Below are positions 1 through 51,174 of a stretch of 51,174 bases of DNA, one piece after another (the first letter of the stretch is position 1; each line of letters opens with the position of its first letter). The position numbers and the translations under genes are program-made. The DNA is from Rozella allomycis CSF55. Its lineage: Eukaryota. The notes below the pieces were generated by a model. The model ran no database searches, had not been told where the DNA came from, and was given only the letters and a program-made list of their open reading frames with translations. The stretch spans positions 1 through 51,174 of the forward strand of contig KE560866.1 of assembly GCA_000442015.1 (NCBI GenBank). Reading direction: 5' to 3'.

Positions 1-192
1 TGCCACACGCACAGCCACGATAATCATCGCGTTCAAGCCCCTGTCGAAAGAAGATAAAGTCGAAATTCTATGTGATAATTAAATAACGCGCTATTTTTTA
101 AAAGAAATGATTATAGTCATAAAAGAAATTGCGATGGACATATTTTCATCAAAGGTTCGTCCGTACTTATATGTTAATTAATAATGCTATAT

Positions 193-2089
193 TTATTCAA
201 GTAAATGCTCATAAACCGTCCAATCGTAAGAGCTGGTATCAGTAAGTTTTAAACATTCTAAAATTTTTTTGAAAAGCGTGATCCTTTGTTTATCATAAGA
301 AGTCCAATGATTTGAAAACACATCAACCCAATTTACTTCTTTTATACGAGAGGTATCAACATCATCAAACGAATTCAATAGAAACTGCAAGTGTTCGGAT
401 TTTTTTTCAGTGTGTGGTCCCTCCAAATAACTGTAAAACATTTTTCTCCATTTATCCCAAATTTTTCGAAGGCCCTTAATGGCAAACATTCCAGATTGTT
501 TTAATAGAGTATATGAATTATGACTTCTTTGTGTGAACGCGAATTCAAACAATAACGGTCCGTCTTCGGGGAAGAATTTTACGAAATCCATAAACAGTCC
601 AGAATCNCATCCCAAATTTTTCGAAGACTCTTAATGGCAAACATTCCAGATTGTTTTAATAGGGTATATGATTTATGACTTCTTTGTGTGAACGCGAATT
701 CAAACAATAATGGTCCGTCTTCGGGGAAGAATTTTACGAAATCCATAAACAGTCCAGAATCATGGGTTGCTACAGCGTCATTTTGGAATAATCTGAAAAA
801 GAGGCGTCTTTTTTCATACCGATACAATGCAAATTTGGTTTTAAGTGCTTCGTTGATAATTGTAACCACAACCACGGGGTCAGGATGGTACAAAGATAGA
901 ACATTCATTATACTTTGAAATGATGAGTATGATAATGCATTAATATGATTTTGAAGCATGAATATGGCTAAATGAAGAATATTTGAATCCACTCTTGTAT
1001 TTTCATTACTGGCCTTTAAGAGCACATATGACATTGTCTTTTGATCAATTGGTTGTAGATGCAAACTTTGTGCAATTTTGTATGCCTTTAATTCATCATC
1101 ACTAAAATTGTTTAGTTTAATTAGGTTGCGAATATTCTCAATATTTGTATTCATTTCTTGTATAAAAGGGTTGCTATTAATGGAAGAAANGTTCACTCTT
1201 GTATTTTCATTACTGGCCTTTAAGAGTACATATGACATTGTCTTTTGATCAATTGGTTGTAGGTGCAAACTTTGTGCAATTTTATATGCCTTTAATTCAT
1301 CGTCACTGAAATTGTTTAGTTCAATTAGGTTGCGAATATTCTTAATATTTGTATTCATTTCTTGTATAAAAGGGTTGCTATTAACGAAAGAAATAGCTTT
1401 TGTACCCAGCGATTCCAAATAAAAATTGCGCTCTATTAAGATTTCAATGCATTCAGACATTTGTTTATCAATGCAATATGCTAAAGGATCAATATTCTCT
1501 TTTCCATATAAGTACTTGACATTGTAATTGTAACAGTTGAATGGTGTAAACTTCTTTTGCTTTATAAGTAATTTAATTAGGTCTTCTTTTGTAATTCTTT
1601 CGCTGTTCTTAAACTCAGCGTTTGGATCCAAAACATACTGGTAATATTTGTAGAACCTTTGAATGTCATCTTGTCCACAATCAACAACATTGAAGTAAGG
1701 GCCACACTTTCTAAACCAATGAAAAACAATATCANACTGTTTTTAAACTCGGCGTTTGGATCCAGTACATACTGGTAATATTTGTAGAACTTTTGAATGT
1801 CATCTTGTCCACAATCACCAACATTGAAGTGAGGGCCACACTTTCTAAACCAATGAAAAACAATATCAGCATTCAAAGCAACATTATGATAAAGAGATTT
1901 CTTTGTCAAACGAAAACGTTCGCTACTTTTGACATCCAAGAAATCATTGATACGATGATAGATATCAAACGGGATGATCTCTTCAAGAGCTTCCAAAGAG
2001 GCCTCAGTGGCGATACCAGGAGATTCTGAAGATGTCTTAGTGGCGATAGCAGAGCAAACTAAAAGAAAAAGGATGGCGAGAAACTTCAT
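193..2089 (-). CDS. Putative secreted protein with N-terminal F-box-like motif and ankyrin-like helical region; split by three assembly joins
   Basis: ATG at 2089 gives signal peptide MKFLAILFLLVCSAIAT, then IIPFDIYHRINDFLDVKSSERFRLTKKSLY (F-box-like) and DPLAYCIDKQMSECIEILIE (ankyrin-like). ORFs 1577-2095, 579-1631 and 193-615 join into one frame once the N-flanked duplicates are collapsed. Confidence 0.65.
454..760. repeat. ~153 bp near-identical tandem duplicate around single N at 607 (probable allelic overlap artefact)
   Basis: 454-606 repeats as 608-760 with a few substitutions. Confidence 0.85.
989..1391. repeat. ~200 bp near-identical tandem duplicate around single N at 1190
   Basis: 989-1189 repeats as 1191-1391; the peptide NSNPFIQEMNTNI...ENTRV appears twice in the ORF. 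Confidence 0.85.
1603..1868. repeat. ~132 bp near-identical tandem duplicate around single N at 1735
   Basis: 1603-1734 repeats as 1736-1868. Confidence 0.85.
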
Positions 2090-2266
2090 TGTCAAAAAAA
2101 GGTCTGGCCAGGGTGCAAATTTTTATATTTTTGATGATTGAATTCTATTTGGCTACACATATTTCGTTATTAAGACTGAGTTTCGAAATATGACAATTGA
2201 ATAGCTTTAACTATTTAATGTTCGGATTAGAAAAAGTATTATATATCAATTTGTCTATCCTCTCGA

Positions 2267-2340
2267 GGTCCTGTGGCCAAATTGGATAAGGCGCCTGACT
2301 ACGGATCAGGCGATTGCACGTTCGAGTCGTGCCAGGATCG
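2267..2340 (+). tRNA. tRNA-Arg (ACG)
   Basis: Acceptor stem GGTCCTG/CAGGATC; anticodon arm CCTGA-CT-ACG-GA-TCAGG; T-loop GTTCGAGT; T-run terminator follows. Confidence 0.95.
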
Positions 2341-2375
2341 ATTTTTTTAAAACATTTTACGCTGTGAAAAATTTA

Positions 2376-3194
2376 TTAACTTTCAAATATAATTCCCAAT
2401 TCCTTCAAAATATTCCCAATGGATTTGAATTTTTGTTTCAATTCCTCGTTTTGCAATCGTAGATTTAAATTTTCTCTCTTTAATACTTCGTTCATTTGTT
2501 TACAAATCAAAAATTCTTCATTTTGTTCTTTGCTGCTCATATTGTCTTTGCTGTTCATACTACTAGTTACCGTCTTCGTATTTGTTAAAAGAGGACTTTC
2601 AATCTCTATTTCCAAAATGGTTCCTTCATTGTCGGACTCTACCTCTCCATTCCTCTCATTCTGAATGATGTCATGCACGATAAAATTGACATTTGAAGCA
2701 TGATAATTGACAGTCCACTTTTCATCTTTTAAAGTAGCTTTTGATTCTTGAATAGCCGCGGACTTCAAAATAGATTCAAAAATCCTTAACAGGTTACTGA
2801 AGCTACGTTGGCTGAATCTTACGTGTATGATGTCAAAAATATTTGATCTTGGGAGTGCAAAAAAGAATTTTATCTGAAGAACAATGGAGAATGACTCTTT
2901 AATGGTTAAATAGGGTGGATAAAGAGCAACTATGGAATCAGATATCCTTATTTGCTCTTTTCCGAAATGCTGTACGTTATACACGGGATTGATTAGATTG
3001 CATAATTTTGAATCAAAATCTAATGAAAAACATCTCAAGGTATCGATGGAATTATTATCAACAATGTGGTTGGGCAGTAGTCTTAAGGATCCTGTTGCGG
3101 CGCCACTTCTTAATAGACAAATAGAATTGTACTTGTTAACTCTTAGGGAATGAAGCCATTTAAAAAAGTCACGAGAAGTCTCTGGCAAGTTCAT
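2376..3194 (-). CDS. Hypothetical protein with C-terminal coiled coil (272 aa)
   Basis: Uninterrupted ATG-to-stop ORF; leucine-zipper-like C-terminus; no family recognised. Confidence 0.6.
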   Translation of the reverse strand: MNLPETSRDFFKWLHSLRVNKYNSICLLRSGAATGSLRLLPNHIVDNNSIDTLRCFSLDFDSKLCNLINPVYNVQHFGKEQIRISDSIVALYPPYLTIKESFSIVLQIKFFFALPRSNIFDIIHVRFSQRSFSNLLRIFESILKSAAIQESKATLKDEKWTVNYHASNVNFIVHDIIQNERNGEVESDNEGTILEIEIESPLLTNTKTVTSSMNSKDNMSSKEQNEEFLICKQMNEVLKRENLNLRLQNEELKQKFKSIGNILKELGIIFES

Positions 3195-4080
3195 TTAAAG
3201 CTTATCAAAAAGTTTATTCGCAAGACAAAACTTTGACCAATAATGGTAAGGTGAAATTTTCATATTTAATGATATCAATAATGAATAGCAGTACATCTTC
3301 ACGTCGAAGTTGACATATTTTTGACGCAATAGTTTCTGTGGCCAGAACATTTTCAGAAGATGATTTCACGTCGAATATTCGAGATATCTAATCNAACGGT
3401 CCACTTTTCATCTTTTAAAGTGGCTTTTGATTCTTGTATAGCCGCGGACTTCAAAATAGATTCTAAAATCCTTAACAGGTTACTGTAGCTCCGTTGGCTG
3501 AATCTTACGTGTATGATGTCAAAAATATTTGATCTTGGGAGTGCAAAAAAGAATTTTATCTGAAGAACAATGGAGAATGACTCTTTAATGGTTAAATAGG
3601 GTGGATAAAGAGCAACTATGGAATCAGATATCCTTATTTGCTCTTTTCCGAAATGCTGTACGTTATACACGGGATTGATTAGATTGCATAATTTTGAATC
3701 AAAATCTAATGAAAAACATCTCAAGGTATCGATGGAATTATTATCAACAATGTGGTTGGGCAGTAGTCTTAAGGATCCTGTTGCGGCGCCACTTCTTAAT
3801 AGACAAATAGAATTGTACTTGTTAACTCTTAGGGAATGAAGCCATTTAAAAAAGTCACGAGAAGTCTCTGGCAAGTTCATTTAAAGCTTATCAAAAAGTT
3901 TATTCGCAAGACAAAACTTTGACCAATAATGGTAAGGTGAAATTTTCATATTTAATGATATCAATAATAAATAGCAGTACATCTTCATGTCGAAGTTGAC
4001 AGATTTTTGACGCAATAGTTTCTGTGGCGAGAACATTTTCAGAAGATGATTTCACGTCGAATATTCGAGATATCTAATCT
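2708..4080. repeat. ~686 bp near-identical tandem duplicate around single N at 3394; creates the partial second copy ORF 3353-3880
   Basis: 2708-3393 repeats as 3395-4080; differences cluster near the ends. Confidence 0.85.
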
Positions 4081-6107
4081 GGAAGAAAACATACTTAAAT
4101 ACGTGTTTCAATATCCAATTTTGGGGGCCGCCAGATATTTCGTCAAATGAATTTCCAGTAAGGTAAGCCGTTATGGCTTTCTCTTTATTCAACGGAACAA
4201 TATCAATTTTTCCAAAAAGCAACGTGTTTAGATGTCTTATGGAAGATGGAAGCGTAAGTTTCAAATGTTCGGATGGTATATCATGATTGTAGCCGATTCC
4301 AAACAAATCATAACAAGAACTTTACAGAATATTCATTCCACTTACTATTTTTTAACATCATTATTGTATAATGGCAATGTCAATTCATAAATGTTTCCAT
4401 GAAAATACAATCGCTTCCTTTCGTTGAGTATTAATGATCCAACTTCTTGGTTTAATAATTCGTCTGTAGAGAATTCAATTTCGGGCGGTAGTTTCAAAAC
4501 TGGCCAATCAAAATAACCACCACCTATCATTCTAAATGTGATTCCTTACTAAAGATAACGCTATTTTCAATCGCAGGGGCAAATCGCTCAAAAAACTATT
4601 CCACTGAAAATATAAAATTTACAGGAGATTCTAATATCTGTTCTTGTTGATACAAAACATGGCATTGCGTGAGGGCACANTAATGTGATTCCTTACTAAA
4701 GATAACGCTATTTTCAATTACAAGTGCAAATTGCTCAAAAAACTATTCCACAGAAAATATAAAAATTACAGGAGAGTCTAATATCTGTTCTTGTTGATAC
4801 AAAACATGGCATTGCGTGAGGGCACAAGATGAAAAATATGAAAACTTTTCAACCTCGTTGTCCAGTACGTGGCATTTAAGATCATAAAAACACACTAAAG
4901 ATCCCAAAAGATTTCTTTTAAATAAAACAAAATCTATTTTTACTCTTCTGGCCTGTAAAGTTTAAGATTGAAAGAAATATTCTGCGCATCTGCAACAGTC
5001 AGGTAAACGTATTTTGATGTTCTTATGATTCTATAAGTAATAAAAACTTTTATTACCCATTATTTGACTTTCTTTCAACAAAAACGTCGCTCATGTATGT
5101 TACAATTCCAACCAAATCAGATAGTTGGTCATTGGCCATTGATTGTTTATTGACTATTTTTAGGTGTCTTTTAGGGATTGAATCCAAGTCATCTGCAATT
5201 AAAATTAATCATCACAAGTACCCTTGACCAATTCTATTCGACCTTTTGGATTGCTTGGATTAATCATCAAATCCAAATGTGGATCATACGGTCCAATATC
5301 TATACTGGCGTTTATACTTCTCCTTTTGTATTTTTCAATCTTCACGCAATCATTTATATGAATCGCATTGAAATAGCGTAGCACAGATGTTTGCCATACA
5401 GTAACTTGCGCTATCTCTGTTCCGTCACTAACAATAAAAGAAAATCGATAAGGGCATAAATTGATCTCGTCTGGTTTTCCATAATAAGTTATCCTGCTTT
5501 TTGAAACTACTCTGCCTACAACGGGTAAATCTGGAGTCGAATTGTTGCCATAACTATATAGTCCTTCTATGCTAACTTGAGGTGACACGTTTTCAGCTTC
5601 ATGGAGTGGTATAAACCATCTATAATCAAAATTGCAAGGTATATCATCTTGCTCCATATCCAAATAGTTATATCGGCGAGCACACCATGGTGTGACCATT
5701 TCAAAGTCATAACTTTGAGAGATTTCAGGGCATACTTCTATTTCATTATAATTTAATGATATATTCATTATTATATGAATATCAACTATCAGACCTGGCT
5801 TAATACTCTTCTTTTTCACAACAAATTTGTCAATAGTCACCAACCCGTTTCTACATGGTTTTAACTGACCGTTATAGACTTGATTGTTTAAACTTGGGTG
5901 TAGAGTGTATTTTCTTAAGTTCTTCTTTAACATTAGATCAGCAAAAATCGATTACAGTCTCTTGCTCGAAAAATATCAAATCAAACAGGTATCCATCAGT
6001 ATTCTTTAAATTATCAAAAATAGTAAAAGAAACTTTGTCTATCGTATCTATTTTAGATTATTGAATAAACTACATTTGCCTATCTCAACGATCCATCCTT
6101 TGTTCAT
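3900..6107 (-). CDS. RADX: RADX (CXorf57)-like multi-OB-fold ssDNA-binding protein, multi-exon
   Basis: YTLHPSLNNQVYNGQLK and VVGRVVSKSRITYYGKPDEINLCPYRFSFIVSDGTEIAQVTVW resemble recalled RADX segments ([55 protein letters not shown]). ATG at 6107; inferred last exon ends LLFIIDIIKYENFTLPLLVKVLSCE* at 3900. Middle exon structure is approximate. Confidence 0.75.
4533..4827. repeat. ~147 bp near-identical tandem duplicate around single N at 4680
   Basis: 4533-4679 repeats as 4681-4827. Confidence 0.85.
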
Positions 6108-6163
6108 CTAAATAGCAAAATTTCACAAATGTCAAAATCAAAAAATCGATATATAGAAGCGAT

Positions 6164-7177
6164 TTATTTACTATCAGCCTCGTCCACTTTCAAATCTTTC
6201 ATTAATTTTTCAAGGGATTCCTTTTTCTTAAGGTCTTCCCTATCTTCCCGTTCCTTTTTTATTTTCTCGATTTCAGGCAAATAGTCCCTTAATAACAAAT
6301 ATAAGTGAAATTTACTTGTAGTATTCTTCTACGGCGTTTTCTACCGCGATAAAGAGATCATCCATACCCTCACCAGTCATTGAGCTAACTCCTACGACAT
6401 TAAGATGCTTATAAAATTCTTCTAGCATCAAAGACATTGATTGAACAAGAGAATTCATATAACTTGATTCCTCCTCTTGCAACGCGACTTGAAAAGCTTC
6501 GAAATCAGTCATCCAGTCAACCGCAAATTCATGTGAAACAACATCTATCTTATTAAAAGCGAGAATAAAAGGCAATTTCGTTTTGTATAAGATACTAAAT
6601 AATGTAAAATCGAATAGCTTACGAGCATGCGTACAACATATTGGACATGAAGGTAACAGGACTGCAAGTACGTGGTGTGTCAATAACATACAGAATTACA
6701 GTCGGATAAAGTGACGCCAAAGTTTCAGTAATAATTGTTCCAGATGCAGACCAAGTAAAAACTTCGATTTGACCTGGTGTATCCACGATTACATTAGTTA
6801 AATCGCCTTTTCTTTGTTCTAAAATGTCTAAAACTTTATCAAATTTTGCTGTAAATAGATTCAGACTAGTTAAAATTGCGCCGTTGGGGCCCAAAGTATA
6901 ACTAGATGATTTTGATTGTAAAACTGTACTCTTTCATGACTTGTTTGTAATTTATTGTATCTCGTATATCTATATTAGGCTTGAAAGGTAAAGATGTAAC
7001 GGCTGGGTCCAAATTAACAACGTATGGTTTTCCTCCAATTGTGTTAAGATGAGAATTTAATCTCTAAGCTTACAAGAAAGTTAAATATTCTACCATCATA
7101 AGTGTAGACTTTCCAGAGCCAGCCATTCCAATACAAAGCATGACGACTGGTTTATCATCTTTAGTTTCAGAAGACAT
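6164..7177 (-). CDS. GPN1: GPN-loop GTPase 1 (Npa3/XAB1), multi-exon
   Basis: [11 protein letters not shown]-loop, [50 protein letters not shown]. Confidence 0.95.
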
Positions 7178-7198
7178 GCTGCGCCTCCCAAAATTTTA

Positions 7199-9455
7199 AT
7201 GGAAGAAACTAAAAAGCGCTCTGGAAAGAGTTTTGCAACTATGGGTCTTTCAAAAGAAATATTGAAAGCTATATATAAAAAAGGATACAAGACACCTACG
7301 GCTATTCAGAGGAAATGTATTCCTGTTATTTGTGATGGGCGCGATGTTGTTGGAATGAGTAGGACTGGTTCGGGTAAAAGTGCGGCATTTGTTATTCCGA
7401 TGATTGATAAATTGAAAGGACATTCTAATGTGGTAATTTAAAGAGATTTTGCTTTAATCAGATGGGTGCAAGAGGTCTTATTTTGTCGCCTAGCAGAGAA
7501 TTAGCTATTCAGACAATTAAATATTGTAGAGAGTTGAGTTTTGGCACTGATTTGAGATGTGCTTTGCTTGTTGGTGGTGAAAGTATGGATAATCAATTTT
7601 CACTTTTGGCAACAAATCCTGACATGTAAGAAGATAATAAATAGTGACAATAGAATTGTGGCTACGCCTGGAAGATTGATGCATTTAATAATTGAGGCTA
7701 ATTTGGATCTTAAATCTGTTGAATATGTTGTTTTCGATGAAGCTGATAGGTATGTTTTAGTAACATTTGAAATAGATTATTTGAAATGGGCTTTGCAGAT
7801 CAATTAAAAGAAATTTTGCATAAACTACCGAAACATCGTCAAACTCATTTATTTTCAGCGACGTTACCAAAGTCTATTGTTGAATTTGCAAAAGCTGGAT
7901 TGACTGACCCTATCTTGGTTAGGTTAGATGTTGAGAGTAAATTAAGTGAAGATTTAGAATTATTCTTTTTGAACACCAAAATAGAGTTTAAAGATGCGGC
8001 ATTGTCATTTCTTTTGACCAGGGTTATTCCTGATCATGAATCAACAATTGTGTTTGCTGCAACCAAGCATCACGTTGAATATCTTTATGAATTACTTTTA
8101 GAAAAAAATATTAAATCTGTTTTTGTTCATGGATCAATGGATCAAGATGCCAGAACGCTTTCAGTGAATAAGTTTCGGAAAGGGCTAAATAAGGTGATGA
8201 TTGTGACTGATTTAGCTGCCCGTGGTATTGATATTCCAGCACTTGATAATGTGATTAATTATGACTTTACGCATAGCGAGAAAGTGTTTGTTCATCGTGT
8301 TGGGCGTGTGGCTAGAAATGGAAAGAGAGGGAAAGCTTATTCTTTATTGGCATCTGACGAAGTAATTTTATTTAATTGTATTAAAAGATTTCATATTTGA
8401 TTGATTTACAATTATTTTTGGGAAAGGAATGGATTCCATTATTTTCTAGACCAGAAGCAGGGGTTGAATTTTCATATTCTAAACAAATCGTTTTTGGGGA
8501 GATTCCACAAACCCTTTTAGATATTGAACATGAAACTGTCTTGCGTTTAAGAAAAGATAAGGCTGGTGTTCAAAGTCTTTACAATGTTCAGCAAAATGCA
8601 TACAAGTTGTATAGAAAAACTAGAACATCTTCCAGCAATGAATCTCATTTGAGAACCAAGGAAATCCTTGAGCAAGGGTTGGCGACGCATCCAATTTTAG
8701 AAAAATATTTGCCACAAGCAGAAATTGAAAGAATTGATTTCTTGTCTTCTATTAAGAATTATAGGCCTTCTCAAACTGTTTTTGAAACTGACAAGAAGCC
8801 AACTGATCCAACGAATATCTTGATGAAAAAGAGAAGAAACATTCTTTCAGATAAAATAGACGGACACCACAAAAAACTAAAAATTGTTGAGACACAAAAT
8901 AAAGAATCAATCAAATCTTTTAAAGATGAAGAATTTTACATTCCATTTGAACCAAAAGACAAAAAATCTGAAAGCGCTTATTCTTTAACTAACGGCTGCT
9001 TTGCTGAAGAAGCTCAAAAATCTTTGTTTGATTTAGGTATGGGTGACGACAGAGACGCTCTCAATATGCAAACAAAGAAACTCACTTGGGATAAAAAGAA
9101 AAAGAAGTTTATCAAACAAACTATTGGTTCTGATAACAAAAAGAGAATAAAGACTGACAGTGGAATGTCTGTACCTGCTAGCTTCAAAACGGATGCCTAT
9201 GAAAGATGGACTAAAAAGAATAATGTGCAACTACCAAAGATTGGTGAATCTGAACTCAAAGACTTTTCATTTCAAAGAAAAGGTCGAAATCAAAGATTCA
9301 ACAATAATAATTCCACGAAAACTAATGATAACAATAGAAAAGTTAAAAGTGAATTGAAATCCAAAGATAAAATTTTAAAGGAAAGAAGATTAAAAGAAAA
9401 AAGAAGAGAGAAGAATGCCAGACCTTCAAAGAAGGGAAAGAAACCCAGAAAATAA
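7199..9455 (+). CDS. DBP10: DEAD-box RNA helicase Dbp10/DDX54
   Basis: Q motif, [26 protein letters not shown]10 C-terminal [20 protein letters not shown]; four 26-29 nt introns. Confidence 0.95.
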
Positions 9456-9474
9456 ATTACATTTTATCACCGAT

Positions 9475-9684
9475 TTAGTTTTCAATTTCTATATTTTTAT
9501 TCTTTGCCATTAATCTACTTGAACACAATTTTTAAACTTACAGCGCAGTTTGTTTTTTTGTTATATTCTTCAAGGACAATACTTGCTGGGCCAAATGGTC
9601 AAAATTTATATCATTCTGAATAATACTTGTGAGTCTGTTTAAGGATCTATTCCATTCGGCATATTTTTCTGATTTCGCATCCAT
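9475..9684 (-). CDS. HSK3: DASH/Dam1 complex subunit Hsk3-like (60 aa, 2 exons); not in ORF track
   Basis: Exons 9684-9542 and 9514-9475 with a 27-nt GTAAG..TAG intron give MDAKSEKYAEWNRSLNRLTSIIQNDINFDHLAQQVLSLKNITKKQTALLMAKNKNIEIEN. The KY..L..L start and Q-x12-ALLMA match the recalled Hsk3 pattern Q-x12-ALFMA. Confidence 0.6.
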
Positions 9685-9698
9685 CCCAAGGAAATTTC

Positions 9699-9941
9699 AT
9701 GAATGAATTCGAAGAAACTCTTTTAAGGGAATATATTGAACTGCTGGAAGTAATTCAAAATGTAAAAAATTAAAGAATATTAAAGTAGCTCAATCAAACC
9801 ACTAACAGACTCTCTACCAATACGCAAAGATTAGTATCGAAATTAAGAGAACTTGAAATCCCATTGTCGACTACTACAACTTTACTGGGTGCGAGTGTAT
9901 ATCCTGCCAGTTCATACTTGAATTCTCAAGAAACCAAATGA
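9699..9941 (+). CDS. DAD3: DASH/Dam1 complex subunit Dad3 (71 aa, 2 exons); not in ORF track
   Basis: Exons 9699-9761 and 9789-9941 with a 27-nt intron give MNEFEETLLREYIELLEVIQNLNQTTNRLSTNTQRLVSKLRELEIPLSTTTTLLGASVY.., matching Dad3 E..L.EY..L...LRELE....TLLKASVY. Confidence 0.85.
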
Positions 9942-10068
9942 ATATACAAAAAGCCCTAAATATGATGATGTATGTTAAATTTATTAATAAAAATACTCTA
10001 ATAATTATAGAAACCTTATTATGTATGATTCTATTTGCCAAAATTTGTATTACCCAAGTCTATTCTGC

Positions 10069-11420
10069 TCAATCGAGTTCTACATAACTAAAAAACTGCA
10101 AATGGATAAATCTATATAAAACCGACAATAATGTCATTAGAAGATGTATTATCATGAATCTTTTCCCCAAAACACTCTCCCCAGGAATTAAACCCAGACA
10201 AATTAAAGAATCTGTCAATGCCATGACAGTCAAGCAAAGATAAAAGAGCATAAATATTACACTTTGAACTCCCATGGCCTTCTTCGGCTTGATTCTTTTG
10301 ACTAATGGCAACTCAAAAATTCCCAGCGTTACACAGATGCAATAAAACAAACGGAGAATTCCGAGAATATATGGATTTCTAAATGCAAACACATGCAATA
10401 CTTTTTTATCAATCCATCTCCCAAAAGTATGTAACGCCAGCAATGACCTTAACAGCTTTGAACCAACATGGAAAAGAAACACGAAAGTGGCGCCAATCGT
10501 GAACAATAATAGGATTACAAATATTAAATTTCTTCGAAAGGGATGCAGATTTTTGAGTTCCTTTTCTATGGCCCCCTTTTTAATAACTATTTCATTCAAT
10601 CCTTCCATGTGTAATAACTCGCTGTCAGATATAGATCTTAATCTAACACTGGAAAATAATGGAGAGTTTCTCGCTTTAATAACATTTTCTTCCATCTTTA
10701 AATGAAGCAATTCATTTTCCAACTCTGACTTTCTCCTAGGTGATACAGCGATTTTCTTGCACAAATTGAAGACTTGAATTATCCCAATTGGAAAAGCACT
10801 CCAGTGGAATACAGAACATACTCCAGTCACTATTTTGTTCAGCAAACTAATTGAAGAATGCAGATCTGTAGACAATCCCACTAATTTAGCCATGACCACG
10901 CAAAACACTATTACGAAACCAAGACTAAGAATCCAAACAATTATAGAGTTTCTTAACCCACTGGTCTTAAACATCATTATCGAAGTAACATCCAGTTCTT
11001 CTGTAAATAGATATTCCTCGTAAAAGAAGCAAAGGGGAAGCACAATAACTAGATTAAGAATCGTCCACATTGGTATCATTGTAAGACGGAGTTGAAAAAT
11101 GATATCAATCAAAATGAATAGTATATTTGATGTTGAAAAAGTTAGTGCAAAGAGCAAGAATCGATAGTTGAACGATCGCGGATCCATTACTTGCTTTAGA
11201 ATTAAGAAAGATGTAATGTGAATTACAAGTACGGAAAGGAAACTAAGAATATAAGATCTTGCACTTTCGTTGAAAGAATAGTTGTTCATCGAAATTTCGC
11301 AAACTGACAACAAGCAAATCAAGAAAGATTATGTCACTGTGATCTAAAAAACTGGATGTTAAATTGATATATATAATCTTTTTTTGTACCAATGGAATGT
11401 TCCAACTCTAATTCCTTCAT
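10069..11420 (-). CDS. LMBR1/LIMR-family multipass membrane protein
   Basis: About 9 hydrophobic segments; LPLCFFYEE, FPIGIIQVF..LENEL..LKMEE and PFRRNLIFVILL resemble LMBR1. Short first exon from ATG 11420 is inferred. Confidence 0.75.
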
Positions 11421-11565
11421 TATTTATTTGCAGAGGATTGATAATGGTTATAAGCTAATAAACATGCGAACAAAATGATTTTCATTTAAAATTTGATATC
11501 AAATTTTAGCAGCTGACATTTTGAATAAAATTTCTCAGTGGATTGTAAAATTTCAAACTCTGTCG

Positions 11566-13002
11566 ATGGGGATAACCGGACTATTGGGATGCTTCAAATC
11601 GGTTATAAACCCATACGATCTTGAGAAATTGAAGGGGTGCAAAGTCGCAATAGATGGTTACTCTTGGCTTTACAAAGGATCCTACAGTTGTGCCATGGAC
11701 CTTTGCCTGAATATCAACACGAGAATGTAAATACATGTCTACATCTCCATAGGCACATAAATTACTGCGTGAAAAAGGCTAAAGAACTTGTTTATTTCGG
11801 GATTCAACCATATTTTGTGTTTGATGGTTGTTCCCTTCCAATGAAAAAGAGAACAGAAGAAAAAAGATCGTTGTAGTTAATTTATTCACAAAATATAAAA
11901 GGAGCAAAGAGAAAGCGATGGAACTGGGACACAAATACTTGAAATTGAAAAACCTTAAAGCAGCGTTCAGTGAGTTTACCAAAGCAGTTAGTATTAAACC
12001 CGAATATGTATATCAACTAGTGCAAGTGATTTATATTCTTTTAATTAATAGGAACTTAAAAAAGAAGGAATTCCTTACGTTATCGCACCATATGAGGCAG
12101 ATGCGCAAATGACATATTTGGTCAATGAAGGTATTGTGGACGCAGCAATATCGGAAGATTCTGACTTGATTGTTTTTGGATGCAAAAGAGTAGTATATAT
12201 TGTTTATCAGCAAAGACGTTTTATAAATGTAACGGGGCCAACGCACATGAATTGCGGTTCCAAGATATTTTCAAAACCACAGATTGGACGATATCTCATT
12301 TGACTTTTGAACAAGTAAATTAAGCTTTTAACTCATTTATTAGCTACAATATACTTGCATTCTCTCTGGCTGTGATTACCTTGAGTCAATCCAAGGAGTA
12401 GGACTAAAAACAGCTTTAAAGTATGTGACTAAAGGAAAAACAATTGAAAATGTATATATACGTAATTAGAATAACAAGATTTTTATGGAAATGAAAAACG
12501 ACGGGAAAGATGTATCACATGAGTACATTGAAGATTTTGAGAAAGCAGTTTGTACGTTCAAATTTCAAAGAGTATTTGATCCTAGAAACAATAGACTTAC
12601 AACTCTTAATCCTTTGCCTAACCATATAGACACTAAGAAGATTGAATTCATAGGACCGTAAGTTTATTTCGACTAGAGCACAGTAGATATATGACTGACG
12701 AGGTAGCTACGCAATTAGCTCAATGCAAAATAAACCCTAAAAATATGAAGCCATTTACTTCCATTGAATCACAATCTTCACAACCACTTCAAAATTTAAC
12801 GAGCAAAATGAACGCCAATACAACAATGTCTCCTTTGGAGAAAAGGGGGCCACTAGACAAATTTTTCTCCATAAAAACTAGAACCTCGGAAAAAAGGACT
12901 CTAAAAACTACATCCAACGCTGCCGAGGCTAAAAAGTCTAAAAGAGTAGATAGAAATTCAAATCATAAAGTCACTGACCTTCAGAGTCCATATTTTTTGT
13001 AA
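11566..13002 (+). CDS. EXO1: Exonuclease 1 (XPG/Rad2 family), multi-exon
   Basis: MGITGLL, AIDGYSWLYKG, VFDG, APYEADAQ, SEDSDLIVFG, CILSGCDYLESIQGVGLKTA, FKFQRVFDP. Confidence 0.93.
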
Positions 13003-13107
13003 AAAAAATAAATACATAAATAAATATTCTTCAATTGCATTATAATTTTATGGCTGTAACTTTCCTTAAAATATATTAAAAGATTTCCCAAATTAGAAAG
13101 GGACAGG

Positions 13108-14247
13108 ATGAGAATATTTTCTGGTGTATCTTACAGATACAGAAATACAATTATAAGCTTCCCGCAGAAAAACTATTCAAGCGTTAATATAAAGCATTCT
13201 TCGAGAAAAAGCTTGGTGAAAGAATGTCCCTTTATCGAAATCAAGAATGACAGACTTCATATATCTACAGGCTTCGATGCATATAGAATCTTACCACTAA
13301 TTAAATTACAGAAATACACAGGATTAAAGGACTTAGTCCTTCAGGGTCTAACAATAGAGGAACTTGTTTTACTAGGAGCTAGGCTGAGTAATTTTAACAT
13401 TAGAGCGATATACTTTGAGCAAAAGAGATTAAGAGCGGGAGGAATCATAAAATTTGTTTGGTTTCTACGAGGCACGCCAATTTCTGTTTTAGATATGAGG
13501 AACAGTAAAATTGAAAAAGAAGGAGCATTGGAATTGGGAAGATACATCATAGAAATGCCGGAACTAAAAGTGCTTAATGTATCAGGAAATTGTTTGGGTG
13601 ATAAGGGTGCAAGATTTATCTTGCGCAACATGACAAGTGAAACGACCGTCCAACATTTGGATCTCTCAAAAAATTTCTTGACAAGATCTGGATTTAAAGA
13701 AATTAACAAACTTTGGTCATCAATTACATTAAAATCCTTGAAATTGGATAAAATTAATATCGGTGAAAATCTACACCATTTATGTTCAAATCTACATCAA
13801 GGAAAGTTGGAAGAATTGTACTTATCACAATGTAACATAAACAATGAAAGCATATCCAAATTTGCGACCTTTGTGCCATTTCTTCCCTTGAAAGCTCTAG
13901 ATCTTTCCAACAATACTATTTCTTGCAAAGGAATTCTTGATTTAACCCCAAGGCTAGTGAACTCGAAAATTTCAAATTTAAATCTTAGCGGCAACGAAAT
14001 TTCAGATGACGGCGTTTTGGAACTTGCCCAATATTTGCCAAAGTTGAAAATTAACAGTTTAGATCTTTCCTTTAATAGAATCTCTGATGTAGGAGCTATA
14101 GCACTTGCAAAAGTACTTCCAAAATCAAACATTAAGGAATTGAAATTGGATGGAAATAGTATTGGTGAATCCACCATTCGAGAATTCGAGAAAAATAACA
14201 TAGAATTGAATAACAACACACAGATCTCTCAATCGTTTGCAGAATAA
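13108..14247 (+). CDS. RNI-like leucine-rich repeat protein, intronless
   Basis: Repeated LxxLDLSxNxISDxG units (RI/NLRC3 type). Confidence 0.85.
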   Translation: MRIFSGVSYRYRNTIISFPQKNYSSVNIKHSSRKSLVKECPFIEIKNDRLHISTGFDAYRILPLIKLQKYTGLKDLVLQGLTIEELVLLGARLSNFNIRAIYFEQKRLRAGGIIKFVWFLRGTPISVLDMRNSKIEKEGALELGRYIIEMPELKVLNVSGNCLGDKGARFILRNMTSETTVQHLDLSKNFLTRSGFKEINKLWSSITLKSLKLDKINIGENLHHLCSNLHQGKLEELYLSQCNINNESISKFATFVPFLPLKALDLSNNTISCKGILDLTPRLVNSKISNLNLSGNEISDDGVLELAQYLPKLKINSLDLSFNRISDVGAIALAKVLPKSNIKELKLDGNSIGESTIREFEKNNIELNNNTQISQSFAE

Positions 14248-14406
14248 ATTTCAACATACACATGATTTTAGTCTCTACTTTCAATTGACGATTCTTTTTG
14301 ACATTTTGACATTATTGGTATTTTAATTTAGAATTAGAGTACTTTGAAACGTATTTCGCCTTTGAAAGAATGACCACCTAGAAACGTAAACAATTTTGAT
14401 TACTGA

Positions 14407-17400
14407 ATGGAGCCTACAGCCACATCGAATGGGAAAATGTCAGAAAACATCCCAGGCTCCAAATTAACTCTGTCTACATCTATAAAACGGTTTCTAGGAC
14501 CCAAAAAGTCTATATCACGTGAAGGTACATGTAAAAATATCCGAGACAAAGGATCGCCCGGAAACGAGTCACCTAAAAGCATTTCTTCAAATCCCGATTC
14601 ACCGAGAAAGGCGAAAAAGCGTAAGTGTATTTGAATAACACAATAGTGTTTCTGCCTAATCTTGAGCAAACGGTGAAGGAAGTAGAGAGTGTTAAAATCA
14701 AGGCGATATCTAGTCAGTTTGATGAGTATAATAAGAATAAAAAGAGCATAGACTCTGGCAGTCCGTATAGTCCTTCCACATTGATGAACTGGTTAGCGCC
14801 TGAAAGTTGGATGGTGAGGCCCATGGATGGAATTAAGGGAAACAACAATGCTACGATATTGAGTTTGCTTGGTATTTCAGGGACGGAGCAGGTGAAAGAG
14901 TTGAAAGATATGAGATTTGCTGCATGTGTCAGTCGGAAGGCGTCACTGACAGATGATGCGAATCCTGATAGTGCGAGAAAGGTAAACTTTTAGATTAAAA
15001 TAGATTTAGTGGGAGATTCGAGTGTTTAAACCTGCGACAAAGAGTACAAATGTGCAAAATGCTACGTATTCGCATACTGTTGTAAAGGTTTCGATTGACA
15101 CTACAGTTTCAGATTTGATTATCAGTCTGTCACGAAAGTTTAATATCCCTGACAATAAGAGATTTGGATTGTATATTCAATTCAGAGGACAGAGTAAGAT
15201 TTGTTTGAAATGTTTATAAAGAAAAGCAGTTAGATTCAAACGATTTTCCGATCCAGATTCAATTCTTATTGTTTCAATCGTTGGGATATTCATTATCAGA
15301 GGATGATTTGAGTCAATTGGCGCTTGAAGACCATTCATTTTATTTCAAGTTTATATTTCAGGAATTAGAGAATGTGACGATGAATTCAGATGAAATTCAA
15401 ACAACGATTGTGGGAGGGAATATGAACAAGGTTGACATGTCGAACAAAAAGTTGAATTTATTGAGCGTTAAATTTTATGAATCAAAATTTGCCAATTCGA
15501 TTCACATTTTGAATCTTGGTGGAAATTCTTTGATCCATTTTGATTTTCTGAGGGAATGCAAATCTTTAGTTAATTTATTTCTTGACGGAAATGATCTAAC
15601 AGCTATACCCAATACCCTTTCTTATTGTGAAAATATTAAAGTGATGAGTCTTCAAAGAAATAATATAACAATCTCGTCGTGCAATGTTTTGTCTAGTTTG
15701 AAGGAACTTGTAGACTTGAATATTTCATGTAATCTTTTTGAGAGTATCCCCTGTAAATTTATATTGCATATAAAAACTTTAAACATATCCAATAATTGGC
15801 TGAATGAAATTCCTGATGAAATTGATCTACTTTCAAATTTAGAGGTGTTTGATGTGTCCTTTAATAGTATAAGTTTTATTACAGAAAACATTTGCCATTT
15901 AAACAAATTAAGAGAATTGTATTTGACATCTAATAATTTGAGCACTTTGCCTAAGAGCATTGGAGCCTGCCCAGAGTTGGAAATTTTGGACATCCGCGTC
16001 AACCAAATAGCAGACATTTCAAACGTTTTTAGTTCAGAAAAGTTGAAAGTGTTGAAATGTGACTATAATCCAATTATTGGAGTGCAAGATTCCAATGGTC
16101 AAATGCTTTCGTTGAGTTTTCTAAGTTTGCATAAAACTTCATTGACGAGATTTAATGCGTCTTGGAATTCAATTAAAGAATTAAATATTTCGTGCTCAAA
16201 ATTGAATGAATTGGATGATTCTGTATTTTCTTCATTGCTGAATTTAGAAAAAATAAATTTGAATCGAAATTTACTGTCTTCATTGCCGAAAAGTCTTGGA
16301 GATTTGGTATATTTAAGAGAGCTTTCTGTTGCGAGTAATAAACTTTCTTCATTGCCATCGTGGATCTATAATCTTGATCATTTGGAAACGCTTGATGTTC
16401 ATCATAATATATTAAAGCAATTACCGAGAGAAATATGGTACTGTAGAAGATTATGGATGTTAAATGCAAGTGGAAATTTACTGAGTTCGTTTCCAAAGAA
16501 TCCCCAAAAAGTTGCTGAAAACAAGTCACTATCCAAACTTGATTTTGAAAGAGATTTACGTGATTCCAAAGCACAAATACCCATGCAACCAATATTTTTG
16601 CATTTATCGTTGAAAGAGTTGTATTTGGGAGAGAATAAATTGACAGATGATTGTTTGGATTGTATCGCAATGTTGAAAGGGTTAGAGATATTGAATCTTA
16701 GTTATAATTTGTTGGATGACATTGGCTCTTCACTTTCATCGCTAGTTAAATTGCGAGAATTATATTTGTCAGGGAATCAGTTGACTAATGCGCCTGATGA
16801 TTTAGAAAATTTAGTTGAATTGAAGGTGATGATGGTTAACCATAACAGACTCTCTTCATTGCCACCTGAAATGTCTAAACTTTTAAAGTTGAATATTTTG
16901 GATGCAAGTTGGAATAATTTAAAGTACAATGTAAACAATTGGCCGTATGATTGGAATTGGAATGCAAATAAAGAGTTGAAAGTTCTTGATTTATCAGGAA
17001 ACCATCGATTGGAAGTGAAGCCTTTACCCAACCAAAATGACAGCGCAATATTTGATGATTTGAAAAAGCTTTGTATTTTAGATTTAAACTGTGTGAAACA
17101 AATACCACAAAAGCTACCATCTGAGAGGATTGATTTACGAGTGAGATCGTCATTGTTTGATGATGATCCAGTTTATTATAGCATTGGTGAAACACTTGGA
17201 CCTGAAAATGTATTTAACACTTGGGAAGTTGTGTCACATAATTTAATGAATTCAGAAACTAAACACTTGTGGGCGTTATTTAAAGGCCATAAGAATCCCA
17301 ATGTTTCTAAACATTTGTATGGATCTTTTGAATTTGTGTTTGAAAAAGAATTAAAGAAATGTTGCATGCCTGAAATAGCTTTGAGAAGAACTATCCTTGC

Positions 17401-19125
17401 TATTGCTAGAGAATATGCGCTAGTGAATCCAACGGAAAGTAATGGGGCGTCATTAGCCGCAGTTTTTAGATCAGAAAATCAATTGTACGTTGCCAATGTT
17501 GGAAATATAATGGCAGTTGTATCTAGAAATGGGACTGCTAAACTATTGACAATGAAGCATATTGCATGGGATCCATCAGAGTCTAAGAGGATAAGATACA
17601 TGAATGGCCAAATGGATTTAAATGGGCGTGTTTCTGGCAGTTCAGATTTAAGTAGAATGTTTGGCTGTTATTCATTATTGCCACAAGTGTCATATACGCC
17701 TTCATGTCAAACAGTTGAAATAAATGAAGCTGATGAATTTATTATTATTGCGTGTGATACATTTTGGGAATGCATGAGTTATCAAAATGCGGTTGATATT
17801 GTAAAACCATTGGACAAGACAGAAGCAGCAAAGAAACTTCGTGACATTGCGATTACTTATGGAATTAAAGATCAAATTAGCGTTCTTGTTGCTCCTTTGT
17901 ATCCAACACTTGGGATTAGAAAAGAAAGAAAATCTAGACGCGGTGCGATTGATTATGATAAAGTAATTAAAACAAATTCTGTTAATAGATTGGACAGGAA
18001 GTTACTCCACCGCAAGGAAAAGTTGCTATTGTGTTCACAGATACTAAAAATTCAACTAAACTGTGGAATGAATATGGATTAGCAATGAATTCATCTCTTA
18101 AAGTTCATTTTGAAGTATTAAGAAGGCATATTAGAAACTGTGGAGGTTATGAAGTGAAAACAGAAGGTATTGAAATGTTTCAATAAAGAAAGGTGATGGA
18201 TGCATGATAACGTTTGATTCTGTCGTTGCTGCAATGCGATTTTGTATTTCAACGCAAATTGACTTGATGGATGCAGAATGGCCAGAAGAAATTTTGAAAT
18301 CTCCTGATTGCAAACCAATTTTAGATAAAGAAGGCCATCTACTGTACAAGGGTTTATCAGTTAGAATGGGAATTCATTTTGGGACTCCAATCTGTCAAAT
18401 AGACGATGGATACAACAAAATGGATTACACTGGAGCGCCTGTTAATTTAGCCTCGCGTGTGATGAGTAGCGCTGATGGCGGACAGATTCATATTTCAAAT
18501 GACGCTTATGAAGAATTTTGTGAATCTCAAGATAAAGAAATGCTGGATGGAATAAAATACGTTCTTTATGATGTTGGATTAACTAAACTAAAAGGGTTTC
18601 CATTTCCTGAATATTTAAGAGTCGTAAAACATTATGATTAAATTGATAGATTTATCCAGAAAATTTATGCTATCGACACCAGCAAGCAATGACAACTTCT
18701 AAATCCACAATTGGTGTAAAGGCACTCAGTGGTAAAATCATTTCTTTGGTTTAAAAGGCATCTTTAACGATCCTGAAAGCATCCTCAAATCACATCACAT
18801 TAGTAGCTTAAATTCAATAGATGATAAATTGCTGGAATTTCTAAATAAAAAATTTCCATCTCCTCTAGTTGAAAGTTGGGCTAAAAAAGTTCAATTGGAT
18901 CCAATCGATTCAATGTCAGACGCTCAACTATTAGATGCGTTTGAAGAATTGGTTTTTCATATAGAAGTACACCTTTAAAAGTTATTCAATTAGCAAATAG
19001 CTGCTTGCATTGAACTATTTCAAATAATCGATAAAGAAAAGGTCGAAGCTTTAAGTCACGCTTTCCAAATACAAAATGTCTCTTCAATTGTTAACATTTT
19101 CAAAGATATAATAAAAAAGCATTAA
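14407..19125 (+). CDS. CYR1: Fungal-type adenylate cyclase (RA domain, LRRs, PP2C-like domain, class III cyclase)
   Basis: LRR array, NVNNWPYDWNWN, LYVANVG (PP2C-like), IVFTD..ST.LW, GYEVKTEGD, GLSVRMGIH, MDYTGAPVNLASR; stop at 19123-19125 after short introns. Confidence 0.95.
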
Positions 19126-19204
19126 TTCTATCTTTTAACACATTATCTTAAAAAAGGTATTTTAACAATATTCTAATAAATAACAACTATCATTTAAACT
19201 CAAT

Positions 19205-19786
19205 TCAATAGTCCCAATCCTTTTTATTATTTCTACGCTCCTTCTTCTTATTCGACATTTTGATCTTCAATTCTTTCCTCTTCTGTTCAGCCTTTCTAAT
19301 TCTAATAACACAATCAATGCTTATTTACAATTGCTGCACTCTATTCTTTTGCTCTTCACTTGTTTCAGAAGGCGGAATGCCACTTGTTTTTACAATCTCC
19401 CCCAACATTTTCACCACATTGTCCTTATTTCTATGCTGACACCGTTCATCAGAACAACTAATTTGCAAAATTTCATTCTTCACTAGCTTAGACTTGTGTT
19501 TCATTTTAATATCATCAATAACTGGATCAGGAAGCCATTTTGCAGCCATATTAAGATTCCAACGCACAGTAACCTTGCTGTCAGCTATCTCTTATCTTTA
19601 CCAATTATTTATACTTGTATTTACATGCTGTCCTCCTGCACCACTCGACCGTGAAAATGAAAACTCTAGCTCACCTAATACCAAAATTAAAATAAATTAA
19701 CCTCTTTGAATCATTGAAATCTTGAAATTGGAATGGAATCTCCTCCATTCCTCTATAGTCACGCTTTTAAACCTTTTAAAAAACAT
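19205..19786 (-). CDS. ICT1: ICT1/Pth4-like codon-independent peptidyl-tRNA hydrolase (RF-1 domain)
   Basis: FSFSRSSGAGGQHVNT, R.QHRN motif and basic C-terminal tail; possible mitochondrial presequence. Confidence 0.85.
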
Positions 19787-19819
19787 TGAAATTTCAAAAG
19801 TTTGAAGAAATGATTTAAT

Positions 19820-20928
19820 TTATTTACGATAAAATTCATGAAACTTTTCACAAAATGGCTGCTCTGATAAATTTTGCTTCTTCTCTGCATGACAGTTTTG
19901 TTGGAGATATTTCGCAAATGTCCTTTCTATTTCATCTTCATATTGGCGGACTTCGCGGACAATGTTCCTATAGTCATGCTGCTGGATATAATCTTCATTA
20001 AATTTGGTAGTGTAATAGTCTATAGACCTTCTGTACGTTTTTCTATGAATTGGAAATTGCGGAGTCTCCTCGAAAGAATATTTGTTCTCCAATTGAACAG
20101 TTGGATTCAGTATCGAAGCAAGCATATTAAAAATTATATTAAACACAATAAATATAATTAGAGGTGACATTAACCTTAAAAGACTTGGCTGCGGTGACGC
20201 ACTTTCTTGGTGTCGTGTTCGTTGCCGATGTGATGTTCTGCGTTGGATTGCTAATACAATTCAAACAAAAAAATTACTTTCATCATTAAACGCATGCTGG
20301 AAAAACATTCTAAATAATTCTTCAGGATCAATATCTTCTTCTCTAAATGTAGAAAAGTGGAATCCATTCATATTTGACATGGGCGAATGTCCTCTTTCAC
20401 CAGTTATACCATGCATATCATACATTCTTCTCTTTTCAGGGTCTCCCAGTATTGAAAATGCTTTGTTGACAAGCTTAAATGCCTCGTCCGCTCGATCATG
20501 ATTATTCTTGTCCGGGTGAAATGCTAAAGCCAGCTGGGTTGAATTCCAATTATAAATATTACCTTTCGATATGCCTTTTTGATTTCAACTTCTGTAGAGG
20601 ATTTCTCAACTTCCAACAACGAATAATAGTCAGACTTGTCCTTTCTTAAATACATTAAAACAGCTGTTTCCTGTTCAACGGAATACTCTCTTTTGACTTT
20701 AGGAGTTTCCGTCTCTTTAGTTGACTCTGATCGTTTTCTGGGACCCTCATTCTCTGCTTCATTACGTGGCACCGTATTTAATTTTTCTAACAAATCCTTG
20801 GCCTTGTCCGTAGGATATAGCCGTAACGATTTTTTACACCATTTTATCGCATTTTCCAAGTTTCCTTCGCTGTAATACTTCATCGATAACTCATAGCATT
20901 TTGTGGCCTCATCTTTGTTGCTTTCCAT
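19820..20928 (-). CDS. ER-membrane J-domain co-chaperone DNAJB12/14 (Hlj1-like, DUF1977)
   Basis: MESNKDEA..C N-terminus, J domain with HPDK across an intron, TM helix, C-terminal Cys pair. Confidence 0.9.
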
Positions 20929-21018
20929 TTCGGAATTTTACCTAATATTGAGTGTTCAAATTAAAAAACAAAATATCTCGAAAAACATATTTATTAAGTG
21001 ACTTCTAGTTCCTATCAA

Positions 21019-21867
21019 CTACTGAAACATTTGCTGACTTGGTATATTTCGTTGATGTAAAGCTTGTGCGTTACTTGGTGCCATTGGCGTTGCGAAGCCT
21101 TGATTTTGCATGTATTGATTGCTCTGGGGAGTCACGTTACCTTGTAAAGAGCTTTCATAACCTTCGGGAATACCATACGGAGATTGTGGCAAATATTGCT
21201 GTCGTTGGCTGGGCTGTGTCTGCACCATCCGTTGTGCGGTTGCAGATGGATGCATTCCTTGTTGCATCACCTGCCCACCTGGTGACTGATTTGACTTTGT
21301 TTGATGCACTTGAGCACTTTGGCTTTTGCCGTTCGAATTCACCATTTGAGGTTGGCTAGTACTTTTTTGCGTATTATATGCTCTTAATAGGGACACTGCC
21401 AAATCAGTGTCTGCTTGATTTTTCCCTATTCGTTGATTTTGCATGCTTAACGCTTGGGCCATATCGATATCATTCTGTGTTAACTGCTGCACGTTGTTCT
21501 GTAGGCCTTGAACGGATCCTGTGAGTAATTTGATTTGTCTATGTTGTTGGACATCTACCTGATCGTTCATATCAAGCCTATTTATAATATTTGAATTAAT
21601 GACGTCTTGTTTGTCTTGAAGGGCGGCCTGAATGTCACTATCAACAGCACCTATTTCTTTCACCAATTGAACTTTCTGCTGCGTGAGCGCATCCTTTTTC
21701 TTTAGTTCCTCTAGTTGCTGCGCTTGCTTCTTGTCTGCGTCACATGTATTTAACCCTAAAGAACACATGGCATCGTAGAAAAATCCGGGAAGCGGCCTAC
21801 TTTTTACGGTATTTGAGATCAACAGTATCTGTAAAGACAATATAACAGGAAAAGAACTAAATCTCAT
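21019..21867 (-). CDS. Putative secreted Gln-rich coiled-coil protein, intronless
   Basis: Signal peptide, RPLP, coiled coil, Q/S/P-rich tail. Confidence 0.75.
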   Translation of the reverse strand: MRFSSFPVILSLQILLISNTVKSRPLPGFFYDAMCSLGLNTCDADKKQAQQLEELKKKDALTQQKVQLVKEIGAVDSDIQAALQDKQDVINSNIINRLDMNDQVDVQQHRQIKLLTGSVQGLQNNVQQLTQNDIDMAQALSMQNQRIGKNQADTDLAVSLLRAYNTQKSTSQPQMVNSNGKSQSAQVHQTKSNQSPGGQVMQQGMHPSATAQRMVQTQPSQRQQYLPQSPYGIPEGYESSLQGNVTPQSNQYMQNQGFATPMAPSNAQALHQRNIPSQQMFQ

Positions 21868-22014
21868 TCAGGATTCTAGGGGTTTTGTAACAAAATAAAC
21901 CATTCTTAGAACCCCATTTCTAATTTTAGAGCTAAAATGAAACAGTGTTGCAATTTTAATACGCACCTGATCGTCATGAAAAATATTGCAAGAGGTCCGA
22001 AAATGTAAAAAAAT

Positions 22015-22039
22015 TGGAGTTGGGGGGTATCGATCCCCC

Positions 22040-22071
<32 letters not shown>

Positions 22072-22087
22072 TCTGAGCTACAACCCC
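22015..22087 (-). tRNA. tRNA-Ala (AGC)
   Basis: Reverse strand GGGGTTGTAGCTCAGATGGTAGAGCGCGCGCTTAGCATGCGCGAGGTAGGGGGATCGATACCCCCCAACTCCA; G3:U70 pair; anticodon AGC. Confidence 0.95.
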
Positions 22088-22240
22088 TGTTGAAGATTAT
22101 CATCTGTTGAGATATATAAATAGTTTTCACCATCGAGAAACATTACACAAGGGCCATTGGTGAGCATTATCTCAGTCTTCTAATAAATAGACAATTCTAT
22201 AAAAATACAATAAAATTTGAAATAAGGTATGTTACTTCAT

Positions 22241-24389
22241 TTATTTAATATTTAAATATTGTGAGTGTATAACGTTATAAATATTGATACGAAATGAGTC
22301 ATTAACGCATAGCATTCCGGATAATAGACTACTAAATTCTTTGGTAAAGTATGATTTCTGCCATGTATTTGTTACCCATTCTTGATCAAGTTCAGAAATG
22401 AATTTAACTTTATCAATTTTCAATTCATGTAGGAATTTGCGATCCGTTGTAAGCTATATTATGAATAATTGAAAACTTTACTCTATAAAATAAGACACCA
22501 AGACTCCAGATATCTATTGAAAGATCAATTTCCATAATTTTCTGTTTCATCATTGAACGAAGGGCTTCAGGTGGAAGATAGTGAGGATGTTTATGACCAA
22601 GCGGGATAGGCTCATTACAGGGAATGATTCTAGCACATTCAAACGCGGAAATCTTCCAAGCCCCATCACATAATACAAAAGAATCTAATGAAATGTTTAA
22701 ATGTGCAATTAAAGTGTCGTGGCAATCTTGCAAACATAAAGCCAATTCCTGTACATAAATTAGTATCTATTTACCCGTTGCAATTTTGTAACTTCTGATT
22801 TCTTTACATTATAATTTCTGAGAGAAGTAATAAACCCTTCAAATATGATAAGATTCTCATCATCACAATAGTCTAACATTCTCAAAACATTCAATTTAAC
22901 ATTAAAGAATTATCTTACTTTAGTTTTTAGAATTTGAAATATTTCAAGTTCTCTGTAGAATGAACATTCATTTTTGAAAACTTTAATTAGAACCCTGGAA
23001 TTATCATTCAAAGATTCTCCATCGTAATACTCAAAGTGAAATCCATTCACCATTTGCATGTTCCTTCCAGTGACAACATATTGCTCTTTGATGATTCTCC
23101 CAACGACTAATACATGTAATATTTTAATCATTACATTTTTCTTTATCCAATTCACGCGGCGGGGTTGGAGATACAGATTTATTCTGTGTAATTATTATTG
23201 GCTTGACTTGAATGATTTCTTCTTCATGAGGAATATTTTTCATTTTCTTCTGGCTCCATGAGAACAATTTATGAACAGGTATTTTCCTTTTATCATCAGT
23301 TCTATTTGAAATCGTAACGATGAAAACAAAAAGAACAAGAATCCCACACGAACTTGTTAGGATAATTATGCTATTGAGTTTACTCAAACCAAACAATGAG
23401 AAACTCTCGTCATCCACCTGTTGAATTTCCGGCTGGTTTGAAAAAAGGTTAAACGACAAATTAGGAATACCAGAAGTGTCTATTCTATGCAATGTTTCAT
23501 TGTTATCCAAAATGATAATTTCTTTCTTCTTAGTATTGTAAACCGCTCCATGGTTTCTTAGTGGGACAGTCTTTTTATCGCTTAAATGCCACTCATTCTT
23601 GAGTATATCGTAAACATATACGTCACTGGAAATTACGCCTGATGCTAGTACACCACCTGTAACCACCAGCCATTTGTCCTCCACATTTGTCATCACATGT
23701 CCAGAAAGACTAGGAAGAATTGAATCCATTTTATCCCATTTATCATTGGTAATTTCATATCTCCAAAAATCGGCAAGTAAAGTGTTATTTTCACGATTCC
23801 CTCCATGCAAGTAAAGGTACTTTCCATCTGTAGCGTACGCATGATCATGCCTAAAAGAAGGTCCGTCATCGTTCTTATATATTTTTATAAAGAGAGAGCT
23901 GTAATCAATAGTGATCAATTCGTTTGTAGCAATCCAAGAATCATTTTTTAAAACAAGCCCGCCATGCACAAAAATGGTTTTATCAACAAGAACCATCGCA
24001 TGTTTCTTTCGTGCTTTAATAGGCCAATTAAATAAATTCCACTCATTTTTGTTGCTATCAAATACCATCAAATTTCTTTCTGTTGTGTTTTTTGAAACTT
24101 CACCGCCAAGACAGAACATCGATACATCATTATTAACACATCGATGATCGTATATAAATTTGTTCTTGGTTTCAGGTCCTTGAGTTCTAGGAATGGGTGA
24201 CCAAAGAGCTTTGGTGTCTTGCACAATATTGGTGTCATGTGTGCTAATATTAAGTTCAAGCAACGACGATAAAGGGCCATCGTTTGAAAGGCCTCCAAAT
24301 AGATATAGAACACCATTGACGAGGTTCAGTGAAAATGCCGAATTGGGTATAAGCATAATGTCAACTTTTGAATGGACCCCGGCAAACAT
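22241..24389 (-). CDS. Kelch beta-propeller + single TM + protein-kinase-like (pseudokinase) domain, multi-exon
   Basis: Kelch repeats (LYLFGG, FVHGG, YLHGG, VVTGG); TM IIILTSSCGILVLFVFIVTI; a 28-nt intron links in frame to VLIKVF..RELEIF, IAHLNISLDSF, WKISAFECA, HYLPPE, IDIWSLGVLFY. Confidence 0.75.
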
Positions 24390-24443
24390 ATTCAAACCTT
24401 GAAATTGTAAAATTACGGTTTAAAATAATTGTTGTACTTTTAT

Positions 24444-25094
24444 TTATTCTTGATGCTTGATGTATCCACTTGGAATAGATTCTTGACTCATCATTGCCGC
24501 GTATTGACTATTTGTTAAGCCGTGGGTACCATGATTAGCTCCTTGGACTTCATACCCTGATGGTAGACTCTGCTGAATAGCCGAATATGTTGGATCATAA
24601 TTAGCACCAGTATTTCTCAACGCGCTGGCAGCGGCACTAGGTGCATGCAAGGCCATTTCATCGGCAGAAATCTTAGCACTATTTCTTTGTCCAGTTGAAG
24701 AAGAATGTGTGTCAGTTTCAACTGAGGGTGTTGAAAGGTTGGTATCGATTTGTTGTCCTATACGTTTAGTTTCTTCAATATTTTGAATCAAAGTTTTTTC
24801 AGTGTTATCAAGTCTCTTGTTTTGATTCAGAGCAGTAACTTTTTGTAGTTCCGCCATTTTATCGCGATATGAGCTATTAACTTTTTCCATTTCGCCCATG
24901 GCTTTGTAGAATGTCACCATCTGCTGATACCTTCTTTCTGATTCATGTCTATCGCTTTGAACTTTGTCAGCCATTGCGTTGTATAATATTCCTCCAGTCA
25001 AACCCCCTCCAGCCGCAAGAGCTAATGGTAGAAACGGGGCGGCTTCTGTTAGTTGAAGTAGAGCAATAGATGAAATAATAATTGTAAACTTCAT
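24444..25094 (-). CDS. Putative secreted protein, intronless
   Basis: Signal peptide MKFTIIISSIALLQLTEA, Gly/Ala hydrophobic segment, coiled coil, low-complexity tail. Confidence 0.75.
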   Translation of the reverse strand: MKFTIIISSIALLQLTEAAPFLPLALAAGGGLTGGILYNAMADKVQSDRHESERRYQQMVTFYKAMGEMEKVNSSYRDKMAELQKVTALNQNKRLDNTEKTLIQNIEETKRIGQQIDTNLSTPSVETDTHSSSTGQRNSAKISADEMALHAPSAAASALRNTGANYDPTYSAIQQSLPSGYEVQGANHGTHGLTNSQYAAMMSQESIPSGYIKHQE

Positions 25095-25225
25095 GTGTGG
25101 TATTCGTTAAAGGGGTTTCGATGAAACGAGGGGATTTATAGAGTGGGGATAACGTGTTTTAAACCAATCAAATATGAAACATTGGTACCCCACAAAAACT
25201 AAAATTAGAATTATTTATTAAAGAT

Positions 25226-27658
25226 TTAAAATAGATCATTTGACATGCTTTTATCATTTTTCTTTTTATGCAAAGCTGCGACAAAGTCTTGAATGGAGAC
25301 TACGCGGTCTTTTCCTTCGGGCTTGTTTCTGCGAACATTTACAGTTCCATCAGTTTCTTCTTTACCACCAACGACAACGATGATATTGTATTGTTCTTGC
25401 TGAGCATTTCTTACTTTTTTATTCAAAGTCAAATCAGAGAGATCGGCATCAACAAAGAAGCCTTCATCGTGAAGTGTTTGGCGCACCTAAATTTAAGTGA
25501 ATAATAAACCTTACTTTGGAAGCATAGTCGAATTGAGCAGCGCTGACAGGAACGATGCAAACTTGGCGTGGAGATAACCAAAGAGGCCATTTTCCAGCAA
25601 AGTTTTCAGTGAGAATAGCCATCATTCTTTCAACAGATCCAAGAATGGCACGATGAATGATAACTGGCCTTTCAAAAGCATTTTCACCAGATTTTGCAGC
25701 TCTTAAACTTAATTTGAGTTGCTCTCTTTACTTGAAGTATTTCAATTCAAACCGCTCTGGTAATTGAAAGTCCAATTGAATTGTAGCGCATTGATGTTTT
25801 CTACGATGGGCGTCTTCAATTGTAATATCAATCTAAATAAATTCTATTTTGTAAATTTACTTTTGGTCCATAAAATGCACCATCTCCAGGGTTCAACGTC
25901 CAAGGGAATTTTGAATCATTCAAAGATTGTTCCAAACGCTAAAATTGTTGATCACATTTTAAATTTACTTTTTCAGCTTCTTCCCAAGTTTTCAAATCAC
26001 CCAAATAGTTTTCAGGGCGGGTAGAGAGTTTCAAGTAGAAATTGAAACCAAAGATTCCGTAAACATGCTTCAAGAAGTCCAAACAATTTGTTATTTCTTC
26101 AGTAAGCTAAATTGTTTACAGAATCGTTATCTTACTTGATCAACTCTGCAAAAGATGTGGGCGTCATCTTGTTGAAATCTTCTAACGCGAGTCAATCCAG
26201 AAAGTGCACCAGAGTATTCGTTGCGATGCAAAACACCAAAATCAGCAAATCTAATAGGAAGCTCTCTATAAGAACGTTCACGATGTCCAAACATCAAACA
26301 ATGACCAGGACAGTTCATTGGTTTCAATCCCATTTGTTCTTTCTCAACGTCAAAGGTAAACATGTTTTCCTAAATTTTTGTGTTGGCTTTGAAATTTACT
26401 TTATACTTTTGCCAATGCCCTGAAATTTCCCATAGCTTGGAGTTGTAAATGTTGGGAGTTATAACTTCAGAAAATCCTCTCTTTCTATATTCACTTGATT
26501 AAAATACGAAATTAAAAAATTACCCTTTAATGAAGTCAATCAAAGTATTGTAAATTCTTGCTCCATGAGGAAGAAAGAAACAAGACCCTGGCGAATATTC
26601 ATGGAAAAAGAATAGCTCTTGCGCAGCTCCTATCTTTCTATGATCTCTTTTATCAGCTTCCTCTAAAAACTTTTTGTATTCTTTCAATTGTTTAGCATCT
26701 GGAAATGAAACACCATAAACTCTTTGCAATGATTCATTCTTAGAATCACCTAAAAAGTACGAACTAGAATTCTTTAAAACTTCAAATGCCTTGATGACTG
26801 AAGTGCTGCGAACATGAGGACCACGACAAAGATCAATCAATGGACCGCAGCGATAAACAGTACTTTTCTCTCCATCAGCGATCTTTTCTTTATTAATTAT
26901 CATCACATTGATTTACCTTGAATAAATTGTTGCTTGAATTTATTGTATTTAAACATTTCCAATAATTGCTCTTTGGATAATTCTAAACGCTCGAATGGGA
27001 GATTGGCCTTAGCAGCATCACTTGCTAATCCATTCAACGCAGAAAAATCATTTGGACTAACAGATCCTTCCATTCCCATGTCATAAAAGAATCCTTCGTC
27101 AGTGGGTGGCCCATGAGATAAATGAGCTTTGTAGTTCAATTCGCACACAAGCCCTAACAAATGAGCACTGGAATGCCAAAAAGCATCTTTTCCTATAAAA
27201 TCACAATGATTTAATAAATTTACCTTCTTTCGTATCAAAGTCAAGAAATTCGATTATGGAATCTTTTTCCAAAGGTCTCTCCAAATCAAAAGGCTGTCCA
27301 TTAACTTTGGCAACAATAGTTTTGTAAGCAAGATTCTTGTCAAGTTTCATCGCAATATCAAATGGAGTTGTTTTCCATGATTCTCCTTCAAATTCACGTC
27401 CATCAAGTAATCCGATCTTAATAGCCTTCTTTTCTTGCTCTAAATGTAAAAAATATAATAATATAAATACTCCCTAACCATTCATTGTAAATTTTCTTTT
27501 GTTCATCAAAGATTTTAATTCGGTGTTCCAAAAAGGAAGGGATTTCCTTCTAATCATATAGAAGACTTAAATATAATTACAACATGCTTGCTTTTAATAG
27601 TAAACCAAGCAGGGAACGAGTTTTCAATCGCCATGTTTTGCATTTGCTCTTCAACCAT
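25226..27658 (-). CDS. THS1: Threonyl-tRNA synthetase, cytosolic type, multi-exon
   Basis: TGS domain, [58 protein letters not shown], anticodon-binding domain. Confidence 0.97.
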
Positions 27659-27719
27659 TCTCTTCAATAGAAAAAAACTTTTTCGGAAAAGAATTTTTGC
27701 GAAATTTCAAGATGCAATT

Positions 27720-29872
27720 TCAATCAAAAAAGTTTTTATTATTTGTTTTGCCAACATTAGCAGGTGTTCTTACAATTGTTGTTGCCTTTGTTTCATTATT
27801 ATTTTTGGTTCTTGTTGAACCCAAAAGCTGCACTCTATCCTCGTCGTTTAGATTGGTGTCTTTTTTAAAGTACTTGCCCAAAATTTTCTCTCTCTGCTCG
27901 CTGTAATTAAACTTTGCTTTTTCTGTGGTGTTTGCAACCAATGAAGTAGGTTTAGTATTTGAGGCGCCCAAACCTAACTTGCGCTCTTGTATTTGTCTCA
28001 CTAGTAATGATAATTTAAATCTTAAATTACTTCTTGCCACCAATTCTTTGCCATCTTCACCTTCCCGATTATTTTTTCCAAAGAAGAATTCTTCAATGCC
28101 GAGAATATGTAAAACTCGACCATACATTCTAAAAGCAACCACAACACAAAAATTAAAGCCATTATAATTGGTATGTATCCATTAAAGTTTTTTCCAACAA
28201 GAGGTGCGAGGTCAATTCTGCCCAAAATCTAATTCTAATTAGAATATAAAACAAACCTTTGAGAATTGTGTGGGAGTATCAGAATTAATTTCATCTATCA
28301 TATTTAAATAGTTATAACTTAATGAAAACCCGATTCTGCAGAAGTAACTAAAAATATATTTGATGTTTCATTACTTTGCGGCGAAGAGGAGTGATCTTTC
28401 GTCAGTGTTATGCCTCGGAACCAATCTATATAGGCTAAATATTCTAATCTTAAATAAACTATAATAACAGCAAAATGCCATATAAATAACGGAAAGGAAG
28501 GACACAATCTGGTTATCATTTGATGTGGTACCTTACTTCGATGCCTGACATTGTAATATGGTTTGAATGAATAAGAAAGCTGAAAATAGACAAATCAATC
28601 GGTTCATAAAATAAAGTCACTTCACTCCAGATTATGGACAAACTCATCAGAGCAAAGACAATACTTAGAAGCCTCATAAAATGAGACTCTAGTTTACAGT
28701 ACCAAATCCATTCTTTCTCAAAATAAAAACTAACGTTACCTAAATGCGCCAAAATTTTGTTAGCGGGGGGTTTGTGAATTCCCGACTTTATAATTCGTTC
28801 GGGACTATTATTGCAATTTAGAACATCCTCTAAGAATAAGACTTTTTCCAATGTTATATCCCATAAACTAATTAATATAACGTTAATATAGTACCACTGA
28901 TTCCTTGCAACAAAACGGAGTCCACGTCGAACTCTGTGATTCAGAGATATTAAATACGGCTTATCAATATGGTTGGGTATCTTGATATTGCTGTACGTCG
29001 TCGAATAATTCTCCGGTAAAACACTGGCCTGAGTTATTGAATATTAATGGGCAAACCTTTCTTATAAGTCTTTGAGCGTAAGCTTTCAGTGGCTCGGGTA
29101 TATCTTTCCGCTTCTTCATTTCCCTTATTTCAGCTAACGCATCCTCATAGTCTCCAATGGAATCATCCAATTCTTCTTTTACTTTTGGTGCCTCAAATTG
29201 CATTCGGAGAAGCCATGCCTTTTTGTTAGCTTTATTCCAAAAACTCCTCGGTACTTCAACTAAACCATATCCCAAAAACATCACTAACAGCAGCATACCC
29301 CAAGCGTTCGACAAAGCCATAACAAAACTAATCAAAGTCTGGTATGTGTTCAATTTGACAACGGCAATCAAATAAATAAGAAATCCCAACCCAACTACTC
29401 CAAGTGAGGAATAATATATAGCATTGTATTTAATGGATGACCATAATTTTGATCTCATTGTGAACTCTCCGTTGTCCACGTATCCCATCAAGATAGGAAT
29501 TATAAGCCAAGTAGAGAAGAAAGTGTTCCAATACGATATAGTCCAAATAATCTTTAAAACATTCGGGTCAATAAAAGTAGAGGGCTCAGTACAATTGTCT
29601 TGAAAAGGCGTCGTAAAGTTACCGCTACTCCATTCTTGTTTTCGTTGTAAGCAATTCAAATATCTAGCCTTTATGAAAGTCTTAAATTATTTTCTTACTG
29701 ATGAAAGATCTATTGGTAACAGAAATATTATGCACAGTGAAAAGAACCATGCCATGAATACGATTATCGCCACAAACCATCTTGTTCTCTTCCAAGATCC
29801 ATACTGGTAGACTAAAAATATTGTTAAACTCAGAACAAATGTAGATGCTAAACCAAATATCGCATACCCCAT
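27720..29872 (-). CDS. LMBRD2: LMBR1 domain-containing protein 2 (LMBRD2-like), multi-exon
   Basis: AWFFS..IIFLLPIDL, W.ISYW..F..TW.IIP, N.IYY, SNAWG..L...LGYGLVEVPR, IIWSEVT, RLCP, FNGYIP. Confidence 0.88.
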
Positions 29873-29950
29873 GTTGTTATTATGAAAATTTCAAGGGCTA
29901 AATATAGCGCGAAGACCTATTTTTGACATGCATAATTATTTGCGACAGAA

Positions 29951-30811
29951 ATGAAACACACCCCTATGAGAATAATATTTCTTTTAGCTGTACTAGTAAA
30001 TACGATATATAGTGCACCCTTACCAGCACCAGCACCACAGCCATCTCCTCAAGGTTTCTGGGCGATGCAAGGGATATTTGGGGCTGCTGGCATGATTCAA
30101 GGGTTTACAGCCAAAAATCAGGCTATAGTTGAAGGGCAGAAACAATCAATGAAAGCGGCGCAAGAATATGCGGCAACAGAAAATTATCATGCGATGATGG
30201 ATTTAAATAGAGCCAAATCGTCTGCGGCTTCTTCGGTTGGCCGGATGCAAACAATGGACAATAATCTTGCTGGAAGTACTCAGAGTTCGTTATTTGACGA
30301 ACTGGCCAATGAAGGTGTAGTCGACCCATCTTTGGCACCTAACCTGCAAACGTATAAGCAAACCGGAAATACGTATAGGGCTGATCCAACAGACTTTATT
30401 GGCACGTTTGCTACTTCCAAAGCTGTAAGCTCTGGTGCCAATGCGCAAAGTAATATTAAGGATTTACATGCGCGAATGTTACAGGAACAAAAGGAAGCAG
30501 ACGAACAAAAGAAGTTAGCTCAAGCTAATGCATTGAGATCTCAAGCAAGTATGCAAGATCCCACCATGCAAGGGCATAGTGCAATCGCCCAACCCGATTA
30601 TTCACAGTTGGCTAATACCCAAATGCAAAGTGGCCAAATGCCAATAAGTGCTCAAATGCAAATGCCTGGTGGTTCACAAAGTCCAAGCAATATTCAGATG
30701 CCAAGTGGCCAAATGCTAAGTGGTTCTCAAATGCAAATGCCCAGCGGCACACAAATGCCAAGTAATATTCAGATGCCAACCCAATTCGCACCCATGTCCG
30801 GCGGCTATTGA
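29951..30811 (+). CDS. Putative secreted Gln/Met-rich protein, intronless
   Basis: Signal peptide from Met at 29966, APLPAPAPQP, QMP-rich repeats. Confidence 0.75.
   Translation: MKHTPMRIIFLLAVLVNTIYSAPLPAPAPQPSPQGFWAMQGIFGAAGMIQGFTAKNQAIVEGQKQSMKAAQEYAATENYHAMMDLNRAKSSAASSVGRMQTMDNNLAGSTQSSLFDELANEGVVDPSLAPNLQTYKQTGNTYRADPTDFIGTFATSKAVSSGANAQSNIKDLHARMLQEQKEADEQKKLAQANALRSQASMQDPTMQGHSAIAQPDYSQLANTQMQSGQMPISAQMQMPGGSQSPSNIQMPSGQMLSGSQMQMPSGTQMPSNIQMPTQFAPMSGGY
30620..30769 (+). repeat. Two imperfect 75-bp (25-aa) coding tandem repeats
   Basis: QMQSGQMPISAQMQMPGGSQSPSNI / QMPSGQMLSGSQMQMPSGTQMPSNI. Confidence 0.85.
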
Positions 30812-30840
30812 GAAACAATAAAATACAAAATAAAACATCC

Positions 30841-32459
30841 TTATTTATTTTTGGTAGGACTAAAAACATGTGCCCCAATCCACTGCCAAATCATATTCAC
30901 CTCTCCTTTAATGTTAGCAGTACTTGTCTTAACTCCGGTATTTCCTGAGACTTGTTTTACCACCTAATGTTAAAGGAAAGTAATATGGCTACCAAGTCCC
31001 AATCATGCTTTGCTATTAATAAATGATCTCTAAACTGATTGATAGCGATCATTGGCTCCACTCGGTGGTCTTGTCTGTGAGCTTCATCTTGTTGTGCCAA
31101 TAGAAACAATATTTCTTTAACGTAAGAATTAACTCTTTCAGTTTGTCTTTTCCTGTTTGTGTGACGAAAGTATATAAGAGACAACAAAATCGTCACGCCA
31201 ACAAATGTTATAATATACGAACTATTTTCTAGCAAATATTGATTCAAGAGACATTTAAGAGGTTGAACTTTAACAATGGAGTAATAAAATATTAATCCAT
31301 TTTTGCTTTATAAAGTAAAATAGTTCCATTACTTGACTGATTCAATGTTTGGTGAATCCAATGCTTTGGACACATACGCAACAAGGTTTTTCATGGATAC
31401 TTTGAGTTTAAATTTTTCTTTTACAATCTTCAAAATTTCTTTTTCACTTAACATTGTCGTTGACCTGCTTTCGCAATAATCTTTTCCAGCTATGAGACCA
31501 AGTTCTTGTTCCACAATAGATGAAACTTTTTCAATCAATAATTGTTCATTTTTATCCGGTGCGCAATACTTTCTTAACGTATAAATTGGTGAATATTCAT
31601 GATATCCAATTTCACAAGTTAACGTAGAATCTTTGCAAGTTCCTCTTTTGGGGCAAGGAATACATTTTCTATTCAAAATTTCTTTTTAACATAAACGCAC
31701 ATTGATTACCAATCAAATTCGGATTAATCCTTTCTTCGCAAAATGGAAAAGGTGAAACAACTTTAAAGTAGAAAAATGTTCCAATGGAAGAGAAAAAAGC
31801 AACAAAAATTAATATTCGCAAAATTAAACCACAAAAAGTTGATTTTCTTTTAATTTTTTCGGGCTTATGCATCCCCAGTTCTTGGTACTTGATTTCCTTG
31901 GTCTTTATCGGTCCAAAGGGACTTTGTAACAAGATGGGATTCTCGCTATCTTCATTATTGCTTGTTAATGAGTCTTCGACTATTCTTTTCTTTCCTTTTG
32001 CTTGAGGAGACTTTAAAACCTTTTTAAGCAAAGGTTCCTCCTCATTCTTGGGTGTTTCCACAATCGTTTTCCTAGTCCTACGACGCCTTGGCGATATTAA
32101 TTCAATTTCATTTTCTGAACCACTTTGGAATGGATTATCATTGCTAAAATTCTCTATTGGTTCCTCCTTTTCCTCTATTAAGTTTATATCCTCCTTACTT
32201 GTCTTTTTGTTGACTTGGTTGGGGGCGTCGTCATTGTGTGAATTCTTTTTATACCCTCCTTGCTAGGTTTAATATTCAAACGCTCCTGAATCAACTTTTC
32301 CCTATTTGCAACGATTGTAGATTCAAATAAATCTATCAGCTCCTGTTTTTTCATTTGCATATTAGCATTTTCGCCATTCGCATTTAAAATTGACACAAGT
32401 TCGCTCTTGGTCTTGCTGGAGGGTTTATAACCTTCTTGCAAAAATGGAGGCAAATCCAT
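30841..32459 (-). CDS. SRC1: Inner nuclear membrane LEM/HeH + MSC domain protein (Src1/Heh1/Man1)
   Basis: N-terminal HeH (FLQEGYKPSSKTKSELVSILN..KKQELIDLF), NPFQSG, two TMs, CIPCP..GTC, C-terminal WQWIG. Confidence 0.88.
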
Positions 32460-32705
32460 TCCCAAAATTTCTAAATATTGTGACCCAAAGACAATCACAT
32501 AAAGCAATGAGGAAATGTCGTAAAATAAAATACTCAGTCCCCTCTTATTAATCGAAATTGGATTAGAACAATGCCTTAAGATTTTTGTTGTGCCAAATCT
32601 TATTGTTAAGAATTGCAAATAAATGGAGTACTTTATTTTTATTCTTTGTTTTTCATATCATTTCATGATCAAAGTGACGATGATTTTTTGAAAGCTTATT
32701 GATCG

Positions 32706-34768
32706 ATGGCAGCATCTACTCATCCAAGTTATGCTACAATGATTTATTCTGCTTTTGAGTACAAAAGTACAGATACTCTTCATTATCTGTCTTTGAGGAA
32801 CTTTGTAAAGACACATTTTGGTACGAATTATCTTTCTACCAATCATTAGGGTCTCTATACAACCTCCCTGCTTCTTGGAGTAGAGGACTTTTAAATGCTA
32901 CCAAGAAATTGGCTTCAAGGGGATTTCTGAAAAAGGTTAGGAAGCTTCATTATGAGATTAACCATGATGCTGATTGGGATCATGTTGTCTCACCAGTTTC
33001 CACTTTCATTGATGATGATCATGCTGTTCGAATTCATAAATTAAAGAAGATTAAAGTTGAAAGACCCATTGACCTATGCAGAAATGTCGACAGTGGGGTT
33101 GGAACTGAAGGGGACGTTTATGACGAATCATGGCAAAAACAATCACAAAAATTAGACGATTTGATAAAAGAAATCCAAGAATATGAAACGGTTTTGGGAG
33201 AAGCCAACCAAAAATTACGTTGGAGTCTGGATGAATTGGATGCTGAGAGAAAAGAGAAAGATCGAATCACAACAGAGAAAAATTGCTTGAATAGTAGAAT
33301 TGAAGAATTGATCAAAAGTTTGACTCTGACCAAAGACGAAAATGCAAAATTAAAAAGGTACCAACATGAATTTAGAGTATAAGCCAGCGAACTTGAAAAT
33401 GTCAACCAAAGAAAATTATGTGAGCATAACAAGTTAATGGAAATGGAGAAGAAAATTTCAGATTTGGATGAAATGAATAAAGCTTTGATTAGGTAAATGA
33501 TACCAAAAACATTTGAGAGTGTCAATACTAAGTTAATGGAAGATGTGGAGCAAAAGGATATAGTAATATCCAAAGTAAAAAATGATTATGAAGTGTCGTG
33601 TATTGAAACAAGTACTATACACGAAAATCAACTTGGAGAATTGAAAGCAAAACTTGCACATTGCGAGAGAGAATTGTTAAAAAATGACATGAAATGTGAA
33701 GAATTAAATCAGAAGCTATTAAAGTAACTCAAACGTTATAAATCTAACGAGGGATGTAAGAGAAAAGGAAGAATTACTTGACTTGGTTCTGAAGGTAGAG
33801 AGTGAGAAAGAGATATACGCCAAGAAATCTTCTGATTTTGAAAAATCTTTAATTGAATTGAAAAATGAAAACGATCGTTTGAAGAATGCCGTGCATGAGC
33901 AAGAGGATGAAATCTCCGACCTGAATTCGCTTTTGTCTGGAAAGGAGAAACAATTAAGCAAAAATGAAAATGAAATCTCAGAGTTACAGATGCTCCTCGA
34001 ATCTAATGAAGATTTGAATGCGCAAAATTTAAAGTCTCTTAAAAAGTAAACTTGATCACTTGCTATGAAAAAAGTGAGTTAGGCAAAATGAGCGAAGCAC
34101 ACAACACATTGCTTGAATCCAGCCAAAGTACAGTAATGATGTTTGTACTTGATATTCAGATAAATGATATGAAATTGTTGCTTTCTCAAAAAGATGAAGA
34201 AATTAATAACCTTGTTCTACAAATGCAACAACAAAAGAATCAAATCGAAAACTATGCCAATAATGTACTCACGCAATCTATAAATAATCTCAAAGAAGAT
34301 TATGGCTTAAAGATGCAACAAAAAGAAGATGAATTGTCCAAGAGACATTTGGATGAGTTGAACGATACGAAGAACAAATACGAAGCTATGCTACAAGATT
34401 TGCAAATGAAGCGAGAATTTGAAATCAAGGCTATGATTTTGGACTTTGAGAAGAATGTCGAAACCATCAAAGACACCTTATTGAAGGAGTGTGATCAGAA
34501 AATTAAGAATGAAGTTTCACGCAAAAACCTTGAAAAAGAACAAGAAATTATCAAAGCAAATGAAGAGAGTGAAAAACGAATCAATCAAGTTCGATTGGAA
34601 TTGGAGCGAAAAGTCGAAGAAATTTTGAACGCAAAGTCGCATCAAGAACTGATTCTTTCAGAGGAATTGCATTCCAGTGAAAGGGAAAATGAAAGTTTGA
34701 AATCTTTTATAAATTCTACTGTCGAAGGCTTAAAATCCATAATTTCAACTGCGGAAAAAAACTTATGA
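32706..34768 (+). CDS. Linker-histone (H15)-like winged-helix domain fused to a long coiled coil, multi-exon
   Basis: Exon 32706-32820 plus 29-nt intron (32821-32849) joins in frame to ORF 32909: HPSYATMIYSAF..SLRNFVKTHF..LLNATKKLASRGFLKKV; the rest is heptad-rich E/K/L/N. Confidence 0.7.
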
Positions 34769-34783
34769 AAGAGCAATAAATAT

Positions 34784-36229
34784 TTATTGGAGATTTTTTT
34801 CGTCTTCGATTTCTTTCTTCTTGCTCAGGTTTACTAAATCCTCAAGAACTCTCGTCTGATTTCCATAAGAATTCTGATTCAGTTCCAGGGAGGCAATCAA
34901 TTGATAATATGTTTTGAATAAATCTTTAACTCTATAATTCGTTCCATATGAGTAAATTACTCTTTGTTATTTATGCCATAATATGAATCGATCATTTTTT
35001 CGTCAACAAGGCCTTCAAATGATGGCTTTGTAGAGGTTTTCCCATCGATCTCTAAAGATTCATCTATTTCCAAATAATTTGTAGAGTTTTCTTCTTGTCT
35101 TTTGCCCTGTTTCGTGGACCTTCTCAATTTCGCTTTCTTTTTCTGAGAGTTGGCAACAGTTTTGTTTTGCTGCAAATTGTTCACCAAAATGGCAGTAAAC
35201 AAGCTTTCTTTTCATGTTGTTGTTAGTTACTTTATAAATATGAATGATTCCAATAGGATAAATGATAAAAGGAAGATGAAAATATTTGTTCCCGGGCTCC
35301 CAGACACCAAGTCGTACCTAAAATATTAACAGATGCTATATACCAATTATCTAAAGTAATTAAAGCAAATAGACGGAAAAATGTTTTTTCGAGTGTTCCA
35401 AAATGATCCGGATCTGTTTCAGCGTACAAATGCCTTCCAATCATTGTAAAAATAACTATAAAATTCAACGAATGAATATACAGAAGACAATAAGAGCCAG
35501 AAAAACAATATTTCCAATAGCCGGTAATGACCTGAATAAAGTTTTCAAAACCATAGACAAGGACTGGATAAACTTTATCGATCTCAGTGACTTTAGAGAT
35601 CTCAACGCTCGTAAAGCTCTAAATAATCTAAGAAATCTGAAAAAATCGGTATTTATCATCCTGGAATTGGACACAATAGACGGAATAAAAAGTGAAACTA
35701 ATGATGAAACAACAATAATAAAATCTATCATTCCATATTAACAAATAACGTTACCAAAAATATTCCATGCAGATTTAAAGTATCTATAATCAAAAATGAT
35801 CATTTTAACAAGCATCTCAGTCAAGTATATACCCAACAGAAAATTGTCCAAGATAGTCAAGTAGAAACTAAGAGTATACATCGCACTAGTAGCTTCCAAA
35901 GCTGTCATTATAGTATTAATAACAATGACCACCATTATGATAGAATCCAGCTTGATTATTTCGGTGACCCTCCACAAATTTCTTTGCAAAGGGTGAGCTT
36001 GGTTCATTCTTGTTTCCAACTCAATTCTTTCATCTTTTTCCATCTTTCCAGTTGTTGATGTCTGCGAAAAGGCAGATATGACCGAATTGTTATCAGACGA
36101 CATTGATTTCATTTCGTCGCCAGTTTCAAGACCTGAATACGACATTGAAGAGCCAAAGAATTCTTCATCTGAGCTAAAGTTGGTACTTTGATATCCGGAA
36201 GGCTTGTGAGACTTGAAACTCCTTGACAT
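34784..36229 (-). CDS. CatSper-type single-domain 6TM Ca2+ channel alpha subunit (CatSper1-like)
   Basis: S4 FRFLRLFRALRALRSLKSLR; pore DPDHFGTLEKTFFRLFALITLDNW (TxDxW filter); C-terminus YYQLIASLELNQ..QTRVLEDLV resembles the recalled CatSper1 tail. Confidence 0.8.
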
Positions 36230-36313
36230 TTTCAAAATATGGTACTCTTAAATTGTCTATTTTCACAAAGACTTATGAAATGTATTTAAATTTACATATG
36301 GGTGTAATACCAA

Positions 36314-36386
36314 GGCTAGTTGGCGCAACTGGTAGCGCAATCGACTCCAGATCGATAGGTTACAAGTTCGAGTCTTGTACTGGTCA
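36314..36386 (+). tRNA. tRNA-Trp (CCA)
   Basis: Acceptor stem GGCTAGT/ACTGGTC; anticodon arm ATCGA-CT-CCA-GA-TCGAT; GTTCGAGT; T-run follows. Confidence 0.95.
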
Positions 36387-36552
36387 TTTTTTTCGCCCTT
36401 TCCGAAAAGGTTGAACTGGCGATTGATCATTTTATCCAGTAGGTTAATTTGTTTATATATCTATTTACAAATAACTTTCTTTAAAAAGTACACATATTGT
36501 GTCAAACATGTAATTTCTTGTTTCAGCAATTTACCAATTTCCAATTCACGCA

Positions 36553-37382
36553 ATGCCATCCACGGAGCTCCCAAAAGTGTCCATAATAGTTCCCACTTAC
36601 AAAGAATGTGCCAATTTGGAGCCTCTAACGCAGCGCATATCAGCGTCACTCGGCAGCATTCCATACGAGCTGATCATAGTAGACGACAACTCGCAGGACG
36701 GCACATCAGAGCTCGCTTCCAAACTGTCCAAAAAGTACCCTCTCCATCTTCTCGTGCGCACCAATGAGCGCGGACTGAGTGGCGCCGTATTGCACGGGTT
36801 CGCAGCAAGCAGGGGCCAGCTGATGATCTGCATGGATGCTGATCTGCAGCACCCTCCAGAAGTACTTGGCGCGATGGTTGAACGGCTTAAAGAGAGCGAG
36901 TTTGTGATTGGCACGCGGTATATGGATGGACTGATGAAAGTTGACGAGGTATGTGGTGTGTTTTTCGGTTGGATAGGTGAGAGTGTTTTTTTCGTGGGAG
37001 ATAGGGATGGCCGGTTTATAGAAGGGTGATATCGCAGGGCGCGAGATTGATGGCGCGGCCGCTGACTGGGATGAGTGATCCGATGACTGGGTATTTTGGG
37101 ATTAGGAGGGATGTGTATGAGAGGGGAGTTCGTAGGGTCAGTGCTATAGGGTTCAAGATTTGTTTGGAGATGTATGTAAAGTGTGGTGTGAAGAAGCATG
37201 CGGAAGTTCCCATTGACTTTGGAGTTAGAGTGCATGGAGAAAGCAAATTGAGTAGCAAAGTGATAGTGAATTATTTGAAGCATTTGATTGAATTGTATTT
37301 GTACAAAATGCCAATAGTAATTGCAATGATCGGGATAATGATATTATACGTGTTGTACATGATATTTAGCAGTATTCAATAA
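36553..37382 (+). CDS. DPM1: Dolichol-phosphate mannosyltransferase (GT2) with C-terminal TM
   Basis: SIIVPTYKE, IIVDDNSQDGT, GLSGAV, MDADLQHPPE, DPMTGYF, RVHGESKL; 56-nt intervening sequence at 36949-37004. Confidence 0.9.
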
Positions 37383-37494
37383 ACGAGTATTTAATTAACC
37401 CCTTTCCCGTAAAAATCTTTCGGCAATTTCCCAAATTTCTTACCGTCGGATTCTCCAAAGAGTTTTAAAACCCTAAAAATTCCCAAATAGAAAA

Positions 37495-37986
37495 ATGAAA
37501 TACCTGAGAGGTGGATTTAATGTCAGAGGGATAAATCGTGGATTGAGGATCATTAGAGTCAAAGAAAATGATGGCACTCCAAGAAAAAAAAGAACAAAAA
37601 AGGTAGTACAGGTATCGTCAAAAATGACAGACCGGATGACAGATAAAAATTCAGAAAACACTACAGAAGATCAGAACGCGATCGAGTTGAGACATGAACA
37701 TCTGTTTGATGGCGATGATGATATGATCCAACCTGATTCCAATGATTATTCACAGAGACTTGGAGAAGAGCGCAACAATTGGCAAAACGTACAAGAGCAA
37801 GCTATTAGAGAATTAGTGGATTCCAATACCTGCTCTGGTCACATCTGCGGTGTGACAAATTGCAATGAGAATTCCGAGGTTCATTGTACTACGTGCGTGG
37901 ATCATCCAAACTTTTGTCGCGCACACGACGAAAACATCATAAGCTGTATGGTAATAGATACCAAGCAGGAACCATGTGGAATATAA
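37495..37986 (+). CDS. Cys/His-cluster protein; possibly a truncated transposase-associated (CxC/B-box-like) fragment
   Basis: Basic and acidic N-terminus, then CGVTNC..HCTTC..FCRAHD; no catalytic domain follows. Confidence 0.4.
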   Translation: MKYLRGGFNVRGINRGLRIIRVKENDGTPRKKRTKKVVQVSSKMTDRMTDKNSENTTEDQNAIELRHEHLFDGDDDMIQPDSNDYSQRLGEERNNWQNVQEQAIRELVDSNTCSGHICGVTNCNENSEVHCTTCVDHPNFCRAHDENIISCMVIDTKQEPCGI

Positions 37987-38109
37987 ATTAATAAACCGTT
38001 GATAGATAATGGATATTTTAATAAAGGATTATTTAATAAACTTGTATTAAAATCTCAAATCCTTTAATAACTAGTTTCAACTATTTCAAATTCCAATTAA
38101 AAAACTAAT

Positions 38110-41100
38110 TTATTTGTCACTGCTTTGCCTTAATTGAGCCAACTTTTGCATTATGGTTGAATTATCGGAAGAGTCAATTTGAGGAATATCCAAAGTGAAA
38201 GGCTGCGCTGGTGGTTGCAATAGATTGTTTAAATGATTAAAAATAGATTTATCTTTTTCAACATTGGCATCATTGATTTGGGGGAAATTATTAATGTTTG
38301 AAGATTGTATTGGCAGAGATGGAATTTGAACATTGTTTAATCTAGAAGTGAATGGATTTGGCAGCTGAAAAGATCTTTCAGGTTTCGGATCTCTTTTTCT
38401 CTTCTTGTTTGGAGAATCTGATCTAAAGTTAGTTAGCGTTGGTTTAAGAACAATGTCAGATAAATATTCCACTCTTCTAACGAGATATGAATCTTTTGGC
38501 CAAACTAGAATATCATTTTTGATTCCTTCAACGCTTGGTAATTCTGAAATTTCAATGTTTGGTCTAGCTGAATGAAGAATAGAATTTGTTTGAACATGAG
38601 AAACTTTAACGTTTTCTTTTAAAGATAATTTTTCAAAGTAAACTTCATAAAAGGGAAGTTCTTTATCAGCAATTAAAAGATCAAAACGTTGGAACCCATA
38701 ACGAGCAATTCCAATTAAGAAACCCTTGTCATGAATGTGAGGAACCCACCAGTCTGGCAATCCAGCCATTCTTTTCATCATTGAAATAAAAGTAGAAACC
38801 ATTGGATTGTAAATAATACTTTGTCTAACTGTATCCAACAATTGAGCCTTTTTCAACATTCTTCTAGCCTTTTCTGGTGTCAACACATCAGGCGTTATAA
38901 CTTGTTCATCACCAGCCTTTTGTTTAGCTTCATCACCTACAGTATCTGCAGCATCTGTAGTATCTTGAGCCTCTTGTTTAACCTCTTCACCTTTAACACT
39001 CTCTATTTTAACATCTTCACCTTCTACTTTAACTCCTTCTTCTGGCTTTTCAACCTTTTTCTTTTTATCAATAGCTTTCGCAGCAGCTTCTTTAGCCAAT
39101 GGAAGTAACTCTTCAAAAAAGGCATCAAAAACAGCATCAGACTTATTTTTGAATCCATTGAATAACAATCTATACATGTGCCAACTTCTCTTGCCTTGTT
39201 TAATTAAAGGAAATCCATAGTTAGTAGCAACCTTGATGAATTCATTAACATCTCTCTTTGACCATCTTTCTGGATCGTTTCTCTTCTTTTTTGGTTGCTT
39301 GTTTATCTTTTTCTTTTCTTGATTGAATTCTCTCATTACAGCGACAACTATTCTTCTTGTTCTAATGCCTAATTCACTCTTTGATGGCCACTTAAACTCA
39401 CTAGAGTCGGTGACTGTGTTAGAAGCAGTGGTAGTTGTAACTCTTTCACTATCAATATCCATTTCATCATCTTTTAAATCTTCCTCTTTCATGTCTTCCT
39501 CTTTCATATCTTCATCCTCTTCAACCCTCTCATCACCATCGTCACCCTCTTCAACTTCAACTCCCTCCCCTTCAACTTCAACTCCTTCTTCAACTCTCTC
39601 ACTGATTAAATGCTTAAATTTATCATAAAAAACCAATTCAGGATCTCTCTTTATAGTTTCATATTCATTATATCCATGCTTACAAATACCAAAAGCTAAA
39701 GCTAAATCTTCAGTGTGAGTCCACCATGGGACTGGAACATGACCAGGGATTACAGGGAATGAAAAATCATTAAAAGATTTACATTCTTTAAAATTTAATC
39801 TTAAAAGTAACAAATGAATATTAAATAATCTTGTTATAATCAATTTACATCTCTTTTTCAAATGTTCTCTGTATTCTAGTGGAGATTGTTTCAAGAATGA
39901 TCTAAATTCAATCAATTTCTTTCCTTTGACTGTTTTTATCTTTTTAAAGGTTGAAGCATTATCACTCTTCAGTTCACTTGCACCTTCATTGATACCTTGA
40001 GTTGCACCTTCAGACATATCAACGGTACCTATCTCCCTCTCCCTTTCACCTTCTACTTCTACCTCACCCCCTAAATCTCCCCCTTTGATAAAATCACCAA
40101 CAATTTCTTCAAAATTAACCTTCAATTTACTCTCACTCTCACTCAAATGATCCAAACAATATTTAATCAACTGACGACTAACAAGAATCAAATCATTTTC
40201 ATTTCTAAAAGTAAAAGAATCCATAAATTTATCCCATCGTCCAAACCCAAACGTCATCAACTTTTTCTCCAATCTCAATCGCTCTGCAAACGACCACAAT
40301 CGAGGCTTCAAATTATCCTTCTTTTCTTCATAATCTTCCTCTTCCTCTACATTCGAATATTCATCTGAAACTTCACTTAATATCACATCCTTGTCATTCT
40401 TATCTTCTTCTTCAACTTCATTTGGTAGAATATTCTGCAGATTCATTATATTCTTTCTCTGTCTCGGTTCAAACAATATCAATTCTTCTTTTTCAATTGG
40501 AATCTCTACATTAGCCAACTGTGCCCATTTCTCCCAAAATTTAGGATCTTCCAAATCAATATTAATTCCACTGCCATCATTAAACGATGCTTTAGAAAAT
40601 ATAGATCCTTTATTGCTATTCTCATGTACTATTATTTGTGTTCTTCTACTCAATATCTGATCAATATCTTCCTCACAAAACTTTATTGATTCTTCTTCAT
40701 TCTCCATCATCAACCCATAAGCTCCCTTCTTCAACAACGCTTCCACTTGTTTATTCGTCAATTTGCTACTCTCCTCTTCAAAACTCATCTTTTGCAGAAT
40801 AGCTTTATCCAACCCCAACTTCAAACTAGCCTTATCAAACATTTCCCTCTCATATGTATTTCTTGTCAATAATCTATAAATCTTTCATCAATCAAACTAC
40901 ATTCTCTTACTTTGACAGATTTAGTTTGACCAATTCTATGACATCTCGCTTGTGCTTGCAAATCATTCTGTGGATTCCAATCTGAATCATAAATAATCAC
41001 TGTATCCGCACTCGTCAAATTAATCCCAACACCCCCTGCTCTGGTACACAACAGAAACACAAATGAATCTTCTTCCTTGTTGAATCTATCAATAGACGCT

Positions 41101-43099
41101 TGTCTTAAATCTCCTCTAATTCCTCCATCTATTCTCTCATATTTATACCCCTTGCCATTTAAATAATCACTCAATATATCCAAACATTTAGTCATCTGTG
41201 AAAATATCAACACTTTATGTCCATTCTCTTTCAACTTCTTCAATAGTTTATCCAACAACACCAACTTGCCACTAGATTGAATCATCAAATTAAACTGCTC
41301 ATCATAACTCTTCACTCTCGCTTCTTCATTTATTCTCTCTTCAGCTCCCTTGATCAAATATGGATGGATACAACACTTTCTCAACTCCATCATCACATTC
41401 ATCAGATTCGGCATATTATTCCCCTTACATCCCTTTGTAAGAAAATTAAAATTCTTTTCTAATATCGCCCTATAATACTTTTTCTGTGGTCCTGTCAACT
41501 CAACTTCTATTATAGTCTCTTCTTTAACTGGTATACTCTTCTCAACATCCTCCTTCAATCTTCTCAACATATATGGCTTCAACAGTCCTTGCAGTCTCTC
41601 TACATCTTCAGATCTCTTCAAATCTCCAAACTCTCCAATAAACTCTTCTTCACTATTAAACACTTGTGGCTCAAGAAAATTCATCAACGCCCACAACTCT
41701 TCTATCCTATTCTGCAATGGTGTCCCAGTGGCTAGTATTCTATGATCCATCTCATACATCTTCAATGTCTCTGTAATCTTGGATGACTTTGACTTCAATC
41801 TGTGTGCCTCATCTATAATAGCTACTCTCCATGGAATCTGCTTCAAATGTCCAACTCCTGCTATGGCCATCTCAAACGTTGTAATCAATACATTAAACTT
41901 GTACACATCTTCTCTTGTTTCATTCTCATAATAAAATTCATAATCAACTATCATATCCCTCGCTACTGCTCCTCCATGATAAACTACTACATTCATATCT
42001 GTCCAGCCTTTAAACTCTCGCTCCCAATGCGGTATAGTCGACAATGGCGCTATCACAAGAAACGGCCCTCTAATCTTAAATTTTCTATACAATTGATCCA
42101 AAAATGAAACTGATTGAACAGTCTTTCCTAATCCCTAAACTTATTCACTTCAATCACACTTACCATCTCATCTGCTATTATACTCCCCTGGTTCTTCAAA
42201 TAACAAAACATTAACCAATTCAATCCCTCTAATTGATATTTTCTCAATTCATTATCATTCTTAAATCTACATCAATCATCATCTATTCTCATACTTTGGT
42301 GATTGCTCCAACGGTGTCCATGCTGACAACGGTGGTCTACTCCTTTCAACATTATATTCTCCCAAATCTTCACCATTAAAACTCTTTCTTTCTTGAAACT
42401 CTTTAATCCTCTCCTCACTCTCCTCCAATCCAATAATATCACTCTCCTTTTCCCACGTCGCCATATCATATCCCTGCGACTTCCATTTCACCAAATACAT
42501 CTTTTCATTCTCATCAAAATCTAAAACTCGGTCAACAATCACAAAATTCGGGTTGAAATACTCCTCCTCACTTCCAGCCGCATTCCCAAACTTGTTATAG
42601 TACCTATTCACCCTCTGTTGCGCCATCTTATCAATCCCCTTCAACTCCACTATACTCATCCACCGCACATGCACATATGATCTATCCTTTCCTCATCCAA
42701 CCACCTATTTCTTACCTTGAACTTTATCAAAAACCTAGTCTTGCCATCCTCCTCCCTCACCCCCAATATCTTCTCCACAACCCACTTTTCACACCCATCA
42801 GATTCTCTTACCTCATCTCTAAACTCCTCCTCCCGCTTCTTCTTCTTGCGCTGGCCACTCTCCCATTCACTCTCCTCCCCACTCTCAAGCTCCAAACTAT
42901 CATCACTCTCACCCTCACTCTCAAATGGCTCAACCTCACCCTCACTCTCACTGTCAATCACCATCTTTTTATGGCCCCTCTTCTTCACAACCTTGCCTGG
43001 GCTCGTATCATTTCTTTCATCGTTCTCACTACTCAAAACTTGCGCTTTGGTCTTGCCTGCCCCAAAAGAATACAAACTCGCGTCGTCGGCTTCACTCAT
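38110..43099 (-). CDS. Chromodomain-helicase-DNA-binding protein, CHD6-9/Kismet class
   Basis: Tandem chromodomains, [58 protein letters not shown], two WW..D....G..KHGY/RYG modules. Confidence 0.92.
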
Positions 43100-43347
43100 A
43101 AAACCCTTGTATACCCTTGCTGCGAAAACAAAGTCATCTTTGGGTTTTTAGAAATTTCTCAAATTATTTTAAATTCCGAATTCTTCTTTGACACAAATGC
43201 AATAAATTTGCTGTTTCTGCTTTGAGATTTATAAAATACGTGTGAGGCACTGAAGTAATGACGTTTTAAATGTTAATTACATAATATGCAATAAAAAAGT
43301 GTTTCTAAAGAAATATTTAGTTGTTTTATTCATTTCAAAAAGCATAA

Positions 43348-44226
43348 TTAAAAAAGTAGTTTTGACGGCATCGCAATTTCATCAACCTGTGCAGGATCAA
43401 TAACTTCAATACACATAGTCTTGTTCAGTTTCTCCTTGCTCAATTTGCTGTTTCCTCTATTCTTTTTATCATCAATGGGATTAATTGTGGAGGAAACAAT
43501 CGCAGTATAATTTTGAATTGTGAAAACTACAAAAACATACGCTCCCCAGTCAATAACAAGTGCTATCACCAAAGACACAATGCTACCAAGAATCGCTACA
43601 CAAATACGGATACTAACATTATAAAAGAGCTGCTGAATTGTTTTCGCACAAATATCAAACTTTCTTATCATTTTGATATGTCTTAGAGTTGGAATCGCAA
43701 ACATCACCAATGACATGATATACACAATAATTAACATGATCTTTCCTACAGTATTAGACACTATATCATATTCCGTTGAACATTTGCCATTCACAGACAC
43801 ACTATCCACCCTAACAATAACAGAATACGCAATCGACCCATATCCTACCGCAAACATTCCAAACACAAATAGTCTCAACAGCTTTGTAATTCTAGCATCT
43901 TGACTTATTGAAGATGCCTTGCTTATCAAAACAACCGTTGACAGTAGCTGGAAGACAAAATAAAAGGCATCATTAAAGCCAGACATCAAGCTACAGTTAC
44001 CCCCAAAAAGATTCAACGCTGGTACACTTAGGCGGATGATAAACAACAAGTGGTTTAGGAATTGGCTCGCTGATGCCACACATTGAACTATTAGCAATGT
44101 TCGCTTCGGACCGGCAGTTTCACATGAAAATAGTGCCTTTGCATTAAGATATACGTTATGAAGCGATAAAATGAAAAAGGCGCCCAGGAACTCGTGAACT
44201 GTAATGGCGGATGCTTCGCACTGCAT
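43348..44226 (-). CDS. Orphan 7-transmembrane (GPCR-like) protein, intronless
   Basis: About seven hydrophobic segments with Cys in the predicted extracellular loops 1 and 2; first ATG at 44226. Confidence 0.65.
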   Translation of the reverse strand: MQCEASAITVHEFLGAFFILSLHNVYLNAKALFSCETAGPKRTLLIVQCVASASQFLNHLLFIIRLSVPALNLFGGNCSLMSGFNDAFYFVFQLLSTVVLISKASSISQDARITKLLRLFVFGMFAVGYGSIAYSVIVRVDSVSVNGKCSTEYDIVSNTVGKIMLIIVYIMSLVMFAIPTLRHIKMIRKFDICAKTIQQLFYNVSIRICVAILGSIVSLVIALVIDWGAYVFVVFTIQNYTAIVSSTINPIDDKKNRGNSKLSKEKLNKTMCIEVIDPAQVDEIAMPSKLLF

Positions 44227-44334
44227 CAATTTAACCCTGGTTGGCAAAAGTCCGAAAAAGACAACCTCAGTTCATAATATAAACATTGAAATGTTATTAT
44301 TTTTATTTATAATAAGTGATTAATGTATTGTCAT

Positions 44335-44660
44335 TGAGAATCTGAGATTTTGTCTCCGCTTTATCGGTAGTAAATTGTGAATGTTAGCACAGACTGTCAG
44401 ACAGTGTTAAACGCACGAAATCAGAAACTTTGTGGTCAAACAAGATATTTTTCATTGCTGAAAAAAACTAAATAAGCCCGGAGAAACAAGTAGTTTGACC
44501 TTTTGGGTATGTATATACAATAAGCGGTCGTCGGAGTTGAAAATATGTAACTTAAGATAGATGTCGATGTTCCATTCACTTCAATTGGTAGATCCATTGA
44601 GTTTTTTCTCTTTCTCAATTTACGAATCCAATAGCCATGATTATGGCAGTTATTCTCGAT
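44335..44660 (-). pseudogene. Degenerate, internally deleted copy of the alpha/beta hydrolase at 45954-46988
   Basis: 44440-44560 aligns with 46070-46197 (AAGATATTTTTCATTGC..CCCGGAGAAACA..ATATACAATAAGCG); the 3' flank TGAGATT.TGTCTCCGCTTT is shared at ~44343 and ~45887. Confidence 0.75.
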
Positions 44661-45048
44661 TTAAGTACTCAAGCGTTTGATATACCAAAGCCGTTTATGA
44701 CAAAATATTCGATACCGATGGGCCCGCTTGGGCAAATGTTTTCTCCAAGCGAAAAGCATAAAAATGTGATATGGACAATCCAAGAGTATCAATCATAAAA
44801 TTACTCCAATGATGCGTGAAGTTTACAATAATACACAATATGTCAAAGCGTGTTTTAACTTTGATCTGCAGTTGATGGCATTTCAAAAGAACATGGGTAA
44901 AGCTGAACCAAGTGATCGGGATTTGGATGATATTTATTCTTTGTCGACTAATGAAATTTAGATATTTAGAAATAAAAAATATCAACATATTGACTGTCCG
45001 GTGGTCTAGTGGCAAACCATGATGCTTTCGGACGTCTAGGTGCATGGT

Positions 45049-45262
45049 AGGTCAATCCTGGCAGCAAGAAGACTGTGCTTGAAATTGTCGCCAAGGATCA
45101 AAATGGATACTTGTATATTATCGAGATGCAGGTATTAAACACAGTGATCGTTTATTTATAGACAACACACAATAGCAATTTTCAGGACAGATTCTATTAC
45201 GATAAGCTGTCAGAGACCAGGAAATCGCAGCTCTAAAGCGAAAACTTGGTACTTACGAATAA
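45049..45262 (+). pseudogene. Rpn / PD-(D/E)XK nuclease-transposase (PDDEXK_2) fragment, copy 1, with a 30-nt intron
   Basis: VNPGSKKTVLEIVAKDQNGYLYIIEMQ | intron 45132-45161 GT..AG | TTHNSNFQDRFYYDK. Confidence 0.7.
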
Positions 45263-45687
45263 ATTTAACGAATTCAGTTAATGGATATCTAAATTCTTTT
45301 TCTTTGAGGGAACGGTTAATGTATTGAAAACTTTTCCATCATCGGAGTCCAGACCATATTGCCTTCATTGTCTGGTACTCCACGACACATTGACCATATT
45401 GACGGACTGCTGTTCCTCCAAAAATACTATACTTTGACGAATTTACAATGATCGTTACATCTGACTTACAAAGGTTTTAACTACTTACGGTAGGTAATTC
45501 TGTCATATTTCTGACCGTTTTTGAGGCTCTTGGCCACATGTTGAGCCTTATAATAGTAGAATCTGCCCTGAAAATTGTTATTGTGTCTTGTCTATTAATA
45601 AACCCTGCATCTCGATATTATACAAGTATCCGTTTTGATCCTTGGCGACAATATCAAGCACAGTCTTCTTGCTGCCAGGATTGACCT
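45049..45687. repeat. Inverted repeat, arms 45049-45206 and 45547-45687
   Basis: AGGTCAATCCTGGCAGCAAGAAGACTGTGCTTGA..GAGATGCAGG is the reverse complement of CCTGCATCTC..CTTGCTGCCAGGATTGACCT. Confidence 0.9.
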
Positions 45688-45690
45688 CTA
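45400..45690 (-). pseudogene. Rpn / PD-(D/E)XK nuclease-transposase fragment, copy 2 (inverted)
   Basis: EVNPGSKKTVLDIVAKDQNGYLYNIEMQ..TRHNNNFQGRFYYYKAQHVAKSLKNGQKYDRI; the intron is collapsed to a 13-nt remnant. Confidence 0.75.
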
Positions 45691-45953
45691 CACAGTCACC
45701 AGAATTACATTCTGGGATATTGCCTTAATCTTCTAGAAAAGACATTTTGTGTTAACTGAGTTAGTAAGACTTGAGGCCTTGTTTCCTCTTTTAATTTAGC
45801 GTCCATCATTTAGAATCTCTGGAATGATCTTTGGAAATCTCAAAGCACTTTTTTCGCTCTCAAGCTATTCTTTACATGTAGTGCCATGAGATTCTGTCTC
45901 CGCTTTGCCAATGGCCGTAGTAAATAAGGAAAATATGTTAACCGGATTTATTT

Positions 45954-46988
45954 TTAGAGGTGTGGCATGGATGAATTGGTTTTCACTATTTTAATGGCGC
46001 CTTCAGGAAATCCAAATGCTTTTACGTCGATTTTTTCACCTGCTCCAATCCATTGAAGTACTGGGTACCATAAGATATTTTTCATTGCAGAACGAAAAAA
46101 TTTAAGATGACCCGGAGAAACAGGAAGTTTGGCTTTTTGGGTATCCATATACAATAAGCGACCGTCCGAATTTGAAAATATATATCTTAAGGTAGAGTCA
46201 AACGCTTCAAATCCAGATAATTCATCATCTGAAAAGGCAATAAATTCAATTGGAAGTGTGCATTTTTCAAACAATGCCTTGTTTTCAGGACGATGACACA
46301 TGTAGGCCTTATAATTACACCAGTACATCCACTGCAAACCAACATTGCTAGGTATATCTTCACCCAGACCCACGATTGATGATGGATAATAACCATAAGT
46401 TGGTACAGCTATGTAAGGTGCTACGACATTTAACAGGAATTTGGCATAACCCGGTACTTTACCCCATTGCCACCATTTGTAAAATGCGTTGTTCACGCTA
46501 ATAAAAAGAACTCTGGTTAGTAAATTTTGATTTCTTAAAAATCCTAGAATATGACCTCCGACAGAATGTGCAATGTAGACAATTGGATGACCAGAATATA
46601 CCTTTGAAAGAAATTGGACGCATGATTCAGTGTCGCGAGTCCAATGATTTTTAATATTGGAATCTTAAAGTTCTCTTAATGCTTTTTGGCGATAATTTTG
46701 GTCATCAAGTAAGTTGATATCTTGCTCTGGATTGAAATCTTTGGTATGACATGATTTACCTACTCCTCGATAATCAAATAATAAACATGCATGAACTGCT
46801 GATTCAGAGACTAAAAAGGAAGCAAATGAAGTATAGTATTCTTTAACAACACCGGTTGCACCTGCGATTATGGCTACTGGCTTTCTATTGTAATCATTTG
46901 TATTCTGGTTGGAAACAACAATAGCTGATATGTAGAACTTTTCAAATGATTCTATCCAATGATGAGTGATAATTGTCGATGACATCAA
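45954..46988 (-). pseudogene. Bacterial-type alpha/beta hydrolase (COG4757-like) interrupted by one in-frame TAA
   Basis: GATGV..YY..FA.FL, FDYRGVGKS, AHSVGG nucleophile elbow, GLGEDIP, FSDD, GH..FF. The two ORFs are in the same frame, separated only by TAA at 46665-46667. Confidence 0.75.
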
Positions 46989-47188
46989 CCCTTATCTTCT
47001 TTGAGAATTTTCGTGTTAATTGATGAAAAACTCCTGAAATAAACAATATTTCATTCTATCGAATCATTGGTTAAATTTCATGAACAATTTAAAATCATTG
47101 CATGAACCTGTCAGTGTACTGTTAGATTTTGTAGGTTTCATAAAAAGTAATTTGTAAATCTATTTTCAATGTCATAATTGTCTTTTAT

Positions 47189-48900
47189 TTAAGATGGTGG
47201 TGTTAATCTCTCCAATATAGTGGGATATTCGTTGTTTTTCAATTTTGTTTCAAATTCCTCCACTTTCTTTATCCAGGCATCTCGACTATCATCATCTTCT
47301 TCTGTTATTGATGCTTTTACACGCTTTCTAAAAGCTCTGTTGGATGAAAATAATGGTTGCAGATTTAAATCTTCCTCGATGTTAGAGTTCACACGGAGCT
47401 CAATAGCCGAAGCCAAGTCTTCGTCAGAAGGAGACACAAAATTGATAACTTTCCCTTTGACCTTATTTGTTCGTCCACTTCTTCCAACACGGTGTATGTA
47501 TTCCACAGCCCCTCTAGGGAAATCGAATTGAACAATTAAATGTGTGTCGGCAAAGTCAATTCCCCTTGCGACCGCATCTGTAGTTACAAGAACGTTAACT
47601 TTCTTTGGTTCAAGTCCATCCTTATATAGTGCCTTTGACTTTAATGTAATGTGAACATTTGAGTCACATTTGGGCTCTTTATAAAAGGTCATCACTAATT
47701 TTAACATTTGCAAACGGTCGTAAGGATTGATTCCCCCATGGTAGCAAAGAATTTGAATAGAATCTTTTGCAGAAACGTCAAATATTTGACTTAATTTCTC
47801 AGACACTGCTGTTGCGACATTTGCAGAGTTTACAAAGACAAGCACGTTTCTTTTTCCTTCTAGAGTTGCTTGTTGACCAATTTCTTTAGATATTTCTTTT
47901 ATTTTCTTTTGAAAAACATCAGCAGGATCGTCAGAATCAACACCAACACGAAGGAATGCATGATCTTTTAAAGTTGTTACATGAGCTTTGTCTGATAAGA
48001 AATATGGAATGGGGTGAAGGACACTTTTCAACTTTTCAGAGCGCGATATTTCTTCTTCTTTCTTTACCAACATTTTCAGAACAGTAGCAGATGTAAGTAT
48101 TAATTGTTGATCGACATATTTTTTTGAATATTCCTGAAGCAATGTTGGTAAACTTTCATATTCTTCTTTGGTGTAATAAGGAGACATTTTCTTCACCTTC
48201 TTCTTCCTCAAATAATTGAATAGACTCTTCAGCAGTTCACTTTCATGTCCAGATTTCATCTAAATAATTAATAAATGTCATCATTTACCATTATATCAAA
48301 TTCATCAAATGCAACTAAATCTACATGCTTAAACCAAAAATTTATGTCGTCCACTGAAAAGTCTTTAAATAAGCGCCCAGTCACCATTACACATACATCA
48401 GGCTTCTGAAATTCTTCATAAAATGATTTGTAAGTCCTTTCAACCTCTTTATTGGCTTTGTATCCTCTACAAAGATTTTTTGCCAACTCGAGATTTTCCT
48501 TGAAATTCTGCATATCATACCTCTGAACCGCATTAGAGACTATAACATTAGTATTTGAAGATAGCTGCGCATGATTTTCTAGAAACGTTGTTATCATGGA
48601 ATGAGCTTGAAATGATAGTTCCATTGTTGGTACAAGAACAACAGCGGTAGGGAATACCGAACTTCTCTTCTTCATCAATTTCTCCATCATAGGCAGCAAG
48701 TATAGCAATGACTTTCCACTTCCAGTCTCCGCCCCAATATGTGCATTACCTCCAGATAGTACATGCGGCAGCACCTTTTCTTGAATATTAGTCATTCTTT
48801 CTATGCCAAGCTTTGCTAATGCAGACAATGTATCCACATGTATTGGTAAGTCTTTAAAAAATGACGATTTTATGATGTTTGACGCCAACTGATTTTGCAT
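47189..48900 (-). CDS. DEAD-box RNA helicase (DEFD variant; possibly mitochondrial Mrh4/DDX28-like)
   Basis: AETGSGKS, PTMEL, DEFD, SAT, TTDAVARGID, HRVGRSGR; one ~29-nt intron near 48260-48288. Confidence 0.85.
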
Positions 48901-48943
48901 TACTCAATAAGGAAAATAATAATCTCGTTGGGAATTTTGGGAA

Positions 48944-49423
48944 ATGACTTTTGGAACTGGCTTCACCTGTAGAATATTTTATTTACAAGTTAATAATACA
49001 ATCGTTCCCGTTCGACTTTATAAAAGACAGTATAAAGATAAATTTGTAACTCGCAAACTTCTGGATTATTGTCTACAGAAAATCAAGGATAAGATTAAAT
49101 TGCATCTGCAATACCCAGAGAAAAAAATATTGGATACTACGCTTTATTTAAAATTGCCAGATAATAATATACATCTGGCATATCATATGGTGGCCAAAAG
49201 CCAACAACAGTCAAATTCATTAATCTTCTTTCAACGCACTAAAGACATCCAGAAAGGATTAGAAAGTTCTATTGTTAATCCATATGTTGAACGGAGCTTA
49301 TCGCCATTGATTTTAGAGCTTGTCATTGAGAGGATGGACAGAAACAATCCTATGCCCCCATCTCATCCAATGGTGAATTATAGTAATGCGAACTCAATTT
49401 TTCAATACTTTTCATTTGCTTAA
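48944..49423 (+). CDS. Hypothetical protein (159 aa)
   Basis: Clean ATG-to-stop ORF, divergent from the helicase. Confidence 0.55.
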   Translation: MTFGTGFTCRIFYLQVNNTIVPVRLYKRQYKDKFVTRKLLDYCLQKIKDKIKLHLQYPEKKILDTTLYLKLPDNNIHLAYHMVAKSQQQSNSLIFFQRTKDIQKGLESSIVNPYVERSLSPLILELVIERMDRNNPMPPSHPMVNYSNANSIFQYFSFA

Positions 49424-49459
49424 ACACCTTATCACAGTTCAATTAGGATCCAAATTAAA

Positions 49460-50695
49460 TTAGTTTATTAAGTGTAAATTATCATTGAAAATAAATGTTT
49501 CCGTTTCAGAAATAGACGAGTTTTCCACAAAGAATTTTGACGAAATTCTAAGGCATTTATTCGTGCTTGGCAATCCAATTAATTTAAAGTGTTTTGTTTG
49601 AGTCTTATACAATTTAAAGCCGCTATCTTTCAAAATACTAATGAATTGATCGCCCCTATCTTTTTTACTATTGTACTTTAAGGAAATTCTATTATTGTAT
49701 AAATTGAAGTTATTCATTATATCTTTTCCAAGAGAATTCCAATTTGACAACTTATTGTATTCGTGGCGACCCAGAGTCATTAGTTCAGGCAATTTAATCC
49801 CGTGATTATGTATAACATTCTTTAGCTTTTTATTTATAGTTGTAAAGGCTTTTATATCTTTCAACGAAACAATTGAGTTTCCAATGGCTCTTTTCATCAT
49901 TTCCTTCAGATTCCTTCCCATGTTTTCTAAATATTTACATCCATAACAGATAGCAGTTAATTTAAAACGTCCATCTGCTTCAATGTAATTGTATTGATTA
50001 TTTTCCAAAATATGAGACCTTAAATAGATCAAATAATCAAGTTCCTCCAGTAAGTACTCTCTTGGTAAATGTATTTGTCCCTTTTCGCTTTCAATATATA
50101 ACCTCCAGCGAAAAAGATCTTCCAATTGCTCTGGGTTTACTAAAATACCATGCGAATTCAAATATTCCTGTGATTGTCGGATTTCATAGTTGCATAACAG
50201 CTCAAAGCGTCTAATATCCCCATCAAAGTTAAACTTTGATACCATAATCCAGAAATGCTTTCGTACTTCCATCCTTGAATAATGATTCATCAATTCATCG
50301 AGCAGCCATTTGCTAACTTCAGCTGTTGTGACCTTTTTTGTAACAAACAGGTGTTTTAAATATTTTTTCGTGAAAGGATATAAATTGTCATTTGTCTTTA
50401 AAATTGAATATGATTTTGACATAGATTCATAATAGTTTAACATCGGGGCGATTTGACAATAGTGCCTATTGACTATTCCTTCTATTGTTTGAGTGCCAAC
50501 AATGTTATCATCGATTGTTTCAATAAGTTCATAAAGCTCATCGTCTGATTTAATGGACGAATAATTGTAATGCTCTTCATATTTGCTTTGTGAAACAGAC
50601 AATAAATCCCAATCTTCTCCATTTTCAACAACGCATCCAGGCAATACAAAGTAATTGGAAACAGCGAGGATCGTAATAACATAAATGTACTTCAT
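49460..50695 (-). CDS. Hypothetical, possibly secreted, intronless protein
   Basis: Met at 50695 starts a hydrophobic leader MKYIYVITILAVSNYFVLPG; ~410-codon ORF. Confidence 0.65.
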   Translation of the reverse strand: MKYIYVITILAVSNYFVLPGCVVENGEDWDLLSVSQSKYEEHYNYSSIKSDDELYELIETIDDNIVGTQTIEGIVNRHYCQIAPMLNYYESMSKSYSILKTNDNLYPFTKKYLKHLFVTKKVTTAEVSKWLLDELMNHYSRMEVRKHFWIMVSKFNFDGDIRRFELLCNYEIRQSQEYLNSHGILVNPEQLEDLFRWRLYIESEKGQIHLPREYLLEELDYLIYLRSHILENNQYNYIEADGRFKLTAICYGCKYLENMGRNLKEMMKRAIGNSIVSLKDIKAFTTINKKLKNVIHNHGIKLPELMTLGRHEYNKLSNWNSLGKDIMNNFNLYNNRISLKYNSKKDRGDQFISILKDSGFKLYKTQTKHFKLIGLPSTNKCLRISSKFFVENSSISETETFIFNDNLHLIN

Positions 50696-51174
50696 GTTAA
50701 TGCCCAAATGTCCGTGGCCTACACACGTGCAGAAACAAACATTTATGGTAATCAAATATAGGAATAACTAGCACGTGAAATGTGCTCGATTTAAAATCTG
50801 ACAATTTTCATCACATTATGATTGTAGGTTTAGTATAGTTGAATTCAAATCCACTTCAACTGCTACAGGCCAAATTTTACACAGGATTAAACTTGAATTG
50901 CATTATCTAAATTACAGTTTTTAAAAAATAGATATTTTAATATGTTTATTCCAACAGGAATGAGGAAGTTTATTTCTGGTATAATTTCAGTTTCACACTC
51001 TCCCAGCCAATGCCCGGTTTGGCAAATGTCCACGATGTCAACAGTGAAAGCATCCCGCCCAGTGCGCCCACCCAACTCAACGAAACACAAAACCCTTACT
51101 CTACTGCGGTATGTGATCGGATTCGATATCTATCCATCACACTATTTGAATGGCAGGAACAAGTCTCGCAGTGC

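Follow-up and report, generated by a model that had tools for sequence, protein, structure and literature searches.

The gene located on the minus strand at positions 6107 to 3900 of a Rozella allomycis CSF55 contig (KE560866.1; the window, that is, the whole stretch of DNA analyzed, comprises 51,174 nucleotides) encodes a member of the RADX family and not an RPA1, POT1 or CTC1 protein. The gene is real and intact, and we could establish its reading frame, family membership and fold. Taken as a whole, the best explanation is that of a RADX orthologue with four OB domains that would bind single-stranded DNA (ssDNA) and restrain RAD51 at forks, a reading to which we assign a probability of roughly 60%.

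A spliced-path search of the window connected an ATG at 6107 with a TAA ending at 3900 through a 603-amino-acid (aa) open frame made up of ten exons and nine GT-AG introns of 26 to 31 nt, and these bounds agree with those of the initial annotation. The search admitted GT-AG introns of 22 to 40 nt, and at least nine were needed to keep the frame open. There are 180 nine-intron paths that do so and the exact junctions are not unique; the set used here was picked by splice consensus and homology, with all junctions predicted. The two RADX-like motifs first noticed in the window (LHPSLNNQVY and KSRITYYGKPD..PYRFSFIVSDG....VTVW) are indeed present on the minus strand, but instead of being scattered over short exons, as originally described, both lie within a single 703-nt exon (5924-5222). 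Family, protein and DNA searches found the gene in single copy in the Rozella genome. The features of the window are as follows.

3900..6107, minus strand: RADX-family gene, ten exons, 603 aa with one 147-nt duplicate copy removed; the relatives' profile aligns to residues 6-590 with about 210 bits
6074..6107, minus strand: exon 1, which holds the start codon and encodes the opening OB1 strand and its [RK][YF]xxD motif; absent from the public model
5956..6047, minus strand: exon 2 (OB1)
5222..5924, minus strand: exon 3, remaining OB1, linker and DNA-binding OB2, with both motifs of the initial annotation
5057..5192, minus strand: exon 4 (OB3 start)
4944..5030, minus strand: exon 5 (OB3)
4770..4914, minus strand: exon 6 (OB3 end and the loop aligned with the human QVPK patch)
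4550..4595, minus strand: exon 7, the copy adjoining the downstream sequence (other copy at 4697-4742)
4346..4523, minus strand: exon 8 (GGYF motif and first half of OB4)
4103..4319, minus strand: exon 9 (short OB4 insertion and OB4 strands)
3900..4073, minus strand: exon 10 (last helix, two closing OB4 strands and stop)
4535..4826, no strand: tandem duplicate whose two 145-nt copies (94% alike) flank a single N at 4680, with intron 6 and exon 7 present twice
6164..7177, minus strand: GPN1 (GPN-loop GTPase 1), upstream of RADX and ended by a stop of its own 56 nt ahead of the RADX start; joined to RADX in EPZ35114.1
2267-2340: tRNA-Arg
22015-22087: tRNA-Ala
36314-36386: tRNA-Trp

The large exon alone matched the Pfam RADX family (PF17659) with an E value of 2.6e-8 (32.7 bits), and the Rozella protein P0001 passed the family cutoff by a narrow margin (33.6 versus 33.4 bits). 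Among PDB sequences, human RADX (8u5y) was the best of four matches to the large exon (E value of 2.7e-6) and the first of five to the whole protein (E value of 3e-7, human residues 107-469), followed by an archaeal RPA at 8e-4. Using the large exon as the phmmer query against 1.84 billion representatives, we recovered 81 proteins. RADX was the top Pfam family in 75 of them (68 above the cutoff), and the remaining ones comprised four without a family, one with a general OB family only and one unrelated protein. We then aligned 32 of the 81 homologues, all of them long, into a profile from which Rozella and the vertebrate-like proteins were left out (here "vertebrate-like" and "vertebrate paralogue" are labels inferred from how the proteins scored in Pfam and how closely they resemble the human sequence). 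This profile matched human RADX (residues 63-854) with an E value of 4e-118, versus 1e-15 for RPA70, and covered the Rozella protein over 558 columns with a probability of 99.9%. The reciprocal match is therefore human RADX rather than RPA70, POT1 or CTC1. Both the sequence and the fold matches (see below) place RADX well ahead of RPA70, CST and POT1, which bears out the family membership proposed at the outset. Word-indexed protein searches, too insensitive at such distance, retrieved only the protein itself or two members of the query alignment, and a metagenome scan with the large exon produced 64 pattern matches and no relatives.

Scored separately with the Rozella-free profile, OB1, OB2 and OB3 reached 32.8, 100.7 and 16.9 bits, versus maxima of 6.0, 2.7 and 1.7 bits in 200 shuffles. 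The linker and the first OB4 profile did not score above the same shuffles. With a realigned profile, the whole C-terminal third gave 14.5 bits, matched by none of 1,000 shuffles, and its three short segments taken singly were reached by 59, 17 and 176 of 1,000. By sequence, OB4 is thus the weakest part of the Rozella protein. The OB4 of RADX is described as having no good match outside the family (PMC10962997, available part).

The structure was modeled from an alignment of P0001 with 61 of the 81 relatives, vertebrate-like RADX included, an input that makes the model lean towards RADX. The part corresponding to RADX (residues 311-896 of the model) was confident over all four domains, with pLDDT mostly between 70 and 96 and a pTM of 0.72; the single-sequence fold of P0001 had a pLDDT of 32. 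With Foldseek, three 8u5y chains ranked first (E value of 1.9e-32, TM score of 0.68 by target), RPA70 followed at 7.5e-14 with an rmsd of 13, and a CST chain appeared at rank 11. VIA-align superimposed 8u5y up to the C terminus (Z of 22.6, rmsd of 3.6 over 590 residues), versus a Z of 15.3 for RPA70 and values near 11 for the listed chains of POT1, TEBP and BRCA2, so that the structure prediction suggested initially also gave RADX as the top match. The Atlas's own model, which is independent of our alignment, likewise retrieved RADX in first and second place (TM scores of 0.52 and 0.51). We thus predict four OB domains in the RADX arrangement, instead of the three OB folds that had been expected.

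Human RADX binds ssDNA almost only via OB2, with an affinity that is raised by oligomerization through OB1-OB4 contacts, and caps RAD51 filaments (PMC10962997, available part). In Rozella, the counterparts of K244, Y250, P260, W279, Y301 and N331 of OB2 are kept. These positions are conserved across the family as well: in the other non-vertebrate-like rows of the alignment, W279 is found in 61/62, P260 in 60/62, K244 in 57/62 and N331 in 56/57, with aromatics at 250 and 301. The 13 human DNA contact residues are less uniform, with four identical in Rozella, two others basic and seven different. Most of the differing contacts vary family-wide too, and positions F264 and R333 carry, in Rozella, the residue seen most often outside vertebrates. 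Because the family-wide OB2 residues are kept, the Rozella protein likely binds ssDNA via this domain. We are less sure about oligomerization, since the OB4 side of the interface seems partly kept and the OB1 side does not: E526, N759 and E761 are conserved, L529 and R142 are replaced by F and K, R58 has no counterpart, and Y138, E140, K141 and Q553 are changed. The counterpart of E140 is S in Rozella and E or D in 39 of 45 relatives.

Regarding RAD51, the QVPK loop in OB3 of human RADX is required for binding (PMC10962997, available part), and mutants in region 678-750 disturb RAD51 regulation (10.1101/2023.06.19.545603, available part). The Rozella loop reads DNEVEK versus DNQVPK in human (EVEK is identical to QVPK at two of four positions), and the loop varies freely across the family, vertebrate-like rows included. 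Region 678-750 falls mostly within an insertion that is missing from the non-vertebrate profile. By analogy with the human protein, RAD51 antagonism in Rozella would have odds slightly better than even. Within the family, an unnamed clade (P0016, P0018, P0026, P0033 and P0047) has SRVP, SKVPK, SRVT or SRIP at the OB3 loop, which resembles the human QVPK.

The presumed partners are encoded elsewhere in the Rozella genome. RAD51 is present, and a second recombinase was tentatively read as DMC1. For BRCA2, a single 573-aa open frame contains seven BRC repeats (G000:C860:4042-4806, minus strand), a case of a multi-repeat BRCA2 in an early-branching fungus. There is also a separate RPA1 with a zinc ribbon. 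With RAD51, BRCA2 and an RPA1 of its own in the genome, RADX is no stand-in for RPA1, and both the partner and the counter-player of human RADX exist in this organism. When the genome was searched for POT1 (PF02765), a single weak match came up, located on a different contig; it reached 21.4 bits for a cutoff of 29 and scores higher as RPA-OB, SHLD2 or MEIOB, so that no clear POT1 was found. An OB-fold gene at L011:1363-2238 (G000:C500) scores on the RPA-OB, SHLD2, MEIOB and POT1 models and perhaps encodes a MEIOB or SHLD2-like protein. In the mechanism that we propose, the stand-alone single-copy gene would yield a compact 603-aa RADX orthologue whose OB2 would contact ssDNA via the kept aromatic and basic residues. 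Affinity might be gained by several copies lined up on the DNA, as in human RADX, and the fork-bound protein would limit RAD51 filament growth and thereby balance BRCA2.

A different function is conceivable for the same protein. It could be a RADX-family ssDNA binder with a job other than RAD51 antagonism, descending from an ancestor that coated or compacted ssDNA (at forks, telomeres or meiotic intermediates), with direct RAD51 contact being a later animal addition. This would fit with OB2 being by far the best-kept domain, with a QVPK loop and a 678-750 region that are not kept family-wide, and with the lack of a clear POT1 in the genome. However, the Rozella loop retains the DN-x-V-x-K of the human one, several unnamed relatives carry SKVPK, SRVP or SRIP there, RAD51 and BRCA2 are both available, and tight ssDNA binders of any kind compete with RAD51. 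We consider this reading unlikely, if far from negligible. The restraint of RAD51 at forks is the reading that we prefer, and the comparison raises a testable question, namely, whether this was the original job of RADX.

In the public record, the gene has no RADX name because its model is fused with GPN1: EPZ35114.1, of 896 aa, is called ATP-binding or GPN-loop GTPase 1 protein. Mapped onto the window, it has 13 introns, of which 11 measure 26-31 nt. The other two are an intron of 152 nt that contains the duplicate region and an intron of 124 nt that links GPN1 to RADX, spanning the GPN1 stop and exon 1. That Rozella makes such a fusion protein is suggested by the record itself, by the proximity of both genes on one strand (56 nt) and by an AG just ahead of the RADX start codon. 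Against it, the joining intron is far outside the size of the other 11, the only other outlier being the one that crosses the assembly duplicate, and an in-frame stop terminates GPN1 ahead of the RADX start. The exon that the public model omits carries a conserved OB1 strand, whose [RK][YF]xxD motif is found in 36 of the 45 homologues covering that stretch, and adds about 8 bits on the relatives' profile (211 for the model with exon 1 versus 202 for the public protein). Among the Pfam rows listed, none of the 81 relatives has a GPN family. A genuine fusion therefore looks very improbable, and the union in EPZ35114.1 is most likely a gene-calling error. The public record should be split into GPN1 and RADX.

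We find it hardly credible that the protein is a diverged RPA1, MEIOB, POT1 or CTC1 paralogue that merely resembles RADX. The arguments in its favor are the archaeal RPA as second sequence match (8e-4), the low identity to human RADX (16-17%) and the Atlas feature search, in which MEIOB came first and RADX at rank 16, all below 0.9. Every full-length measure favors RADX by a wide margin, though, and the full-length sequence and fold comparisons largely refute this candidate. In addition, the exon of the genome's own RPA1 scored 12 bits on the RADX profile versus 149 for that of the RADX gene, and the four-cysteine zinc ribbon pattern (Rep_fac-A_C) is absent from the model, PF08646 matches being found on other contigs. 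Rep-A_N stayed below its cutoff in the Rozella protein (15.1 versus 26.7 bits) and REPA_OB_2 was not among the families listed.

The duplicate around N4680 was read as an assembly join and not as biology because the same kind of pattern (near-identical tandem copies flanking one N) occurs at N3394 in the next gene and in the RPA1 locus. A decaying pseudogene in which the duplicate at 4680 is a real break might be argued from the duplicate and N inside the gene and from its long branch (1.87 changes per column), but we give almost no weight to it, given this repeated pattern, a frame of 603 aa that is free of stops with either copy of the 147-nt duplicate and a fold model confident over the four domains. 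Each of the single Ns at 607, 1190, 1735, 3394 and 4680 has a near-identical tandem copy on either side. These copies look like contig ends that overlap, or like a pair of haplotypes, with an N marking the junction, and gene models crossing them come out distorted.

Several observations concern the neighboring genes. A 272-aa gene starts at 3880, 19 nt past the RADX stop (3061-3880 and 2376-3194, minus strand, duplicated around N3394). Its product is globular towards the N terminus and likely forms a coiled coil at the C terminus. It gave no usable Pfam, PDB or Atlas match, although its Atlas recognition score (2394) is comparable to those of real proteins. On the other side, GPN1 (7177, minus strand) and a DEAD-box helicase gene (about 7197, plus strand), which we take to be DBP10, diverge from starts that are separated by about 20 nt, with almost no promoter room. 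Finally, a frame at about 579-2089 (minus strand) with a signal-peptide-like start, internal repeats around three Ns and only weak Pfam matches perhaps codes for a secreted protein.

Organism names could be retrieved for nine of the 20 relatives looked up: Hydractinia, Capsaspora, Creolimax, Chromosphaera, Paraglomus, Calcarisporiella, Thecamonas, Gefionella and Galdieria. Thecamonas (an apusomonad), Gefionella (a malawimonad) and Galdieria (a red alga) are outside the opisthokonts. In leave-out tests, the four domains of each named protein beat the shuffles, OB4 of Galdieria only modestly (9.0 bits). An age of the family greater than that of opisthokonts is well supported by the named homologues in these three genera. 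The idea that RADX is ancestral to opisthokonts thus holds as regards its presence, but as a limit it is too narrow. RADX may even have been present in the last eukaryotic ancestor, a proposal that hangs mainly on one named red-algal genus. In the trees, Rozella forms a long branch that belongs to no starred set. The AU test rejected neither a fungal clade (p-AU of 0.41), an opisthokont clade (0.28) nor a clade of Rozella plus animals (0.16). Vertical descent is allowed, with an unresolved tree backbone. Six relatives (P0028, P0037, P0040, P0073, P0074 and P0076) form a second clade beside vertebrate-like RADX. This clade is fully supported in three trees and might represent a paralogue of RADX that some vertebrates have.

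In the literature covered, RADX is presented as a protein of mammals or of animals. It has been called mammalian (10.1101/2020.05.15.098996, available part), and an identity of at least about 50% is given for its orthologues (PMC10962997, available part). The vertebrate scope given to RADX in the initial annotation is outdated as regards invertebrate animals by the RefSeq name of the Hydractinia protein and by a snail genome paper that reports RADX (PMC13403566, available part). As regards the loss in many fungi put forward in the initial annotation, no yeast or other dikaryan was found among the nine relatives with organism names, and a review table has no yeast counterpart (PMC12810152, available part). 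The available parts of PMC11377751, PMC6551702, PMC12810152, PMC8851862, PMC13403566, 10.1101/2020.05.15.098996 and 10.1101/2020.05.30.125286 do not mention RADX in fungi or protists. Among the papers covered, we found no report of RADX outside animals. The RADX Pfam match of the public Rozella protein was already precomputed in databases; this link is therefore in the databases and not in the papers found. With family members from fungi, from protists and from a red alga at an identity of about 17%, it is possible to separate ancient RADX surfaces (the DNA-binding core of OB2, the linker and the OB4 strands) from late features (the long insertion and perhaps the RAD51 patch).

Compared with known systems, the Rozella protein most resembles human RADX (CXorf57; PDB 8u5y and 8u61; PF17659), with which it shares the order and arrangement of the four OB domains, the aromatic motif of the linker, the OB2 core from K244 to N331 detailed above, a GGY[FY] motif ahead of OB4, and a split OB4 closed by two C-terminal strands. 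It differs in size (603 aa versus 855), in the replacement of QVPK by EVEK and in several altered DNA contact and OB1 oligomer residues. Because it lacks the N-terminal extension of human RADX and keeps only about 40 aa of the long insertion in OB4, Rozella RADX comes near to a minimal family core, and a 603-aa protein without the disordered insertion is an easier target for structure work. RPA70/RPA1 (PDB 4gop, 1jmc and 8rk2) also has an N-terminal OB of the RPA70N type followed by tandem OB folds, and OB2-OB3 of Rozella superimpose on its A-B domains (Z of 15.2), but the arrangement of the whole chain does not fit (rmsd of 11-15) and the Rozella protein lacks the zinc ribbon pattern. POT1/TEBP-alpha, CTC1, the BRCA2 DNA-binding domain and MEIOB share ssDNA-binding OB folds with it, although their matches span two domains or have a poor overall fit, and they were the top Pfam family in none of the 81 relatives. 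The last comparison is with DUF5088 (PF17008), presumably a microsporidian family, whose model spans only about 184 positions. The Rozella protein passes its cutoff over OB2-OB3 (30.1 versus 29.4 bits) and it is listed for 26 of the 81 relatives. We tentatively propose, with somewhat more doubt than conviction, that DUF5088 is the fast-evolving microsporidian branch of RADX and that Rozella has a minimal RAD51 antagonist that is functional even though the insertion of vertebrates is absent from it.

Follow-up and report, generated by a model that had tools for sequence, protein, structure and literature searches.

A 56-nt intron in a DPM1-type gene of Rozella allomycis as a weak two-unit member of a genome-wide class of end-to-end mini-introns, with candidate unit-by-unit splicing

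Results

The DPM1-type gene and its intron

The window analysed here is a stretch of 51,174 nucleotides from the fungus-like parasite Rozella allomycis CSF55 (assembly GCA_000442015.1, contig KE560866.1, positions 1 to 51,174 of the forward strand), and at 36553-37382 it carries a gene that is interrupted by an intron of 56 nt. Because the predicted product has a PF00535 domain and its nearest named homologues are dolichol-phosphate mannosyltransferases, it is on these grounds a DPM1-type GT2 glycosyltransferase. The gene comprises the following features (a slash marks a splice boundary):

36553..36948, + strand: exon 1 of the DPM1-type glycosyltransferase gene, 132 codons, ending in GAG at phase 0, with the PF00535 match
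36949..36976, + strand: intron unit 1, 28 nt, donor GTATGT, acceptor TAG, adenosines at +3, +25 and +27 only
36973, + strand: A at +25 of unit 1, its sole candidate branch adenosine, 1-2 nt past the usual +23/24
36974..36979, + strand: inner junction TAG/GTG, an acceptor followed directly by a donor with a zero-length exon; inner donors are rarely GTG
36977..37004, + strand: intron unit 2, 28 nt, donor GTGAGA, acceptor TAG
36999, + strand: candidate branch adenosine of unit 2; counted from the inner donor it stands at exactly +23
37005..37382, + strand: exon 2, 125 codons plus TAA, starting with GGATGG; the C-terminal tail is hydrophobic

A preliminary description of this DNA had divided the intron into two adjoining units of 28 nt that each run from GT to GATAG, and both are present in the sequence as described. 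Excision of 36949-37004 gives a protein of 257 aa that is identical to the annotated Rozella allomycis GT2 protein P0003, whereas excision of either unit alone leaves a truncated frame of 146 aa and excision of neither leaves one of 158 aa; the earlier claim that only removal of the full 56 nt restores the protein is therefore correct. The boundary between exon 1 and unit 1 reads GAG/GT (36946-36950). G and T predominate at third codon positions in the 3′ half of the gene, where A is almost absent from these positions, and the units are poor in adenosine because this half forms a G/T-biased third-position patch.

The gene as a whole is GC-rich beyond the norm for the genome, and its third positions turn from C-rich to G/T-rich near the middle; between haplotypes the gene diverges by about 4-5%. 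A tRNA-Trp gene lies at 36314-36386, 170 nt upstream of the start, and a 665-nt multi-copy insertion with 24 matches in the genome is located just past the stop, at 37400-38064. This insertion, which encodes a Cys/His-rich frame of 169 aa without a Pfam match, is missing from other haplotypes, with 23 letters in its place in all four DNA runs; it is likely a non-autonomous mobile element. Elsewhere in the window, two neighbouring frames at 2379-3880 (- strand) share at least their first 110 residues and represent either a tandem duplicate or an assembly repeat.

Intron arrays across the genome

The DPM1 block, initially described as a single case, proved to be one of many unit arrays in the genome. 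For a test that is blind to units, 61 dynein heavy chains from outside Rozella were combined into a profile, which was aligned to 11 loci with one intron of any length allowed per junction. This gave 82 introns, 57 of which passed fixed support filters; the 25 dropped calls included 11 long ones, three of them splitting into units. Among the 57 confident introns, 36 were 26-31 nt in length and 21 were longer (56-59, 83-89 and 116 nt, plus one of 45 nt), and 20 of these 21 split at AG/GT into 2-4 units of 26-32 nt, compared with a mean of 0.31 and a maximum of 3 in 2000 shuffles. The 45-nt exception is in frame and free of stops, and is probably a coding insertion.

DEAD-box genes were treated as a second family, in which 31 of 32 loci were aligned and 33 of 63 introns were confident, comprising 31 single introns, one of 33+29 nt and one single intron of 136 nt. 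The size of 26-30 nt that had been given for the neighbouring introns is thus close to that of the single introns in both families (26-31 nt in 36/57 dynein and 31/33 DEAD-box introns). Ten long DEAD-box calls with low support were dropped, none of them splitting, so that over both families 18 of 21 dropped long calls lacked a unit split (8/11 and 10/10 for dynein and DEAD-box, respectively), and we read these as alignment errors; among the confident long calls, 21 of 23 were arrays. Because arrays account for 20 of 57 dynein introns and 1 of 33 DEAD-box introns, they are clustered by gene. Their frequency is also uneven among dynein paralogues, with most introns stacked in C255, C826 and C549 and none in C589, C265 and C774.

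In a genome-wide search, a pattern of three in-phase junctions gave 154 matches, against 2 in a reversed and 0 in an off-period control. Because the 20 dynein arrays yield eight such matches, this number corresponds, as a rough estimate, to a few hundred arrays, and the class probably comprises a few hundred introns. The arrays consist of runs of 2 to 12 units and occur in genes for SNF2-type helicase, SMC, glycogen debranching, E1-like, chaperonin and dynein proteins. When 25 exon frames were scanned, Pfam models ran on across the array in all six informative exon pairs, with a match to the same family on both sides. Rozella introns thus include a genome-wide class of complete introns of 26-32 nt placed end to end, the architecture and frequency of which are read from the DNA, and the proposal of two abutting complete introns with a zero-length exon draws its good support mostly from this class rather than from the DPM1 locus alone.

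Several other searches were of limited use. A first, loose pattern search gave 350 matches against 344 in the reversed control and only revealed the arrays; since a common coding word occurs in the reversed control, it has no power as a count. Gene prediction ab initio, with a flat prior for long introns, merged neighbouring genes and produced many false long introns, and was dropped. A strict local ORF scan made 30 calls, of which the 15 long ones were mostly mispredictions and were not counted, and the 15 short ones were used only for spotting the A at +23. In metagenomes, a search for arrays returned at least 121 loci, and nearly all of the 80 listed proved to be simple repeats or uniform minisatellites that lack long flanking frames, which is not evidence of absence.

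Splice signals in the inner units

The inner junctions of the dynein arrays carry bases that the split itself does not require, namely TAG in 28 of 29 and GTA in all 29 cases, although the cores of adjoining units rise above the 95th percentile of random pairs in only 7 of 29 comparisons. Every donor of the dynein introns starts with GTA, the 56 first ones as well as the 29 inner ones, and so does that of each of the 31 DEAD-box singles (GTA was slightly favoured in the aligner's scoring). A pattern that left the middle junction free matched 77 times, against no match in the control; the 53 loci that were examined comprised 49 with TAG/GTA, two with AAG/GTA, one with TAG/GTG and one that spans N, and by eye the remaining listed matches showed no junction miss. 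The final acceptors of the dynein arrays are mostly AAG (12/20), and beside the TAG of the inner ones this makes the inner sites look stronger than the outer.

Single introns, whatever their length, have an A at +23 in 56 of 67 cases and at +23/24 in 64 of 67 (background 0.33-0.35). The same holds for the non-last units of the dynein arrays (21/29 and 28/29, respectively) and for the middle units of 46 other arrays (70/110 and 104/110), in which the signal at +23 persists with one unit taken per array (33/46) and with similar units removed (53/88). These counts rest on homology-defined introns, and the signal was not used in array selection. The U2 RNA contains the canonical GTAGTA pairing region, and the introns have no branch consensus, a CTRAY motif being present in only one of 67 single introns.

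Because first and middle units would need no A at +23/24 in an array of which just the two outer ends counted, its retention argues that the inner units are used, and its presence in single introns and inner units alike points to a fixed ruler from donor to branch point on every unit. We infer that the conserved A at +23/24 is the branch point and that it is chosen by its distance from the donor. Recent duplication could explain part of the retained adenosines and junctions, but not in diverged units. In copies compared across N joints, differences affect none of the 90 junction positions and 41 of the 349 core positions, a comparison of little weight because the pairs were picked by intact junctions.

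The arrays are also skewed in composition, with first units G-rich and last units C-rich (mean +0.50 versus -0.45, 59 arrays, p = 1e-9), for example in the 12-unit array L127 (G000:C719:35202-35541). Third codon positions around the dynein arrays are more G-skewed upstream than downstream (0.69 versus 0.37, p = 0.007), and the arrays are located at switches from G to C skew. Hairpin pairing across arrays showed no excess (mean z 0.18, 36 arrays).

The DPM1 intron compared with the class

Judged by its sequence features, the DPM1 intron is a weak member of this multi-unit class. Its units lie within 26-32 nt, are joined at AG/GT and separate in-frame exons, but the inner donor is not GTA. An A at +23/24, which the class has in about 95% of units, is found in unit 2 but not in unit 1, where it is at +25. 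The lack of an A at +22..24 in unit 1 is shared by 11 of 224 reference introns and units, and its lack of any A from -5 to -20 by 0 of 116. Another 28-nt unit without an A at +22..24 but with one at +25 occurs in an array on C648. The pattern with a GTG inner donor has three matches genome-wide, including DPM1, and none in the control; the other two are both in arrays and both have an A at +23/24.

With a probability of roughly 0.7, we consider the 56 nt to be a two-unit member of the Rozella class that originated by duplication and is removed unit by unit under the guidance of the ruler. An alternative that we regard as possible, though unlikely, is a relic array, in which the block would have originated as two units but would now mostly be removed in one step of 56 nt through the GTATGT donor and the A in unit 2, the inner junction decaying from GTA to GTG and unit 1 having lost its A at +23. 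The two DPM1 units are indeed the weakest, scoring below all 116 reference introns and units in a simple matrix of unit-level signals, and the inner GTG is rare; GTATGT, moreover, is a strong donor in yeasts. The confident 136-nt intron without an inner junction, which is located at RGL/DV in the DEAD-box gene L086 (G000:C442), demonstrates that a long one-step mode exists and that the machinery is therefore not strictly limited to 32 nt. That intron, however, has a GTAAGT donor, a CTAAT branch motif and an 80-nt hairpin (-28.7 kcal/mol), without which about 56 nt are left, whereas the DPM1 intron lacks CTRAY in the region of its end, and its folding is weak (-5.3 kcal/mol). A decayed junction was found neither among the 20 dynein arrays nor among the 52 N-free junctions of the free-middle search, and in DPM1 an A is retained at +23 of unit 2 and at +25 of both units despite the almost A-free patch. 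Rfam gave no RNA family at the locus of the 136-nt intron, the position of which resembles that of the conserved DBP2/DDX5 regulatory intron, with which it may be identical.

An ordinary 56-nt intron with a central AGGT that arose by chance in a G/T-rich composition is improbable. Chance alone splits the intron at AGGT into halves of 25-31 nt in 6.3% of 200,000 interior shuffles, and the resemblance between the units, claimed in the preliminary description, stands in part only: they match at 15 of 28 ungapped positions with p = 0.021 in a shuffle of the cores, but this likeness is modest, and GATAG is a common acceptor here. Such an origin would nevertheless have to produce a split of exactly 28+28 nt in a genome in which arrays make up 21 of 23 confident long calls from two gene families. 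The combined signals (for the upper figure, the AGGT split together with an acceptor base other than G, a purine at +3 and, in unit 2, an A at +23/24) occur in 0.13-0.6% of the shuffles, by criteria chosen after the +23 ruler had been seen.

Two introns around a micro-exon, or a nested layout of the stwintron type, are still harder to reconcile with the data. In-frame options of the former kind exist on paper, for example 28 nt + 6-nt exon + 22 nt, but they need introns of 20-24 nt, which is below any confident intron, and would add residues that the homologues lack. The motif G[ST]R[YFWN]..W was matched in 89 of 108 homologous proteins, with 9 or 10 residues between the anchors in 84 of these 89, and because the spliced DPM1 protein has 10, there is no room for a micro-exon. 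As for nesting, no inner intron splits a donor or acceptor dinucleotide in the sequence; the units abut and show no donor- or acceptor-interrupting layout.

An assembly artefact that placed two alleles of one 28-nt intron in tandem has next to no probability. The assembly does set divergent copies side by side elsewhere, across N joints, but at DPM1 there is no N and the full-length block is spanned without gap or joint in four DNA runs from two studies, two of them letter for letter. Run contigs X1 (36757-37383) and X3 (36757-37130, from a different study) have 0 differences and 0 gaps across the block, and runs X5 and X6, compared by gaps and length, represent a haplotype with about 3-4% divergence and the same intron length, their gaps being accounted for outside the intron. 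The block is therefore genomic, and not one unit duplicated in assembly. The copies mentioned above are short gene segments that adjoin across single N joints (G000 C255, C504, C648 and C706) and are probably two haplotypes; such joints imitate long introns.

Discussion

Proposed mechanism and origin

In the mechanism that we propose, the U2 spliceosome would select the branch A by a distance of about 23 nt to the donor, and then the first suitable AG 3-8 nt beyond this A, with the default outcome that one unit of 26-32 nt would be excised per cycle. If unit 1 of DPM1 were removed first, the exon ending in GAG would be joined to GTGAGA, and a donor with an A at its +23 would be regenerated; if unit 2 were removed first, unit 1 would stay intact. 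Either order would give the same mRNA. Stepwise removal of the DPM1 units appears likely, with indirect support from the junctions and +23/24 adenosines that inner units keep across the genome.

As to origin, if a segment roughly as long as one intron were duplicated in tandem across AG/GT, a new complete unit would result in any register, and every new junction could seed further duplications. The exon before the intron ends in AG in 18 of 20 dynein arrays versus 10 of 36 singles (p = 1.3e-5), and exon 1 of DPM1 does so as well. Between dynein paralogues, the number of units differs at four of five shared aligned positions (e.g. one unit versus two or three), and in the near-identical gene copies C268 and C138 one unit is present once versus three times, the C138 copy beginning after N. 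The tandem duplication that had been suggested for DPM1 is clear in other arrays, with near-identical neighbour units, but only weakly visible at DPM1 itself (p = 0.02), the units of which would since have drifted in a strongly G/T-biased patch and kept little beyond the needed adenosines.

Comparison with known systems

For animals, a few hundred sites of recursive splicing are known, which lie in very long introns, and for fungi a handful of cases. Recursive splicing with a zero-nucleotide exon has been described in two cases in S. pombe, including the SPNCRNA.445 intron (10.1101/226894), and in BOT1 of Cryptococcus neoformans, where one 375-nt intron consists of 210+165 nt with a zero-length exon (10.1101/224170). 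In these accounts, as in Rozella, an annotated intron is two introns joined at AG/GT with no exon between them; the fungal cases, however, number one or two per genome, fall in introns of 336-375 nt and are demonstrated on RNA, whereas the Rozella arrays are known from DNA alone, are built from units of 26-32 nt in runs of 2-12, and include nearly all long introns examined. The ratchet points of Drosophila and mammals, as described, lie in very long introns and are recognised via a cryptic exon that is about 50 nt long and has a donor downstream (PMC8605326). They share with the arrays a tandem acceptor-donor pair and a conserved junction, and in the arrays, too, the first step would regenerate a donor, but the DPM1 intron is 56 nt long with only 28 nt after the junction, which leaves no room for a cryptic exon, and its units are the size of normal introns.

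Fungal stwintrons have been reported as two short U2 introns that are excised in consecutive reactions (PMC6616335), and these too are complex intervening sequences of two short introns. There, according to the report, one intron splits a splice signal of its partner and removal follows a fixed order, whereas the Rozella introns abut and either order works on paper. In the published model of tandem genomic duplication, a duplicated AGGT segment supplies a new acceptor and donor and leaves the coding sequence unchanged (PMC3443670). The AG-ending exons that precede 18 of 20 Rozella arrays agree with this model, but the model describes the copying of exon sequence to give an isolated intron, whereas in Rozella intron-boundary sequence would be copied repeatedly at existing intron sites. 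The tiny introns of Stentor (PMC9505925) and of myxozoans and dicyemids (PMC13644364) are described as having no branch consensus but a conserved A at a near-fixed position. An A defined by position and a canonical U2 pairing region (GTAGTA in Rozella U2) are common to these systems; the A of Rozella is placed about 23 nt downstream of the donor, and the Stentor and myxozoan accounts, in the text available (PMC9505925, PMC13644364), describe no intron arrays.

The mechanism would thus be of a known kind. No earlier account of recursive splicing that is systematic, works on minimal units and has its branch point set by distance was found in a search that subscription papers lay largely, and supplements wholly, outside, and a prior mention in a genome paper or its supplement is possible.

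Implications

Beyond the DPM1 locus, we lean slightly towards a broader view in which Rozella measures about 23 nt from the donor to the branch A, so that long introns would survive only as strings of mini-introns that are removed singly or, rarely, by means of a branch motif and a hairpin. Hundreds of introns would then lengthen in steps of whole introns, like minisatellites, recursive splicing would be routine, and DPM1 would illustrate how weak a used unit can be.

If true, recursive splicing would be the standard route for any Rozella intron above roughly 32 nt, and would work on units as small as possible, in a cultured organism. This would make accessible the questions of maximum and minimum intron length under intron definition, of branch choice by distance alone, and of tandem duplication as a routine source of introns. 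Because annotation pipelines enter the stacks as single introns, the intron counts and gain rates of this lineage would be understated.

Follow-up and report, generated by a model that had tools for sequence, protein, structure and literature searches.

A fragmentary Rpn-like (PDDEXK_2) nuclease relic with a probable host-type short intron and a partial inverted duplicate in eukaryotic nuclear DNA

Known systems and the place of the locus

The movement of bacterial genes into eukaryotes and their later gain of spliceosomal introns is a known phenomenon, and in animals and fungi pseudogene loci with inverted repeats are known sources of hairpin RNAs and of endogenous small RNAs. The nucleases of the Rpn/PDDEXK_2 type are treated as a bacterial family. 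According to passages of PMC10400941, E. coli RpnA-E are toxic DNA endonucleases with intragenic antitoxins, and one table row of PMC3424549 gives PDDEXK_2 as 'Bacteria'. A eukaryotic, intron-bearing member of Rpn/PDDEXK_2 was not found described within the reach of our literature search, which ended short of the species-distribution supplement of PMC10400941. The papers listed for PDDEXK_2 together with eukaryotes dealt with Wolbachia cif loci or surveyed the superfamily, and for 'Rpn family' together with fungal transfer the search returned work on a cyanobacterium.

Here, we analyzed a stretch of 51,174 nucleotides of DNA (the window) in which both arms of an inverted repeat code for the core D...IEMQ...R.YY of PDDEXK_2/Rpn nucleases. 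The reading that we favour, at a probability of roughly three in four, is that of a non-functional relic of a PDDEXK_2/Rpn gene of bacterial ancestry, which carried at least one host-type ultra-short intron and was later partly duplicated in inverted orientation. The bacterial origin and the order of these events are what we infer from the comparisons given below. Judged by its alignments, the locus is a fragment of an Rpn family member and not a member gene; unusual though the gene was, its pseudogene relic is an ordinary one.

With the bacterial Rpn proteins (PF12784, TIGR01784) the locus shares the D...I-E-M-Q motif, followed by R.YY and ..YD.. in a collinear arrangement that is ungapped over 61 residues, as well as the N-terminal helix region, which is seen in P0001, the close relative described below. 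In contrast to them, it is a broken relic of about one third of the protein in a eukaryotic nuclear genome, it has host-type introns of 26-32 nt, and it has diverged so far that single-sequence searches reach no bacterial member. Unlike the E. coli Rpn proteins, the relic has no C-terminal variable tail and hence no counterpart to the internal antitoxin. As in other transferred genes with gained introns, a bacterial-only family (as given in the table row of PMC3424549) is found in a eukaryotic chromosome with introns of the host size class, whereas the locus differs from these genes in being a dead relic only and in its high intron density of one to two introns per ~240 nt of coding sequence. 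With hairpin-RNA pseudogene loci it shares the partial inverted gene duplicate, with a stem of ~150 bp and a loop of 340 nt, features that are seen here in the DNA sequence.

A gene of a nuclease family treated as bacterial thus appears to have resided in a eukaryotic nucleus for long enough to acquire the unusually short introns of its host. As the bacterial protein provides an uninterrupted reference, the locus makes a clean, small case of a transferred gene that gained an intron. Its weight is limited, since it is a dead fragment and the phenomenon as such is known; intact and expressed copies would make it matter more.

Reading, family assignment and introns

Copy 2 lies on the minus strand. 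Its translation gives ..KKTVLDIVAKDQNGYLYNIEMQ within 45578-45724 and, in another frame, ..NFQGRFYYYKAQ..SLKNGQKYD.. within 45481-45591. The exon-1-like piece (45605-45724, -) comprises 40 codons that read ..IPE..KKTVLDIVAKDQNGYLYNIEMQ and run to ..IEMQ, among them the D of LDIV, which is putatively catalytic, and the E-x-Q. The exon-2-like piece (45489-45591, -) reads ..HNNNFQGRFYYY..KNGQKYDRITY, and the second-frame reading of 45591-45489 is ..HNNNFQGRFYYYKAQ..KNGQKYDRITY. Copy 1, on the plus strand, translates to ..KKTVLEIVAKDQNGYLYIIEMQ and then ..NFQDRFYYDK. The preliminary description of the region had quoted one Rpn core peptide for both arms; this holds for copy 2, but the peptide of copy 1 is changed at six residues and has no SLKNGQKYD part.

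PF12784 was the only Pfam family matched by the pieces, which were scored singly as fragments. The first piece of copy 2 matched positions 51-74 of the profile (E=0.0012, 19.1 bits), its second piece positions 77-106 (E=0.055, 13.6 bits) and the first piece of copy 1 positions 52-77 (E=0.0079, 16.4 bits), all of them below the cut-off of 27.4 bits. TIGR01784 matched the first piece of copy 2 with E=5.6e-4 and 19.8 bits, its cut-off being 52.1. Such scores below the cut-offs are to be expected of pieces only 27-40 residues long. The two pieces of copy 2 fall on consecutive segments of PF12784 in the correct order and on the correct strand, and the ORFs of the spacer and those upstream gave no match to this profile. 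The profile check proposed for the family therefore came out mixed, with matches on consecutive profile parts but each of them below the curated cut-off.

For comparison, two plasmid-borne Rpn genes were used, from Haliovirga abyssi (225 bits to PF12784) and Ligilactobacillus salivarius (62.9 bits), together with a model of copy 2 that was built from the coordinates with the interrupting segment removed. This spliced model aligns with the Haliovirga protein gap-free over 61 residues, 24 of which are identical (39%), and with the Ligilactobacillus protein at 20 identical positions of 75 with one 8-residue gap. The local scores against the two comparators reach z values of 13-14 (500 shuffles). 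The exon-1 piece of copy 2 alone gives a local score of 74 with the Haliovirga protein (z=12.6, 500 shuffles), and joining the exon-2 piece to it raises the ungapped local score from 74 to 101 for Haliovirga and from 58 to 94 for the other comparator. In the alignment, LDIV and I-E-M-Q of copy 2 face LDIK and I-E-M-Q of the bacterial member, and are thus predicted to correspond to the residues D ... E-x-Q/K, which we take to be the catalytic motif of the PD-(D/E)XK fold. Copy 2 in this way yields a collinear core alignment with undoubted members of the family. On the strength of the profile matches to PF12784 and TIGR01784, of the collinearity and of the z values, the fragments are regarded as PDDEXK_2/Rpn-like, and the family named for them in the preliminary description is accepted for the fragment.

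The only close relative found among 5.8 billion proteins is P0001, a protein of 116 residues from a contig of 1026 nt. The gene call behind it is prokaryote-style; it begins with Met and includes the N-terminal region of the family. P0001 is 78% identical to the first piece of copy 2, and its residues 31-75 are 71% identical to copy 2. It matches PF12784 at profile positions 16-77 with E=6.5e-5 and 23.2 bits (cut-off 27.4). In the protein atlas, 26 of the 30 feature matches of its residues 1-68 are PF12784 sets, with a top score of 0.94, and its best plasmid match by tblastn lies inside a gene annotated as Rpn family. When the exon-1 peptide was compared with longer proteins, one of three candidates scored, namely P0001, and with P0001 itself as the query none of 94 candidates among longer proteins did. 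Among proteins of near lengths (alignment A1), E<=10 was reached by four of 328, which are P0001, the bacterial PF12784 fragments P0005 and P0006, and P0007, which is without a Pfam match.

A phmmer search with P0001 against 1.84 billion representatives returned no true relative: four matches had E<=0.001, including P0001 itself, and the other three, an Ig/PKD, an InlB-repeat and an LRR-Roc repeat protein, were dismissed as spurious. Likewise, none of 216 pattern matches in JGI metagenome contigs and none of 61 in prokaryote genomes was confirmed as a relative. Among 79 pattern matches in viral contigs a single 'relative' (L003) was scored; it was rejected by eye, as it lies in an AT-rich ORF of 861 residues and aligns, at 27% identity, to the out-of-frame tail of the query. 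With the best comparator at 39% over 61 residues and phmmer without a true relative, no bacterial donor can be named at this level of sequence likeness.

The complete form of intron 1 is found in copy 1 (45132-45161, +). It consists of 30 nt with GT..AG ends in phase 0, follows directly after the IEMQ codons and has an in-frame stop at its end. Upon its removal, the distance from IEMQ to R.YY is the same as in the bacterial proteins, and no gap is left in the alignment. As a reference for the host, four introns of conserved genes nearby, checked by hand, have lengths of 29, 26, 29 and 28 nt. In addition, the window was scanned for GT..AG segments linking two reading frames, both open for at least 60 codons, a heuristic whose output includes false candidates; lengths of 26-31 nt were found for 19 of 29 candidates of the type GTAA/GTAT..AG, as compared with four of 37 other candidates. 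The intron-1 stump of copy 2 (45592-45604, -) has 13 nt. By the arm alignment it is 17 nt shorter than the segment in copy 1, is unspliceable and shifts the frame, and this 17-nt deletion falls wholly within the intron 1 segment.

P0001 provides a further view of this position. Past IEMQ it continues for ten more codons, after which exon 2 follows off-frame (70% identity to the off-frame translation of the window). Thus, 3n+2 = 32 nt lie between IEMQ and exon 2 in this relative. The segment must start with GT, since Val is always encoded by GTN. Its last codon is one for Arg, which begins with AG in both window copies; an AG end is therefore probable in P0001 as well, CGN being also possible. 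With lengths of 30 and 32 nt and the frame restored on removal, the segment behaves as an intron. V-L-N, the first three 'intron' codons, also follows IEMQ in the bacterial fragments P0005 and P0006, a match that may reflect ascertainment, as these two were chosen by shared words; part of the intron 1 segment may thus once have been coding. Taken together, the ends, the length and the frame and collinearity gained on removal give good support to intron 1 as a spliceosomal intron of the host type, and the segment 45132-45161 was probably spliced.

A candidate intron 2 is located in copy 2 (45461-45488, -), 28 nt long, in phase 1 and with the ends GTAAGT..CAG. The off-frame T-V-S of P0001 is compatible with the same GT.AG. 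start at this site, and removal of the segment leaves the frame open for 40 further codons. Whereas intron 1 shows all of the expected features (ends, host length, frame and collinearity on removal), intron 2 shows only the ends and the length. The piece behind it adds little to the Rpn scores (101 to 104 and 94 to 94, respectively) and gives no Pfam signal, so that it remains a candidate as judged from these comparisons.

The preliminary description had placed a 30-nt GT-AG intron directly after IEMQ in copy 1 and its remnant in copy 2, at what is now the 13-nt stump at 45604-45592. Both are confirmed, the former by its host-typical size, the restored collinearity and the 32-nt segment of P0001. 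For its second GTAAG..AG segment, the ends and the host-typical length were borne out, but the downstream piece carries almost no Rpn score. Its view that a family member had gained introns in a eukaryote is supported by intron 1, as far as can be judged from the alignments.

The inverted repeat and the question of mobility

The inverted repeat claimed for the region is readily recovered. A repeat search of the window found the arms as two adjoining pairs, one of 89 nt (45049-45137/45599-45687, 94% complementary) and one of 57 nt (45150-45206/45547-45603, 88% complementary). When the arms 45049-45206 (+) and 45547-45687 (-) are aligned, 131 of 141 aligned bases are identical, with one additional indel of 17 nt, and a blastn search of the whole window with the region as query returned a single match (158 columns, 82.9% identity, E=5e-45). 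Beyond 45206/45547 the similarity is at shuffle level (score 11.5; shuffle mean 10.2, maximum 15.5). The likeness of the arms thus stops there, and the structure is a 158-nt inverted duplicate with a 340-nt spacer rather than a full palindrome. Copy 1 (45049-45206, +) is this 158-nt inverted partial duplicate, in which intron 1 is flanked by the 3' part of exon 1 (45051-45131) and by the 5' part of exon 2 (45162-45206). The spacer part 45207-45341 is without recognisable content, its two sides being dissimilar and its ORFs without a Pfam match.

Immediately to the left, a dispersed short repeat (44991-45048, +) ends exactly at the start of the left arm. Its other copies diverge after 45048, and the cut at this position marks a rearrangement junction. 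Contigs add up to a depth about 16 times that of the flank in the bin 44908-45041, and several of them have different flanks; contig depth is not copy number, and this value gives no copy count. The repeat was called neither by ARAGORN nor by Rfam, and Rfam gave no match at E<=1 on 44000-46200.

Inverted repeats of gene fragments raise the possibility of a hairpin-RNA locus, in which the ~150-bp stem would be diced into small RNAs that silence intact Rpn-like paralogs in trans. The fold of the 639-nt stretch (-286 kcal/mol compared with -142 +/- 7 in 20 shuffles, z=-20.5) agrees with such a function, although every inverted repeat folds so. At least one intact-looking relative exists elsewhere in the form of P0001, but with a protein identity of only 71% to copy 2 few perfect 21-mers will be in common. 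Copy 2 lies ~230 nt downstream of the stop of the gene at 45954-46991 and on the same strand, which makes read-through conceivable, whereas a possible deletion allele of 482 nt (45044-45525) that removes an arm, tentatively recognized in two runs, speaks against constraint. Overall, we consider a silencing function unlikely. The same low probability is assigned to an extension of it, according to which intact, spliced Rpn-type genes for a bacterial toxin or defence nuclease would have been domesticated in the lineage, with P0001 as the first exon of one of them, and small RNAs of the relic hairpin would restrain the nuclease as a eukaryotic counterpart of the intragenic antitoxin of bacteria.

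In the preferred reading as the relic of a transferred gene, a bacterial PDDEXK_2 gene would have entered a fungus-like lineage and there gained intron 1, immediately behind the catalytic motif IEMQ, and possibly also another intron 103 nt downstream. The minus-strand copy 2 (~45724 to 45342) would be the stump of this parent gene, which lost its function. A genomic piece of 158 nt, reaching from the end of exon 1 across intron 1 into the first part of exon 2, would then have been copied in inverted orientation 340 nt away by some repair or replication error, beside the truncated dispersed short repeat. As the intron is part of the duplicated piece, the duplication would have occurred at the level of DNA and not via mRNA. 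The parent copy 2 would subsequently have lost 17 nt inside intron 1, and both copies would now drift neutrally.

Alternatively, the structure could be a foldback or MITE-like element with Rpn-derived terminal inverted repeats or the remnant of a nuclease-encoding transposon. Its inverted arms around an unrelated spacer, the dispersed repeat adjoining the left arm and the Pfam title of PF12784, which says 'transposase', would be in line with this. On the other hand, the flanks of the outer arm ends (..GCATGGT and CTACACA..) share no direct repeat that could represent a target-site duplication, and the homology between copy 2 and P0001 runs ~31 nt past the right arm to 45718, from which it follows that the outer arm end is not the end of an element. 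Further copies are absent from the 51-kb window, in which the remaining tblastn matches with both peptides all have E>0.2. Regarding the family itself, rpn genes move by horizontal transfer with no sign of autonomous transposition, according to passages of PMC10400941. Within the window, neither a target duplication nor element ends nor multiple copies were thus found, and we regard a mobile element as even less probable than a hairpin function. The preliminary description had suggested that the family spread as mobile or effector nucleases, to be examined by a comparison of the flanks for terminal repeats and target-site duplications. This suggestion finds no support here: the copies are alone in the window, both are broken, a single close relative was found among 5.8 billion proteins and none in the three DNA collections, and nothing was detected that points to spread, mobility or effector function.

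Decay of the two copies and sequence support

Both copies are decayed. In copy 2, a stop codon (45725-45727) lies directly upstream of the first recognisable codon, more stops are present further upstream, and a counterpart to residues 1-30 of P0001 and its start codon was not found upstream of the copy. The C-terminal half of the nuclease is absent from copy 2 as well, in which nothing recognisable follows after about residue 74, the members of the family having ~290 residues. The possible exon-3 remnant (45342-45460, -) is open for 40 codons up to a stop at 45339-45341 (ORF 45339-45476) and carries no recognisable family signal. Instead of a full length of ~280-300 residues with a C-terminal region, copy 2 therefore offers ~74 residues with family signal, 40 codons without it and then a stop. 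Copy 1 has an E where the putative catalytic D is expected. Between the two copies nine of 42 codons differ, and the ratio of six non-synonymous to three synonymous changes fits a lack of constraint. A variant contig of one run has indels within the 'coding' part of the relic.

That a working, spliced nuclease gene persists here in copy 2 or in the pair appears very improbable in view of these lesions. Copy 2 does keep the catalytic-looking D and E-x-Q and 40 open codons after candidate intron 2, but the unspliceable 13-nt stump shifts the frame, the stop at 45725-45727 and the missing counterpart to the first 30 residues and start codon of P0001 deprive it of a beginning, and at most ~114 of ~290 residues are left, the last 40 of them without family signal. 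Judged by sequence, both copies are dead, and the relic is today most likely without any activity.

The surroundings are those of gene-dense eukaryotic nuclear DNA with 32-41% G+C. Genes in the window encode a CHD-type SNF2 helicase, DEAD-box helicases and an LRR-PP2C-cyclase protein, the architecture of which is presumably that of fungal adenylate cyclase, and three tRNA genes are present. The family fragment is thus flanked by ordinary eukaryotic genes, in line with the eukaryotic residence that had been proposed. A sigma-70 and terminator scan of the stretch was set aside as inapplicable to a eukaryote.

The stretch 44300-46700 is present in 11 listed runs from eight studies, which carry two organism labels; one of the runs may be the source of the window, and at least half of the words of the stretch are found in seven of them. 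In the three DNA runs X2, X5 and X4, contigs cover all 30 bins of 43300-47300. These contigs are short unitigs with overlaps of 30 nt, so that the linkage to the flanks is given through overlaps and not by a single spanning record. Single contigs of X2 (45053-45555) and X4 (45074-45662) begin inside the left arm, cross the spacer and end in the right arm, with zero to one differences. As arm-to-arm contigs occur in further runs, the inverted repeat is no artefact of one assembly. The least probable of all readings, a chance likeness to Rpn or a bacterial contamination or assembly chimera, can appeal to every HMM match lying below the curated cut-off, but it is opposed by the adjacent pieces matching consecutive profile segments in order, the z values of 13-14 against two true members, the host-sized interruptions and the presence of the stretch in 11 runs of eight studies, with contigs of three that cover it and its flanks. 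The earlier argument that the introns speak against contamination is therefore strengthened, both by the host-type intron 1 and by the independent contigs of X2, X5 and X4.

In the RNA run X13, which carries the same species label, no contig was placed on the stretch. A transcript of the stretch, if made, would fold into a long hairpin. The Rpn pieces are situated in a 1.1-kb gap between the gene at 45954-46991 (-), which matches no Pfam family, and a relic at 44442-44561 (-). The latter corresponds, as a decayed tandem relic, to the 3' part of this gene, with 81.6% identity to 46072-46196 over 125 columns in blastn and 64% over 28 residues in tblastn (E=3e-6).

Variation between sequencing runs at the inverted repeat

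Short contigs (unitigs with 30-nt overlaps) from the public DNA sequencing runs X2, X4 and X5 were aligned across positions 43300-47300. In one contig each of X2 and X5, position 45043 is joined directly to position 45526, the shorter side of the joint comprising 30 letters only. The 482 nt absent from these contigs (45044-45525) take out copy 1 of the Rpn/PDDEXK_2 relic (45049-45206, forward strand) together with the spacer, and they remove copy 2 (about 45724-45342, reverse strand) in its 3' part. In X2, the depth of the interior (95.9) and that at the joint (48.5) add up approximately to the depth of the right flank (136.5), and the same holds for X5 with values of 220.8, 97.9 and 325.5, respectively. 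The joint was not found among the X4 contigs. Tentatively, the gap looks like a deletion allele present in about one third of the molecules in X2 and X5.

Furthermore, a second contig variant with about one quarter to one third of the depth was found in X2 and/or X5 (organism label B) at 43851-43909, 44853-44944, 45566-45603, 45771-45842 and 46636-46688, the differences consisting of SNP clusters, small indels and one replacement of 70 by 32 nt. At these five sites the second variant is absent from the X4 contigs. This suggests that the samples behind X2 and X5 contain two haplotypes or strains.

Repeated sequences

A dispersed short repeat occupies positions 44991-45048, and its 3' end coincides exactly with the start of the left arm. 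In the bin 44908-45041 the summed contig depth exceeds the flank level about 16-fold; the repeat occurs with differing flanks in several contigs, and the other copies diverge past 45048. The repeat contains a tRNA D-arm-like box, and neither an ARAGORN call nor an Rfam match was obtained for it.

In each of the three DNA runs, a segment of 46 nt (44398-44443) is 40 to 170 times as deep as the flank and has one consistent continuation on either side. Probably this segment, embedded in the decayed gene relic, is a small piece that matches a sequence of very high copy number exactly, perhaps one of organellar or rDNA origin.

At the start of the window, near-identical tandem duplicates lie within 193-3880, examples being a region with internal repeats (193-1742) and two tandem duplicate ORFs (2376-3194 and 3353-3880) that share their first ~130 residues. 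All five N letters of the window fall in 193-3880, which may reflect an assembly or heterozygosity problem.

Protein relatives and short introns

The protein P0007 (Logan, 74 residues) has ..D-I-..KDQNGYLY.. in common with the window peptide, carries K where the motif has E and gave no Pfam match. P0007 may represent a further relative that has decayed in an AT-rich genome, or the likeness may be due to chance.

Host introns are unusually short: 19 of the 29 frame-joining GTAA/GTAT..AG candidates from a scan of the whole window measure 26-31 nt, and four hand-checked ones 26-29 nt. Intron 1 opens with three codons (45132-45140) that read V-L-N, the same residues that follow IEMQ in the bacterial PDDEXK_2 fragments P0005 and P0006, an agreement that may reflect ascertainment since both fragments were picked by shared words. 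The agreement could also hint that the 5' end of intron 1 derives from former coding sequence.
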